A DNA stretch of 64,000 nt from Myxococcota bacterium (GTDB lineage Bacteria; Myxococcota_A; Polyangia; Nannocystales; Nannocystaceae): positions 96,001 to 160,000 of the forward strand of contig JBCCHT010000019.1 in the NCBI GenBank assembly GCA_039028615.1. Reading direction: 5' to 3'. Within the stretch, counting starts at the first letter, position 1. The number at the start of each line of letters is the position of its first letter. Below, piece by piece: positions 1 through 64,000 of this stretch. The notes under the pieces are model-generated. The model was given only the letters and a program-made list of their open reading frames with translations. It did no database searches and was not told the DNA's origin. Position numbers and translations under genes: made by a program.

Positions 1-293
1 ACGTCGAAGTGGGGAGTTCCCACGCCTGCGCTCGCTCCCGAAGCGGCACGCTCCAGTGCTGGGGTTCGGCCTCGTTCGGGGAGCTGGGCGATCCCCGGCT
101 CGATCGCGCCGACCTCCCCGTCACCGTCGCCGACCTGCCGCCCGTGCAGTTCGTCGCGCTGGGGGGCAACCTCTCGTGCGCCGCGCCCCAGGGGGGACCC
201 GTGTACTGCTGGGGCTACGGAGCGGACTCGCGTGGCAAGCTGGTGCGGTTCGATCCGCAGCCGCGCCCCGTCGCCGACGTCGTCGATCCCTGA
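1..293 (+). CDS. RCC1-like repeat protein, C-terminal fragment (5' end outside window)
   Basis: Repeated 'HACA..SGTLQCWGSASFGELG' and 'LSCA..GGPVYCWG' units; frame open to window edge. Confidence 0.75.
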   Translation, partial: VEVGSSHACARSRSGTLQCWGSASFGELGDPRLDRADLPVTVADLPPVQFVALGGNLSCAAPQGGPVYCWGYGADSRGKLVRFDPQPRPVADVVDP

Positions 294-301
294 CGAGCCC
301 C

Positions 302-790
302 TCAGCTCGCGACGACGGCGAGCGCCCACGACCACCATCGCGGTGGCAACGCCTCGGGATAGGTGTCGACCAGGGTCTTCACCATCGCGTGGGTCAACGG
401 CGGCAGCTGGAACTCGCACCGCACGGCATCGACATCGAGCGTCAACAAACGCGCCAACAATAGCTGCATCCAGCAGGTATGCAGCTCCTCGCGATCCGCA
501 TCCTCCCGCGGGATCACGCAGGGCACGTCGTTGCGCCGATAGGGATCCGGGCCGAGCCCAAACTCGACCATCGTGCGGCGCCGGGGCGACGCCAGCAGCA
601 GGTGTGCCACCTCGTGGAGCTGGCTCTCGAGCGTCATCCCGGTGGGCCGTAGATGCCGACCATTCCACGAGTGGCCGACTCGATGGGCCCGCCGCCGCGG
701 GAAGTAGATGGTCGCCCCCGGGACGACGCGCCGCACGAGCCCGCGCAGCTCGGCCTCGGCGTCTCGAAGCAATCGGGCCCGGTCGTTCAT
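302..790 (-). CDS. HExxH hypothetical protein, EpmC/YfcM-like motif
   Basis: LHEVAHLLLASPRRRTMVEFGLGPDP; ATG at 790; last gene of the pcrA-methyltransferase run. Confidence 0.6.
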   Translation of the reverse strand: MNDRARLLRDAEAELRGLVRRVVPGATIYFPRRRAHRVGHSWNGRHLRPTGMTLESQLHEVAHLLLASPRRRTMVEFGLGPDPYRRNDVPCVIPREDADREELHTCWMQLLLARLLTLDVDAVRCEFQLPPLTHAMVKTLVDTYPEALPPRWWSWALAVVAS

Positions 791-803
791 GTGCCCGCCC
801 CGC

Positions 804-1529
804 TCACGACGGCCGGCAGACGTAGCCGAGCACATCACCCAGCTGCGCCCGCTCGACGATCTCGAAGCCATGACGCTCGAGCAGCAGCGGCATTTCCATG
901 GGAAAGAACTGACGCAAGGCCAGCACCATCTCCACCGGCTCGCGGTCGTCCTCCATCGAGCGCGTGGTGGTGGTAATGGTGAGTACCTGCGTCAGCGGCG
1001 AGTACTCGATGCGCTCCGTCGCCCGCCGCACTCCGCCGTCGTCGGGATCGCGGTACCACGGCACATCGCTCGTGCTGCCCAGCAGCGAGTTTGGATCGGG
1101 GATCGAGACATCGAAGGCGAAGATCCCCTCCGGCTCCAGGTGGGCGCGCACCCGCTGCAACACGGCCCCGAACTCCTCGAGCCCGTGGTGATGCGCCATG
1201 CCGTTGAAGGGGCAGAGGATGGCATCGAAGCGCTCGCCCAGCTCGAGGGCTCGTGCGTCGCCCTCGACCAGGCGCAGCCCCTGTGCCTGCTCGGGGGGCC
1301 CTTCGGTCAGCGTCTTCGCCAACGAAGCCAACATCGGCGCGCTGAGGTCGACCCCCACGACACGGTGACCGCGACGCACCAGCGGCAACGCCACCCGCCC
1401 GCTGCCCACGCCGAGCTCCAAGATCCGCGAGCGCCCCTCGGTGATGCGCATATAAAACGGGAGATCCGACCCACGCCCGTCGTGAAGCATCCGGTAAAAC
1501 GAAGGATGCTCGTACATCGAGTCGGTCAT
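804..1529 (-). CDS. Class I SAM-dependent methyltransferase
   Basis: ILELGVGSGRV, VVGVDLSAPML and GDAR motifs. Confidence 0.9.
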   Translation of the reverse strand: MTDSMYEHPSFYRMLHDGRGSDLPFYMRITEGRSRILELGVGSGRVALPLVRRGHRVVGVDLSAPMLASLAKTLTEGPPEQAQGLRLVEGDARALELGERFDAILCPFNGMAHHHGLEEFGAVLQRVRAHLEPEGIFAFDVSIPDPNSLLGSTSDVPWYRDPDDGGVRRATERIEYSPLTQVLTITTTTRSMEDDREPVEMVLALRQFFPMEMPLLLERHGFEIVERAQLGDVLGYVCRPS

Positions 1530-1539
1530 GGGACCTCGC

Positions 1540-3801
1540 TCAGCCCGCCGGCTCGCAGAACCGCGCCAGGATCGTCTTGGCCCCGTGCCCGGGGAAGCGC
1601 AGCATCAGCTTGAGGTTGTCGCCCGAGCCGTTCCACCCCTGGAGCACGCCCTCGCCGAAGCGCTGGTGCCGGATGCTCATGCCCACGTAGAGCGCGACGC
1701 CTTCGCCGACCTCGCCGCCAGCCTGCTGCCCGCCGAGTTCCTCCTCGGTGAACGGGGCGTCGGGCCCCTCGTCGTACTCGATGTCATCGTTCCACGAAGG
1801 CGTCGGCGCGGGCTTGGGCGCCGCCGAGGGTCGAGACACCGAGATCCGCGGGCGCGCACGCAAGCCGACCGACGCCACCGCGTCCGGCGGGAGGTCGAGC
1901 ACGAAGCGCGAGGGCTCCCCCACCTGCAGCTGTCCGTAGAGGCGCCGCCGTCGGGTCAGCGTCAGCGTCAGCTGATCGCGAGCGCGGGTGATGGCCACGT
2001 AGGCCAGGCGCCGCTCCTCTTCCATCTGCACGGGATCGTCCAGCACCCGGGCATGCGGGAAGATGCGCTCCTCCATCCCCGTCAGGAACACGCGCGGGAA
2101 CTCGAGGCCCTTGGCGCTGTGGATGGTCATCATGGTGATCGAGCGACCGCGGCCGCCATCGCCCCGCTCGCCGCCGACCAGGCTCACCAGCTCGAGGTAC
2201 TCGAAGGGCTCGGCATCGGGGCGCTCCTCGACGAACTCCTGCACGTTGCCCAACAGCTCTTGGAGGTTCTCGAGCCGAGCCTGCGCCTCCTCGGTGCCGT
2301 CTTGGTCGAGCCACGCTCGATAACCGGTCTGCTCGACGATCTCGGCCATGAGCTCGTCGAGTCGCAGCTCTCCCATGCGCTCGCGCAGCCCCTCGATGAG
2401 AGCCACGAACGCCTGCACGCGCTTGACCCCCGCCTTGCCCACGCCGGCCGCCGCGGGCGTGCGCAGAGCCGCCCACAGCGAGATACCCTCGGCGCTCGCG
2501 AAGTCCTGCATCCGGCCCAGCGAGGTCTTGCCGATCTTGCGCGCGGGTCGGTTGATGATCCGCTGCAGGTGCACGTCGCTGGCCGGATTGAGCAGCACCG
2601 TGACGTAGGACAGGATGTCCTTGACCTCCATGCGCTCGTAGAACGCCACGCCGCCGACGATGCGACAGTGCAGGCCGTTGCGGCGCAGCTGCTCCTCGAT
2701 GGCCCGCGACTGCGCGTGGGTCCGATAGAAGATCGCGAACTCTTCGGGCGAGGCCCCGTCGTCGATCGCCTCGACCACCTCGCGCGCGATGAAGCGAGCC
2801 TCCTGGCGCTCGTCGTCGAGCACCAGCACCCGCACCGCCTCGCCCTCCCCCCGATCGCTCCACAGCGTCTTGCCGAGCCGGCCGCTGTTGCGCCGAATCA
2901 CCGAGTCCGCGCACTTCAGGATGCGGGTGGTGCTGCGGTAGTTCTGCTCGAGCCGCACGAGCTCCGTGCCCGGGTGCGCCTGGGGGAAATCGAGGATCTG
3001 CGCCACGTCGGCGCCCCGCCAGCCGTAGATCGCCTGGTCGTCGTCGCCGACGACACACAGCTCGGCGTTCCCCGCCAGCAGGTTCACCAGCTCGGCCTGA
3101 ATGGGATTGGTGTCCTGGAACTCGTCGACCACCACGTGACGAAACCGACGGGTCAGGCGGGCGGCGGGATCGAGGTCACCGAGCTGCCCCTTCGGCTCCT
3201 GGCTCGCGCCCCGCAGCAACACCACCGCCAGGCGCAGCAGGTCGCCGAAGTCCGCGGCATCGGCCGCCCGCAGGCGCTTTTCGTAGAGCGTGTAGGCGTC
3301 GCGGATCACGGAGGCGACCGGCTCGGGCAGGTTCAGCTTGTCGATCTGCTTGGGCCCGTAGCCGCGGTTCTTGGCGCGATCGAGGAAGCTCAGCACCCCA
3401 CGCGGCGTGTAGAGCTTGTCGGGCACCCGCAGGTCCTTGAGCACCTGCCCCATCACCGTGGCCTGGTCGCCGGGGTCGTAGATCGAAAAGCGCGGGCTCA
3501 GCCCGACCGCCTCGCCGTGCCGTCGCAAGATGCGGGCGCAGATCGAGTGAAACGTGCCGACCCACAGCTCGCGCGTCGTGTGGCGCCCCCCGCAGAGGCC
3601 ATCGATGCGCTCGCGCATCTCTCCCGCGGCCTTGTTGGTGAAGGTCACCGCGAGCATGCGCCAGGGCTCGACGCCTTCGTCGAGCAGGGACGCCACGCGG
3701 TGGGTGATCACGCGGGTCTTGCCCGTGCCCGCGCCGGCCAGGACCAACAGCGGGCCACCTCGGTGATCGACGGCGGCTTGCTGTGCCGGGTTGAGCGACA
3801 T
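1540..3801 (-). CDS. pcrA: UvrD/PcrA ATP-dependent DNA helicase
   Basis: LNPAQQAAV, AGAGTGKT, TFTNKAA, VDEFQDTN, GDDDQAIYGWRGA, TIHSAKGLEF, EERRLAYVAITRA; C-terminal HQRFGEG domain. Confidence 0.95.
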   Translation of the reverse strand: MSLNPAQQAAVDHRGGPLLVLAGAGTGKTRVITHRVASLLDEGVEPWRMLAVTFTNKAAGEMRERIDGLCGGRHTTRELWVGTFHSICARILRRHGEAVGLSPRFSIYDPGDQATVMGQVLKDLRVPDKLYTPRGVLSFLDRAKNRGYGPKQIDKLNLPEPVASVIRDAYTLYEKRLRAADAADFGDLLRLAVVLLRGASQEPKGQLGDLDPAARLTRRFRHVVVDEFQDTNPIQAELVNLLAGNAELCVVGDDDQAIYGWRGADVAQILDFPQAHPGTELVRLEQNYRSTTRILKCADSVIRRNSGRLGKTLWSDRGEGEAVRVLVLDDERQEARFIAREVVEAIDDGASPEEFAIFYRTHAQSRAIEEQLRRNGLHCRIVGGVAFYERMEVKDILSYVTVLLNPASDVHLQRIINRPARKIGKTSLGRMQDFASAEGISLWAALRTPAAAGVGKAGVKRVQAFVALIEGLRERMGELRLDELMAEIVEQTGYRAWLDQDGTEEAQARLENLQELLGNVQEFVEERPDAEPFEYLELVSLVGGERGDGGRGRSITMMTIHSAKGLEFPRVFLTGMEERIFPHARVLDDPVQMEEERRLAYVAITRARDQLTLTLTRRRRLYGQLQVGEPSRFVLDLPPDAVASVGLRARPRISVSRPSAAPKPAPTPSWNDDIEYDEGPDAPFTEEELGGQQAGGEVGEGVALYVGMSIRHQRFGEGVLQGWNGSGDNLKLMLRFPGHGAKTILARFCEPAG

Positions 3802-3860
3802 CGGGGGTTGATACCACGCCTCGCTGGTGCCCCGCCCGCAGAGCGTGGGACCCTTGGGAA

Positions 3861-4769
3861 GTGGAGCCGCGCAACGCGTTCCTCGCCGCCGTCCCCGAAG
3901 ACCGGCGCGAAACCTACGCTGCCGACGGCGCGCTGGCGCCTCGGCTGGCCGACGCGTTGACCCGAGCCCACCGCGCCCATCCCGGGCTGACGCTCGACGA
4001 CGCCGATTTCGTGCGCCACATCGCTGGGCTCCTCGTCGCGATCGAGGCCAGCCCCGACGCTCTCGCCTCGCTTCGAATCGAAGATCTCTACCTCGCGTGC
4101 GCCTGCACCGAGCACGACGCGGCGGCGCTCGACACCTTCGAACGCACCTACGGAGCCGACATCGATCGCACGGTGGCCGCGGCCAGCCCCGCCATGAACC
4201 ACGACGAGCTGCGACAGAACGTCCGCACCAAGTTGCTCGTCGGCACCACCGAGGCCTCGCCCAAGCTGGCGAGCTACCGGGGCCGCGGCGATCTGTCGGG
4301 GTGGATCCGCGTCGTGGCCAGCCGAGCGGTGGTCGACCTCCACCGCCAACGCGCCCGGCGTCCGGCCGAGGTCCCCGTCGCCCCCGCCGTGCTCGCAGAA
4401 GTGAACGAGGCCGTCGACGACCCCGAGCTTTCGTACATGGCCACGCGCTACCGACCGCAGGTGCACGCCGCCTTCGAGATGGCCTTCGCCGGGCTGACCG
4501 ATCGAGAGCGCCACCTGTTGCGACACCAGCTCGTGCATCACCTGGGCTACGACGAGCTCGGGGCGCTGTACGGCGTGCATCGAACCACCGCCTCGCGCTG
4601 GGTCGAGACGGCCCGCGCCAACCTGGTCGAGCGCGCCCGCACCGAGCTGCTGCAACGCCTGGGCGTCGGCGAGGTGACCCTCGACAGCGTGATCGCACTG
4701 GTTCGCAGCCAGCTCGATCTCAGCGTGCATCGCCTGCTCGCCGACGACGAGACCGCCCCCGACCCCTGA
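3861..4769 (+). CDS. Myxobacterial ECF-type sigma-70 factor
   Basis: DLYLACAC, YRGRGDLSGWIRVVA, region-4 HTH 'DELGALYGVHRTTASRW'. Confidence 0.85.
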   Translation: MEPRNAFLAAVPEDRRETYAADGALAPRLADALTRAHRAHPGLTLDDADFVRHIAGLLVAIEASPDALASLRIEDLYLACACTEHDAAALDTFERTYGADIDRTVAAASPAMNHDELRQNVRTKLLVGTTEASPKLASYRGRGDLSGWIRVVASRAVVDLHRQRARRPAEVPVAPAVLAEVNEAVDDPELSYMATRYRPQVHAAFEMAFAGLTDRERHLLRHQLVHHLGYDELGALYGVHRTTASRWVETARANLVERARTELLQRLGVGEVTLDSVIALVRSQLDLSVHRLLADDETAPDP

Positions 4770-5156
4770 GCAGGACCACGGCCGGCACCATCTCGCCGCT
4801 GGGTCCCGGGCACGGCGTCCAGGGGCGCAGCGGGTAGCGTCGCCCACCACTGTGGCACGACCGCATTGAGTCTGGGCCGGCCATCGGCGCATCGTCCTTT
4901 CTTGCCACCCCCCTTTGCATCCGCACCCAACGCCGCGAACACTCAATCGAGCAGCCCCGGTCCCGCGGGGCCCGAGGACTCGCGTCGGCCCCGCTTGCCT
5001 GCGGTACGACGGCGAATTCGGGCACCTGTGTGGAAAATGAAAAAAATATGCCGGCGTCTGCATAACTCGACCGGCGCGCGGTGACTCCCTGAGAAGGGCA
5101 GGGCTACTGGTGCATCGAATCGGAGGGTACACGACGTTTTGGGCATCCGGGCCACC

Positions 5157-8100
5157 ATGAAATCCAAGCCGAGCTCGGCCGGCGACGACGCGGGACCACA
5201 GCCCGCAGCGCCGAGCGAAGACACAACCGGCCAACACCTCGACCCCACGAAGCGACTCGGTCGCCGTGCAGGCGTGGAGATCGACGATGACGAGCGAACC
5301 CGACGTCTCGACAGCGACGCGGGCGAGCCCTCGGTGGATGCCGAGCCGAGCGAGGTCTCCGAACACCTCGGCCCCCCCGATACGCAGCAGCTGATCGCGG
5401 CGAGGGTCCAGCGGCGCCTGTTCGGCAAGGAGCCCCCGTCGATTCGTATCGGTCGGTTCTCCGTGCTCAGCCGGATCGGCTGCGGCGGCATGGGGACGGT
5501 GTACTCCGCCTACGATGAGGAGCTCGATCGCAAGGTCGCGATCAAGGTCATGCACGACGAGAGTCGGGGCGACGAAGCGCGACATCGCTTCCTCCGCGAG
5601 GCGCAGGCCATGGCTCGCCTCTCGCACCCCAACGTCGTCACCGTGCACGAGGTCGGGCAGGCCCACGAAGAGGCGTACCTCGCGATGGAGTTCATCCGGG
5701 GCGAGAGCCTGGACCTCTGGCTCCGTAGCAAGCCCCCGTGGCCGCTGGTCCTCGAGACCTTCATCCAGGCCGGCCACGGCCTCCAGGCGGCCCACGAAGC
5801 GGGGCTGGTCCATCGCGACCTCAAGCCCCACAACATCATGCGCAGCGAGGACGGAGAGGTGAAGGTCCTCGACTTCGGCCTCGCTCGCGCCCTCGACGAG
5901 GGACACGGCGACGATCTCGACTCGACCATCGACGAGAGCCCGGTGCACAAGATGGGCTCCATGCTCTCGTCGGCGCTGACGCGGACGGGCACGATCCTCG
6001 GCACCCCCGCGTACATGTCCCCGGAGCAGTTTCGCGGGGAGATGACGCTGGCCAGCAGCGATCAGTTCAGCTTCTGCGTGGCGTTGTTCGAGGCGCTCTA
6101 CGGCGAACAGCCCTACCAGGGGTCCTCGCTGCAGGACCGCATGAGCGCGATCTACCGCGAGAACATCCTGCCGCGCCCCCGCAGCAGCAAGGTACCCGCG
6201 ACCATCTACCGCACGCTGGTCCGGGGGCTCTCGGCCGACCCCGAGCGGCGCTGGCCCTCGATGGAAGACCTGCTGGAGCCGCTGCGTCGGGAGCTCGCCC
6301 CGCGGCGGCGAGGCGTGGCCACGTCCTCGCTGGGCGTGGCGCTGCTCGGCGTAGGCGTGGCCGTCGGCGTCCAGCACTACGCCGCCCAGGCCGACCGCTG
6401 TACGGGCGCGGCCGCGCAGCTCGAGGGCATCTGGGACGGCGAGCGCCGCCTCGCGGTCCGAGACGCCATCCTCGAGACCGATCTGTCCTATGCAGGAGAT
6501 ACCTGGCGCCGGGTGGAGCGAAGGCTCGACGACTACACGGAAGACTGGGTCGAGGCCCACACCGAAGCCTGCGAAGCGACCGCGGTGCGAGGCGAGCAGA
6601 GCGAGCAGAGCATGGATCTGCGCATCGACTGCCTCCGCGAGCGGCGACACGATCTGCGGGCCACCATCGACGAGCTGACGCGGGCGGACGCCAAGCTGGC
6701 CAAGCGAGCGGTGCGCTCGGTGACCGGCCTGCCGCGATTGCTGCGCTGCTCCAACGTAGCCGCCCTCGCGGCCGAGGTGCCGCCTCCCGAGGATCCAGTC
6801 GTCGCCGAGCGCGTCGCAGCCCTCGACGAGCGCCTCTCTCAGGCCCGAGCCAAGCAACGCGCGGGTCGATACCAGGAGGGCCTGGCGATCGCCGAAGACG
6901 TCGTGGCACAGGCCGAGCCCCTCGCCTACGAGCCGCTCAGCGCCCGAGCGTGGCTCGTGCAGGGCAAGCTCCAAGAGGCCACCAGCGACTACGAAGGCGC
7001 ACTCGTCACGCTCGAGCGGGCCCACGATGCCGCGCTCGCCCAGCGCATGTTCGACGTGGCGACCGGAGCCCTTACACAGCTGATGTTCGTCAACGGCCAC
7101 CGATTGCAGCGGCACGAACGAGCGCGGCGCTGGGCCAAGCACGCCGATCCCATGTCTCGCGCGGTGCGTACCGACGAGGCGCGGGCGCTCTACCTGCGGA
7201 CCTTGGCCGGGGTCGCCTACGCCGAGGGCAAGCTCGACGAAGCCCGCGAGCTGTTCGAGAAAGGCCTGGCCGCGCACGAGCACGCCTTTGGGCCCGAAGA
7301 CCCCGAGACGGCCGCCGTGTTGGTCAACCTGGGCAAGATCGCCTACGCCCAGGGCCGGTTCGACGAGGCTCGCGAGCTGTCCGAGCGGTCGATGACCATC
7401 AACGAGGGTCTGCTCGGACCGGAGCACCCCACCATCGCCAGCTCCCTCGACAGCCTGGGCGCCATCGCCTTTTCGCAGGGCAAGTTCGACGAGTCACGGC
7501 GCGCCCACGAGCGGGCGCTCGAGATTCGCCGCACCGCGCTGGGCCACGACCACCCGAACGTGGCGCGGACTCTGTTCAACCTGGGCAACACCATCCGGCT
7601 CCAGGGTGATCTCGACCGGGCCCGGACGCTCTTCGAGCAGGCGCTGGCCATCTGGCACAAGTCGCTCGGCCCCGAACATCCCCACATCGCGGCGGCGCTC
7701 ATCAGCCTCGCAGGCCTGCTCTTCGACCTCGGAGATGTCGGCGAGGCCCAGGCCCTCACTCAGCAGGCGCTGACCATCTGGGAAAAATCCCTGGGTCCCA
7801 ACCACCCCAAGGTGGCGCTGGCGCTCGATGGGGTGGGCACGCTGGCCAAGCACCAGGGTGACCTCCTGCAGGCCCGCCAGGCGTTTTCCCGGGCGCTGGC
7901 CCTGCGGGAAAAAGCGCTGGGCAGCGAGCACCCCGAGGTGGCGCTGACCCATCGCAACCTCGGTGGGGTCGCTCTCCGAGAGAGCAAGCTCGAGGAGGCC
8001 CGGATCTCGTACGAGCGAGCGCTCGCGATCTGGGAGGGTACGGTGGGGTCGACGCATCCCGAGCGCATGGAGATGCTGCCCGACCTGGGACGGACCCTCG

Positions 8101-8402
8101 TCGAGCTCGGAGACGCCGACGAGGCCGTCGCGCTGCTCGAGCGGGGGTTGGGCGAGCTGGACCCGAACGAGGCGGAGCCCGTGCTCCTCGCCGAGCTGCG
8201 GTTTGCCCTCGCCGGGGCGCTATGGGAGGCCTCGGCGGACCAGGGTCGCGATCGCCCGCGCGCGCGCCAGCTCGCCGAGCACGCGCGAGAAGGGCTCGGA
8301 GGCACGAAGGGCTTTGCTTCGAACCCGACCGTGCTGAAACGGTCCGAGGTCGATGCGTGGCTCGCCGAGCATCCGCTCACGTCTCGCGCCCCGAGTCGGT
8401 AG
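5157..8402 (+). CDS. Membrane Ser/Thr protein kinase with C-terminal TPR repeats
   Basis: GCGGMGTVY, VAIK, HRDLKPHN, DFGLA, GTPAYMSPE; TM segment; repeated 'LGPEHP' TPRs. Confidence 0.95.
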   Translation: MKSKPSSAGDDAGPQPAAPSEDTTGQHLDPTKRLGRRAGVEIDDDERTRRLDSDAGEPSVDAEPSEVSEHLGPPDTQQLIAARVQRRLFGKEPPSIRIGRFSVLSRIGCGGMGTVYSAYDEELDRKVAIKVMHDESRGDEARHRFLREAQAMARLSHPNVVTVHEVGQAHEEAYLAMEFIRGESLDLWLRSKPPWPLVLETFIQAGHGLQAAHEAGLVHRDLKPHNIMRSEDGEVKVLDFGLARALDEGHGDDLDSTIDESPVHKMGSMLSSALTRTGTILGTPAYMSPEQFRGEMTLASSDQFSFCVALFEALYGEQPYQGSSLQDRMSAIYRENILPRPRSSKVPATIYRTLVRGLSADPERRWPSMEDLLEPLRRELAPRRRGVATSSLGVALLGVGVAVGVQHYAAQADRCTGAAAQLEGIWDGERRLAVRDAILETDLSYAGDTWRRVERRLDDYTEDWVEAHTEACEATAVRGEQSEQSMDLRIDCLRERRHDLRATIDELTRADAKLAKRAVRSVTGLPRLLRCSNVAALAAEVPPPEDPVVAERVAALDERLSQARAKQRAGRYQEGLAIAEDVVAQAEPLAYEPLSARAWLVQGKLQEATSDYEGALVTLERAHDAALAQRMFDVATGALTQLMFVNGHRLQRHERARRWAKHADPMSRAVRTDEARALYLRTLAGVAYAEGKLDEARELFEKGLAAHEHAFGPEDPETAAVLVNLGKIAYAQGRFDEARELSERSMTINEGLLGPEHPTIASSLDSLGAIAFSQGKFDESRRAHERALEIRRTALGHDHPNVARTLFNLGNTIRLQGDLDRARTLFEQALAIWHKSLGPEHPHIAAALISLAGLLFDLGDVGEAQALTQQALTIWEKSLGPNHPKVALALDGVGTLAKHQGDLLQARQAFSRALALREKALGSEHPEVALTHRNLGGVALRESKLEEARISYERALAIWEGTVGSTHPERMEMLPDLGRTLVELGDADEAVALLERGLGELDPNEAEPVLLAELRFALAGALWEASADQGRDRPRARQLAEHAREGLGGTKGFASNPTVLKRSEVDAWLAEHPLTSRAPSR

Positions 8403-9136
8403 CCAAGCTGCGCCGCGCGTCGGCCCGGCCACGAAGAACACCGCCGACGTGGGTTCTGATGTTCAGAATCCACGGGCGGACACAATTGATACGGAATCAG
8501 GCATCACCATGACGGCGACTCCAGTGTCGAAAGCGACGGCACTCGACGATCGTCATGGGTTCGGACATGAACAACTGAACCTCTATCATCAATCAATTGC
8601 ACATTTGATTCGTTGAACTGACAATTCCATCGACTCGTGAACTCGTCGAAATCCGAGAGCCCAATTCGGCAAACGCACCCGCCCGTCACCAATCGACCGC
8701 GTGATCGAAGCACCGAGCAGACGACACCGGTTTCTCTTGGGCATCCGTGGATCCCCAGCGCCTGTAGGCACTAGAGGCGACGCGAAACCTGCGCAGCTGG
8801 GTGCCGCCGACCTCAACACAGCACGAATTCGGTGAACATCGACCCCACCACTTCGCACGAGATCGCGACACTGCTCGGATTCGGTCATCGAGCACTCGAC
8901 CGTCCATCATGTGGCTTGCATTGCGACACCATCGCATGACTCCACACATCGACCACCGAATATCGAGTTGCACAACCTTCCATCCATAGTATGGGGATTC
9001 GATCGCAACACTGCGTAATTCGAAGCCCGAACGCTACGAAGCATGCAGAGTCACGGGCAACACTCGGCACGTCGAGGCGCGACGAACGACTCGACATGAT
9101 GGCGAACCCGGTTGGTTGCCTCTATGCCGAACACCA

Positions 9137-10897
<1,761 letters not shown>

Positions 10898-10909
10898 CGA
10901 TGCGACCGA

Positions 10910-10945
10910 GGCGGCCGTCTGCTCCCCCAGGCGGCCGCCGCTTTC
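10910..10945 (+). terminator. Probable terminator hairpin
   Basis: GGCGGCCG..CGGCCGCC stem between convergent genes, short T tract. Confidence 0.45.
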
Positions 10946-10964
10946 GCGTCCAGCCCGGTGAGTT

Positions 10965-11477
10965 CTAGATCTCGCCCGTCTCGAGCAGCATCTCCGCTCG
11001 CACGCGAACCTCGTTGAGAGCGAACTGAATCTCTTCGGTGGAGTAGCGAGCGCCGTCGGGCCCCGACGCATGCTCGGCCAGCCACGGCGCCGCCGCATCG
11101 ACCTCGCTCATCGTCTTCGTGCGGAAGTTCCGTCGCGCCAGCGCGATCATCCCGGCCATGACACTTCGCGCCATCGATGCGAAGAAGCCCGAGCCCTCGA
11201 TCACGACGGCCCAACACTGCAAGTCGGACCCGAGGTCTTTGATCGTGCGCACGATCAACGAGCGCACCTCTTGCGGCGGCATGGGGCTGTTCTCGCGGAC
11301 GATGATCACCAGGGTGACGCCGTGCGAGCAGCTCTGCACCTGCTCGAGGAACTTGTCGGCCCACTTCTGCGTGATTTCCAGGGTGGGCTCGGCCACCGAG
11401 GCCCAAATGACGAAGTTGCGCCACGTGGCCCCGCACGCCTCGCGATGCTCGGCAAAGAACTCGACGCCTTCACTCAT
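10965..11477 (-). CDS. Hypothetical protein (myxobacterial STAS/SEC14-like family)
   Basis: PPQEVR..AVVIEGSGFFASMARSV pattern; coding-like codon bias. Confidence 0.7.
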   Translation of the reverse strand: MSEGVEFFAEHREACGATWRNFVIWASVAEPTLEITQKWADKFLEQVQSCSHGVTLVIIVRENSPMPPQEVRSLIVRTIKDLGSDLQCWAVVIEGSGFFASMARSVMAGMIALARRNFRTKTMSEVDAAAPWLAEHASGPDGARYSTEEIQFALNEVRVRAEMLLETGEI

Positions 11478-11552
11478 TCGTGCCCAATCCTACGATGGGC
11501 GCGCGACGATTGCTGCGAGCAGAGCGAGGAAGCGAGGACCGAATTGGGGCGG

Positions 11553-12545
11553 TCAGCGCTCGACGGTGACCGCCCACTCCTTGCCGATCTCGTTGTCCTC
11601 GACCACGATGCGCGGCTTCTTGGAGTGGTAGACCCACTGCGTCCGCCCGTACTTGTTGGTCTCGCGAGGCTCCCCGAGCTTGCTGTCGAGCATCCCGCGG
11701 ATCGAGTCCTTGGCCGTGGGATCGAGGATGTAGGCCAGATCGAAGGTGTACTTGCGGACTTTGCCCTTGTTGTCGAAGTACAAATTCACCCGCGTGGTGA
11801 ACAGCTCGAATTCGGTGGGCGGGAACGCCAGATGCTGCGACGTGGCGCTACGCTCGACCAGCACGGTAGGATAGGCCTCGCGTATCTCGTCGAGGGTGGC
11901 GCCGAGCAGCGGGTGCTCGGCCTGAAAGGCGAAATCCTCCCCGGCGGCACCCAAGAACGCCTCGGTCGGCACGTAGCTGCGGAATTCCACTCGATCGTAG
12001 GAATCGCCGTCGGAGATGTCCACGCGCACCGCGGACTCCGGCTCGAACCACAAGAAGCCCTTTTCGCCGGCCGTGCCCGTGTTGCGGATGGGCTCGCCCC
12101 AGGCCTCGGTGGCCAGCGCGGCGGCATCGAGGTCACGGGCCAAGAACCACAGCGTCTCGATGGTGCCGCGATCTTCGTCCCACTTGATGTTGTAGGTCAT
12201 GCGCAGGTCGGGGTCGCGCCCCATGTCCTTTTTGGGCGCATCGGGGACCAGGGCCTGCGCTTGCTCGAGGGTCATCCCCGGCGTCAGACCGAGGTAGGCC
12301 TCGGGTGGATTCGGCTTGTCACCGCTGAACAGTCGCTGCCCGGGCGGCACGGCGGGCGTGGCTGGCTGGGCGGCGGCGGTGGCTCCGGTCGGCACTCCCG
12401 ACTCGGGCACGGGCTGGGGCTGCTCGGAGGTCTTGCCCGCCGCGAACAGCTGCGGGATGAAGCAACCGGCGCTGGGCACCATGGCCAGGGAGAGCAAGGA
12501 GGCCGAGAGGGCGGGACGCCAAGGAAAACGCGCGGGGCGGGTCAT
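11553..12545 (-). CDS. Hypothetical lipoprotein
   Basis: Hydrophobic signal ending SAGC; repeated LG.TLE/D units. Confidence 0.75.
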   Translation of the reverse strand: MTRPARFPWRPALSASLLSLAMVPSAGCFIPQLFAAGKTSEQPQPVPESGVPTGATAAAQPATPAVPPGQRLFSGDKPNPPEAYLGLTPGMTLEQAQALVPDAPKKDMGRDPDLRMTYNIKWDEDRGTIETLWFLARDLDAAALATEAWGEPIRNTGTAGEKGFLWFEPESAVRVDISDGDSYDRVEFRSYVPTEAFLGAAGEDFAFQAEHPLLGATLDEIREAYPTVLVERSATSQHLAFPPTEFELFTTRVNLYFDNKGKVRKYTFDLAYILDPTAKDSIRGMLDSKLGEPRETNKYGRTQWVYHSKKPRIVVEDNEIGKEWAVTVER

Positions 12546-12629
12546 GGTCTTCCAAGACGCGCCTTTGCGAGCGACGAGCATCGCGGAGCGAAGAAAAGTC
12601 GAAAAAAGTGAGAACGGCCGAATCGTGGC

Positions 12630-15557
12630 TCAAATCGGGTGTTCTGCGAGCCATTCCGTGACCTCGGCGACCAAGTCCTGCTCGTCGCTGGCCTGAAAGT
12701 CGGCGAGGGCGCGCTCCGCCAAGGCCCGTGCCTGCGGCCGGTCGCGCTCGAGCCCGGCCAGCGCGATTGCCAGGACGAAGCGAGCCTGGCCCGCCCATGG
12801 CCGCGGGATGTCCTCGCGGATCCGAGGCACTGCCGCCTCGAGCGACCGCCGCGCGCCCGCCGGGTCCTCGTTTGCGAGGTAGCTCTTGGCCAGCATCACC
12901 CGCGATGCCAACGTATAGATGTGCTCGGCCCCGACCCAGGCGGTGAGGAGCCGCACCGACTCCTCGAGATCGGCGATCGCATCCTCGAAGCGCCCCTCCA
13001 GGCGGGCCACCTCCGCGCGCATCTGGAGGATCTGCTCCCGCTCGGCGAGCAGCTCGTCGTTCTGCGAGGTCAACGCGAGCCCGCGCTCGATATCCTGCTT
13101 GGCGAGATCGAAACGATCCATCCCCATCCACGCGTGAGCCCGAAACGCGAGGCTGAACACGACGCGGGGGTTGTCCTCGCCTCGCGCCTTGCCGATGACC
13201 TCGATCGCGCGACCGTGGTGCTCGGCCGCGGCTTCGTATTCGCCCAGCTCGACGAGCACCGTGCCGAGGTGATCGTGGGTCGCCGCCGCCTGTTGGGTGT
13301 CGGGCCCCTGGATCTCCAGCGCGCGCGTCAGGACCTGCCGGGCCTCCTCGAAGCGCTGCGATCCGTTGAGCGCCTCGCCCCGCAGCGACATCGCCAGACC
13401 GACCATGGGGTGCTCGGGCCCGAGCTCCGCCACGTACATGGCCTCGAGCGCGTCGATGAGCGCGAAGACCTCGTCCGTCTGTCCGTCGCGACGATGCAGC
13501 CGGGCCAGCTTGGCCAGCGCATCGGCCTGCCCGAGGACGTCGTCGAGCTGTTCGTAGCGCTGCCGGGCCCGCTGATACGCCGCGAGGGCCTCGGTCCGCT
13601 CACCGCTCTTGAAGGCCACGTCACCGCGCACCATGTCGAGCTTGGCCGCCAGCTCGTCGTCGCCTCCGAACGCATCGAGCTCGGCCTGAGCCAGGCGTAC
13701 CGTCATCGCCGCTCGCTGCTGCTGTCGCGCCACCAGCTCGCGGAGCTTGGCCACCCGCGTCCACGCCCGCACCGCGCCGTGCCGATAGCCCGCTTCGGTG
13801 GCGAGCAGGGCCGCGTCCTCGTATTCGCGCAGCGCGGTCTGGCTCTGCCCCTGCTCGTGATGCACCTGCGCCAGCAGCAGCAAGGCCTCGACGATCGCGG
13901 GGCGGTGACCCAAGGCCCGGGCACGCTCCACCGCGGCCGTCACGGCTTCGGCCGCGTCCGCGGCCTGACCGGCGCGACTGAGCGCGCGGGGCTGGACCAG
14001 GTCGTCGAGAATGGCCTCGGCTTCCGCCCGTGCCTCGCCGTCGGGGAGCAGCGCCGCCCAGTGCCCCTGCATGCCCTCGGCCGTGCACGACTCGGGGCGC
14101 GGCAGGCTCAGGGTCATGCGCGCCGCTTCATCGGCCACCGCTCCATCGGCATTCGCCAGGGTCTCGAGCAACGCCTCCACGTCTCGCCGGTTGCGGCGCA
14201 GACAGGCGAGGGCATCGTCGGTGGTGGCGCTGGGCAGCGATGCACCACAGGCTTGCGCTCGCAGCTCCGACCAGCGCGTGGCGTGCCCATCGATCGCCTC
14301 GTGCACAAGGGTGACCGTGCGCGCGGCGTGAGCCCGACCGGAGTCGTTCAAGCGCTGAGCGACCTGCTGCTGCCGGGCGTCGCTCCACAGGTCGTCCAGG
14401 TTCTCGGGCATCTCGTCGCAAGGGGTCGCGACCGCGGCCGGTTCCTCCCAGCGGTGGGCCAGCGCCCCGCCGGCCGCCAACCCGAGCAGCAGCAACATCG
14501 GCCCGAGCCACGCTCCCGTGCGCCGCGGCTCCAGCTCGCGAAGCAAGGTCGGCATGTCGGGGAAGCGAGCCTCGGGCTCGGCGCTCAATCCCCGCCGCAG
14601 CACCCTCCGCACCCGCGCCGAGGTTCGAGCGTTGCTGCCCCGCTCGACCTGGCCCTGCTCGATGGCGTCGCGCAGCGAGTCGATGTCATGCCCGAGGAAG
14701 GGGCGCACGCCGAACAGCGCCTCGTGCAGCGCGACACAAAACGCGAACTGATCCGAGCGGGCATCGGCCGCCTTGCCTCGCAGCTGCTCCGGGGCCATGT
14801 ACGCGGGCGTGCCTACCAGGGTCCCGGTGGCCGTGCCGTCCGTCACCGAGCCCACCAAGCCCGTAGCCGGCGTCGGCAGCTCGGTCTCGGTCATGCGCGC
14901 CAGGCCGAAGTCCATCACTCGAACCCGACCGTCGTCGCCCATCATCACGTTGGCGGGCTTGAAGTCGCGGTGCACCAGGCCGTGCTCGTGGGCGGCGGCC
15001 AGGCCCCGGCCCGCCGCCGCGAAGGCCTGCACGATGGCGGCCGGGCTGCGCGGGGTCTGCCGCAGCCACTGCGTCAGCGTGCCCCCCGGCACCAGCTCCA
15101 TCGCGATGAACACCTCGTCGCGATGGGTGCCCACGTCGTGAATGGCCACCACATTGGGATGGGAGATCGACGCCAGCGCCCGCGCCTCGCGGACCAGGCG
15201 AGCGCGCCAGCCCTCCGGGTCGCTCGCGGCCCGACGCGGCTGCAGCAGCTTGAGCGCGAGCCGACGATCGAGCTCTGGATCGTAGGCGGCATAGACCACG
15301 CCCACCGCCCCCTGCCCCAGCGGCTCGAGCACCAGATAGCGTCCGATCTCGGCCCCCCGCGGCAGCTCGGTGCCCGGCGACTGTGGCCCCGTCGCCGTGG
15401 GGCTCGGCCCCGGCGAGAACGCCCGCACGAGGTGCGAGACCGTCTCCTGGCACGCCGAGCAGGCCTGGCAGTGGTCCTGAACCGACTCGCGCTCGGCGGG
15501 CGGCAGCTCGCGGGCAACGAAGGCCGCGATCGTCTCTTCGTCGGGACAGGACGCCAT
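12630..15557 (-). CDS. Ser/Thr protein kinase with N-terminal zf-HC2-like zinc motif, TM segment and TPRs
   Basis: CPDEE..HCQACSAC; GQGAVGVVY, HRDFKPAN, DFGLA, GTPAYMAPE. Confidence 0.93.
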   Translation of the reverse strand: MASCPDEETIAAFVARELPPAERESVQDHCQACSACQETVSHLVRAFSPGPSPTATGPQSPGTELPRGAEIGRYLVLEPLGQGAVGVVYAAYDPELDRRLALKLLQPRRAASDPEGWRARLVREARALASISHPNVVAIHDVGTHRDEVFIAMELVPGGTLTQWLRQTPRSPAAIVQAFAAAGRGLAAAHEHGLVHRDFKPANVMMGDDGRVRVMDFGLARMTETELPTPATGLVGSVTDGTATGTLVGTPAYMAPEQLRGKAADARSDQFAFCVALHEALFGVRPFLGHDIDSLRDAIEQGQVERGSNARTSARVRRVLRRGLSAEPEARFPDMPTLLRELEPRRTGAWLGPMLLLLGLAAGGALAHRWEEPAAVATPCDEMPENLDDLWSDARQQQVAQRLNDSGRAHAARTVTLVHEAIDGHATRWSELRAQACGASLPSATTDDALACLRRNRRDVEALLETLANADGAVADEAARMTLSLPRPESCTAEGMQGHWAALLPDGEARAEAEAILDDLVQPRALSRAGQAADAAEAVTAAVERARALGHRPAIVEALLLLAQVHHEQGQSQTALREYEDAALLATEAGYRHGAVRAWTRVAKLRELVARQQQRAAMTVRLAQAELDAFGGDDELAAKLDMVRGDVAFKSGERTEALAAYQRARQRYEQLDDVLGQADALAKLARLHRRDGQTDEVFALIDALEAMYVAELGPEHPMVGLAMSLRGEALNGSQRFEEARQVLTRALEIQGPDTQQAAATHDHLGTVLVELGEYEAAAEHHGRAIEVIGKARGEDNPRVVFSLAFRAHAWMGMDRFDLAKQDIERGLALTSQNDELLAEREQILQMRAEVARLEGRFEDAIADLEESVRLLTAWVGAEHIYTLASRVMLAKSYLANEDPAGARRSLEAAVPRIREDIPRPWAGQARFVLAIALAGLERDRPQARALAERALADFQASDEQDLVAEVTEWLAEHPI

Positions 15558-15697
15558 GGGGGTGACCCCTAAAGCCAAGCAGAACGGCGAGCGTCCGGCC
15601 AGGGCGGCGCGAAAGATGGTGTCCCGAGGCCGCTGGCACCGCGTTCATCGGGGCCCGATCGTCGTCGGCGGCCGGGGAGTGTTAGGCTCCGCGACGC

Positions 15698-18097
15698 GTG
15701 AGCGCCGACCCGCCCCCGATGGCCAACTCGCCGGTGCCGGATGAGGCCGGGCCGGTCTCGCTGCGGCGTCTCGCCCACGCGTTCCCTCGCGCCATCGCCA
15801 CGGTGTGGCTGGCCGCGATCGTGGTCCTGCTCGCGCGGCTGCTCGGCGACCCCGGGCTGGAGGTCTCGGGACAGCGACAGGGCCTGCTGCCGGTCGACGA
15901 TAGGGCCCCCGAGGACGAGCCGCTGCTGCTGCTGACCCTCGCGGAGGACACGCTCGACCCCAACCGAGAAAACTCCGATCGGCTCCGGGCCGCGGCGGCA
16001 GCCATAGCCGAGCGCCTGGGCCCGCGCCGCGCTCCGCTGGGACCGCCCGCCGCCGAGCTGACGGCCTGGCTCGACGCCCACGCGCTGTACCTGCTGCCGG
16101 TCGAGGCCCACGACGCCCTGAAGCAGCGCCTCGACGACGCCGCGATGGCCCGCGCCATCGACGAGCTGCAGGCGCGGCTGTCCTCGCCGATCTACGGCGT
16201 GAGCGGGGAAGAGCCGCGTCGCGATCCCTTGCGACTCCAAGAGCTGGCCCAGGCCCACGCGGGGCGGCTCACCCACCTGGGCAACATCGAGGACATGCCG
16301 GCCGAGCTGACGGCCGCGGGTGACTTGCTCGCGCTCGATGGCCAGGCCTTGTTGATGAAGCTGCGGACCGACGACGAGCCGGACGCGCTGCACAAAGAGA
16401 TCGATGCGGTCGCCCAGGGGCACGGCGTCGAGGCGACGCTGGTCGGTCCCGGACCCCAGCGCCATCGCGAGCAAGTCGCCCTGCGACAGCGCTCGAGTCG
16501 GCTGCTCAGTGTGGGCCTCGCGGGGCTGGTGCTGGTGCTCAGCCTCGCCTTGCGATCGATCCGCCCCGTGCTGGCGATCGTGGCCGCGCTGCTGTCGGCG
16601 CTGGCGGGCCTGCTCGTGTTCGGCCCTGCCCTCGACCCGCTGGGTGCCCCGATGCTGGTGCTGCTGCTCGGCTTCGGCTGCGAGGGCGCGATGCACCTGT
16701 CGCGCATCTCTCCCCGAGGCTGGCCCGCCGCCGCCGTGCTCGGCACCGCACTGCTCCCTCTTTCGCTGTCGCCCTACCCCACGTGGCAACAGTGGTCGAT
16801 TCAATGGTTGGTGGGCCTGGCGGTGATCGTGCTGCTGCTGCGGGTGGTCGTGCCCGCCGCGCTGATCCTGCTGCGCTCGATCCCCTCGCCCGCCCGTCGC
16901 GGGTTTCGGCTCCGCCCCCTGCGTCCGCTGGCGGTGTTGATGACCGTCGCCGCGCTGGCCGGGGGTGCCTGGGCCGTCCCTCGCCTGCCCTTCGCCGCCA
17001 TCGATGAGCCGGGCGCGGAGACCGACGCAGCCAAGCAGGTCCGGGAGGATTTCTTCGACCCCCGGCTGGTGGTGCGGGCTCGCTCGCACGGCGACGGCGA
17101 TGCCGACACGCTCGAGCGGGCGGCCGAGCATGCCCGCCGCCTCGCGACCCTGGTGCCGGTCGATGCGGCGCGGGTCGACTCGCCGGGGCGCCTGGTGCTC
17201 CCGCCGGGTGAGCTGAACTCTCGCAAGCAATCGCTGGTGCAGATGAAGCTGGCCGAGCGCATGGAGGTCCTGCGCGAGCAGCTCACCGCGCGGGGATTCC
17301 GGGCCGATGCCTTCGGCGAGTTCCTCCGGGGCGCGGCCGACCTCGACGAGCTCCCCACGCCGCGCGCCGCCCTGGACGGGCCGCTGGGCGCGTGGATCGA
17401 CGGCTACCTCCAAGACGACGGCAAGACCCTCGTCACTCGGGTGCACCTGCACCCCGACTCGGGCACCGCCGTGCCCCGGCTGGAGGGCGACGATGGCGAT
17501 CAGCTCGTGCTGGCCGGACCCGCAGTGGCGGCTCGTCGCGATCGCCAGGGCTTCGCCGATTGGCTCGGCATCTACGTCGCCGGTCAGCTGTGGCTGGGGG
17601 CACTGGCGGTGTGGCTGTCGACCCGCCGCCTCGCCGCCGCCCTGGCCTGCGGGGTCGCCTCGCTCGCCGCCCAGACAGGGGTGCTCGCGATCATGGTGCC
17701 GATGGGCGCCAGCCTCGGTCCCACGCTGTTGCCCGCCCTGCTGCTCGTCGGTGCCGCCGCGATGGTGGCCGGCGCCCGGGCGTGCCGCGCCGTCACGCAC
17801 GACGAGCGCTTCTATGCCAAGGGCGTGCTGATGTCGGGGCTGTGCCAGGCCGTCGCCGGGCTGACCCTGCTCGCCACCGACGACCCGCAGTGGAACGCGG
17901 TGGGGGCCGTCGTCGCGGTGGGAGCCGTGCTCGCCTCGGGGGCGGGCCTGTTCATCGCTCCCGGCATGATGCGCATCTTCGGCAGCCAAGCGCCCGCGCC
18001 CGCGCCCACCGATCGCGCTCCCGAGTCCTCTGCACAGCCCCCCGAGCCCCCTGCCGAACCCGGCGACGAGCCGCCGACCCCCGAGGACGACGCATGA
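15698..18097 (+). CDS. MMPL/RND-like membrane exporter
   Basis: Two blocks of multiple TM helices separated by soluble loops containing 'RRDPLRL'; overlaps the LolA-like gene; start may be 15719. Confidence 0.7.
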   Translation: MSADPPPMANSPVPDEAGPVSLRRLAHAFPRAIATVWLAAIVVLLARLLGDPGLEVSGQRQGLLPVDDRAPEDEPLLLLTLAEDTLDPNRENSDRLRAAAAAIAERLGPRRAPLGPPAAELTAWLDAHALYLLPVEAHDALKQRLDDAAMARAIDELQARLSSPIYGVSGEEPRRDPLRLQELAQAHAGRLTHLGNIEDMPAELTAAGDLLALDGQALLMKLRTDDEPDALHKEIDAVAQGHGVEATLVGPGPQRHREQVALRQRSSRLLSVGLAGLVLVLSLALRSIRPVLAIVAALLSALAGLLVFGPALDPLGAPMLVLLLGFGCEGAMHLSRISPRGWPAAAVLGTALLPLSLSPYPTWQQWSIQWLVGLAVIVLLLRVVVPAALILLRSIPSPARRGFRLRPLRPLAVLMTVAALAGGAWAVPRLPFAAIDEPGAETDAAKQVREDFFDPRLVVRARSHGDGDADTLERAAEHARRLATLVPVDAARVDSPGRLVLPPGELNSRKQSLVQMKLAERMEVLREQLTARGFRADAFGEFLRGAADLDELPTPRAALDGPLGAWIDGYLQDDGKTLVTRVHLHPDSGTAVPRLEGDDGDQLVLAGPAVAARRDRQGFADWLGIYVAGQLWLGALAVWLSTRRLAAALACGVASLAAQTGVLAIMVPMGASLGPTLLPALLLVGAAAMVAGARACRAVTHDERFYAKGVLMSGLCQAVAGLTLLATDDPQWNAVGAVVAVGAVLASGAGLFIAPGMMRIFGSQAPAPAPTDRAPESSAQPPEPPAEPGDEPPTPEDDA

Positions 18098-18762
18098 TCG
18101 GTCGACGCCCGCTACTGCTCGGTCTGAGCGCCCTCGCGCTGCCCCGCATCGCCCTTGCCGGGCCCTCCGCCCAGGAGCGCAAGCTCGCCAATCGGCTCGA
18201 GCTGTGGGGCAACTACGCCCGACGCACCCGCAACCTGATGGCGCGGCTCGGCACGCGGCGCGAGACCTCGCTGCTCGAGGAACCACTGCTGAGCACGGGC
18301 ACGCTCGTGTTTCGGGCGCCCGACTTGTTGGTGCTGCGCGAGGACGGTCGCCAGGGCTCCACCACCCTCATCGACGGGGCCTCGATCCGACTGTTCCTCA
18401 ACGGCGCGGGCCAGCACGACCCCGCGGCCATCGACGCCGACCAGCGTCCTGCCGCGCGCTGGCTGGCCCAGCGCCTGGTCCGTCTCTTCGCGCCCGGGGA
18501 CGGCACCGCCCTACTCGAAGAGACCCGCCCCAACGTGCCCAAGGGTCGCGGCTATCGCCTCGAGCTGTTGCCTCCGCGAGGCTCGACCACCCGCCGACAG
18601 ATTCGCAGCCTCGGCGTCCAGTTCGACCCCGTCGCCGGGTCGATCACGCAGATCACCATCGCCGAAGCCCAGGGCGACCGCGTCGTCATGAGCCTGAGCG
18701 ACACGCGGCAGAACCTGCCGGACGAAGACATCGACGCCTTCTTGGCGCAGCTCGATCCCTGA
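18094..18762 (+). CDS. LolA-like periplasmic lipid/lipoprotein carrier
   Basis: Signal peptide; 'SLLEEPLLSTGTLVFRAPD', 'LELLP', 'ITIAEAQGDRVVM'; ATGA overlap with upstream gene. Confidence 0.75.
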   Translation: MIGRRPLLLGLSALALPRIALAGPSAQERKLANRLELWGNYARRTRNLMARLGTRRETSLLEEPLLSTGTLVFRAPDLLVLREDGRQGSTTLIDGASIRLFLNGAGQHDPAAIDADQRPAARWLAQRLVRLFAPGDGTALLEETRPNVPKGRGYRLELLPPRGSTTRRQIRSLGVQFDPVAGSITQITIAEAQGDRVVMSLSDTRQNLPDEDIDAFLAQLDP

Positions 18763-18769
18763 GCGCGGC

Positions 18770-19198
18770 TCAGCCCGCGTCGCGGTGGTCGGGCTCGACG
18801 TCCGCCGCCTGCTCACCGGGCGTAGGCGCGCGGGCGGGGCGGGACGGCGACACGTGCTCGCCTCGCGCCACTCGCCGGATCTCGTGTCGCCCCGCCCGCA
18901 GCGCCTTCGCCAGATAGGCGCACGCGAGCTCGGGGCGCGCATGCTCGCCGCACGAGAACACGTCGGCCGCCGCGTAGTTCAGCTCCGGCCACGTATGCAC
19001 CGAGATATGGGACTCGGCGAGCAGGCCCAGGGCGGTCACCCCCTGGGGCTCGAAGCGATGGGCGGTCTCGCCCAACAACGTCGAGCGCGCGACCTCGGCC
19101 GCCTGACGCAATGCCGCCTGCACTCGCTCCAGGTCATCGATGACCTCGGAAGGGCAGTCGTACATGTCGAGGATGTAGTGGGAGCCGATCGCGACCAT
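18770..19198 (-). CDS. speD: S-adenosylmethionine decarboxylase proenzyme
   Basis: HRFEPQGVT, LLAESHISVHTWPE (E-S cleavage site), DVFSCG. Confidence 0.93.
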   Translation of the reverse strand: MVAIGSHYILDMYDCPSEVIDDLERVQAALRQAAEVARSTLLGETAHRFEPQGVTALGLLAESHISVHTWPELNYAAADVFSCGEHARPELACAYLAKALRAGRHEIRRVARGEHVSPSRPARAPTPGEQAADVEPDHRDAG

Positions 19199-19279
19199 CG
19201 CGCAAGACACGCAACATAGGAGACCCCCCGCGCTTGCGCAAGCGACCGCGGCGGCGTCCGTGCGACACTGCCCTCACTC

Positions 19280-20755
19280 ATGGATGCACTGCGGGGTTCG
19301 ACTTGGACTGGGATCTGGGCGCTGGCGCTGACGACCGTCACCGCCGGTTGTGGCGACGACGGCAGCGGTGACGACGGGGCCGAACCCACCTCGACCACCA
19401 TGCTGAGCGACACGACGGTCACCCCCGCGAGCGACAGCGGCGACGACCCGACCACCAGCCCGACCCCCGCCACCGACAGCTCTGGGGACGGGACGCCGGG
19501 CGACAGCGGCACCGAGACCGGCGAAGACACCGACGACCCCACGACCGGCGGCGGGGCGATGTGCGGCAATGGAATGACCGACCCCGGCGAGGCCTGCGAC
19601 GACGGCAACGGCACCGATGCCGACGGCTGCAACCAGGACTGCACCGTGTCGGGCTCCGTGCTGTGGTCGCACAACCAGTCCAGCGCCGTGGGGCAGAACG
19701 ATCGGGGCTTCGCCGTCGCCGTCGACGACGATGGCCAGGCCTACGTGGGCGGCGACTTCCACAACGCCACCAACCTCGACTTCTGGGTGCGGCAGTACAC
19801 CGACGAAGACGCGCTGGGCTGGACCTACCAGAGCTCGGCGGGCATCGGGAACGACGCCGCCCGCGGCGCGCTGGTCGACGGCGACACCCTCTACGTCGCC
19901 GGCTTCCGCAACATCACCGGCCAGGGCAACAACGTGTGGCTGCGGAGCTTCGGCCTCGACGGCAGCCCCGGCCTCGACATCTCCTACAACGCGCCGTCCA
20001 ACAGCAACGACGTCGCGCTCGACCTGGCCCTCACCCCGACCGGCAACCTCATCGTCGCGGGCTACGAGACCAACAACATCTCCATGACCGGTCGCAACGG
20101 CTGGGTCCGCGAGTACACCCCGGCCGGCAGCGCGGGCTGGACCGCCACCTACAACGGCCCGAGCAACTCCACCGACCAGGTCAACGCGGTCGCGGTGGAC
20201 TCCATGGGCAACGTCGCCGTCACCGGGTACCAGACCGTCGGCTCGCAGCAGGACATCTGGGTCCGCGTCTACGACCCGGCCGGCGCCCCCGTGTGGACGA
20301 CGACCTACGAGGGAGTCGAGGGGCTCAACGACCAGGGCACGGGCATTGCCTTCGACGCCGCCGACAACGTCGTGGTCGTCGGATGGGAAGGCGCCACCGC
20401 CATCCCCTGGCGCCTGTTCTTCCGCAAGTACGACCCCATGGGCATGGAGCTGTGGACCCAGACCTGGGACGGCGAGACGGCCGAGGGCATGAACGCCCAA
20501 GACGTCGCCATCGACGGTGCCGACGACATCGTCGTGGTGGGTCAGCAGCGGGTCGGCGAGTTTGGAGAGATGGTCGTGCGCAAGTACGACACCAACGGCA
20601 CGCCGCGCTGGACGACCGGCATCGATGGTGCCGCCGATGCCAGTGATGTCGCCCGATCGGTCGCGATCGGCCCGGTCAACCGCATCTGGATCTCCGGCGA
20701 CATCGACCTGGGCGTCGACGGCAGCGACGTCTACGTGGCCCGCATCGCACCTTGA
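19280..20755 (+). CDS. Lipoprotein with myxobacterial Cys-rich repeat and beta-propeller
   Basis: TAGC lipobox, Thr/Asp/Ser linker, CGNG..GEACDDGN..DGC repeat, repeated 'AVD..GN..V.G..WVR.Y' blades. Confidence 0.85.
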   Translation: MDALRGSTWTGIWALALTTVTAGCGDDGSGDDGAEPTSTTMLSDTTVTPASDSGDDPTTSPTPATDSSGDGTPGDSGTETGEDTDDPTTGGGAMCGNGMTDPGEACDDGNGTDADGCNQDCTVSGSVLWSHNQSSAVGQNDRGFAVAVDDDGQAYVGGDFHNATNLDFWVRQYTDEDALGWTYQSSAGIGNDAARGALVDGDTLYVAGFRNITGQGNNVWLRSFGLDGSPGLDISYNAPSNSNDVALDLALTPTGNLIVAGYETNNISMTGRNGWVREYTPAGSAGWTATYNGPSNSTDQVNAVAVDSMGNVAVTGYQTVGSQQDIWVRVYDPAGAPVWTTTYEGVEGLNDQGTGIAFDAADNVVVVGWEGATAIPWRLFFRKYDPMGMELWTQTWDGETAEGMNAQDVAIDGADDIVVVGQQRVGEFGEMVVRKYDTNGTPRWTTGIDGAADASDVARSVAIGPVNRIWISGDIDLGVDGSDVYVARIAP

Positions 20756-20796
20756 TCTGCCCGCCCCGCCGCGGCCTGGGCTAGGCTGGGCGAGTG

Positions 20797-21834
20797 ATGC
20801 CGAGCGTGAAACTGACGGGATTCGCGGCGTGCCTGCTGCTCGCCGCCTGCGGCGACTCGACGGGAGGAGACGGCGGCGCGGCCCCGGCCTCCACCGGCCA
20901 GCCGAGCGCAGCCACCAGCGAGGACCCCCCGGCCACCAGCGCCGCCACCAGCTCGACTCCCACGGAGGAGCCGGCCACCAGCGGACCCGGCGAGACGGAC
21001 GAGCCACCCGAGACCACCGACGCCGCCGATTCCTCGGGCGGCGACGATGGGCCGATGCCCAGCGCAGGCTGTGGCAACGCCCGGCCGCCCAACGGCTCGC
21101 TGCAGATGCAGGTGCAGGGCCAGACCGGCGAGTACATCGTCTCGCTGCCGCCCGACTACGACCCGCAGGCCCCCTACCCGCTCGGCTTCGCCTTCCACGG
21201 CCGCAACCGCACCGGGCCCAACTGCATGGGGGGCGACTGCGCCGGCTTCCAGAGCACGATGAGCAACGACGCCGTGCTCGTGTACATGACCTCGATGGGC
21301 GGCACGGGCTGGGAGGGCCAGGGCGAGCGCGAGCTCAACGTGGAGTTCTTCGAGCTCGTGCTCGAGCAGATCACATCGGAGACCTGCATCGACGAGTCGA
21401 CGATGTTCAGCGCGGGCACCAGCTCGGGCGCTCACTTCACCAACATCCTGGGCTGTCGCTTCGGCGACCGCTTGATCGCCATCTCCCCCGTGGCCGGGGT
21501 GCTGCCCGAGGGAGATGGCTGTGTCGGTCGCTCGGCGGCGCTGGTGATCCACGGCTACGCCGACCCGCACGTCGTACCGGAAAACGGCGCCACGGCCCGC
21601 GACTTCTGGCGCGAGCGCAACGGGTGCAGCACGGAGACGGACGTGCCCATCTCCGAGGTGCACGACTCCGTGGCCAACAACCCGGAGACGCATGCGTGCG
21701 CCACCTATCTCGACTGTGACCCCGGCCTCCCCGTGGTGTGGTGCGAGCACAGCGAAGGTGGATACGACGGCAGTACCCACGGCTGGCCGCTCTTCGCCGG
21801 CGAGGCGATCTGGGACTTCGTACAGGCGCTATAG
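20797..21834 (+). CDS. Alpha/beta-hydrolase lipoprotein (feruloyl esterase/PHB depolymerase-like)
   Basis: LAAC lipobox, FAFHG, CID..GTSSGA nucleophile, IHGYADP, HGWP. Confidence 0.85.
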   Translation: MPSVKLTGFAACLLLAACGDSTGGDGGAAPASTGQPSAATSEDPPATSAATSSTPTEEPATSGPGETDEPPETTDAADSSGGDDGPMPSAGCGNARPPNGSLQMQVQGQTGEYIVSLPPDYDPQAPYPLGFAFHGRNRTGPNCMGGDCAGFQSTMSNDAVLVYMTSMGGTGWEGQGERELNVEFFELVLEQITSETCIDESTMFSAGTSSGAHFTNILGCRFGDRLIAISPVAGVLPEGDGCVGRSAALVIHGYADPHVVPENGATARDFWRERNGCSTETDVPISEVHDSVANNPETHACATYLDCDPGLPVVWCEHSEGGYDGSTHGWPLFAGEAIWDFVQAL

Positions 21835-22040
21835 CTACCGGCTAACGGCAGCGCACGGAGGCTCCTGGCTCCGACCGGCCCGAACACGCAACGGTCTAAA
21901 GTGTTCGAACCGGCCGGAGCCCTCTCGTTTCGTGGCCGTGCCGTGCGAAGCGGACGAGACCTCGAGCCCGACGCGGAGCTTTTCGCGCGAATCGGGAGAC
22001 GCGGCTCCTCAGGCGTCGGCTCGAGCGTCTCGTGCTTCGC

Positions 22041-22727
22041 TCATGCGTCCGGCCAGGCCTGGCGGATCTCCGCACAGGCGGCACTGATGTCACGCCAGCG
22101 GCGCTTGTAGCCACGCGGGGCACTCATCACGTTGCCCGCGAACACGTCGACGACGAAGCATGCGTCTTCGCGAACCTTGCCCTGTTTTCCCAGCGCCAGC
22201 ATGGCGTGCATGCGCAGCAAGGTGGCGACGTATTGACCCGCCGCTTCGGTGTGCGGGTGGCTCTTGGGGAAGTGCAGTTTCAATGCACCGAGCAACGGTT
22301 TTCCGCGGGCGTCGATGCCCTCGAGCACCAGATCGGGATAGACGCTGACGTCCACGCCACAGACGTCGAGGCGGTCGTATTCCTCCATCTGCACCGGCTT
22401 CATGCCGCGGAAATCGAGGCGAGGTTCGAGATCGAGGAAGCGCAAGACCGCTTCGGCACACCCGTTGGCTCGATGCTTCGACCAACTCGACTCGTGCTTG
22501 CTGGAGACCAGGGTCTCCATGCGTTCGAGCATCCCGACGCGATCGGTTCGACCCAGCAAGAAGTCGATGATCGTGGCCCGGGCGGGCTCGTAGTAGGCAC
22601 CGATGAAGGTGCTCGGGTACTTTTGTCGCTCGATGATCGTCATGCGACGGAGCGGCGGAGACACGAGGTACTCACCGAGCTTGTTGGCAGAGATTCGGGG
22701 GTGCTGACGGACGATTTGTTCTTGCAT
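22041..22727 (-). CDS. Hypothetical protein, possible PD-(D/E)xK-like fold
   Basis: ISANKLGEY N-terminus; VSVYPDLVL..GALKLHF. Confidence 0.7.
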   Translation of the reverse strand: MQEQIVRQHPRISANKLGEYLVSPPLRRMTIIERQKYPSTFIGAYYEPARATIIDFLLGRTDRVGMLERMETLVSSKHESSWSKHRANGCAEAVLRFLDLEPRLDFRGMKPVQMEEYDRLDVCGVDVSVYPDLVLEGIDARGKPLLGALKLHFPKSHPHTEAAGQYVATLLRMHAMLALGKQGKVREDACFVVDVFAGNVMSAPRGYKRRWRDISAACAEIRQAWPDA

Positions 22728-22949
22728 GCGACCACGACGACGGCGGGGATGAGTGCTCCGGTTTTCTAACCGTTGGCCCGAAGCACCGTCACCGTCGATA
22801 TTGTCAGCATACGACTAAAAATCTGCTTTTCCAGGGCAGTTGGGTCGCCCTCCCGACACATAGTGTCAGTAGCCCCGACTCGAAATTCGGCGTTGTTCGG
22901 GGCCCTCGCACCTCCCCACCATGGCCCATTTTCAGGGTGCTGCCAGTGG

Positions 22950-23713
22950 CTATTTCGAGGTTTTTTCGCGGCCGGGTTCGACGTCGAGCAGCTCGGATAC
23001 GAACTCGCTTTTCGGGTCGGCGGACAGCTCCTCGGCGGTGCCTCGCTGCACGATGCGCCCGCCCTCGAGCACGAAGACCGAAGCCCCCAAGGCCCGGAGG
23101 TCTCGCACGTCGTGGGTCACCACCAAGGCCGGCTTGCCTCGCGCTCGCAGGTGCTCGACGAGGAAGGCTCGCGTCGCCCGACGGGAGGCCACGTCGAGGG
23201 CAGACAGCGGCTCGTCGAGCAGCAACAGCTCGGGCTCGACCACCAGGGCACGGGCCAGGGCGACGCGCTGCCGCTCGCCCCCCGACAGCGCGACCGGATG
23301 GGACGAGGCCAGGCGAGCGCAGTCGAGTTCCTCGAGCATCTGCATCGCTCGATCGCGTCTATGGGCTCGGGTACCGAGGCGGCGGGGTCCATGGGCGAGG
23401 CCGAAGGCCACGTTGTCCAGGGCGCTCAGGTGAGCGAAGAGCCCGTAGCCCTGCGGCACATAGCCCACGCGTCGGCGCTCGGGGGCCAGGTCGATGCCCG
23501 CCTGGGTGTCGTAGAGCACCCGCCCCGCGACCTCGATTCGCCCCGCGCCAGGGGTCGTCGCTCCGGCCAAGATCCGCAGCAGGGTCGTCTTGCCGGCGCC
23601 GTTGGGGCCCACGAGCACGGCCGTGCCCGCGTCGCCATCCAGCGAGACGTCGAGGCTGAGTGCACCGACCTGGGCCCGTAGCTCGGCCGTCCATGTCGCG
23701 TCGCGGCGCTCGG

Positions 23714-23717
<4 letters not shown>
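22950..23717 (-). CDS. modC: Molybdate ABC transporter ATP-binding protein
   Basis: [22 protein letters not shown]; overlaps modB. Confidence 0.9.
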
Positions 23718-24507
<790 letters not shown>

Positions 24508-24511
<4 letters not shown>

Positions 24512-25335
24512 GGGTCGACCACGAACCCGTGTTTGCGCAGGGCCGTCGCCGCGGCGGCCGAGCGCAGGAAACCGACGAAGCGCCGCCCTTGCTCGGAGTG
24601 GGCGGCCGCGCTCACCACCCCGACCTCGTAGCTGGCCACCACGTTGAGCTCGGGCGGCACGGACACGACTCGCACCCGGTCGGAGGCTCGAGCGTCGCTG
24701 CGGTAGACGATCGCCGCGTCGGCCTCACCGAGCTCGACCTTGGCTCGCACCAAGCGGACGTTGCTCTCCTCGGAGACCACTGACGCCCGCACCTTGGCCT
24801 CGAAGTCGGCGCCGTAGCGCTCGTTGGCGCGTCGCAGCAGGGTCGCGGTGTAGCGCCCCACGGGGACCTGCGCCGTGCCGACGACCAGACGCTGCGCTCG
24901 CGGAAGGTCGGCGAGTGACTCGATGCCCGCCGGGTTGTCCGGCGGCACGATCACCACCAGCTCGTTGCGGGCAAAGACCTGCCCGGCCTCGACCCTCCCC
25001 GCGTCGACCAGGGCCTGCACGTGCGTGGGGTCGGCCGAGAGGAAGACATCGGCGGGAGCCGACGCCTCGATCTGCAGCCGCAGCACCTGACTCCCGGCGA
25101 AGCTCAACGCCACGTCGACATCGGGATTCGCCGCCTCGAACTCGGGCTCGAGGGCTCCGAGCACATCGGTGAGCGACGAGGCGGCGAAGACCGTCAGCGG
25201 GACCGCGGGGGCCTCTTGGCGCTGACACCCGGATGCACTCCCGACGAGGCTCGCCAGCGCGCCGCGAAGCGCCCAGGCGTAGGCGAGCTCGTCTCGGGGG
25301 CCGCGGGCCATGCGAGATCCGGTTACACGAATCAC
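24508..25335 (-). CDS. modA: Molybdate ABC transporter substrate-binding lipoprotein
   Basis: [37 protein letters not shown]; start uncertain. Confidence 0.9.
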
Positions 25336-25381
25336 CCCGGGGCTGTCCAGCGAGGGCGCGGCCCCGCGGGTACCGAGGCCA

Positions 25382-25834
25382 TCAGTCCTCGGAGTAGTGG
25401 AACCGGATCACCGTGCCCTGGAGCTCGCTGCGGTACACGGGCAGCGCCTGCTTGGCCGGGCCTTCGACGACCGCGCCGCGATCGTCGAAGCGCGAGCCGT
25501 GGCAGGGACAACGCAGGACCTGCTCTTCGTTGTCCCAGCGCACCGTGCATCCGAGGTGGGTGCACTTGAGCGACAGCACGCGGACCTCGTCGTTCTCGAT
25601 GCGCTGCACCAGCACGGGACGACGAGCCCGACCGGGAGTGAGCGCGACGAGTCCGCCCGCGGTCACCAGCTCGGGGTAGTCCTTGACGTCGAGCTCGACC
25701 ACCCCGTCCTCCCCGATGGGCACCGACTTGGCTTCCCAGCGCTCCGCGGAGCCGGCACACCCGGTCAGCACGAGGCCGACCCCGCCACCTACGAACGCGC
25801 GCCGAGCGAGGGGATGAGACGAATCGTCGGACAT
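25382..25834 (-). CDS. Tat-exported Rieske [2Fe-2S] lipoprotein
   Basis: RRAF and LTGC signal; CTHLGC and CPCHGS motifs. Confidence 0.92.
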
Positions 25835-26007
25835 CGAGTGTGATCTGAGCAGAACCGCGGCCCGATCGCAAAACGGCGGCGCACGGGTCGCGGCTTCCCC
25901 CCGGTATCAGGCCCGTACCCCCCGGTTTGGGCGCCCGAGGCTCGACCGAGGGACGGCTGCCCGCTCGGGGGCTGGAATCCGGGCGCGGTGGGCTCTAGGC
26001 TCGCAGG

Positions 26008-26691
26008 ATGCTCGCGTGGACGCTGTCGGCCGCCTTGCTCGCGCTCGCCCCTCCGGGGTCGGCCCGGCGCGGCAACGACGTGCTCACACGGGATCACGGG
26101 GTGATCCTCGGGGTCGCGGCGGTGCCCCGCGCTTCGATCCTCATCGGCGACGGTCGCCGCGTGATCCAGCCGGCGGGGTTCGGCGCCGAGCTCCAGTTCC
26201 GCGTCTATGCCCTGCACCTGGGCCGACTGCGCTTCGGCGGTGAAGCCCACCTCGGGCACACCCGCGTCATCGAGCGCCGCCTGGTCACCCACGACGACGG
26301 CACCCGCGTCGAGGAGATCACCCGCTACGCCTCGCTCGACCACACCGACTTCTCGCTCGGCCCCTCCGTCCAGGCCGTGCTCGGCCCGGTCATCCTCGAG
26401 GGCGGCGCGGTGGTGGGCCTGGGCGTGTCGAACTTCGTGCGCCCCTTCGGTGCGTTCAACATCGACGAAGAGCAGCACTCGGACGTCACCGCCATGCTGC
26501 GCGGCGGCGGACAGATCGCGGTGCCCATTCGGCGCAACCAGGGCATCACCTTGGGCGTGCACGCGACCAAGTTCTTCTCGAGCCTGCAGATCGTGGCCGA
26601 GCCCGACGAGACGATGCCGGACGCCGAACCCGATGCGAACCCGTTCGACCTCGTGCTGGAGATCGGGCTCGGCTATCAGATGTGGTTTTGA
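26008..26691 (+). CDS. Hypothetical outer-membrane beta-barrel protein
   Basis: Signal peptide, amphipathic strands, C-terminal GYQMWF. Confidence 0.7.
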   Translation: MLAWTLSAALLALAPPGSARRGNDVLTRDHGVILGVAAVPRASILIGDGRRVIQPAGFGAELQFRVYALHLGRLRFGGEAHLGHTRVIERRLVTHDDGTRVEEITRYASLDHTDFSLGPSVQAVLGPVILEGGAVVGLGVSNFVRPFGAFNIDEEQHSDVTAMLRGGGQIAVPIRRNQGITLGVHATKFFSSLQIVAEPDETMPDAEPDANPFDLVLEIGLGYQMWF

Positions 26692-26710
26692 GCGGGGCCG
26701 AGGCGCTGGT

Positions 26711-27418
26711 CTAGGGGTGCGGCTGCTTCTTCCGCCACTCCCGCCAGTGCTTGTCGGTGCCCATCAGCCAGTCCCACAGCCCGAAGAACGAGCCCAGGCA
26801 CCCGCGCGCCGCGTACAAGTGGTGGTACGCATGCCGGCTGGCGATACGAGAGAACGCGTAGCCGCTATGGGCCTCGATCGTCTCGTACACGCGAATGATG
26901 ATCCACAGGCCGAAGGTCCACAGGTGGGTCCCCAGCACGATGGCGGGGACGATGAAGGACGCCACGTTGATCGACAGCTCGACGGGATGCGAGTAGGCAG
27001 CCGCATGCCCCCGCACGAAGCGGAAGTCGTGGTGCTTGCGATGGATGGCGCGGAACAGCCGCGGCGTGTGCAGCCAGCGATGCGTCCAATAAAAGAGCGT
27101 GTCCTGGGCGATGATGCACACCGCGATCTGCCAGGTCACTTCCCATAGCGAGGGACCCGGCGCGTCGGCGGTTCCCCCCATCCACGCCCAGGCGGGATAG
27201 AACACGAACGCAGTGACCGGCAGCAACACCGCGTGGCCGCGAATCGTCTCGAACACCGCCCGGCGAGACACCTCGGGCTTGGGCGCACGCCCCTCCATGA
27301 CCCGGTAGGTGGGCGCGATCTCGTGGCGATGAAGCCATGAGAACACCGCCCACGCACCGAAGAACACCACCTCGTGGAGACCCCACACGACCGCGGTGAA
27401 CAGCCATCGCTCGCTCAT
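26711..27418 (-). CDS. Sterol desaturase / fatty-acid hydroxylase family (ERG25-like)
   Basis: His boxes HRWLH, HRKHH, HAYHH; EAHSGY; WDWLMGTD. Confidence 0.9.
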   Translation of the reverse strand: MSERWLFTAVVWGLHEVVFFGAWAVFSWLHRHEIAPTYRVMEGRAPKPEVSRRAVFETIRGHAVLLPVTAFVFYPAWAWMGGTADAPGPSLWEVTWQIAVCIIAQDTLFYWTHRWLHTPRLFRAIHRKHHDFRFVRGHAAAYSHPVELSINVASFIVPAIVLGTHLWTFGLWIIIRVYETIEAHSGYAFSRIASRHAYHHLYAARGCLGSFFGLWDWLMGTDKHWREWRKKQPHP

Positions 27419-27618
27419 GACACGATGGTAGCCCGGCCACGAGACGCGTATGAGCCCAGTGGGCTGCTAGCCCATCCCACCGGGCTCAATGACGTTTCAT
27501 CGGTTGTTGCTGGCGGGGGGCGGCAGGACCGACCACTCGATCAGTCGGGCGTTCACCGGGACCCCGAAAACCCATCGACCGAACCCCAGCATACGGCGGG
27601 GTCCGGGCTGGCCTTACG

Positions 27619-27825
27619 CTAGACCTCGGGCGGCCCTTCGTTCGCGCCCGGGCCGAGCGAGGCCTCGTGCTTGGCCTCCTGACGTCGCCGCTCACGACGA
27701 CGACCACGACGACGACCGCGGCGACGGGTCCGACGGGCGCGACCGATACAACCGGTGGCTGCCACCAGTGATCCCAGCCCCAACAAACCGATCAAACTCC
27801 GGCGAGTCATGTCCGTGGATTTCAT
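27619..27825 (-). CDS. Small Arg-rich putative Tat lipoprotein
   Basis: TRRSLI, hydrophobic core, ATGC lipobox, then 15 Arg in ~20 residues; no overlapping gene. Confidence 0.55.
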   Translation of the reverse strand: MKSTDMTRRSLIGLLGLGSLVAATGCIGRARRTRRRGRRRGRRRERRRQEAKHEASLGPGANEGPPEV

Positions 27826-28167
27826 GCTCGCACGCTAGCAGCGTGAGACCGGTTGGCACGTCGCCGCCGCGCGGACCCGTGCGCGGCGACTCGTCACCCG
27901 GCGCGCAGTGACGAGCGCGTTTTCCCGTAGGTGGCAGCGGAACACCGAGTACCGCGCGACCACGCGTTTCGTAACCGGGCTCATGCGACAACCGAGCACA
28001 GTGTCGAGCCCCACGACAATGACGGCGATGCGGTACGACGATGACCGCCGCATTTCAGACCCCGCGTCACGCGCTGGTGATCAAAACATCTCGAGTGGAT
28101 GTACGTCTTGCCGTGGCGACGAGGGTAGCCACCGGCCCAGATCCAACTGTTAGACTGCGCCGCGACG

Positions 28168-29811
<1,644 letters not shown>

Positions 29812-29866
29812 GAGCAGCGCGCCCCCCTTGTTGCCGCACCTACATCTCGATACCGTTCGGGGTGAG

Positions 29867-30577
29867 ATGTCCTGGCTCGACAACACAAGCTCTCGGTTCG
29901 GTGTGTTCGCCCTTGGCGTAGTTTGCGCAGCCTCGCTGACGGCCTGCAGCAAGAACGGCAACACCCGCAAACAGTCCGAGCTGGCCAACTGGGTGGATAG
30001 CCCGACCTCCGCCACCAAGAACGGCGAGGTCATTACCTTCGGCCAGCTCGGGGTCAAGTTCGAGGTTCCCGAGACGCTGTACGTGTTCCGCAACTGCGGC
30101 GAGGCCTCGCACAGCCCCGACGGCCCGCAGAAGTGGATCCCCGTGATCAGCTGCTCGTCCACCGGCGACGACGTGTTCGAGGACGAGGACGCCGAGGAAG
30201 ACTACTTCGCCGACGACGAGGCCACCGCGGCCGGGGCCGAGCCCATCGACCTGACCATCTACGTCACCAAGAAGACCCGCACGCTCGACGAGCGCGCCGT
30301 CACCTGGTTCGAGGGTCAGTTCAAGGAGGCCGGCCTCAGCGTCGACGAGGTCAGCTACCAGCACGAGTACCACAAGAAGACTGGCATCTACGCCAAGCTG
30401 CACATCGTCGATCGCAACGGCGAGCCCGAGCGCGAGATCATTCAGTTCATGTTCCCGCGCCAGGACGTCGTGTTCATCGCCCGCATGGAGTACCCCTTCG
30501 GCGAGACCCGCTCCGTCGACGCCGACTGGAAGTACATCATGTGGAACTTCGACTTCGGCGGCGGCGAAGAAGCCTGA
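29867..30577 (+). CDS. Hypothetical lipoprotein
   Basis: LTAC lipobox; strong codon bias. Confidence 0.8.
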   Translation: MSWLDNTSSRFGVFALGVVCAASLTACSKNGNTRKQSELANWVDSPTSATKNGEVITFGQLGVKFEVPETLYVFRNCGEASHSPDGPQKWIPVISCSSTGDDVFEDEDAEEDYFADDEATAAGAEPIDLTIYVTKKTRTLDERAVTWFEGQFKEAGLSVDEVSYQHEYHKKTGIYAKLHIVDRNGEPEREIIQFMFPRQDVVFIARMEYPFGETRSVDADWKYIMWNFDFGGGEEA

Positions 30578-30595
30578 TCTCACCGCCCCCGCTTC

Positions 30596-30639
30596 GAGCC
30601 CTCGGATGCGCCACGCCGGCCTCCGGGGGCTCTTTCGTT
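30596..30639 (+). terminator. Probable intrinsic terminator
   Basis: GAGCCCTCGGA..TCCGGGGGCTC stem followed by TTTCGTT. Confidence 0.55.
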
Positions 30640-30703
30640 GGTTGACGACCGGAGCCGGGCCCGCGCTGGTCGCTGCCTCGGGTGGCCGGGTACCCTCGCC
30701 GCC

Positions 30704-31840
30704 ATGGAGTCCGCCCCGGTCTACCTCGACTACAACGCCACCACGCCCGTCGCTCCGGCGGTGCGCGACGCCATGCTGCCCTGGCTGGGCGCGCAGTGGG
30801 GCAACCCGTCGAGCGCTCATGCCTACGGGCGAGCGGCGGCCGAGGCCATCGCCACCGCGCGGGCTCAGGTCGCGTCGCTCATCGGGGCCCCGCCGCAGAC
30901 CCTGGTGTTCACGGGCGGCGGCACGGAAGCGGACAACCTCGCCCTGAGAGGACCGACCCCGGCCCGGCGCCGCATCGTGGTCTCGAGCGTGGAGCACCCG
31001 GCCATCGACTTGCCCGCCCGACGCATGGAAAAAGAAGGCTGGGAGCGAGCGGAGCTGCCCGTCGATGCGCAGGGTCGCGTCGACCTCGAGCGCGCGCGCG
31101 AGGTGCTGAGCCACCCCGCCGGGCTGCTCAGCGTGATCCTGGCGCAGAACGAAGTAGGCGTGGTGCAGCCCGTGGCCGAGCTCGCCGCGATGGCCCGCGC
31201 CGCGTCCTCGGATGTCTTGGTGCACACCGACGCCGCCCAGGCAGTGGGCAAGATTCCGGTCGACGTGCAGGCGCTGGGCGTCGACATGCTGACCATCGTC
31301 AGCCACAAGCTCTACGGACCCAACGGCATCGGAGCGCTGTTCGTGCGGCCCGATCTCCACCTCGCCTCGCTGACGCTGGGCGGCGGCCAGGAGCGCGGGT
31401 TTCGGCCCGGCACCGAGCCGGTCGCGCTCATCGTAGGCTTGGGGGCCGCGTGCGCCCTGGCCGAGCAGAGCCTCGAGCAGGAGGGCGCACGGCAGGCAGC
31501 GCTGGTGGAGCAGCTGTGGACGCAGCTTCGCGAAGGCATCCCCGGGCTGCAGTGGACCAGCCATGGGGTGACGCTGCTGCCCAATACCCTTCACGTGCGG
31601 GTGCCGGGGGTCGACGGAGCTTCGGTGCTGGCCGCTGCACCCGACGTCGCCGCCTCGACCGGCTCGGCCTGCCATACCGACGATGCTGCGCCTTCGGGGG
31701 TCCTGGGTGCGATGGGCCTGACCACCGCCGATGCCCGCGGAGCGCTGCGGCTGACGGTCGGGCGACGCACGCAGGCGGCCGATGTCGACCGTGCGGCGGC
31801 CGCCCTCGTCGCCGCCTACCGAACCGTCTCGGGCCGCTGA
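30704..31840 (+). CDS. NifS/IscS-family cysteine desulfurase
   Basis: YLDYNATTP, GNPSS.H, HTDAAQ, SHKLYGP, RPGTE, STGSACH. Confidence 0.92.
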   Translation: MESAPVYLDYNATTPVAPAVRDAMLPWLGAQWGNPSSAHAYGRAAAEAIATARAQVASLIGAPPQTLVFTGGGTEADNLALRGPTPARRRIVVSSVEHPAIDLPARRMEKEGWERAELPVDAQGRVDLERAREVLSHPAGLLSVILAQNEVGVVQPVAELAAMARAASSDVLVHTDAAQAVGKIPVDVQALGVDMLTIVSHKLYGPNGIGALFVRPDLHLASLTLGGGQERGFRPGTEPVALIVGLGAACALAEQSLEQEGARQAALVEQLWTQLREGIPGLQWTSHGVTLLPNTLHVRVPGVDGASVLAAAPDVAASTGSACHTDDAAPSGVLGAMGLTTADARGALRLTVGRRTQAADVDRAAAALVAAYRTVSGR

Positions 31841-31886
31841 TCTTCGAGCGCGGACAAGCACCAAAGCGTCGTGGCACCATGGCCGT

Positions 31887-33746
31887 ATGGCCAAGGACGG
31901 CGTCTCGGTGGAGCGACACTTCTCGGCCCCGCGGGATCTGGTCTGGGCCCTGCTGTCGGACACCAATCGCTACGACCGCGCGATGGGGCTGGGCGCGTCC
32001 CACTACACGTGGCGCACGATCGACGGTCGCTGGCTGCTGACCGGCGAGGCGACCCAGGGCCCAGTCGCGATGACCTGGACCGAGGAGCCCTACGAGTGGA
32101 TCGAAGGCCGCATGCTGAAGTCCCGGCGGTTGTTCTTGTCGGGGCCGGCCAAGGACGGAGGCGTTCGCGTCGAGGTCGAAGACGAAGGCGACGGCTGCCG
32201 GGCGCGGGTCACCGCGTACGGTGAGGCCAAGTCGCTCGTCCTCCGCCTGCTGGACCCTCTGGTCCGGGCGCACCTGCGACGCCAGATGGAGCGCTACCTC
32301 GACGCGATCGCGGAGATCCTCGAGACCGGAGCGAAATCTTTGGCCGCAGGCGACACGGAGCAGCCGGTCGCGCGCCGAGCCCAGGCGTTGTTGGGCGTCG
32401 CCGACAACGAGCTGGCGATGGGAGGCACGACCGCCCCCGACGCGGGTGAGCTTCGCCGCCGGGCGGAGCGCCTCGAGTCGACCCCCGCCGATCCCAAAGT
32501 GATCGAGGCGCTGGTGAACATGCTCTCCGACCGCCCCGATGAAGAGGTCTCGCAGATGCGCCCCTTCGAGCTCGCGCGCCAGTGGGGCTACGACCGGCGA
32601 CGCGTGCTGCAGGCGTTCTTGCACGGGACCCAAGCCGGGCTGGTCGACCTCAACTGGCAGATCAACTGCCCCGTCTGCCGGGTCTCGGCCCAGGTCGTGG
32701 ACTCACTGGGCGAGGTGGGGCGCGACGTGCACTGCGACGCGTGCAACATCAGCTACGGCGTGGACTTCGGGGCGAACGTGGAGGCGGTGTTCCGCTGCAA
32801 CCACGCCATTCGGGACGTGCAGCCGGCGGTGTTCTGTGCAGCGAGCCCGGTGTTTCGGCCCCACGTCATCACCCAGCTGCGCGTCGAGGCGGGTCAGACC
32901 CGCGAGCACGAGGTCGAGCTCGACGACGGCCGCTTGCTGCTGCGAACTCTCGGTCGCCACCAACGAGCCGAGCTCCAAGACCCGCAGGCCCCCGCCCGGC
33001 TCGACGTGCGCATCACCGACGACGCCGTGCGGATCACCGCCGAGGGCCGCTCGACCGATGGCACCACGCAGCTACGCGTGCACAATGAGCAATCCGAGAG
33101 CGCCTATCTGTCGCTCGAGCGCTCGGGCTGGGCGAGCGAGGCGGTGCTCGGCTCGGTGGTCGCGTCACAGCCCGACTTCGTGGACCTGTTCGCCACCGAG
33201 GCCCCCGCCGCGGGACTCGACCTGTCGATCGGCACCATCACCCTGCTGTTCAGCGACCTGACCGGTTCCACTGCGCTGTACGAAGAGCTCGGGGACGCGC
33301 GGGCCTTCGCCGTGGTCCAGGAGCACTTCCGCCTCATGACCACCATCGTCGCCCGCCACGAAGGCGCGGTGATCAAGACGATGGGCGACGCGGTCATGGC
33401 CAGCTTCTCCACGCCACAAAAGGCCGTGGCCGCGGCCATCGAAGCGATCCACGAGACGGAGGCCAGCCGCGGCGACCTCGACATCGGGGTCAAGCTCGGC
33501 ATCCACGAAGGGCCCTGCCTCGCGGTCCGAGCCAACGACCGCCTCGACTTCTTCGGCACCACCGTGAACCTGGCCGCGCGACTGCAGGGCCAAGCGGGGG
33601 GTGGCGAGCTGGTGCTGATGCGCGATCTCGCGGAGCAAAAAGAGGTGGCCGCGCTGCTGGGCGACGCGCCTCGCCGCGCGGCCGTCGCTCACCTCAAGGG
33701 AATCGCCGAGGACCGGGAGCTGGTCGCCATCGACCTGCACCCGTGA
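31887..33746 (+). CDS. Class III nucleotide cyclase with SRPBCC-like and DUF5939-like N-terminal domains
   Basis: FSDLTGSTALY, KTMGDAVMA, DFFGTTVNLAARL; central CPVC..CDAC. Confidence 0.88.
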   Translation: MAKDGVSVERHFSAPRDLVWALLSDTNRYDRAMGLGASHYTWRTIDGRWLLTGEATQGPVAMTWTEEPYEWIEGRMLKSRRLFLSGPAKDGGVRVEVEDEGDGCRARVTAYGEAKSLVLRLLDPLVRAHLRRQMERYLDAIAEILETGAKSLAAGDTEQPVARRAQALLGVADNELAMGGTTAPDAGELRRRAERLESTPADPKVIEALVNMLSDRPDEEVSQMRPFELARQWGYDRRRVLQAFLHGTQAGLVDLNWQINCPVCRVSAQVVDSLGEVGRDVHCDACNISYGVDFGANVEAVFRCNHAIRDVQPAVFCAASPVFRPHVITQLRVEAGQTREHEVELDDGRLLLRTLGRHQRAELQDPQAPARLDVRITDDAVRITAEGRSTDGTTQLRVHNEQSESAYLSLERSGWASEAVLGSVVASQPDFVDLFATEAPAAGLDLSIGTITLLFSDLTGSTALYEELGDARAFAVVQEHFRLMTTIVARHEGAVIKTMGDAVMASFSTPQKAVAAAIEAIHETEASRGDLDIGVKLGIHEGPCLAVRANDRLDFFGTTVNLAARLQGQAGGGELVLMRDLAEQKEVAALLGDAPRRAAVAHLKGIAEDRELVAIDLHP

Positions 33747-33922
33747 TTGACCGGGGTTCAGGCCGACGGTCCGCCTCCCCGTCGCGAGCGCGAGTACGAT
33801 TTCGAGGGGCTGGCGCGGGGATCGAACGCACGCCAGCGGCCCGTCTGCGCCATTCCCACAGGTTCGTGAGGCGGGGCCCTTGCGCGCCCTGGCCCCGCAG
33901 GTAGGATTCGTCGGCCCATCGC

Positions 33923-34372
33923 ATGGCTAAGGTCACCGACTACAAGCTCCACCGCGTGCTCGCCCGCTTTCCGTGGCGACGTCGTAAGCCGCGGGCGAGC
34001 AACAAGAGCCATCCGCCCATCGGCCTGACCTTCCGCGAGGGCCAGAAGCTGTGGGCCGATCCGACCGACCTCGCCAGCTTCGAGGATCCGGGGCCCGCCC
34101 TCGTCTGCGTGGCGATGCACTCGGACACCACGGGGCACTCGCTGCTGCGCTCGCTCGTCGAGCACCACGCGGAGCGGGTCGGCACCGACCTGCCCGGCGA
34201 GGTCCCCGACATCACGACCGCGGGCCTCAGCCTCATCGAAGGGCTCATCGAAGACGCGGGACTCGACCCCGAGCACGCGGTGGGGGCCCACTCGATCAGC
34301 GACCTGCTGATTGCGACATGGGCGATTGCAGCTGCTGCACCCGGCGGCGTGGCTGCGCCCGAAAGTCTTTGA
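33923..34372 (+). CDS. Hypothetical protein
   Basis: ATG-initiated ORF with high-GC3 codon use filling the gap. Confidence 0.6.
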   Translation: MAKVTDYKLHRVLARFPWRRRKPRASNKSHPPIGLTFREGQKLWADPTDLASFEDPGPALVCVAMHSDTTGHSLLRSLVEHHAERVGTDLPGEVPDITTAGLSLIEGLIEDAGLDPEHAVGAHSISDLLIATWAIAAAAPGGVAAPESL

Positions 34373-34510
34373 AATCAGCCAGCTGTGTGCGTTCACGCGG
34401 CCACTGCAGAATCCCGCCGGCTACGAAAGTAGCCTCGGAGAACCCCTTCTCTCGCGCGAAGTCGAACGGGCCCAGCGCCGGATATAGGCGAGCCCACGTG
34501 CGAGCGTGAC

Positions 34511-34527
34511 CTGGCACGCAAGTTGTA
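34511..34527 (+). promoter_or_regulatory. Possible sigma-54 -24/-12 element
   Basis: CTGGCACGCAAGTTGTA vs consensus TGGCACG-N4-TTGC; -12 reads GT rather than GC, and the leader would be very short. Confidence 0.35.
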
Positions 34528-34544
34528 GAGAAGGCGGCCCGTCC

Positions 34545-35948
34545 ATGACGCGGCACCAGGCAGTCTTCACTCGCAATCTATTGTTGGCCGGCGACGTCGG
34601 CCTGAGTGCACTCGCGTTCGTCATCGCGCTGGCGATTCGACAGTGGCTGGGAACGGCCGACCCGACCCTGGGCCCCTTGGATGGATCGTCGATCTACGGC
34701 CCGCTCCTGCTCGGCATGGTGCCGGCGTGGGGCATCGCCCTTCACGTCACCCGTAGCGCCTACTTCCGCGACGGGCTCAAGGTCGCCACCCTCCGCTACG
34801 CCAAGGCAGTCGGCATCGGCCTGGTGATGCTGATGGGCGTCAGCTTCCTGCTCTCCCTGCACTCGCTGTCGCGCGGCTTCGTGGCCATCATGGCGGTAAC
34901 CCAGCTGGCGCTGCTGGTCGGGGGCCGGGCGCTGGCCGTGGCCGCGCTCAGCCGCCGCCCCGTCGACCACCGCGTGTTGATCGTCGGCTGCAGCGAGCAA
35001 GCGCTGCGCTACTCCGAGTCGCTGCGTCGCGATGCCTGGAAGCAGGAGCTGGTGGGCTTCGTCGGCGTGCCCGACGAGGCCCGGCTCGCCGCCGCCTCGC
35101 CCGTGGTCGCCGAGGTCGAAGGCCTCGCCCAGCTGCTCGACAGCCAGCCCGTGGACGAGGTCATCTTCACCGTGTCCGACCGCCGCGGCGCCGGGGTCCT
35201 GGCCGCCATCGATGCCTGCCAGATCCGCGGCGTGGACGTGCTGATGGGCATGCCCGCCGCCATGCAGACCCACGGCCAGGTACAGATGGCTCAGCTCAGC
35301 GGGGTCGGCATGCCCATGCTCAGCGTCTCCAACTCGCCTTCGGCCACGGGCTCGCTGATGGCCAAGCGGATCTTCGACTTCATGGGCGCGCTGCTGCTCG
35401 TGGTGCTCACCGCTCCCATCATGGCCATGGCCGCCATCGCCATCGCCATCGAGTCGCGGGGCCCCGTGCTCTTCCGTCAGGAGCGCTCCGGTCGCAACGG
35501 CCGACGCTTCACGATGCTCAAGTTCCGCTCGATGGTGGTCGACGCCGAGGCCCGACGCGCCGAGCTGGCCCACCTCAACGAGATGGACGGCCCGGTCTTC
35601 AAGATCCGTCAGGACCCCCGCATCACCCGGGTCGGCGCCTTCATTCGCGCCACCAGCATCGACGAGCTCCCCCAGCTGTTCAACGTGATGTTCGGCCACA
35701 TGAGCCTGGTGGGCCCGCGCCCGCCGCTGCCCCGCGAGGTCGAGCAGTACGAACCCTGGCAGCGCCGCCGCCTCTCCGTTCGCCCTGGCATCACCGGCCT
35801 GTGGCAGGTCAGCGGCCGCAACGACGTCGACTTCCAGCAGTGGATGAAGCTCGATCTTCGCTACATCGACAACTGGTCGCTCCGACTCGACCTCGAGATC
35901 CTCGCACGTACCCTCCCCGCCGTAGTGTCGCGCACAGGCGCCAGCTGA
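34545..35948 (+). CDS. Polyisoprenyl-phosphate hexose-1-phosphate transferase (WcaJ/WbaP-like)
   Basis: N-terminal TMs; [49 protein letters not shown]. Confidence 0.95.
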
Positions 35949-35972
35949 GCGCCGCGGCTCCCCGGCGGGAGC

Positions 35973-36008
35973 AGGGCGGGTCCCGGGCGGGGCCCGCCCT
36001 TTTTATTT
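35973..36008 (+). terminator. Intrinsic terminator
   Basis: AGGGCGGG..CCCGCCCT stem followed by TTTTATTT. Confidence 0.8.
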
Positions 36009-36022
36009 GGTTTCGGGCCCGC

Positions 36023-36811
36023 TCAGCCGGGGTTGTTGAGCTGGATGGCCGTGAACACGCCGCCCTGGGCGTCGCGCAGCACGGCGAAGCGCCCGGCCGG
36101 GATGTCGGTGCCCGGCACCATGATGGCGCCCCCGCTCGCCTCCGCCAGCTTGGCCGTGGCGTCGCAATCCTCGACCGCGAAGTAGGCCATCCAGTGCGGG
36201 GGCACCCCCTCCCACTTGGGACCCTGCATCGGCATGATGCCGCCGTTGTCCCGATCGCCGTTCTTGATGACGGTGTAGTCGAACTCGCCCATGGGGATCG
36301 AGCTGAAGCTCCACCCGAAGAGCTTGCCGTAGAACTCCTGGGCCTTGGCCACGTCGCGCACCGCCAGCTCGTTCCAGCTCAGCGACACCGCCTCGTTGAC
36401 GATCTGCGAGCCGTGGTGGTTGCCGGGCTGCCACACCGCGAACGCGGCCCCGGCCGGATCCATGAAAAACGCGAGCGAGCCCGCATCCATCACCTTCATC
36501 GCGGGCACGGTCACGGTGGCGCCCAGGGCCTTGGCCTGCTCGGCCACCGCGGCGGCATCGTCGACGGAGACGTAGTTGTTCCACATCGGTGGAACTCCGG
36601 CCTTCTTCATCTCGTCGCTCATCTGGCCGATGCCGGCGACGACCTTGCCCCCGTTGGTGAACATCGCGTAGGGCGGGCCGCCTTGGGTTTCTTGGGTCTG
36701 CGCCTCCCAGCCGAACAGCTCAGCGTACCAGCGCTGCGCCGCCTCCATGTCGTGGGCCACGTAGTCCACCCAGCAGAACGTGCCAGGCGCATACTTCGTC
36801 ATCTCGGTCAC
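36023..36811 (-). CDS. VOC/glyoxalase family protein (two domains)
   Basis: PGTFCWVD, Y..LFGW twice, DPAGAAFAVWQ, WNEL. Confidence 0.92.
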   Translation of the reverse strand: MTEMTKYAPGTFCWVDYVAHDMEAAQRWYAELFGWEAQTQETQGGPPYAMFTNGGKVVAGIGQMSDEMKKAGVPPMWNNYVSVDDAAAVAEQAKALGATVTVPAMKVMDAGSLAFFMDPAGAAFAVWQPGNHHGSQIVNEAVSLSWNELAVRDVAKAQEFYGKLFGWSFSSIPMGEFDYTVIKNGDRDNGGIMPMQGPKWEGVPPHWMAYFAVEDCDATAKLAEASGGAIMVPGTDIPAGRFAVLRDAQGGVFTAIQLNNPG

Positions 36812-36881
36812 GGGGAACCTCCAGGTCGAAGGTCGTCACCGTCATCCTGGCGGTGCGACGTCTGTCGTGAGGAGTGGCTCC

Positions 36882-37010
36882 TCAAAGACCGCGGCGCCAC
36901 GGTCCATCGTCACGCTCGAGTCGGCGAACGGTCGCCGCAACGCCCAGGCCCATGAGTCCGAGAAGGAGCCACAAAAAGAGGAAAGACAGGGCGGACCAGA
37001 GCGCGACCAT
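36882..37010 (-). CDS. Small single-TM protein (42 aa), absent from ORF track
   Basis: MVALWSALSFLFLWLLLGLMGLGVAATVRRLERDDGPWRRGL*; alternative ATG at 37022. Confidence 0.5.
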   Translation of the reverse strand: MVALWSALSFLFLWLLLGLMGLGVAATVRRLERDDGPWRRGL

Positions 37011-37155
37011 GGGCGGGAGCATGATTTACCACGCACTCCGCCCGTCTCGCACCCAGCGCCAACGGCACGACCGGTACACCGCGGCCCGCCGCCACCCGCC
37101 GACGATCTGAGGGCCCTGGCGCGGGCCGCCGCAGAGGCTGCTACGCTCGCGCGCC

Positions 37156-38967
37156 ATGGAGACCTCGCCCCTCGCCCTCGCGGTCGCCCAAGCCATCGTG
37201 ACGGCCCTGCCCAAGGACGTCGAGCTCGGCGTCGATGAAGTGGCCGGCCTGCTGGGCCCGACGCCGAAGCCCGAGCTCGGCGATCTGGCGTTCCCCTGCT
37301 TCCGCCTGGCCAAGGCGCTGCGCAAGGCCCCCCCGAAGATCGCGGCCGAGCTCGCCGAAGGCATCCAGTCCGACTTCATCACCGAGATCCGCCCGACCGG
37401 GCCCTATTTGAACCTGCGCGTCGATCTCGGTGCAGCGTCGGCCCTGGTGCTCCGCGACCTGGCCGAGGGCAAGGCTCCCGCCGCGCCCGACCGCTCGCAG
37501 CGAGCGATGGTCGAGTACTCCCAGCCCAACACGCACAAGGCCTTCCACGTCGGCCACATGCGCAACGTGTGCCTGGGTGACGCCATCGTCCGGCTGCTCC
37601 GTGCCGACGGCTATGACGTGGTCGCGGCCAACTACCTCGGCGACGTGGGAGCCCACATCGCCAAGTGCCTGTGGTGGTTCCTCGACGTACTCACCGAGGA
37701 GCAGCGGCAGCCCCCGACCGTGGCCCGCGGCGAGTGGCTGGGCGAGTTCTACTCCGCCGCCAACAACCAGCTCGAGAGCTGGGCGGAGCAGGCCAAGGCC
37801 GGGGACGCCGACGCGGAAGCCAAGCTCACCGCCGCCCGAGCCCGCACCACCGAAATCCTGCAGCGACTCGAGGCCCGCGACCCCGAGCTCATCGCCATCT
37901 GGGAGCGCACCCGCCAGTGGTCGCTCGACGACTTCGACGAGATCTACGCGTGGACCGGGGTGAAGTTCGACCGGATCTTCTTCGAGAGCGAGGTCGACGA
38001 GCCCGGCCTCGCGCTGGTGGAGGAGTTCTTCCAAAAGGGCGTGTTCGTGGAGAGCGAGGGCGCAGTCGGCATCTTCAATGAAGAGGTCAAGCACATGCCC
38101 TTCTTCATGCTGCGCAAGCGCGACGGCACCAGCCTCTACTCCACCAAAGACCTGGCCCTCGCCCGCCTCAAGTTCGACGAGCACCGCATCGACCGTTCGA
38201 TCTACGTGGTCGACGTGCGGCAGAGCGACCACTTCCGCCACGTCTTCCTCACCCTGAAGAAGATGGGCTTCGCTCAGGCCGAGCTGTGCGAGCACGTGCC
38301 CTACGAGATGGTCGAGCTGCCCTCCGGCCCCATGTCGGGGCGCAAGGGCACCATCATCTTGTTCCGCATGCTCCGCGAGCGGATGACCGCTCACATCACG
38401 CAGACCTACCTCGAGGACTTCCGCGGCGACTGGTCCGACGAAGAGATCGCCGAGACCGCCCGTCAGCTGGCGCTGGGAGCGATCAAGTTCGGCATGCTCA
38501 CGCGCGACGTGAACCAGAAGATCGTCTTCGACATGGAGGCGTGGATGAGCGTCGAGGGAGACACCGGGCCGTACCTCCAGTACAGCGCCGCGCGCTTGGG
38601 CTCGATCATCCGCAAGGCGGCCGCGACGGGTCAGACCTTCGATGCCGCCATGCTGGGCGACGCCGCCCGGATGCAGGCGGCCGGCGCCGCCCTGGTGCAG
38701 CCCCAAGAGCGCCAGCTGCTGCTCGAGCTGGCCGAACTCGGGCCCCAAGTCCATCGCGCCGCCGCAGGCCTACGCCCCTCGGTGCTCTGCACCTATCTGC
38801 TGAGCCTGGCCAAGGCGATCAACCGCTTCGCCACCTCGAAGAACTGTCGTGTGCTCGGTAGCGAAGGCGCGCTGCTCGATGGCCGACTGTTGTTGGTCAC
38901 CGCCGCCCACGAAGGCCTCCGCTGGGGCCTGTCGGTGCTCGGCATCGAGGCCCCGACTCGGATGTAA
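37156..38967 (+). CDS. argS: Arginine--tRNA ligase
   Basis: GDLAFPCF, EYSQPNTHKAFHVGH, DGTSLYSTKDL, MSGRKG, GDTGPYLQY, C-terminal RM. Confidence 0.96.
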   Translation: METSPLALAVAQAIVTALPKDVELGVDEVAGLLGPTPKPELGDLAFPCFRLAKALRKAPPKIAAELAEGIQSDFITEIRPTGPYLNLRVDLGAASALVLRDLAEGKAPAAPDRSQRAMVEYSQPNTHKAFHVGHMRNVCLGDAIVRLLRADGYDVVAANYLGDVGAHIAKCLWWFLDVLTEEQRQPPTVARGEWLGEFYSAANNQLESWAEQAKAGDADAEAKLTAARARTTEILQRLEARDPELIAIWERTRQWSLDDFDEIYAWTGVKFDRIFFESEVDEPGLALVEEFFQKGVFVESEGAVGIFNEEVKHMPFFMLRKRDGTSLYSTKDLALARLKFDEHRIDRSIYVVDVRQSDHFRHVFLTLKKMGFAQAELCEHVPYEMVELPSGPMSGRKGTIILFRMLRERMTAHITQTYLEDFRGDWSDEEIAETARQLALGAIKFGMLTRDVNQKIVFDMEAWMSVEGDTGPYLQYSAARLGSIIRKAAATGQTFDAAMLGDAARMQAAGAALVQPQERQLLLELAELGPQVHRAAAGLRPSVLCTYLLSLAKAINRFATSKNCRVLGSEGALLDGRLLLVTAAHEGLRWGLSVLGIEAPTRM

Positions 38968-39095
38968 CGCTCGCGAGCGTTCTCACCGAAGTCGACGAAA
39001 CTCCGGTCGTCGATCGCTGGGGCGTGAGCGGCCCCCGTGAGATTCCTGTGTTCGCGTCGTCGGAGACGCTCCCTCGGTCGTGATACCGAGGAAGT

Positions 39096-40307
39096 ATGAC
39101 CGACGACGCGCGTACGCCAGTCATCATCGACGCTCTGCGAACGCCCATCGGCCGCCTCCGCGGTTCGCTGGCCCCAGTGCGCCCCGACGATCTCGCGGCT
39201 CACGTCGTGCGGCACCTGGTCGAGCGCTACCCCGCCGCCATGGAGCAGCTCGAGGACGTGGTCTTCGGCGCGGCCAACCAGTCCGGCGAGGACAACCGCA
39301 ACGTCGCTCGCATGGCGTCGCTGCTGGCCGGCCTGCCCGTCGAGATCCCCGGCGTGACCGTCAACCGCCTCTGCGGCTCGGGCATGGAGGCGATCATCCA
39401 GGCCTCCAAGTCGATCATGGCCGGCGAGGGCGAGGTCTACATCGCGGGCGGCGTGGAGAGCATGACGCGGGCGCCCTTCGTCATGCCCAAGTCCGGCGAG
39501 GCCTTCCCGCGCGCGGCCGAGATCTACGACACCTCGCTCGGCTGGCGGATGAACAACCCCCGCATGAACGAGCTGTATCCCATCGAGGGTCTCGGCTCGA
39601 CGGCGGAGAACGTGGCCGAGCGCTACGGGGTGAGCCGCGAGGACCAGGACCGCTGGGCCCTGGCCTCGCACGACAAGGCGGCCAAGGCTCAGGACGAGGG
39701 CTGGCTCGACGGCGAGATCGTGCCCATCACCGTGCCCCAGGGTCGCAAGAAGGACCCCATTCGGGTGACGGCCGACGAGGGCGTCCGCCGCGACAGCTCG
39801 ATGGACAAGCTCGCCCGGCTGCGCCCCGTGTTCCGCGAGGGCGGCACGGTCACCGCGGGCAACAGCTCCTCGATCAACGACGGTGCCTGTGCGGTGCTGG
39901 TGACCAGCCTCGCCCGCGCCAACAAGCTCGGGCTCAAGCCCATGGCTCGCCTGGTGAGCTGGGGTCACGCTGGCGTGCACCCGGGCGTGATGGGCATCGG
40001 GCCCATCCCCGCCACGGGCAAGGCGCTGGAGCGCGCGGGACTGAAGGCCAGCGACATCGACGTCGCCGAGCTCAACGAGGCCTTCGCCTCGCAGGTGCTC
40101 GCCTCCATGCGCGCTCTCGAGCTCGACCCGGAGAAGGTCAACCCGGTCGGTGGCGCCATCGCCCTCGGCCACCCGCTGGGCTGCTCGGGCGCCCGCATCG
40201 TGACCACGCTGACCCACGCGCTGGCCCGCACCCGCGGCCGCTACGGTCTGGCCACGATGTGCATCGGCGTCGGCCAGGGCATCGCGTCGATCTACGAGCG
40301 CCTCTAG
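39096..40307 (+). CDS. Thiolase (PcaF/PaaJ-like acetyl-CoA C-acyltransferase)
   Basis: NQSGEDNRNVARM, NRLCGSG, NEAFA, GHPLGCSG, CIGVGQG. Confidence 0.93.
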   Translation: MTDDARTPVIIDALRTPIGRLRGSLAPVRPDDLAAHVVRHLVERYPAAMEQLEDVVFGAANQSGEDNRNVARMASLLAGLPVEIPGVTVNRLCGSGMEAIIQASKSIMAGEGEVYIAGGVESMTRAPFVMPKSGEAFPRAAEIYDTSLGWRMNNPRMNELYPIEGLGSTAENVAERYGVSREDQDRWALASHDKAAKAQDEGWLDGEIVPITVPQGRKKDPIRVTADEGVRRDSSMDKLARLRPVFREGGTVTAGNSSSINDGACAVLVTSLARANKLGLKPMARLVSWGHAGVHPGVMGIGPIPATGKALERAGLKASDIDVAELNEAFASQVLASMRALELDPEKVNPVGGAIALGHPLGCSGARIVTTLTHALARTRGRYGLATMCIGVGQGIASIYERL

Positions 40308-40381
40308 AGCGTCCCTCGCTTCGACGAAGCATGCATCGGGCGAGCCCTCGTGGCTCGCCCGACCTGCTCTCGGGCGCGGAC

Positions 40382-41011
40382 TCAGTCGATCCAGCGGTCC
40401 CAGCGAGGCTCGCGAGTCACCAGCTGGCCGTCTTCGCGGCGGTAGACCTTCCAGTTGCCGTCGCCCTGCTCGATGAGGAACGCCTCGACCGGTCCGAACA
40501 CGTCGTCGAGCTCCTTCGAGGTGCAGGTCGGCAAGAACGCCCGGAGCACGCGCGGGTCGTAGAAACGAAACAGCACCTCGCGCCCTTCGGGCAGGCGCAC
40601 GCGGATCATCCCGGCGAAATGCTCGGAGATGTCGTCCATGGAGGCGCTGCTCCGCAACATGACGCCCCAATTGTGCCCGCGTCCGTAGCGCGCGAAGTAC
40701 CCGGCAAACGGGTAGTGCGAGGCCAGAGCCACCAGGTACGGGGCCACGGCCGCCAGGTCGCGCGGCAAGTCCGTCCCGTACAGACAACGCCAGTCATTCC
40801 CTGACGCGGTGAGCATGGGGAAGACGCGTTCGTCTTGCGCGCCGTCCACCAAACCGAACACCGTGCTGGGCTTGGCCGAGACCTTGATGTTGGACAGAGC
40901 CCGCTTGATGATGCCGTTGATCGTCCGTTTGGTCGTTCTCGACACGTCTCGCCCACTATACGACGTGAGCGACCACCCCCCCAGGCGCGTATGATTATTG
41001 GGCCACGACAC
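40382..41011 (-). CDS. DUF4123 domain protein (T6SS effector adaptor family)
   Basis: LVDGA, CLY..APYLV, WG, H..FRFYDPRVLRAFL. Confidence 0.85.
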   Translation of the reverse strand: MSWPNNHTRLGGWSLTSYSGRDVSRTTKRTINGIIKRALSNIKVSAKPSTVFGLVDGAQDERVFPMLTASGNDWRCLYGTDLPRDLAAVAPYLVALASHYPFAGYFARYGRGHNWGVMLRSSASMDDISEHFAGMIRVRLPEGREVLFRFYDPRVLRAFLPTCTSKELDDVFGPVEAFLIEQGDGNWKVYRREDGQLVTREPRWDRWID

Positions 41012-41060
41012 CTACATCGGGCTTGCCCGAGCCGAATAATCTGAAACAGTAAGGAGTGCC

Positions 41061-41516
41061 ATGCAGTGGCTCTTGCGCGGTTCCCAGCAACTCATGCTCA
41101 GCACCACCCGGGCGGCCCCGTTTGCGGGCGCCGTGATGGTCAACGACCCGCACTCCGCCGCGGCCATGCTCAGGACCGTCTCGTTCGATCCCGAGCAAAT
41201 GAAGACGCTGCGCCAGATCCACACCGATCTGACCGAGAGCCACAACTCCCGCACTCGCTCCGACACGCTCGTCGTGGCCGAGATCATGAGCTTGCTGGCC
41301 ACCTCGCGCCTGTACCTGTTCGAGCAAACGCGGGACTTCGGCCTCACCTTCGATGTCCCCGAGAACGAGGACCAAGATCTCGCCGAAGACGCGGTGGTGC
41401 TCGAAGCCGAGCCCGAGCCGCCTCCCCCCGAGCCCAAGCCCAGCCCGGTGGTGCTGGCCCAGGCCGACGCTCTGAAGAAGGCCGCCGAATCGGGCTCACC
41501 GTTCTGCGAGGAATGA
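41061..41516 (+). CDS. Hypothetical protein with C-terminal QA..L..AA..G.PFCEE motif; extends to 41525 if TGA encodes Sec
   Basis: RBS TAAGGAG; ends GSPFCEE-TGA-GTG-GAC-TGA. Confidence 0.75.
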   Translation: MQWLLRGSQQLMLSTTRAAPFAGAVMVNDPHSAAAMLRTVSFDPEQMKTLRQIHTDLTESHNSRTRSDTLVVAEIMSLLATSRLYLFEQTRDFGLTFDVPENEDQDLAEDAVVLEAEPEPPPPEPKPSPVVLAQADALKKAAESGSPFCEE

Positions 41517-41546
41517 GTGGACTGACTGCTCCCGCGTGACGGGAGC
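41514..41546 (+). promoter_or_regulatory. Candidate bacterial SECIS element
   Basis: TGA, 11-nt spacer, then GCTCCCG-CGTGA-CGGGAGC hairpin with GU in the loop and no U tract. Confidence 0.5.
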
Positions 41547-41690
41547 CCGAACCCCTCGAAAGCCTGCTCGCGTGCTCGCCACGCCCACCAACCGACCCTC
41601 GCGACGACGTCCGTCTTCTGCGCACCACCGATTCTGGTCCCCTGCGGCCCATTTCGACTACCCTTGGACGAGCGCCATTTGCGGACCCCC

Positions 41691-41707
41691 TTGCAATTAG
41701 ATTGCGA
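41691..41707. promoter_or_regulatory. 7-3-7 imperfect palindrome, possible Fur/Zur-family operator
   Basis: TTGCAAT-TAG-ATTGCGA, AT-rich, 37 nt upstream of the dksA-like ATG. Confidence 0.45.
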
Positions 41708-41744
41708 GTGATTAAACCGGGGACCCACCGAAGACGAGGGCACG

Positions 41745-42146
41745 ATGAGCAAGGACCACGACGACAGCGCAATCGACGAACTGGACGCGAAGACCCTCGA
41801 GTACTTCCGCGGCAAGCTGACCGCGGCGCGGGACGAGCTGCTCGAGCGCAACCGGTCCCGTCTCTCCGATGTGCTCGACCACGACGAGGTCCTCAACGAC
41901 GAGGCCGACCACGCCGAGGCCGATCGAGCCCAGCAGTTCGAGCTACGCCTGGCCGACAAGGATCGCAAGCTGCTGCGCCTCATCGAGCATGCGCTCGGCA
42001 AGATCGACATCGGCGAGTACGGCCTGTGCGAAGGCACGGGTGAGCTCATTCCCCGTGCACGGCTAGAGCTGCGCCCCTGGGCGCGCTACTCCGTCGAGCA
42101 CAAGATGACGCTCGAGCGCGACCGAGCCCTCCACGCCGGGGGCTGA
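41745..42146 (+). CDS. dksA: DksA/TraR family transcription factor, single-Cys variant
   Basis: DEADHA (DxxDxA) coiled-coil tip; GEYGLCEGTGELIPRARL..PWARYSVEH. Confidence 0.88.
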   Translation: MSKDHDDSAIDELDAKTLEYFRGKLTAARDELLERNRSRLSDVLDHDEVLNDEADHAEADRAQQFELRLADKDRKLLRLIEHALGKIDIGEYGLCEGTGELIPRARLELRPWARYSVEHKMTLERDRALHAGG

Positions 42147-42152
42147 CGCCCG

Positions 42153-42662
42153 CTACAACAACCGAATCCGCTCTGCCCTGACGATGGCCTCGTAGGGCAG
42201 CTCGCGGTGCGGTGTGCCCGGGCCCGAGCGGCGGTACTCGACCTTGCCCGCGACCTGCAGCCGCTGCCCGACCTGCACGACCTCGGTCTCCGCCCGCAGC
42301 CCCACGCCGTAGCGCTGCAATAACCGCGCGTGCAGAGCGGCGAGGTCCTCACCCGCGTCGCTGCGCACGAGTACCTGGGTAGAGCCATCGCCCAGCACGA
42401 AGTCCACGGCCTGGCGCGCGTTGACCTGGTAGGCGCGCGAGTTGTGGGCGGTCGCTCCGTCGAGGCCGATCGTGGTCGAGGGCGGCCACGCCCGGTATTC
42501 GATCATCACGCAGGGCTGACCGTCGAGCGGATCGCGAATCTGGTCGATGCACTCCACGCTGCCGGAGATCTCCACCCGGGAGGCCGTCGTCTCGACCAGC
42601 CCACCGAGCTCGGACACCGATTGATAGGGCCGCCAGAGGCGACGGAGCCAGTGCCACGCCAC
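42153..42662 (-). CDS. Hypothetical protein (GIDE-domain-like)
   Basis: VEISG.V..DPLDGQPCV, F.L.DGS, E.V..G..L.V.G pattern. Confidence 0.6.
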   Translation of the reverse strand: MAWHWLRRLWRPYQSVSELGGLVETTASRVEISGSVECIDQIRDPLDGQPCVMIEYRAWPPSTTIGLDGATAHNSRAYQVNARQAVDFVLGDGSTQVLVRSDAGEDLAALHARLLQRYGVGLRAETEVVQVGQRLQVAGKVEYRRSGPGTPHRELPYEAIVRAERIRLL

Positions 42663-42742
42663 GAGTGTCGACCCCTTTCCAGAACGGAGAAAGCCACGCC
42701 GAGTCCGAGGCGGACCCTGGCGTGGCTCCCACCTGACCCCGA

Positions 42743-44272
42743 CTAGGGCTTGATGAAGACCTTACCCGAGCTGAGCGCGTAGTTGACTCGCCAGGTCCGC
42801 AGCATGTTCAGGTTGATGTGCCCACCCACCTCGAACGCGGTGTTGCGCAGGAACATGTCGAGCGTGCCATCGGGGGGCTCGTTGACGAGCACCAGGCCGC
42901 TGGTGCCGGGCAGGGTCTTGTCGCCGAGGGTGAAGTTGTCGACGTAGACCATCTTGAGCCCGGCCTGAGCGTCGTCGGGCGGGTCGACGTCGCGGGGCAG
43001 GTGCCCGCTCTTGAGGTAGTGCTTCTTGGTGACCGACAGGCCCGAGCCGTAAGTGTGGCCCAGGTAGGCGTAGAAGCGGTGCTCGGAGCCGTCGATGCCG
43101 ATCGGGATGACCGGGGCGTGGGCCACGTGCATGCTCAGCATGAGCATCGGCAGCTCGACCTCGCCGTCGGCCGGACCCTCGGGGGCGACCTTGGCGACCT
43201 CGAGCGAGCGACCCGGGAAGTCGAAGGTGATCGAGCCCACCGCCTGCATGGCCTGACGACCGAGGATGACCCCCGGGGTCTCGCCCCCGAGCGCATCGGA
43301 GTAGGCGTCGAGCGGCTGGATGGTGGCCGGGATGTTCTTGATGGCGAGGTCGCCGAACTTCACCTCGGGGATGAGGACGATGGACACGTCCTCCTGGGAG
43401 CCGGGCGGCTTGTACTTGGCCAGCTCCTTCAAGCCCAGGGTGGCGGCGAGGCCAGCATCGATGACCGCCTCTTCGCGGCTCTCGATGAACATGGCCGGGG
43501 CGAACTCGCCACCGATCACCGCACCGCTGTACTTGAGGCCGTAGCCGACGTTGAGCTCGAGGCTGGAGCTGCCCTTGTCACCCTCGACGGTACACAGCGG
43601 ACCCTTGCCCTCGAAGGGGCGCATGAACGCGGCGTAGGCCTGGATGAGCGGCAGCAGCCCCTCGTTCTTGCCCATGCGCGGGAAGATCTCGTCGGTGACC
43701 TTGACCGCGTTGTCGGCGTCGCAGATCGCGTAGTAGCTCCACAGCATGGCCAGCCGCGGGTCGAGCTGCTCCTTGTCGTCCTCGAGGAGGACCTTCTGGA
43801 GCTCGACCGCTTCGAGGTGCTTGCCGACCGTCTGCAGGTTGTTGGCCATGCCGACGACGGCACCGAAGTTCTTGTCGTCGATCTCGAGCGCGCGCTCGTA
43901 GGCCTCCGTGCTGCCGTCGAAGTCACCCGCGCGCCAGCGAGCGGCGCCCAAGATGGCGTAGGCGTCGGCGTTCTCGGGATTCTCTTCCAGCGCCTCGTCG
44001 GCCCGCTTGGCGGCGGAGACGTAGCGACCCTTGAAGAGGTCCTCGTTCGCCAAGCGAACGAGCTCGGAGATCTTGGCGTCTTGCTTGGCCTTGGCCACCG
44101 CGGCTTCGACCTCGGCGGTCGAAGCAGCACCGCCACCCTCTTCGGGGTTGTCGGTGCCTTTGCCTTTCTTGCCGCACGCCGTGGTGCCCATCATGACGAG
44201 GGCGAGACCGACGGTCGCGACGCGGGGGCTGATGAAGGAAGGGATACGGGACAGGACCGTGCTGCGTCGCAT
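42743..44272 (-). CDS. TPR lipoprotein with tandem retropepsin-like domains
   Basis: TTAC lipobox, TPR helices, 'VKFGDLAIKNIP..GVILG..ITFDF'. Confidence 0.75.
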   Translation of the reverse strand: MRRSTVLSRIPSFISPRVATVGLALVMMGTTACGKKGKGTDNPEEGGGAASTAEVEAAVAKAKQDAKISELVRLANEDLFKGRYVSAAKRADEALEENPENADAYAILGAARWRAGDFDGSTEAYERALEIDDKNFGAVVGMANNLQTVGKHLEAVELQKVLLEDDKEQLDPRLAMLWSYYAICDADNAVKVTDEIFPRMGKNEGLLPLIQAYAAFMRPFEGKGPLCTVEGDKGSSSLELNVGYGLKYSGAVIGGEFAPAMFIESREEAVIDAGLAATLGLKELAKYKPPGSQEDVSIVLIPEVKFGDLAIKNIPATIQPLDAYSDALGGETPGVILGRQAMQAVGSITFDFPGRSLEVAKVAPEGPADGEVELPMLMLSMHVAHAPVIPIGIDGSEHRFYAYLGHTYGSGLSVTKKHYLKSGHLPRDVDPPDDAQAGLKMVYVDNFTLGDKTLPGTSGLVLVNEPPDGTLDMFLRNTAFEVGGHINLNMLRTWRVNYALSSGKVFIKP

Positions 44273-44568
44273 GGAGCTCTCCTGGGCGACCCGGCTGGCG
44301 GGAACGCGCGGAGCAGCATAACCGCCGGGCCACGCGAGCGGCAAACGGCGACGGCCGAGCCGGCCACCGAGCGCCCAGCCCTCCCAACGGGCCGGCACCC
44401 GGGCCCTTACGCGGCCTCGCAGGCCCTCGCGAGCGACTGGGGTGAAAACGGGAGCAACGGGCCGGTCCGGCCCCGCACCACGCGATTGGCCCCTACCTCA
44501 CGGACTGGGGTCAAAAACCCGGGTTTCGGGCCCGCAGCCCCACGCGAGCACGGGAGATCGTGTCGAGA

Positions 44569-45603
44569 TCAAGCGCTGGGACGCCGCACGAGCCATAACC
44601 CGGGCAACGCCACCAGGGCCGCCCCCACGAAGGTGAGGATGTACATCACGGCCGAAAAGCTCGGTCCGGGCCCCAGCAACTGCTCCTCGGTGAGAAACAG
44701 ACTGAGGGCCAGGCCCGCGCCGATCTGAAAGGTGCCCGCCTGGGCGGGGCCGCCGGGTAGCTGGATGCTCAGGCCCACGATGGCCACCACCGCTGCGGCC
44801 GCCGCCGCCCCCAGGTGGATCCCACAGCCGCGCAGCACGAGCCACAGCTGGAACGTGGTCAGCGCCCAATAGAAGAACGACCACCCCACCAGCGGCACGG
44901 CGCGACGCAGGTCGAGCACGGGGCGCACGGGCTCGGCCACGCGCACGACCAAGCCGGCCGCGCGAGACCCCAGCGCGCCGGGGACGATGCGACTCACCAC
45001 CGCGGCCACGCGATCGGGCACCGCCGCCGCGAGCAGCAAGACGAACAGGCCGACCACGAACAGCACCAGCATGCCGCGACCGACCGCCTGCACCTGGCCG
45101 AGTTCCCCGGTCACGTTCGAACTCAGCTCGGGCGCGAGGGCGAGGCCGCCGAAGAGCATCGCGCAGATCACCAGGCCATCGAGGATGCGCTCGGTGGCGA
45201 CGGCCGAGAGCGCCTCGGCGAACCCGACCCCGGGCTCGCGTGACCGCGCCAAGAGGATCGGCCGCGAGAACTCGCCGAGCTTGAGCGGCAGCACGATGAG
45301 CACGAAGAACGACACGAGCCCGCTGCCGTAGATCGCCGCCCGACTCATCCGCGGGCGAGCCCCGTCGGTGGCTGCTTCGACGACGGGGTCGAGCAAGTAC
45401 GACAGGCGCATCGCTCGGACCAACGCGTAGGGCACGTGCACGGCGAGGGCCAGCCCCACCAGCTCGGGCGCGGGCAGGCTGAGCTCATCCGGCCACAGCG
45501 GCAGCTGCTTGGACGCCAACCACAGAAACACTCCGCCTCCGACCAGCGATGCCAGCCAAGTCAGGGCACGACGACGTGCCGAGGTGGGAGCGGGTTCCTG
45601 CAT
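44569..45603 (-). CDS. Lysylphosphatidylglycerol synthase TM / flippase-like protein
   Basis: LPLKLGEFSR, ERILD, PGGPAQAGTFQ; polytopic. Confidence 0.85.
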   Translation of the reverse strand: MQEPAPTSARRRALTWLASLVGGGVFLWLASKQLPLWPDELSLPAPELVGLALAVHVPYALVRAMRLSYLLDPVVEAATDGARPRMSRAAIYGSGLVSFFVLIVLPLKLGEFSRPILLARSREPGVGFAEALSAVATERILDGLVICAMLFGGLALAPELSSNVTGELGQVQAVGRGMLVLFVVGLFVLLLAAAVPDRVAAVVSRIVPGALGSRAAGLVVRVAEPVRPVLDLRRAVPLVGWSFFYWALTTFQLWLVLRGCGIHLGAAAAAAVVAIVGLSIQLPGGPAQAGTFQIGAGLALSLFLTEEQLLGPGPSFSAVMYILTFVGAALVALPGLWLVRRPSA

Positions 45604-45690
45604 GCGAGGGGGCGCGTCGACGTTGTAGTCGGCGTCGGCGATTTGGCCAAGCGTAGGGGGGCACGACGAGCTGTTGTAGGCTGACCGGGA

Positions 45691-46749
45691 ATGGGGCTGG
45701 GAGCGGTACTGGGGTGGGCGTTGGCCTCACCCGTGGCATTCGTGACCCCGCCGGAGATCCCGCCCACCTCCGTCGAGCTGCGCTGGGAGACCGTCCCCTC
45801 GTGCCCGAGCCGCCAGCGCGTGCGCGAGGAGTTGGGCGCGCTGCTCGGCCCGGCTGCGCCCGCCGAGGCTCGAGCCCACGGGACCCTCCGCGGTCGGGAG
45901 GGGGCCTACGCACTCCAGCTGGAGATCGAGGTCGGCGAACGACGGGAGCAACGCCAGCTCGAGGCCGCCGACTGCACGCTGCTCACCCGGGCGGGCGTGC
46001 TGGTGATCGCGGTGACGGTCGACGCCCTGGCCGTCCGCGCGACGCTCGAGCCTCCGCCCGTGCAGGCGCCCAAGGGGCTGGTCCGCCCGACGCCAACCGA
46101 GCCGACGACAACCGACCAGGCCGAGGTGCCCGCGGCCTTCGCCGCACCACCCGCGGAAGACTCGGCCCCCGAGCCCCGATCCGCCGCCGCCGCGCCGCTG
46201 GGCCCCGCACCGACGAACGACGCGAAGCCGCCGACCCACGGCACGCTGGGCGCCAGCGCGGGTCTGGCCTGGGGTCTCAATCCCGCCCTCGCCGCGGGGG
46301 TGAGCGGAGAATTCGGCCTCGAGCGCGGGCCGCTGCAGCTGCTCGTGGCCGGCTACCACTGGTTTTCCCGCTCGACCCCGCAATCGGCACAGACCGGGGT
46401 CGAGGCGGCGCTGTCCGGGGGCCTTTTGCGAGGCTGCTTCGTCTGGTCCCGGGCGCGGTTTCGGTTTCCGTTGTGCGGCGGCATCGACCTGGCCGCCATG
46501 CACGGCGGTGGCGTGGGCACGGCCGTGCGGCGCCTCGATGTCGTGGACCTATGGGCGGCCGTGAGCGCAGGCGCGGGCCTGCGTGTCTCCGTCAGCCCGC
46601 GCTTTGCGCTGATGGCCCGGGTGGAGACCTCCTTTGCCCTGCGCCGCCCTGCGATGGCGCTTCTCGACGCGGAGACCTCCACCACCACCTTTCGCATGCC
46701 CGAAGTGGGGGTGCGCCTGACCACCGGGCCAATTTTTCGGCTGTGGTGA
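45691..46749 (+). CDS. Hypothetical exported protein with C-terminal beta-barrel-like region
   Basis: Signal, W..CPS..R.LEAADC domain, Pro linker, beta-rich C-terminus ending in W. Confidence 0.7.
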   Translation: MGLGAVLGWALASPVAFVTPPEIPPTSVELRWETVPSCPSRQRVREELGALLGPAAPAEARAHGTLRGREGAYALQLEIEVGERREQRQLEAADCTLLTRAGVLVIAVTVDALAVRATLEPPPVQAPKGLVRPTPTEPTTTDQAEVPAAFAAPPAEDSAPEPRSAAAAPLGPAPTNDAKPPTHGTLGASAGLAWGLNPALAAGVSGEFGLERGPLQLLVAGYHWFSRSTPQSAQTGVEAALSGGLLRGCFVWSRARFRFPLCGGIDLAAMHGGGVGTAVRRLDVVDLWAAVSAGAGLRVSVSPRFALMARVETSFALRRPAMALLDAETSTTTFRMPEVGVRLTTGPIFRLW

Positions 46750-46786
46750 AAGGGAAATCGCGTCCGGGCGGTGCAAGGTAGTCACG

Positions 46787-48016
46787 ATGGCCCCCGATCC
46801 ACCCGCTCGCCGCCCCGCCGAAGGGCTCGAAGCGATCTACCGCAAGCACCACGGCCTGGTCCGCTGGGTGCTGCGCGCCCGCGGGGTTCCCGAGGCGGCC
46901 CTCGACGACCAGGTCCACGAGGTGTTCGTCGCGATCTGCCGTCGCCTGCCCGAGCGCAACCCCGAGGTGCCCCTGCGGACCTGGGTCGCGGGCGTGGCCC
47001 GGAACGTGGGGTTCTCGCACCGACGCTCGGCCGCCCGGCGCAAGCGACAGACCGAGGGCCTGGCCCCCAACGACGACGCGCCGGTTCGGCCCGACGAGCT
47101 GTTCGAGCAGCGCGAAGCCTGGCGTGCCCTCGAGCAATTCCTCGAGGACCTCGGGCCTCGCCACCGTGAGGTCTTCGTGATGGTGGAGATGACCGGGATG
47201 CGGGTCAGCGAGGTCGCCGAGTCCATGGGGCTGCCTCCGAACACGCTGCACTCGCGGCTCAAGGTGGCGCGGACTCGGTTCTCGCAGCGCTTCGTGGAGC
47301 CCGACGAGACCCGGGCCGAGGTCGTTCGCCGAGCGAGACGCCGAGGGCATGCCTCGCCCGAGCAGCGTCGACGGACCTGGGGCCTCATCGTGGCGTCGAC
47401 GCGCGGCGGAGGCCTGCTGCCCGTCGCAAGTCCGCTCGCAGCCGCCCCCGCGAAGCTGGCCGCGCTGTTCGGCTCGCCCTGGCTCACCGGGTCGATGATC
47501 GCCACCGCGATCGTGATCGCGGGGGTGACCGTGTTTGCGAGCGAGGGACCCGAGCCGCCCCGTCACAAACACGAGACCGTCGCCTCGGCCGTCGAGTCGA
47601 AGGACGCTGCTGCACCGTCGGAAACTCCGGGCAACGAAGCCTTCGCGCCGCCCCCCATCGCCGCCCTCCCCTCTGAGCGCGTGGCCGATCCCTCTCGAAG
47701 CACGGTCGCCCAACCAGAGACCAAAGACCGCAAGCGCCCCGCTCAGAGCCCGAAACCAGCGACCGCCAACGACCCGCTCGCCACGACCGTCGCCGCCCTG
47801 AGCAAGGCTCGTAGCTTGCTCGCCGCCGGTCGTCCTCGCCCTGCGCTCGCGCGGCTCGACGCCCTGCCCTCCAACGTCGGGGCCCTCGAACGCGACCGTC
47901 GGCGGCTCGAGCTCGAGGCGCGATGTGCCCTCGGCGAGGACGCCAAAGCCCGCGGTGCCGCCCAGGCCCTCGCCCGCATGGGCGCCACCGTCGACACCGA
48001 ATCCCCCTGCGGCTGA
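46787..48016 (+). CDS. ECF sigma factor with long C-terminal TM and TPR-like extension
   Basis: DDQVHEVF, LRTWVAGVARN, EVAESMGLPPNTLHSRL; TM MIATAIVIAGVTVFA. Confidence 0.85.
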   Translation: MAPDPPARRPAEGLEAIYRKHHGLVRWVLRARGVPEAALDDQVHEVFVAICRRLPERNPEVPLRTWVAGVARNVGFSHRRSAARRKRQTEGLAPNDDAPVRPDELFEQREAWRALEQFLEDLGPRHREVFVMVEMTGMRVSEVAESMGLPPNTLHSRLKVARTRFSQRFVEPDETRAEVVRRARRRGHASPEQRRRTWGLIVASTRGGGLLPVASPLAAAPAKLAALFGSPWLTGSMIATAIVIAGVTVFASEGPEPPRHKHETVASAVESKDAAAPSETPGNEAFAPPPIAALPSERVADPSRSTVAQPETKDRKRPAQSPKPATANDPLATTVAALSKARSLLAAGRPRPALARLDALPSNVGALERDRRRLELEARCALGEDAKARGAAQALARMGATVDTESPCG

Positions 48017-48075
48017 ATCATGCCCACCACGAAAATAGTCTCGGGGTTGTCGCCCGCCGCGGTGCAAGACACAGC

Positions 48076-49170
48076 ATGAACAGACTATCGATGGTGCTCA
48101 CCTGCCTGGCGCTGGCCGCATGCGATCCTCCGCCGCAGCCCGCGGGTGAAGTGGAAGACACGGGCGGCGCGGATACCAACGACCCCGCCGATCCCAGCGC
48201 GCAGTGGTCGGCCCCGTTGGATCCCGGCGGGCTCATCTTGCACATGGAGGCCTCGGCCGAGCGCGTCGTCGTGGTGAACACCGGGGTCTATCCCGACACA
48301 TACACCACCGTCTCCGCCTATACCCCGAGCATGGAGCTCGACTGGCAGCTCGAGTTCGACGAGTTCACGGCCGGCGACTTCGTGGCCCTCGACGATGGCA
48401 GTTACCTGCTCTCCGGTGCCGAGGGGCCGATCGACGCCCAAGACCCCAGCGTCTTGCACCTGTCCTGCTGCGGTGAGTTCGAGCCCGCGTTCCTCAACCC
48501 CCAACCGGGGGGCGAATCGGGCAGCGCCTTTCTGGTCTCGCCCTACGCCGACGGCTATATGCTGGCGACGACCGGTTTCGAAGGCGGCATTTCGTTGGTC
48601 CTCGTGGACGCCGAGTTCAACTTCATCTGGGAGAGTGCGTTCTACGGCTACCCCTACGCGCTGGTGGAGGGACCCACCGGGGACCTCGTGATGCTCGGTG
48701 ACGTTGGCCCCGGGAACCTGATCCTGTGGGACGTCACCGACGAAGGCGTGGGCGTCGGCATGAGCCTCTCCGAACCCACCGCATTGCTGGGTCGGGGCGC
48801 CGACCTCACGCTGCTGGCGTCGGGGCTCGATCAGGTCGTGCTGCGCCCCTGGGGCGAGGACGACGCGGTCGCGCTCGCGATCCCCCAGCTCGATTTCGTC
48901 ATGCCCGAGTACACGGCAACCCGCGGGAACCATGTGGTCGTCGCCAACGCGGTCACCACCGACGCCGGTCTGGTGCGGCTCCAGGTCACCGAGGGCAACG
49001 ATGCGGGTGACGTCCTCCGCCGCGTGTTCATCGACGGCACCCCGGGCCAGCAGTATTTGTATGCGACCGCGGCCGCGGTCAGCGACGACGACGCGATCTA
49101 TGTCGTCACGCAAGAGGGGGTGAACGCGGGACCGGAGGTCGCGCTGCTGCACCGTATTCCGGCCCTGTGA
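48076..49170 (+). CDS. Hypothetical lipoprotein (beta-propeller-like)
   Basis: LAAC lipobox; acidic beta-rich body. Confidence 0.75.
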   Translation: MNRLSMVLTCLALAACDPPPQPAGEVEDTGGADTNDPADPSAQWSAPLDPGGLILHMEASAERVVVVNTGVYPDTYTTVSAYTPSMELDWQLEFDEFTAGDFVALDDGSYLLSGAEGPIDAQDPSVLHLSCCGEFEPAFLNPQPGGESGSAFLVSPYADGYMLATTGFEGGISLVLVDAEFNFIWESAFYGYPYALVEGPTGDLVMLGDVGPGNLILWDVTDEGVGVGMSLSEPTALLGRGADLTLLASGLDQVVLRPWGEDDAVALAIPQLDFVMPEYTATRGNHVVVANAVTTDAGLVRLQVTEGNDAGDVLRRVFIDGTPGQQYLYATAAAVSDDDAIYVVTQEGVNAGPEVALLHRIPAL

Positions 49171-49220
49171 GGGGGCGCGGGCGGCCTTCCCTTCGGTTTG
49201 CTGCTACAACCGCAGCCGCG

Positions 49221-49892
49221 ATGACCGAGATCCTTCCTTGCGTCGAGATCGAGCCGAAGGGCGGGGCCGCCCAGGGGGCCGTGGTGTGGCTGCACGGGCT
49301 GGGGGCCAACGGGCACGACTTCGAGCCCATCGTGCCGATGTTGCAGCGGCCGGAGCTGCGCTTCGTGTTCCCGCACGCGCCACCGATGCCGGTCACCATC
49401 AACCAGGGCTTCGTGATGCCGTCCTGGTACGACATCAAGACCCTCGAGCGCTCGCCCGACCGCGAGAGCGAGCCGGATATCCGCCGCTCCGCAAAGTATG
49501 TCGAGGCGCTGATCCAGCGCGAGCGGGAACGAGGTGTTCCGGCGGATCGCATCGTGCTGGCCGGGTTCTCGCAGGGCGCCGCCATGACCCTGCATGTGGG
49601 CCTCCGGCACCCCGAGACGCTGGCGGGGCTGCTGGTGCTCTCTGGCTACCACCTCGTCGCGAATACCTACGCGGCCGAGCGCAGCGAGGCGAACCTCGCC
49701 ACGCCCATGCTCATGTGCCACGGCACCCGCGACGACGTGCTCCCGATCGATCTGGGGCGCTCGGCTCGGGACTTCATGCAAGAGCAAATGCCGACCTCGG
49801 AGATCGAGTGGCACGAGTTTCCGATCGGGCACGAAGTCAGCGTGCCCGAGATCGAGATTGTGGCCGCCTGGTTCGCCAAGCGCTTCGGCTGA
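49221..49892 (+). CDS. Phospholipase/carboxylesterase
   Basis: WLHGLGA, MPSWYDI, GFSQG, HG..DDV, GHEV. Confidence 0.93.
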   Translation: MTEILPCVEIEPKGGAAQGAVVWLHGLGANGHDFEPIVPMLQRPELRFVFPHAPPMPVTINQGFVMPSWYDIKTLERSPDRESEPDIRRSAKYVEALIQRERERGVPADRIVLAGFSQGAAMTLHVGLRHPETLAGLLVLSGYHLVANTYAAERSEANLATPMLMCHGTRDDVLPIDLGRSARDFMQEQMPTSEIEWHEFPIGHEVSVPEIEIVAAWFAKRFG

Positions 49893-49950
49893 GTTCCCCT
49901 CCCCCCGCGCCCACGACAACCGTCGCGGGGTCGTGAGAGACTGACCGTCG

Positions 49951-51204
49951 ATGGATCGAATGTCGACGATGAACGCGACCGCACCGAAGGTCGTCCGCCA
50001 TGGGCTCGTCGGCGTATGCGGCTCCCTGGTGCTGGCGATGGGCTGCGGCCCCACCATCACGCCCCAGACCTCGGGCGCAGGGTCGGGCTCGGGCTCGGGC
50101 GCCGACTCCAGCGGCGCGGGCGTAGAGGAGACCGGGGCGGACTCGACCTCCGGGGCCGACGACAGCTCGGGCGAGATGGGCCTGGTGCCCTGCTTTGCGC
50201 GGCTGTCGACCCTCTCCGCGACCACCATGATCGCGCTGAACGTCGATGACGACGGCTATGCCGATCTGCTGACCGGCAGCTTCGGGGTGGGGTTCGGCAA
50301 CGCCGTCGACATCCAGCTCAACAGGGGCGACTCGTGGACCATCCTCGGCAGCTTGGGCGGAGGAGAGTTTGCCCGCTTCGTCCCCTTCGACGAAGACCTC
50401 GATGGCTTCAGTGACATCGCGTTCTACGATCCGCCCGCCGAGCCGGCGCTGCTGCGCAACGTCGGGGCGAGCTTCGCCGATCCCGAGCCGCTGGCCGAGC
50501 CGTGGATCGACGCGCTGTGGGTCGACCTGAACGCCGACGGTACCAACGATGTCGTGCGGTTCGTCGATGAAGTGCAGATCAGCACCTACCAACGGGAGGC
50601 CGACGGCACACCCACCCCGTTGACCACCACCGAGTTCGAGCCCCCGGACGCGGGCATGGACCCCGTGTGCCCGCCGTGGAGCCTGATCGGCGGCACGGCC
50701 AGCTTCAACACACCGCATGCCGTGCGTCGCTACTCCCGCTGCTGTGAGCGCCGCTGCGAGTACGAGTCGCAGATCTTCGCGATCGAAGACGGCGTGCCCA
50801 GCCTCGTCGCGACCTACGACGGCCCCGCCGCGCGCTGGCTCGGCGATTTCGAGGGCGATGGACAGCTCGAGCTCATCACGCCCGAAGGCCTGGTCGACAA
50901 CGTGGTGGATGGCGGGCTCGTGCAGCGCATGAACCTCGAGACCTCCGACTGGGCGGTGGGCGACCTCGAGCCCGATGGGCTGCTCGATCTGGTGGTGAAT
51001 ACCCACCCAGGCTCCGGCACCGACGACCCGCCGATGAGCGCGGTGCGGTTCGGCGCCGACGAGTGGATGATCTCGTACGAGCTCGAGGGGCGCCGCCCCG
51101 GGCCCATCGCCGACTACGATGGCGACGGAGACCGCGACCTCATCCTCGAGGGGTGGGAGCCGGGCAACCCGGTCGTCATCGAGTTCGACCAGTGCCCGCC
51201 CTAG
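49951..51204 (+). CDS. FG-GAP/VCBS repeat lipoprotein
   Basis: AMGC lipobox; repeated DxDxDGxxD motifs. Confidence 0.82.
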   Translation: MDRMSTMNATAPKVVRHGLVGVCGSLVLAMGCGPTITPQTSGAGSGSGSGADSSGAGVEETGADSTSGADDSSGEMGLVPCFARLSTLSATTMIALNVDDDGYADLLTGSFGVGFGNAVDIQLNRGDSWTILGSLGGGEFARFVPFDEDLDGFSDIAFYDPPAEPALLRNVGASFADPEPLAEPWIDALWVDLNADGTNDVVRFVDEVQISTYQREADGTPTPLTTTEFEPPDAGMDPVCPPWSLIGGTASFNTPHAVRRYSRCCERRCEYESQIFAIEDGVPSLVATYDGPAARWLGDFEGDGQLELITPEGLVDNVVDGGLVQRMNLETSDWAVGDLEPDGLLDLVVNTHPGSGTDDPPMSAVRFGADEWMISYELEGRRPGPIADYDGDGDRDLILEGWEPGNPVVIEFDQCPP

Positions 51205-51210
51205 GGCGCG

Positions 51211-51576
51211 TCAGCCGATGCCCCCCAGCGCGCCCGCGATCACCACGAGCAGCACCGCGATGAGCAGCGCGGCCAAGAAGAACTTGGCGATGATGGCGAT
51301 GACCGAGATCGTCAGGCCCAGCGCGGCAATGCGGACCGGCTCGCGGCGCGCCAGCGCGACGATGCCCGACAACGTCCCCAGGATGCCGAACACGAGCGAC
51401 GCGAGCAGGAAGGGGTCGTCCTTCGGCGTCTCGAAGAAACGCTCGACGACATCACCGCTGAGCAAGACCCACAGGGCCAGCCCCAGGGCGACGAGGCCGA
51501 AGCCGAGGCTGCTCCAGGCGGCATAGGGCTTGGCGTCGGGTTCGGGGCTGGGCTGGTTCATCGGCTCGTCTCTCAT
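51211..51576 (-). CDS. Small multi-TM membrane protein
   Basis: Hydrophobic helices; ATGA overlap with the sheath gene stop. Confidence 0.65.
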   Translation of the reverse strand: MRDEPMNQPSPEPDAKPYAAWSSLGFGLVALGLALWVLLSGDVVERFFETPKDDPFLLASLVFGILGTLSGIVALARREPVRIAALGLTISVIAIIAKFFLAALLIAVLLVVIAGALGGIG

Positions 51577-53120
51577 GATATCTGGGTCTGCTGGGAAAAC
51601 CGAAGGACCACGAACTCGGCCGGCCTGACGGGGGCGATGCCGACGTCGAGGATCAGCACGCCCTGCGCGCGGGTCTGTGGCGGGTTGTTGTTCTCGTCGA
51701 CCGTGACGAAGAAGGCATCGCTCGCCTTTGTCCCCCACAGCGCCCCCTCCTGCCACAGGCCGGTCAGGAAGGAGGACACATCCGCGTGCAGCCGGGCCCG
51801 GGTTCGCTCGTCGTTGGACTCGAAGGCCACCCACTGCATGCTCTGCCGAATGCTCTGCTCGACATACAGCACCAACCGGCGAACGTTGACGTACACCCAG
51901 TCCAGCTCCCGAGACAGCGTCCGAGCGCCCCAGATCACTTCACCGTAGCCCGGCATAGTGCGCAGAGCATTGACGCCCTCGGGATTGAGCCGCTGCCCCT
52001 GCTCGTCGGTCACGTCGGTTTCGAATCCGCTCGCCAGCTGCAGCTGGCCATCGGTGACACCCGCGGGGGCCTTGTAGACCCCGACGTTGGTGTCGGTCGC
52101 CGCATAGCGTCCCAGCACCATGCCATCGGCCGGCACCAGGAGTGCCCGAGACGTCGTCGGGTGCAGCTGCCAAACCCAGGGGTAGTAGAGCGCCCCGAAG
52201 CCGGAGTCGAGCGGCTTCGCCCCGGGGCCGTAGCGCCCTTGCCGAAAATGCAGCACCTCGTCGACATCGAGGCCCGAGGGCGACGCGACCACCAGGAACA
52301 AACGCTGCGACTCCTGGCAATAATCCAGGGCGTCTCGGATGAGCGCCCCGTGAGCGGCCGAGTCGGCCTTGCCGTCCCCATCGACCGTGAGCGGAGCGTC
52401 GGGCAGGGCCAGCAGGCTGATGTCGTGGAACTCGTCGAGCGTTCGCACGGATTTCGACACGTCGCCGTCGGGCTCGGTGCCCCCGCTCAGCGTGGCCTCG
52501 CGCGAGTCCTCGGCAAGGGCCGCTTCCAAGCTCTCGACGCGAACGAACATCGACGTGTCGGTGACCTTCGCGGCCGCCAGGGCACCAGAACCACCGTCGA
52601 GCGCGTGTGATTCCAGCACGGTGTAGTCCTTGCCATCGTGAGCAACGGTCGGGCACCCGTTGCGTCGAGCGAACTGCGCCATGCGCCGCGCCGACAGCCC
52701 GGCGTCGTCCGCCTGGAGCAATGATGTCTCGACCAGGACGTCCAGCGAGGTCGTCGGTCCCTCGCCACTGAGCGAGACGCTCAGTGCATTGCCCCAGACT
52801 CCGGGCCCAGACGCGGTGACCTCGAACGCTCCCACCGTCGCCCGGGCCGCGGCCCCGTTCCCGTCGCTCGAGCGGACCACGTAGCAAATCGCTCCTCCGC
52901 TCGCGAAGAAGCCGTAGACCGCCCACGCGGTGAAGCTCGACCACCCAAGACCGCCGAAGGTCCGCGTGAACTCGTTCCAGCTCGTGACCAGGGTCGGCGT
53001 GTCCACGGGGCCGCTGTGTGTCGCGCCCACGAAGGCGGCCACGCTGGTGCTCGCGCCTTGGATCATGGTCTGCGATGGCACTTCGCTGATGTAGACGCCG
53101 GGGTACGAGGGACTCACCAT
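51573..53120 (-). CDS. Contractile tail sheath protein (eCIS/phage-like), orphan
   Basis: YPGVYISEV, STSVAAFVG, GALYYPW, KAPAG, LNPEGVN, WGARTL, YVNVRR, GIAPVRPAEFV. Confidence 0.92.
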   Translation of the reverse strand: MVSPSYPGVYISEVPSQTMIQGASTSVAAFVGATHSGPVDTPTLVTSWNEFTRTFGGLGWSSFTAWAVYGFFASGGAICYVVRSSDGNGAAARATVGAFEVTASGPGVWGNALSVSLSGEGPTTSLDVLVETSLLQADDAGLSARRMAQFARRNGCPTVAHDGKDYTVLESHALDGGSGALAAAKVTDTSMFVRVESLEAALAEDSREATLSGGTEPDGDVSKSVRTLDEFHDISLLALPDAPLTVDGDGKADSAAHGALIRDALDYCQESQRLFLVVASPSGLDVDEVLHFRQGRYGPGAKPLDSGFGALYYPWVWQLHPTTSRALLVPADGMVLGRYAATDTNVGVYKAPAGVTDGQLQLASGFETDVTDEQGQRLNPEGVNALRTMPGYGEVIWGARTLSRELDWVYVNVRRLVLYVEQSIRQSMQWVAFESNDERTRARLHADVSSFLTGLWQEGALWGTKASDAFFVTVDENNNPPQTRAQGVLILDVGIAPVRPAEFVVLRFSQQTQIS

Positions 53121-53159
53121 CGTCCCCGATCGTACGCACCGCGGTGCGGCGGAACCACG

Positions 53160-53192
53160 AAAAAGCCGGCCGCGGTCGCCCGGGCCGGCTTT
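53160..53192 (-). terminator. Intrinsic terminator after metK
   Basis: AAAGCCGGCC..GGCCGGCTTT stem with T5 tail on minus strand. Confidence 0.8.
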
Positions 53193-53247
53193 CATTCGGC
53201 GCTGCACGGCCCGTGAAGGGCCGCAAACGCGATTGAGGACGTGCTCC

Positions 53248-54411
53248 CTAGAGCTCGGCCTTGAGGGCGTCGACGCGATCGCGGCGCTCCCAGTTGAAGC
53301 CGGCCTCGTCCTCGCGACCGAAGTGGCCGTAGGCCGCGGTGTTGCAGAAGATCGGCTTGAGCAGGTCGAGCTCGGCGATGAGGCGACCGGGGCGGGCGTC
53401 GAAGTGCTTGTCGACGATCTCGCTGAGGCGCGCGTCGGGGACCTTGCCGGTACCGAAGCTCTCGACGCGGATCGACACGGGCTTGGCCACGCCGATGGCG
53501 TAGGCGAGCTGGACCTCGCAGCGGGTGCAGAGCCCGGCGGCGACGAGGTTCTTGGCGATGTAGCGCGAGTAGTACGCGGCGGAGCGGTCGACCTTGGAGG
53601 GGTCCTTGCCCGAGAAGGCACCGCCGCCGTGACGACCCATGCCGCCGTAGGTGTCGACGATGATCTTGCGACCGGTGAGGCCGGAGTCACCCATGGGGCC
53701 GCCGATGACGAAGCGACCGGTCGGGTTCACGAAGTAGTTGGTGTTCGCGTCGAGGAGGTTCGTGGGGATGGTCGGCTTGATGACCTCCTCCATGATGAAC
53801 TCCTTGAGCGTGTCGTAGCTGACGTCCTCGCTGTGCTGCGTGGACACGACGACCGCGTCGACGCGCTGCGGCATGCCGTCGTCGCCGTACTCGACGGTGA
53901 CCTGGCTCTTGCCGTCCGGGCGAAGGAAGCTCTCTTTTTCCCGCTTGCGCACGTAGGTGAGCCGCCGGGTGAGCTTGTGCGCCAGGCTGATGGGCATCGG
54001 CATCAGCTCGTCGGTCTCGGTGCAGGCATAGCCGAACATCATGCCCTGGTCGCCCGCGCCCTGCTCGTCGGTGTAGACGCCCTTGCCGTCGACGCCGAGG
54101 GCGATGTCGGGGCTCTGGGCCTCGAGGGCCACGAGCACGCCGCAGCTGTCGGCGTCGAAGCCCATCTCCGAGCTCGTGTAGCCGATCTCGCGGATGGTCT
54201 TGCGCACGATCTCGGGCAGGTTGACGTAAGTGCTGGTCGTGACCTCGCCCGCCAGGTTGACGTAGCCGGTCTTCACCAGGGTCTCGCAGGCGACGCGACA
54301 AGTGGGGTCTTCGGCGATGATCGCATCGAGGACCGCATCGCTGATCTTGTCGCAGATCTTGTCGGGATGGCCTTCGGTTACGGACTCGCTGGTGAACAGG
54401 CTGCGCGACAT
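53248..54411 (-). CDS. metK: S-adenosylmethionine synthetase
   Basis: [44 protein letters not shown]. Confidence 0.97.
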
Positions 54412-54555
54412 GACGACGAATCTCCTCAGCTCGAAAACATGCGGTGGGAAGGCGGCGCGTGAGTGTGAAAGACGCGCTCCGGCTCCACCGGAAGCGGGAC
54501 AATAGGCCGCGGTCCGGCGCAGGGGCAAGACGCGAAACCGACCCCGCGCCGTGCG

Positions 54556-55743
54556 TCAGCGAGGCGCCGGCTTGGGCTCGAAAACCCGGACCTCAACCAA
54601 GATTGGAGCTTCCTCACCATCGTCGCCGGTCGTGCCCGAGCCGGTGTCGGTGCCGGTCGAGCCGCCCTCGGTCTCGCCGTAGGTCTCCTCGTCGTCGTCC
54701 GGCAGCTCCACGAAGAGCATCGCCGTACTCTCGGCAATCTCCGTGGTAATCGCGGTCGGCACCGACGGATCGGCTTTTACGCAGGCGCGCTCTTCGGCCG
54801 GGCCACAGCCGGGGCTGCGAATCGCGAAGCCGAGCTCGGGCCGGTCACCGCGCACTTCGAGGCCGTAAGGCCCCGAGCCGGGCATGACCAGACGCAGGAC
54901 CCGCTCGCGCTGGCGGGCTCCCCCACACGAGTGGGCGTGAGCATCGGTGTGGAGGGTGACCGGATCGATCTCGACCCAGTTGGAGCCCTCGGCCAGCTCG
55001 AGCGAGACGGCCGAGTCGCAGGTGTCGGCCTCGATCGCCGTGCACACGGCGGGCCCCGGCTGCCCCTGGGGATCGTCTTCCGGCGGCGGCGTGGGCAGAC
55101 ACGCCGCGCCCGAGGTGCAGCGGCCTCGACCCTCGGGCTCGCAGGCGTCGCCGATCTCCAGCACGTTCCGCAGCTTCACCTCGAGCGAGAAGCTCAAGGG
55201 ATCGGGCCCGGCGGTGGGCGGCGGCAGACCGAGGATGGGGTGATCCCCATCGATGCCCACCGCGACCACCAAGCTCGACCCCGCCGCGACATCGAGCAAC
55301 CACGTGCCCGCGCCATGGTCGCAGTGCAGCTGCCGGGTATCCCATTCGTCGACGCAGGCGTGGGGCAGCACGCCGACGCGCGGGGAAAAGCCCGAGCCGA
55401 GCCCACGCAATTGTACGTCGCTTCGCCGCGGAACCTCGAGGCGGAAGAACGCATCGGGACCGCCTTCGCCACACGCTCCGCCCAAGCTCACCGCATGCGC
55501 CCGCAACGAGCCGTAGTGCGTGCCTGCCCCCACGATGGGAGCGAGCGCGCACAGGTCCGAGCCCTCTTGCGTCGGCGGCTCGACCTCTCCCGTGCTCGTG
55601 CCGTCGGCGGGACCGGTCGTGCCCAGGTTCATCACCGTGGTCACCTCGCCGGCTTCATCGTCTCCACCGCAGCCGAGCGACGGCAGGGCTCCCGCCGCCA
55701 CCGCGAGCGCCAGCCCGAGCCGGGGAGAGACTCGTCGTCGCAT
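54556..55743 (-). CDS. Hypothetical Cys-rich lipoprotein
   Basis: SLGC lipobox; two 'D.C..A..CG' beta-sandwich-like repeats. Confidence 0.72.
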   Translation of the reverse strand: MRRRVSPRLGLALAVAAGALPSLGCGGDDEAGEVTTVMNLGTTGPADGTSTGEVEPPTQEGSDLCALAPIVGAGTHYGSLRAHAVSLGGACGEGGPDAFFRLEVPRRSDVQLRGLGSGFSPRVGVLPHACVDEWDTRQLHCDHGAGTWLLDVAAGSSLVVAVGIDGDHPILGLPPPTAGPDPLSFSLEVKLRNVLEIGDACEPEGRGRCTSGAACLPTPPPEDDPQGQPGPAVCTAIEADTCDSAVSLELAEGSNWVEIDPVTLHTDAHAHSCGGARQRERVLRLVMPGSGPYGLEVRGDRPELGFAIRSPGCGPAEERACVKADPSVPTAITTEIAESTAMLFVELPDDDEETYGETEGGSTGTDTGSGTTGDDGEEAPILVEVRVFEPKPAPR

Positions 55744-55816
55744 GCGGGTGGACCGCGCATCAGCAGGCGCCATCGAGGTCAGCGTAGCAGGGCCAGCCCC
55801 GTGTTAGCGTCCGCGC

Positions 55817-57118
55817 ATGACCGGACCCTTTGGGGGACTGCCACGCATCGACCTGCGCCCCGGAAACGACGGCGCAGCCGCCTGGCGCAATCGCTGTGCC
55901 CGCGCCGCGGGCCTGGCGGGGGAGGCGGATGCCGCCGCTCGCCAGATCATCGCCCAGATCCGTGACCGCGGGGACGCAGCGCTGATCGAGCTGACCGAGC
56001 GATTCGAGCATCGGACCCTGACCCCGGCCGACATCGAGGTCAGCGCCGAGCGGCGCGCCACGGCGAGCGAGTCCGTGAGCCCGGACGTCCGCGCCGCGCT
56101 CGAGCTGGCCGCCCGCCGGGTCCGCGAGTTCCATCAGACCCAGGTCCACGCCACCACCGGGCTCGAGCACGGCGGGTCGCGCCTGCACAGCCGGGTCGCC
56201 CCGCTGCGCACGGTCGCCGTCTATGCCCCCGGGGGCACCGCCGCCTACCCGTCGTCGGTGCTGATGGCGGGCATCCCCGCGAAGGTGGCCGGCGTGGACG
56301 AGGTCCTGCTGCTCACCCCGCGAGCCACCGACGTCGTCCTCTTGGCGGCCGAGATGGCCGGGATCGATCGCATCTTCGAGGTCGGTGGGGCCCAAGCCAT
56401 CGCCGCGGCTGCGCTCGGCACCGACACCATCCCGCGCGTCGACAAGATCGTGGGACCGGGCAACGCCTACGTCACCGCCGCCAAGCGCCAGGTCTTCGGC
56501 CTCTGCGACATCGATGGCATCGCCGGGCCCAGCGAGATCCTGGTGGTCGCGGACGACAGCGCCGACCCGGCCCTGGTCGCAGCCGACCTCATCAGCCAGG
56601 CGGAGCACGATCGGCTCGCGTGTGCGGTGCTCGTGACCGACCACCCGCCGCTGGTCGACGCCACCGATCGGGCCCTGACCGAGCAGCTCGCCGACCTGCC
56701 GCGCACCGACATCGCCACCGAAGCGCTCACCGAGCACGGCGCGGCGGTGATCGTGGCCGACCGCGAGGCCATGGCCCGCGCCGCCGACGAGTATGCGCCC
56801 GAGCACCTCGAGCTGTTGGTGCGCGAGCCCGATGCGATGGCCGAAGGCCTGCGGGGCGCGGGGGCGATCTTCGTCGGTCCGTGGACGCCCGAGGCCGCGG
56901 GGGACTACACCGCGGGACCCAGCCACGTTTTGCCCACCGCGGGCGCGGCCCGCTTCGGCTCTCCGCTGGGCGTGTGGGACTTCGTCAAGCACACCAGCGT
57001 GCTGGCCCTCGACGAGGCCGCGCTGCGGGCCCAAGCCGAGGCCATCGTCACCCTGGCCCGCGCCGAAGGCCTCGAAGGCCACGCCCGCGCCGTCGAGCGC
57101 CGACTCGACCGCAAGTGA
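55817..57118 (+). CDS. hisD: Histidinol dehydrogenase
   Basis: YAPGG.A.YPSS, GGAQA, GPGNAYV, AGPSE, QAEHD, APEHL, GPSHVLPT. Confidence 0.96.
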   Translation: MTGPFGGLPRIDLRPGNDGAAAWRNRCARAAGLAGEADAAARQIIAQIRDRGDAALIELTERFEHRTLTPADIEVSAERRATASESVSPDVRAALELAARRVREFHQTQVHATTGLEHGGSRLHSRVAPLRTVAVYAPGGTAAYPSSVLMAGIPAKVAGVDEVLLLTPRATDVVLLAAEMAGIDRIFEVGGAQAIAAAALGTDTIPRVDKIVGPGNAYVTAAKRQVFGLCDIDGIAGPSEILVVADDSADPALVAADLISQAEHDRLACAVLVTDHPPLVDATDRALTEQLADLPRTDIATEALTEHGAAVIVADREAMARAADEYAPEHLELLVREPDAMAEGLRGAGAIFVGPWTPEAAGDYTAGPSHVLPTAGAARFGSPLGVWDFVKHTSVLALDEAALRAQAEAIVTLARAEGLEGHARAVERRLDRK

Positions 57119-57125
57119 GGGGATC

Positions 57126-58238
57126 ATGAGCGATACCAACGATCTTCCCTGGGCCTCGCACTTGCGCTCCACGCTGGGTGCGCTGTCGATCTACGACGTC
57201 GCGCCCGCCGACGCCTCCAAGGCGCGGTTGCACGCCAACGAGTGCCCAGAGCCCTGGCCGGCCGAGGTCATGGAGGCCGCAGGCCAGCGCCTCGCCGAGC
57301 TCGAGCTCGGCCGCTATCCCGACACGTCGGGCCGACGACTGCGGGCCCTGCTCGGCCGGCGCCACGGCTGCGACCCCGAGCGCGTGGTGCTGGGCAACGG
57401 CAGCGACGAGATCATCTTCTTGCTGCTGATGGCCTTGTCCTCGCCCGAGCGCCCAGGGGTCATCGTGACGCCGGCCCCGACCTTCGTGATGTACGGCCAC
57501 ACCGCGAAGGTCCTCGGCATGGAGCTGCGCGAGGTCCTGCTCACCGAAGACCTCGAGCTGCCCGGAGCCGAGCTCGACGAGGCCCTCCGCGGCGCGACCA
57601 TCTGCTTCTTCGCCCGGCCCAACAACCCCACGGGCAACCTGTGGGACGAGGCTCGCATCCGTCGGCTCATCGCCGATCACCCCGACGTCATCTTCGTGAT
57701 CGACGAGGCTTACACCGCCTATGCCCCCGAGGGCAGCTCGATGTGGTCGCCGGACGGGCCGAGCAACCAAGTCCACATGGGCACCTTGTCCAAGGTGGGC
57801 CTGGCCGCGCTACGCCTGGGCTACTGCATCGCCCATCCCGCCCTGGCCCACGCCATGAATACGGTGCGGCACCCCTACAACGTGTCGCAGACCAGCCTGA
57901 GCCTGGCCGAGCTGGTGCTCGATCGCTTCGACGACGCGCAGAAGGCCATGGTGGCTCGAGCGCGCGACAATCGGGCCCGGCTCGCCGAGATTCTCGGTCG
58001 GATCCCCGGCGCCGAGGTGCTGCCCTCGGCCGCCAACCTCGTGCTCGTGCGCCTGGCCGAAGACGGCCACGCCCCTGCCCTGCGCGCCTACCTGGCCGAG
58101 CACGGCGTGCTGGTCAAAGACGTCAGCGGTCAGCCGCGTCTACAACGATGTCTGCGCGTGAGCGTCGGGACCGAGCCCGAGCTGCAGCGACTCGCCCGGG
58201 CCCTCGACGGTTGGAAGGGCCCCGCGGCGGCGGAGTGA
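57126..58238 (+). CDS. hisC: Histidinol-phosphate aminotransferase
   Basis: ANECP, RYPD, GNGSDE, PNNPTG, DEAY, TLSK..LAALRLG. Confidence 0.93.
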   Translation: MSDTNDLPWASHLRSTLGALSIYDVAPADASKARLHANECPEPWPAEVMEAAGQRLAELELGRYPDTSGRRLRALLGRRHGCDPERVVLGNGSDEIIFLLLMALSSPERPGVIVTPAPTFVMYGHTAKVLGMELREVLLTEDLELPGAELDEALRGATICFFARPNNPTGNLWDEARIRRLIADHPDVIFVIDEAYTAYAPEGSSMWSPDGPSNQVHMGTLSKVGLAALRLGYCIAHPALAHAMNTVRHPYNVSQTSLSLAELVLDRFDDAQKAMVARARDNRARLAEILGRIPGAEVLPSAANLVLVRLAEDGHAPALRAYLAEHGVLVKDVSGQPRLQRCLRVSVGTEPELQRLARALDGWKGPAAAE

Positions 58239-58260
58239 TCCGCCGCCCCGCCGTGGGCGC

Positions 58261-58521
58261 TCAGGCGTCGGTGTCGAGCGAGTCGACCAGCGCGATGTAG
58301 GCCTGCTTGGCGTCGTCCTGAGAGGTGCCTTTGCGCTTCTCCCAGGCGTCCCACTTGGCCCGGCCGCGAATGTTGGTCATGCCGGGGCGCTTGCCCTGCA
58401 CGTCACCCTCGGAGCCTTGCTTGTACAGGGCGTACAGGTCCAACAGGGTGCCGTTGGGTGGCCGTTGGTCCAGAAGCTGCACCCGCTCGGCTGCGTACTT
58501 GAAGTCGTCGTCGAGGCTCAT
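58261..58521 (-). CDS. Acyl-CoA-binding protein
   Basis: LYALYKQG..GD..RPG..AKWDAW..AKQAYI. Confidence 0.93.
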   Translation of the reverse strand: MSLDDDFKYAAERVQLLDQRPPNGTLLDLYALYKQGSEGDVQGKRPGMTNIRGRAKWDAWEKRKGTSQDDAKQAYIALVDSLDTDA

Positions 58522-58607
58522 ATCCGAAGGTCCCTTCCCTTGGAGGCAGGTGTACACCGCGGGGCCGCTCGATTGGAAGAACGATCTCGGTGCGATAAAC
58601 CTCTCGG

Positions 58608-59675
58608 GTGGACCACAAGAAGGGCTTGCCCCAAGAGCGGGCGGACCAGCTGCTGGTCAACGCGGCGCAGGGTCCCGGGTGGGCGCTGTGCATCGGCGCG
58701 GGGACCTCGCTGCCGATCTTCCCCGACTGGAACCGACTCGTACGCAACCTCATCGCACGCATCCACCCCGATCGAGCCGACGAACTCGCCAAGACCCTGA
58801 GTGCGGGCTTCGCCCCCGACTCGCTGATCCAGGCGGCGTCGATCTTGAACGAGGGGGGCCCCGAGCGCTTCGCCGCGCTCCTCACCGACGAGCTGTATCG
58901 AGACTTTCTCGATCACTTCGGGGAGGCCGAGCGCCAGCTGGTGGTCACCGCGCTGGCGGCCACGCGCCCCGGCGATCTCAGCTCCAAGAAGTGGACGCAG
59001 TTCTCGGACTTGCTGACCAAGCACTGGGGCGACGCCATGTCGTGCCTGGCCATCGCGCCCGTGATCAGCCGAGTGCTGGGTACGTCGCTGTCGCCATCGA
59101 GCATCCTGTCGTTCAACGCCGAGCCGCTGCTCTTCGCCGCCATCAATGCCCATCAGGCGAGCGCCGATCCGGCCGCTCCCCAGCGCATCGACCGGGTGGT
59201 CCGCGGCATCTCCAATCGCAACGTGGGGCGCGTCCCCTACGTGTTCTGTCACGGCTTGCTGCCCGTGCCCGACACCCACGCGTCACCGCTGAGCAGCTCG
59301 CCGGACACGCTCGTGTTCTCGGAGTCGGCCTATCTGCAGCTGGCCGCCAACCTTTACTCGTGGCAGGCCCACGCGTTCCTCGAGACCTGCGCCTCGCGGC
59401 GGGTCGTGTTCGTGGGGCTATCGCTCACCGACGCCAACATGCGCCGATGGCTGTCGTGGGTGCACGACAGCCGACTCGATGAACTTCGCCGCATCGACAG
59501 CCCCGCGAAGAGCTCGACCCAACACTTGTGGTTGAACTGTGCCCCGAACGACCCCGAGCTTCGCAAGTGGATCGAAGCGAGCGTCGCTCACCTCGGGGTG
59601 AGACTGGTGTGGCTGAACGGGTGGGACCAAGTGGGGCTCGTGCTAGCGCGGATGCTCAACCTCCCGTCGAGCTGA
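58608..59675 (+). CDS. SIR2-family (SIR2_2-like) protein, standalone
   Basis: IGAGTS..PDW, SFN, CHG, LVFSESAY, FVGLSLTDAN. Confidence 0.85.
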   Translation: MDHKKGLPQERADQLLVNAAQGPGWALCIGAGTSLPIFPDWNRLVRNLIARIHPDRADELAKTLSAGFAPDSLIQAASILNEGGPERFAALLTDELYRDFLDHFGEAERQLVVTALAATRPGDLSSKKWTQFSDLLTKHWGDAMSCLAIAPVISRVLGTSLSPSSILSFNAEPLLFAAINAHQASADPAAPQRIDRVVRGISNRNVGRVPYVFCHGLLPVPDTHASPLSSSPDTLVFSESAYLQLAANLYSWQAHAFLETCASRRVVFVGLSLTDANMRRWLSWVHDSRLDELRRIDSPAKSSTQHLWLNCAPNDPELRKWIEASVAHLGVRLVWLNGWDQVGLVLARMLNLPSS

Positions 59676-59697
59676 CCGCAGCACCCTCCACAAACGA

Positions 59698-59783
59698 CGA
59701 TGCGTTCCGGCCATGGACGCAGCTCGCTGACCGTCGATGGACATCGACGAGCACTGAGCCGAGTGCATGACCGGAACGCATCG
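59698..59783 (-). other. Long imperfect hairpin (86 nt)
   Basis: CGATGCGTTCCGG(C/T)CATG 18-nt inverted repeat enclosing CGTCGATG/CATCGACG; mismatches read as G-U on minus strand. Confidence 0.8.
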
Positions 59784-59784
59784 C

Positions 59785-60340
59785 GCGGTGAGTCGTGCTC
59801 GGGTCGCGGAGTTGAACCGCTGAGCTTTAGCCCACAGGCCGAAGGCCTGCTGCCCTACCCAGGCTGCCCTAGCCACGACTCACCGCCGTGCCGTCGCAAA
59901 CCGATTCCACCGACCATGCCGGGGGTGTTGCGTATCGAAGGTCGTGATGAATCGGTTCGTTGTTGGTCTTCACGTTTCCCATGAGGGGATCACTGTGCTT
60001 TCTGGTCCAAATGGACCGCTGAGTTCGCAGGTTCCGGGCGTCGCCCGGAGGTCTGTGCAAGTCCAGTAGATTCATGGTTGGGTTCTTCTAACGGGTTAAG
60101 ACGTCGGAAATCGTTAATCGGTTCCCTCACATCCGTTTTTTAACCATTGGAAGATCTTCAACAATTTGCTTGGTCCCCCTGATGCATAGGCAATGGTAAC
60201 CCCGACATCCGGCCAACCGGATGCATTGAAAGTTCACCCTACAGGGGGCCCAGGGCCCACACAGGTCAGTTTACGCCCGACGAACTCCTCTTTGCCGTAC
60301 TCCTCCTCGTTGGCTGGTTGCACAGGATGCACGGCGACCG
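59785..60340 (-). ncRNA. Candidate large structured ncRNA of unknown family
   Basis: Low GC, no credible ORF, nested long-range helices, 5' end pairs beside the tRNA-like domain, AT-rich promoter-like tract just upstream. Confidence 0.55.
59793..59873 (-). ncRNA. Non-canonical tRNA-like cloverleaf
   Basis: Acceptor GCUAGGG/CCCGAGC, D arm GCCU-GGGUA-GGGC, arm GCAGG-CCUUCGG-CCUGU, variable hairpin, T arm GCGG-UUCAACU-CCGC, end ACGA. Confidence 0.65.
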
Positions 60341-60437
60341 AGAAATTTTTACATAGCGGTCGCGCTCGACCTGTCGTTTCAGCCCAATCACCCAAAACGA
60401 TCGGCGAAGGGCCCATCGCCCCCGCGAGTTCGTTCGA

Positions 60438-61577
60438 TCAACCGGGGTGGAGCAGGCCTTCGCCCATGTGGACGAGGTCTTCGAGGGTCGACGGCGGAGG
60501 GTCACGGCGTTCGACGACGGCGACGGGAACCTGCGGGTAGCGCTGCCGCAGGTGCTCGAGGATCCGTTGGCCACGGTCGGCTTGTCGGCGGGCGCCGTCG
60601 TAGGCCGACCGCAGAGCACCCATGGCCGCGTCGGCTTCGGCCTCTCCCACGTGGGCGACCACCGTGGGTCGCACCTGCGCGTCGACGGGAGCCTCGGGCA
60701 AGGTGGGCAGCACGCGATTGAGCACGATGCCGTCGACGTTGAGCCCTCGCTCGGCGATGACATCGATGAAGCCCTCGGCCTCGCGCGCGGAGAAGTCGGT
60801 GGCCGCGGTCGCGAACACGGCCCCGGTCTCCTTGGAGCGCATCAGCGTGGCCACATCGCCCGCCCGACGACGGAACTCGCCGAGCACGGCGGAGAACTCC
60901 TTGAGGAAGGCCCCCAGCTCGCCGATGAAGGAGCCGCCGCCCATCGACTCGAGGGTCTTGAGCAGCACGCCGCCGCCCAGCCCCATGAGCTTGAGGCCGA
61001 GGCGTCCGGTCCCGGCGAGGAAGCGCCCGGCCGGGTTGTTGATGAGCTCCTCGATCCGGGAGGGCGCGTCGATGAAGTCGAGCGCGTTGGCGGTGGGCGG
61101 GGTATCGAGCACGATGAGGTCGTAGCGCCCCTCGGCGTGCAGCATGTGGACGCGGGCGGTGGCCGCAAACTCGAGCGCCCCACCCAGGTGCTGCACCGTC
61201 GCCTGGTAGATGGGGTTGGCGAGCATGCGCGCGGCGGCGGCGGTGTCCTTGGAGTAGGCCCGTACGATCTCGTCGAACACGCGCTGGGTGTCGAGCATCA
61301 GGCAATCGAGCGAGATGCCCCCGGGCGCCTGCACGGGCACGATGCTCCCCGCGGCGCTGCCTTGGGCCGGATCGAGCCCCAGCGCCTGCGCCAGGCGGCG
61401 GGACGGATCGATGGTCAACACGAGCACCCGTCGGCCCCCCGATGCAGCGGCCAGACCGAGCGCCGCCGCCACCGTGGTCTTCCCCACGCCGCCCGGTCCC
61501 ATGCACAGCAGGACCCTGCGCTGGGGGGAGATCTGGAGCCGATGCCCGGCGTTGCTCACAGCCGCGGCTTTTACCAC
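60438..61577 (-). CDS. ArsA/GET3-family ATPase
   Basis: GPGGVGKTT, TIDPSRRLA, LDTPPT; start may be 61559. Confidence 0.9.
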   Translation of the reverse strand: MVKAAAVSNAGHRLQISPQRRVLLCMGPGGVGKTTVAAALGLAAASGGRRVLVLTIDPSRRLAQALGLDPAQGSAAGSIVPVQAPGGISLDCLMLDTQRVFDEIVRAYSKDTAAAARMLANPIYQATVQHLGGALEFAATARVHMLHAEGRYDLIVLDTPPTANALDFIDAPSRIEELINNPAGRFLAGTGRLGLKLMGLGGGVLLKTLESMGGGSFIGELGAFLKEFSAVLGEFRRRAGDVATLMRSKETGAVFATAATDFSAREAEGFIDVIAERGLNVDGIVLNRVLPTLPEAPVDAQVRPTVVAHVGEAEADAAMGALRSAYDGARRQADRGQRILEHLRQRYPQVPVAVVERRDPPPSTLEDLVHMGEGLLHPG

Positions 61578-61617
61578 GAGTCCCGCCCCGGCGAGGGCTC
61601 TGGTACGCTCCGCCGCA

Positions 61618-62160
61618 GTGGGGCGCGCACAGCGTTACGAAGTCGTCGTCGAGGGTCATCCCCATGCGGTCAGCGTGGAGCTGGACAGTGCGGGTCAGCC
61701 CGTGCGGGTGCAGGTCGGTGACACGAGCTGCGCAGTCGCGCTCGGAGCCGACGACGCGATCGTGGTCCGCCCCGACACGGGCGACAGCGCACAGCACGTG
61801 GTGCACTTGAGCCCCGGGGGCCGACCGACGCAAGCGATCGTCTCGGGCGACCTGCTCGGGCTCGAGGTCCGCAGCGCCCAAGAAGCCGCCCTCGAGGCTG
61901 CGCTCGCGGCCGCGGGCGGAGGCGCGGGCGGAGGCTCCATCGAGGCGCCCATGCCCGGACGCGTGGTCCGAATCCTGGTCACCGAAGGTCAGGAGATCGA
62001 CGCCAACGCGCCGCTGCTGATCGTCGAGGCCATGAAGATGGAAAACGAGGTCCGCAGTCCCATCGCGGGCATCGTTCGCACCATCGCCGTCGAAGAAGGC
62101 CAGGCCGTGGACGCCGGCCAGCTGCTGTGCGAGCTGAGTCAGCCCGAGGCTTCGAGCTGA
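61618..62160 (+). CDS. Biotin carboxyl carrier domain protein
   Basis: APMPGRVV, VEAMKMENE biotinylation motif. Confidence 0.9.
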   Translation: MGRAQRYEVVVEGHPHAVSVELDSAGQPVRVQVGDTSCAVALGADDAIVVRPDTGDSAQHVVHLSPGGRPTQAIVSGDLLGLEVRSAQEAALEAALAAAGGGAGGGSIEAPMPGRVVRILVTEGQEIDANAPLLIVEAMKMENEVRSPIAGIVRTIAVEEGQAVDAGQLLCELSQPEASS

Positions 62161-63107
62161 GCCAGTAGCTGCTCCAGCGCGGGACGGTCGCACACGCCGT
62201 CCCAGCACCAGGGCATGGTCAGCAACGATCCCGCCGCGCCTTGGCGCGCCGCGTCTTCGTCGACCCACTGCTGCACCACCTCGCGATGACGACGGCTGGT
62301 GCGTGCGATGGAAGAGGTCGTGGAGAGCATGCCGGCTACCGCTGCACCGCCCGCGGAGTCGGCCGCGGGTGCGGACAGCTCGGGTACATCGGGCGGCCAC
62401 ATGCCGTTGACCACGATGGTCTCGATCGCGATGTTCCGGTCGCGGCGCAGCGCCGCCCCCAGCTCGCCCAGCTCGGTCAGCGGCCAGCGCTCGGGCAAGC
62501 CGACCAGCACCGCTTCGGTGGCCTGCGGATCGGTGAGCGTCTCGATCATCAGCCGCGCCTCGCTGGGCAGGGGCCCGGCCGGGATGGCATCGATGATCGC
62601 CTGCGGCACGCCGACGGTGTAGAGCAGGTGCCCGGTCGCGGGCCCGTCGAAGATCACGGTGTCGAAGGCATCGCCGCGGGCGGCCTCGTGCCACGCCTTG
62701 CCGAACACGGCGAAGTCGTCGAGCCCGGGGATCGCCTGAAGCAGACGACGCACGATGCGATTGTCGAAGACGGCGGCCGACACGCGCTCACTGCGCACGA
62801 TCATCGCCCCGTACTCGCGTAAACACACACGAGGCACGAGCCGCTGGATGTGCAGCCCGCCGCCGACGGCGTGGACCGTGTCGGGCAACGACGGTGCACC
62901 GAGCATCCAGCCCAAGCGGTCGTCGTGCCCGGTGGTCGCGACCAACACTCGACGCCCGCGAGCGGCGAGGGCCAACCCCAGCAAAGCGGCCACCGTGGTC
63001 CGACCCACGCCCCCCTTGCCGCTGACCACGATCAGGCGACGCGTCGCGAGACGGTCGAAGGTCGCGGCGGGTGAGGCCGCCCCGACGGCCCGGCCAGGCG
63101 TGGACAT
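62139..63107 (-). CDS. ArsA/GET3-family ATPase-like protein
   Basis: SGKGGVGRTT, PGLDD..GKAW, DGPATGH, LPE..P..E. Confidence 0.88.
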   Translation of the reverse strand: MSTPGRAVGAASPAATFDRLATRRLIVVSGKGGVGRTTVAALLGLALAARGRRVLVATTGHDDRLGWMLGAPSLPDTVHAVGGGLHIQRLVPRVCLREYGAMIVRSERVSAAVFDNRIVRRLLQAIPGLDDFAVFGKAWHEAARGDAFDTVIFDGPATGHLLYTVGVPQAIIDAIPAGPLPSEARLMIETLTDPQATEAVLVGLPERWPLTELGELGAALRRDRNIAIETIVVNGMWPPDVPELSAPAADSAGGAAVAGMLSTTSSIARTSRRHREVVQQWVDEDAARQGAAGSLLTMPWCWDGVCDRPALEQLLAQLEASG

Positions 63108-63242
63108 GGGCGGGAGCCTGGCATAGGCGCGCGTTCACGCCAACCGCCGAGACGACGGACCGCGCACAAAGCGCGGCACGCGAAGGCTCGGGGCCCCTTG
63201 CGGCAGGAGCCCGGGCGATACACAAATCACTCCGGCGACGTC

Positions 63243-64000
63243 GTGGCGATCCATATCCATAGCAAGAGCGAGCTCGAGAAGATGCGTGCATCCGGGCGTC
63301 TGGCGGCCCGGGTCCTCGACTTCATCGAGCCCTATGTCAAACCGGGGGTCACCACCGACGAGCTCGATCGCCGCTGCGCCGACTTCACGCGCGAGCACGA
63401 TGCGATCTCCGCCCCGCTGAACTACAAGGGCTTCCCCAAGTCGATCTGCACCTCGATCAACGAGGTCGTGTGTCACGGGATCCCCAGCTCGCGGACCCTC
63501 CAAGAGGGCGACATCATCAACATCGACATCACCACCATCCTCGATGGCTTCCACGGGGATACGTCGGAGATGTTCGAGGTCGGTGAGGTGAGCGACAAGG
63601 CCAAGAAGCTCATCGACACCGCGCGCCGCTCGATGTGGCTGGGCATCAAAGAGGTCGCGGCCGGCAAGCGCGTCGGCGACATCGGGGCCGCCATCCAGGC
63701 CTTCGCCCGCGACGAGCGAGGCTACGGCGTGGTCGAGGCGTTTTGTGGGCACGGCATCGGCCGGGTCTTCCACACCGCCCCGCAGATCGCCCACACCGGT
63801 CGCCGGGGCACGGGCAAGCGCATGAAGGCCGGCATGACCTTCACCATCGAGCCCATGATCAACGAAGGCACGCACGAGTGCCGCGTCCTCGAAGACGGCT
63901 GGACCGCCGTCACCCGCGACGGGGGCCTGTCCGCGCAGACCGAGCACACCATCGCCGTCACCGACAACGGCTACGAAGTGCTCACCATGCGTGACAACGC
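63243..64000 (+). CDS. map: Type I methionine aminopeptidase (runs off window end; not in ORF track)
   Basis: Manual translation: YKGFPKSICTSINEVVCHGIP, NIDIT, HGDTS, GHGIG, TIEPMIN, SAQTEHT. Confidence 0.95.
   Translation, partial: MAIHIHSKSELEKMRASGRLAARVLDFIEPYVKPGVTTDELDRRCADFTREHDAISAPLNYKGFPKSICTSINEVVCHGIPSSRTLQEGDIINIDITTILDGFHGDTSEMFEVGEVSDKAKKLIDTARRSMWLGIKEVAAGKRVGDIGAAIQAFARDERGYGVVEAFCGHGIGRVFHTAPQIAHTGRRGTGKRMKAGMTFTIEPMINEGTHECRVLEDGWTAVTRDGGLSAQTEHTIAVTDNGYEVLTMRDN

Follow-up and report, generated by a model that had tools for sequence, protein, structure and literature searches.

A probable non-decoding tRNA mimic within a longer predicted RNA unit in one genus of Nannocystaceae (Myxococcota)

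A tRNA-like element on the minus strand of a Myxococcota bacterium (Nannocystaceae) is very probably real rather than a product of decay: a conserved, non-decoding tRNA mimic that forms part of a longer unit. It lies in a stretch of 64,000 nt, hereafter the window (GCA_039028615.1, JBCCHT010000019.1, positions 96,001–160,000; the source genome is G000). An initial annotation of the window had proposed a non-decoding mimic that serves as a processing signal, a decoy or a protein scaffold, and comparison of eight members supports a non-decoding mimic under selection. To judge from their sequences, the four-arm fold and the elbow bases have been conserved while the anticodon and the CCA end have been lost, a long stem ties up both acceptor strands, and the mimic is accompanied by a predicted promoter, a leader motif and a 3′ hairpin. 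No description of this RNA family was found in Rfam or in the literature open to search, which includes few subscription papers; it is an undescribed, narrowly distributed RNA family.

In the window, the tRNA-like core (59797..59873, minus strand) is a cloverleaf with canonical arm order, D-loop GG and the T loop UUCAACU, as first described. Its acceptor (59873–59867 with 59803–59797, one A·G mismatch) encloses, all on the minus strand, a D arm (59864–59852; GCCU-GGGUA-GGGC), an anticodon-like arm (59850–59834), a variable arm with a 4-bp stem (59833–59822), a T arm with a 4-bp stem (59820–59806) and an unpaired GA (59805–59804) that links T stem and acceptor. The variable arm and the GA had been left out of the first description; the deviations that it listed (C8, a 5-nt D loop, the 4-bp T stem, the acceptor A·G, ACGA after C72) are all real, and the anticodon loop can indeed be closed, the arm then folding as 7 bp plus UUC.

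The acceptor is continued by an extension stem, of which the 5′ strand (59874..59886, minus strand) is paired at p >= 0.97 at 12 of 13 bases and the 3′ strand (59785..59797, minus strand) runs over the place of the CCA end, here ACGA. The proposed 13-bp complement between 59886–59874 and 59797–59785 is perfect, but it counts C59797 twice; G59873 and G59874 compete for this base (p 0.49 versus 0.51), and since it cannot serve both helices, one G must bulge out, which leaves a stem of 19 positions. Two alternative conformations had been suggested at 59882–59886, of which the second is not supported: these bases pair with 59785–59789 at p >= 0.995 in both folded contexts, and the sole upstream complements available for a competing helix (60360, 60335) lie 5′ of the conserved promoter.

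Folded as 102 nt, core and extension together reach z = −4.64 (0 of 200 shuffles as good), and the 76-nt core by itself z = −0.20 (71 of 200). Perfect inverted repeats of at least 13 bp within 150 nt number 289 in the 12.27-Mb genome, or ~1.5 per 64 kb, and the two that occur in the window are both in this element. Because such repeats are not rare and the core on its own is no more stable than shuffled sequence, the window sequence by itself is no more than suggestive, and it is comparison that supplies the proof; the same fold statistic would suit a decayed tRNA or an integration-site scar without function, a reading to which we return below. ARAGORN, run as the initial annotation had proposed for a tRNA finder, stayed silent on the element at its default threshold, and the best Rfam match was tRNA-Sec at 28.2 bits, below the gathering score of 47; RNAs of this sort are missed by tRNA finders and by Rfam. 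The element is present once in its own genome (BLAST and both models applied there), and a repeat element was dropped as an explanation on that ground.

Homologues were found in all six genomes of the window's genus and on two metagenome contigs, which gives the eight members (G000, the window copy; G046, G047, G048, G049, G050; and the contigs L099 and L102). The search started with BLAST over 73 family genomes, which returned one homologue, and the flanking genes led to three more; a first model was built from these four and the window copy. Members outside the model that found them scored 58.2 (G049), 88.3 (L099) and 52.9 bits (L102), and a member is carried by the record of a named species, Paraliomyxa miuraensis (L078). 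Model searches of the other 67 family genomes gave three matches (E ~0.005), all ordinary tRNA-Thr, and a second model run on a phylum sample of 150 genomes gave one, an ordinary tRNA-Thr, results in which ‘not found’ does not equal ‘absent’, since just 27–68 candidates are scored per genome and weak homologues may escape. The ‘order’-level search covered the same 73 genomes as the ‘family’-level one. Pattern matches in the genome collection (n = 26) comprised five members without new sequence, one match in L064, three tRNA-Tyr and 17 judged to be chance, and those in the metagenomes (n = 24) comprised the two members L099 and L102, two tRNA-Tyr and 20 that were set aside. The viral collection yielded no match with two patterns, and a looser pattern scan was at chance level. 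The L064 match (L064:2414-2572, Paralimibaculum aggregatum; 37–39 bits to the family models) is a tRNA with CCA whose anticodon loop is closed to a tetraloop, in tandem with tRNA-Gln and 5′ of an SPFH/HflK-like gene, and represents a separate, independent instance of a tRNA without an anticodon.

Across the eight members, 94.5% of 183 stem cells are paired, with the D, anticodon and T stems at 100%, the variable stem at 96.9% and the top five acceptor pairs at just 77.5% in the automatic alignment. Seven of the 23 pairs are altered on both sides. This level of covariation is reached by none of 500 shuffles, a test inflated by relatedness, which the shuffles ignore and which leaves the eight sequences without independence; slid controls pair 33–54%. 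The elbow bases of canonical tRNAs (D-loop GG, T loop UUCRA) are present throughout, the T loop reading UUCRAYU in every member (UUCAACU in seven, UUCGAUU in one). Neither U8 nor A14 is retained (positions 8–9 read CA, GA, AU, UU or UA), so that an L shape is unproven. The D stem has 3–4 bp, the T stem 4 bp followed by 2–3 unpaired bases, and the variable arm ranges from 12 to 33 nt. Beyond the acceptor, the flanks of each member form 14–29 predicted pairs; the long stem is thus general in the family, but it is irregular and unrelated in sequence among members, and the perfect 13-bp helix is not supported as a family trait.

The anticodon arm varies, in keeping with the original suggestion that homologues might keep the elbow and vary this arm. 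It is 16 nt long in four members, 17 in one and 19 in three, and on a 6-bp stem its loop holds 4 nt in four members (UUCG, CACG, CAAG, CUGC), 5 in the window copy and 7 in the remaining three. CCA is absent from all eight, the 3′ end being paired. As the arm varies and CCA is absent family-wide, the UUC ‘anticodon’ of the window copy is incidental, and the Glu identity once read from it is accidental. A working tRNA-Glu or allo-tRNA, charged and decoding after processing, would account for the UUC in the window copy's 17-nt arm, and the 4-bp T stem with its variable arm resembles that of 8/4 allo-tRNAs as far as the accessible text on these goes (PMC5389517). We nevertheless regard a decoding role as most improbable: seven of the eight members have 16- or 19-nt arms, the single 17-nt arm has C33 in place of U33, none has CCA, and the genome has tRNA-Glu UUC and CUC elsewhere, within a broad tRNA set and beside an ordinary tmRNA on contig C16.

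Nor does any relative have an ordinary tRNA-Glu at this place, which the initial annotation had named as a possible sign that the window copy is a pseudo-tRNA. Decay would fit the narrow distribution and the position next to a horizontally spread gene. It is, however, largely refuted and in our judgement very unlikely, given the compensatory changes, the stable tetraloops that replace the anticodon, and a promoter and hairpin that are conserved though the neighbouring SIR2 proteins among the genus genomes are just 62–68% identical.

The family contains a class II tRNA-like stretch, GGCAGC(A/G)G(A/G)C, from the D arm to the anticodon, together with a long variable arm. Its pattern retrieves ordinary tRNA-Tyr genes, and among the tRNAs of the own genome two tRNA-Ser and one tRNA-Tyr have the three best mean alignment scores. 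Because the pattern recovers tRNA-Tyr and class II tRNAs score best, if narrowly, the ancestor looks like a class II tRNA, Tyr- or Ser-like; the small margins leave the exact parent unfixed. Relative to class II tRNA-Tyr or tRNA-Ser, the mimic is without anticodon, U8, U33, the fifth T-stem pair and CCA. The family would thus document a tRNA domesticated within one genus, with the elbow frozen, the acceptor end sealed, the anticodon loop turned into a tetraloop and the variable arm nearly tripled in length. The own genome also has extra tRNA arrays, partly of irregular genes, on contigs C3 (258280-258723), C23 (6428-7170) and C27 (171191-172216); the C3 array (Ser-Ser-Ser-Ser-Tyr) includes the mimic's best-scoring relatives.

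To our knowledge, few bacterial tRNA mimics are known beyond tmRNA and Y RNAs. Hallmarks of tmRNA are a G3·U70 acceptor with CCA, a tag frame and the absence of a D stem; the mimic has a D stem, no CCA and no conserved frame. It is not a canonical tRNA either, showing neither the 7/5 acceptor branch, nor a free NCCA, nor a 17-nt arm with U33. A retron msr–msd was likewise rejected, as the sole RVT_1 gene is on another contig and the eight folds share no common outer helix. That gene (contig C16, L144:1255-2589), the genome's single reverse transcriptase gene, is retron-like by eye and unlinked to the mimic.

Comparison with allo-tRNA and YrlA, both suggested at the outset, placed the mimic in neither class. 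All eight members share with 8/4 allo-tRNAs a 4-bp T stem and a long variable arm; these tRNAs, by the accessible part of their description (PMC5389517), have an 8-bp acceptor that makes a 12-bp branch, a long D stem with a tetraloop, and an anticodon loop, and inactive 8/4 and 9/3 forms have been proposed there as regulatory RNAs. The mimic has an unpaired linker, an irregular acceptor and a D stem of only 3–4 bp, is without a conserved anticodon loop, and sits inside a longer unit. YrlA (RF02553) is also an uncharged tRNA mimic with a D/T elbow on a long stem, and in the account available to us (PMC4201824) it is permuted (T before D), has a closed acceptor and a GNCGAAN0-1G motif, and lies within 4 kb of Ro60. 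In the mimic the arm order is canonical, with the T arm not before the D arm, which speaks against a Y RNA; the GNCGAAN0-1G Rsr-binding motif occurs in just three of eight members, at unrelated positions; and the YrlA model has no match in the window stretch or in six homologue loci.

The statement that no Ro60 gene is near holds for the locus, within 4 kb, but two TROVE genes do exist on other contigs of the own genome, and one is accompanied by its own YrlA; the genus has a separate YrlA beside Ro60. Ro60/Rsr might still bind the mimic in trans. TROVE genes are on other contigs in four of five relatives too; none was found in G048, the assembly of which is 72% complete. YrlA matches adjoin TROVE genes in three relatives. 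At L048:4680-4980 (C16) there are an RtcR-like gene (assigned from ORF and position), rsr and a YrlA match of 61.3 bits (gathering score 69); an Rsr-binding-type motif is present in two short repeats upstream. Immediately 5′ of a second, divergent TROVE gene is a tRNA-like element (L049:3787-4002, C44) with a 62-nt anticodon-loop insert (RF00005, 46.2 bits), after which comes a long hairpin. It is possibly an undescribed Y-RNA-like partner; its layout, tRNA-like element and then 3′ hairpin, is that of the family described here, and the family model does not match it.

The coordinates originally assigned to the mimic span just ~1/4 of the unit in which we infer that it sits, of about 400 nt (~395 nt in the window). 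All eight members have GGGAACC-N15-ACGTCT 169–255 nt ahead of the D arm; in the window the −35 box GGGAACC is at 60120..60126 and the −10 box ACGTCT at 60099..60104 (both minus strand), the former invariant and the spacing between them fixed, and transcription is predicted to start near 60092 (minus strand). From the general consensus we take GGGAACC/ACGTCT to be a probable ECF-type promoter. The −35 element of E. coli RpoE is GGAACTT, according to the accessible section of PMC8103513. A similar motif is found 5′ of trxB and of an htrA-like gene in the own genome, and a relaxed version precedes the trxB orthologues in three of five relatives and the htrA-like orthologues in three of five, which suggests that the RNA belongs to a heat or thiol stress regulon; no cognate ECF sigma factor was found among at least 150 candidates. 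About 12 nt 5′ of the −35 box, at 60153-60136 (minus strand), a possible regulator site, a TTC..GAACGAAGAA-like box, is shared by six of the eight members and is degenerate in the window copy and L102. The trxB leader contains a conserved stem-loop in five of the six genus genomes (L124 ~1190-1290, minus strand; L127, L129, L130, L131), whose closing strands are GCACGGGG / CCYCGUGC and whose loops are CU-rich; it had no Rfam match in the two loci scanned and is a candidate regulatory RNA of the same regulon.

The predicted leader (59887..60092, minus strand; its ends are approximate) has variable hairpins and one conserved motif (59980..60017, minus strand), made up of a 5-bp hairpin, a Shine–Dalgarno-like purine run of the AGAAAGGAG type (degenerate in the window copy, AGAAAGCA), an AUG or GUG, and a second AUG 10–11 nt on. 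That the run and both starts are kept in seven of eight members speaks for a small-protein mRNA, in which the Shine–Dalgarno-like motif and the second AUG would start a short peptide, with the mimic and the hairpin serving as 3′ stability or attenuation elements that are unfolded by the translating ribosome. A weak third-position excess in the second ORF of G046, G050, L099 and G049 (uncorrected pN/pS 0.50–0.85) points the same way and leaves a leader peptide possible. For the pairs that involve G000, G047, G048 or L102, however, pN/pS is 0.78–2.29, scattered around 1; the ORFs that open at the first start have 7–36 aa and those that open at the second have 37 to more than 100 aa, with the frames varying in phase as well as in length and all three phases represented at the D arm; and two ORFs in the intergenic region have no Pfam match. 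The differences in length and phase rule out a conserved protein across the element, and a small-protein mRNA seems to us unlikely.

Downstream of the mimic is a long hairpin (59698..59783, minus strand; ~30 bp, z = −8.70) with a conserved GGCUC/GAGC core. Among six members, 12 of its 30 predicted pairs are compensatory; the other two members end at contig ends. A model of it finds one locus per genome and a sole outside match, in G041 (E = 1e-4), without a tRNA-like neighbour (best 12.5 bits). The hairpin is likely the 3′ end of the transcript and possibly also the terminator of the convergent SIR2-like gene. In G049 inserted genes part the unit from both neighbours and leave it intact, and in L102 a different gene lies upstream, which argues that this is a transcription unit of its own.

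The reading that we favour, tentatively and with confidence close to evenly balanced, is that the mimic is an uncharged tRNA-elbow scaffold carried by a non-coding RNA that stress induces. On this view the ancestor of the genus would have taken over a Tyr- or Ser-like class II tRNA gene and turned it into one structural domain of a free-standing, ~400-nt non-coding RNA, which a stress ECF sigma factor would transcribe and which would share its inducing stress with trxB and htrA. Because the paired flanks would bar maturation by RNase P and the CCA enzyme, the mimic would stay in the long RNA. There the D/T elbow could be a docking site, or a stabilizing scaffold, for a protein that reads the tRNA shape, and any effect on translation or on other RNAs may come from the purine-rich leader motif. 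A precedent, by analogy, is tRNA-Other of B. cereus, a pseudo-tRNA that in the accessible portion of its report is proposed as a structural element of a longer stress-regulated RNA (PMC3399842). This is the closest concept to the mimic, with which it would share a place in a longer stress-type RNA and does share proximity to acquired DNA and a narrow group; going by that same partial description, against which the mimic was set, tRNA-Other retains its Trp anticodon and has near-identical homologues, whereas the mimic has no anticodon loop, its acceptor is held within a long stem, and its homologues covary deeply.

A more specific proposal, which we think rather improbable, is that the stress RNA pairs a ribosome-binding element (the anti-Shine–Dalgarno-pairing run with its AUG) with an unchargeable mimic and acts on the translation machinery, for example by retaining, under heat or thiol stress, 30S subunits or factors that bind the elbow. 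If true, it would be a tmRNA-like two-part design without aminoacylation.

RNase P recognizes the tRNA elbow, and a somewhat more credible, if still doubtful, alternative to the scaffold is a mascRNA-like processing signal, in which a cut by RNase P or RNase III, at the tRNA-like domain and long stems, sets a defined end for the leader RNA or for the 3′ hairpin RNA and the released piece is the effector. Both long helices are conserved, and RNase P cuts M. smegmatis YrlA despite its closed acceptor, as stated in the accessible text of PMC4201824. Against such a signal, the T stem has only 4 bp with 2–3 unpaired bases, and the length and internal loops of the acceptor vary, so that no fixed 12-bp ruler is kept; leader and trailer are moreover paired in all eight members, which should hinder RNase P. 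The eukaryotic mascRNA and menRNA are, like the mimic, tRNA-like modules of longer non-coding RNAs and are not aminoacylated, but in the available part of their description (PMC10424219) they are excised and CCA-added, whereas the mimic comes from bacteria, has a large variable arm and keeps its flanks paired. Since a promoter and a regulon are predicted and a named species, Paraliomyxa miuraensis, is a carrier, the expression, processing and partner of this RNA are directly testable.

One candidate partner is the convergent SIR2-like gene (PF13289; 58608..59675, plus strand), which is as limited to the genus as the mimic: both are in six of six genus genomes and in 0 of the 67 other family genomes. 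The two are side by side in L099 as well, and members of the SIR2 family with about 45% identity occur scattered through distant taxa, all of which would fit one acquired defence cassette in which the RNA is an antitoxin, a sensor or an antisense regulator. We hold this to be quite unlikely, since the gene and the mimic are on opposite strands without overlap, are separated by an inserted gene in G049, and are linked to defence only by a weak PADLOC match of the protein (E = 0.005, to ThsA), and since pattern scans found no mimic beside the SIR2 genes of other taxa. The viral collection contained no relative of the SIR2 protein. Upstream of the unit, and outside it, is an ArsA-like ATPase gene that is found family-wide (60438..61577, minus strand). 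Elsewhere in the window, an acyl-CoA-binding protein gene (PF00887; 58264-58557, minus strand) lies between a hisC-like aminotransferase gene and the SIR2-like gene, and a lone phage-tail-sheath-like gene (51573-53690, minus strand) adjoins a metK-like gene.
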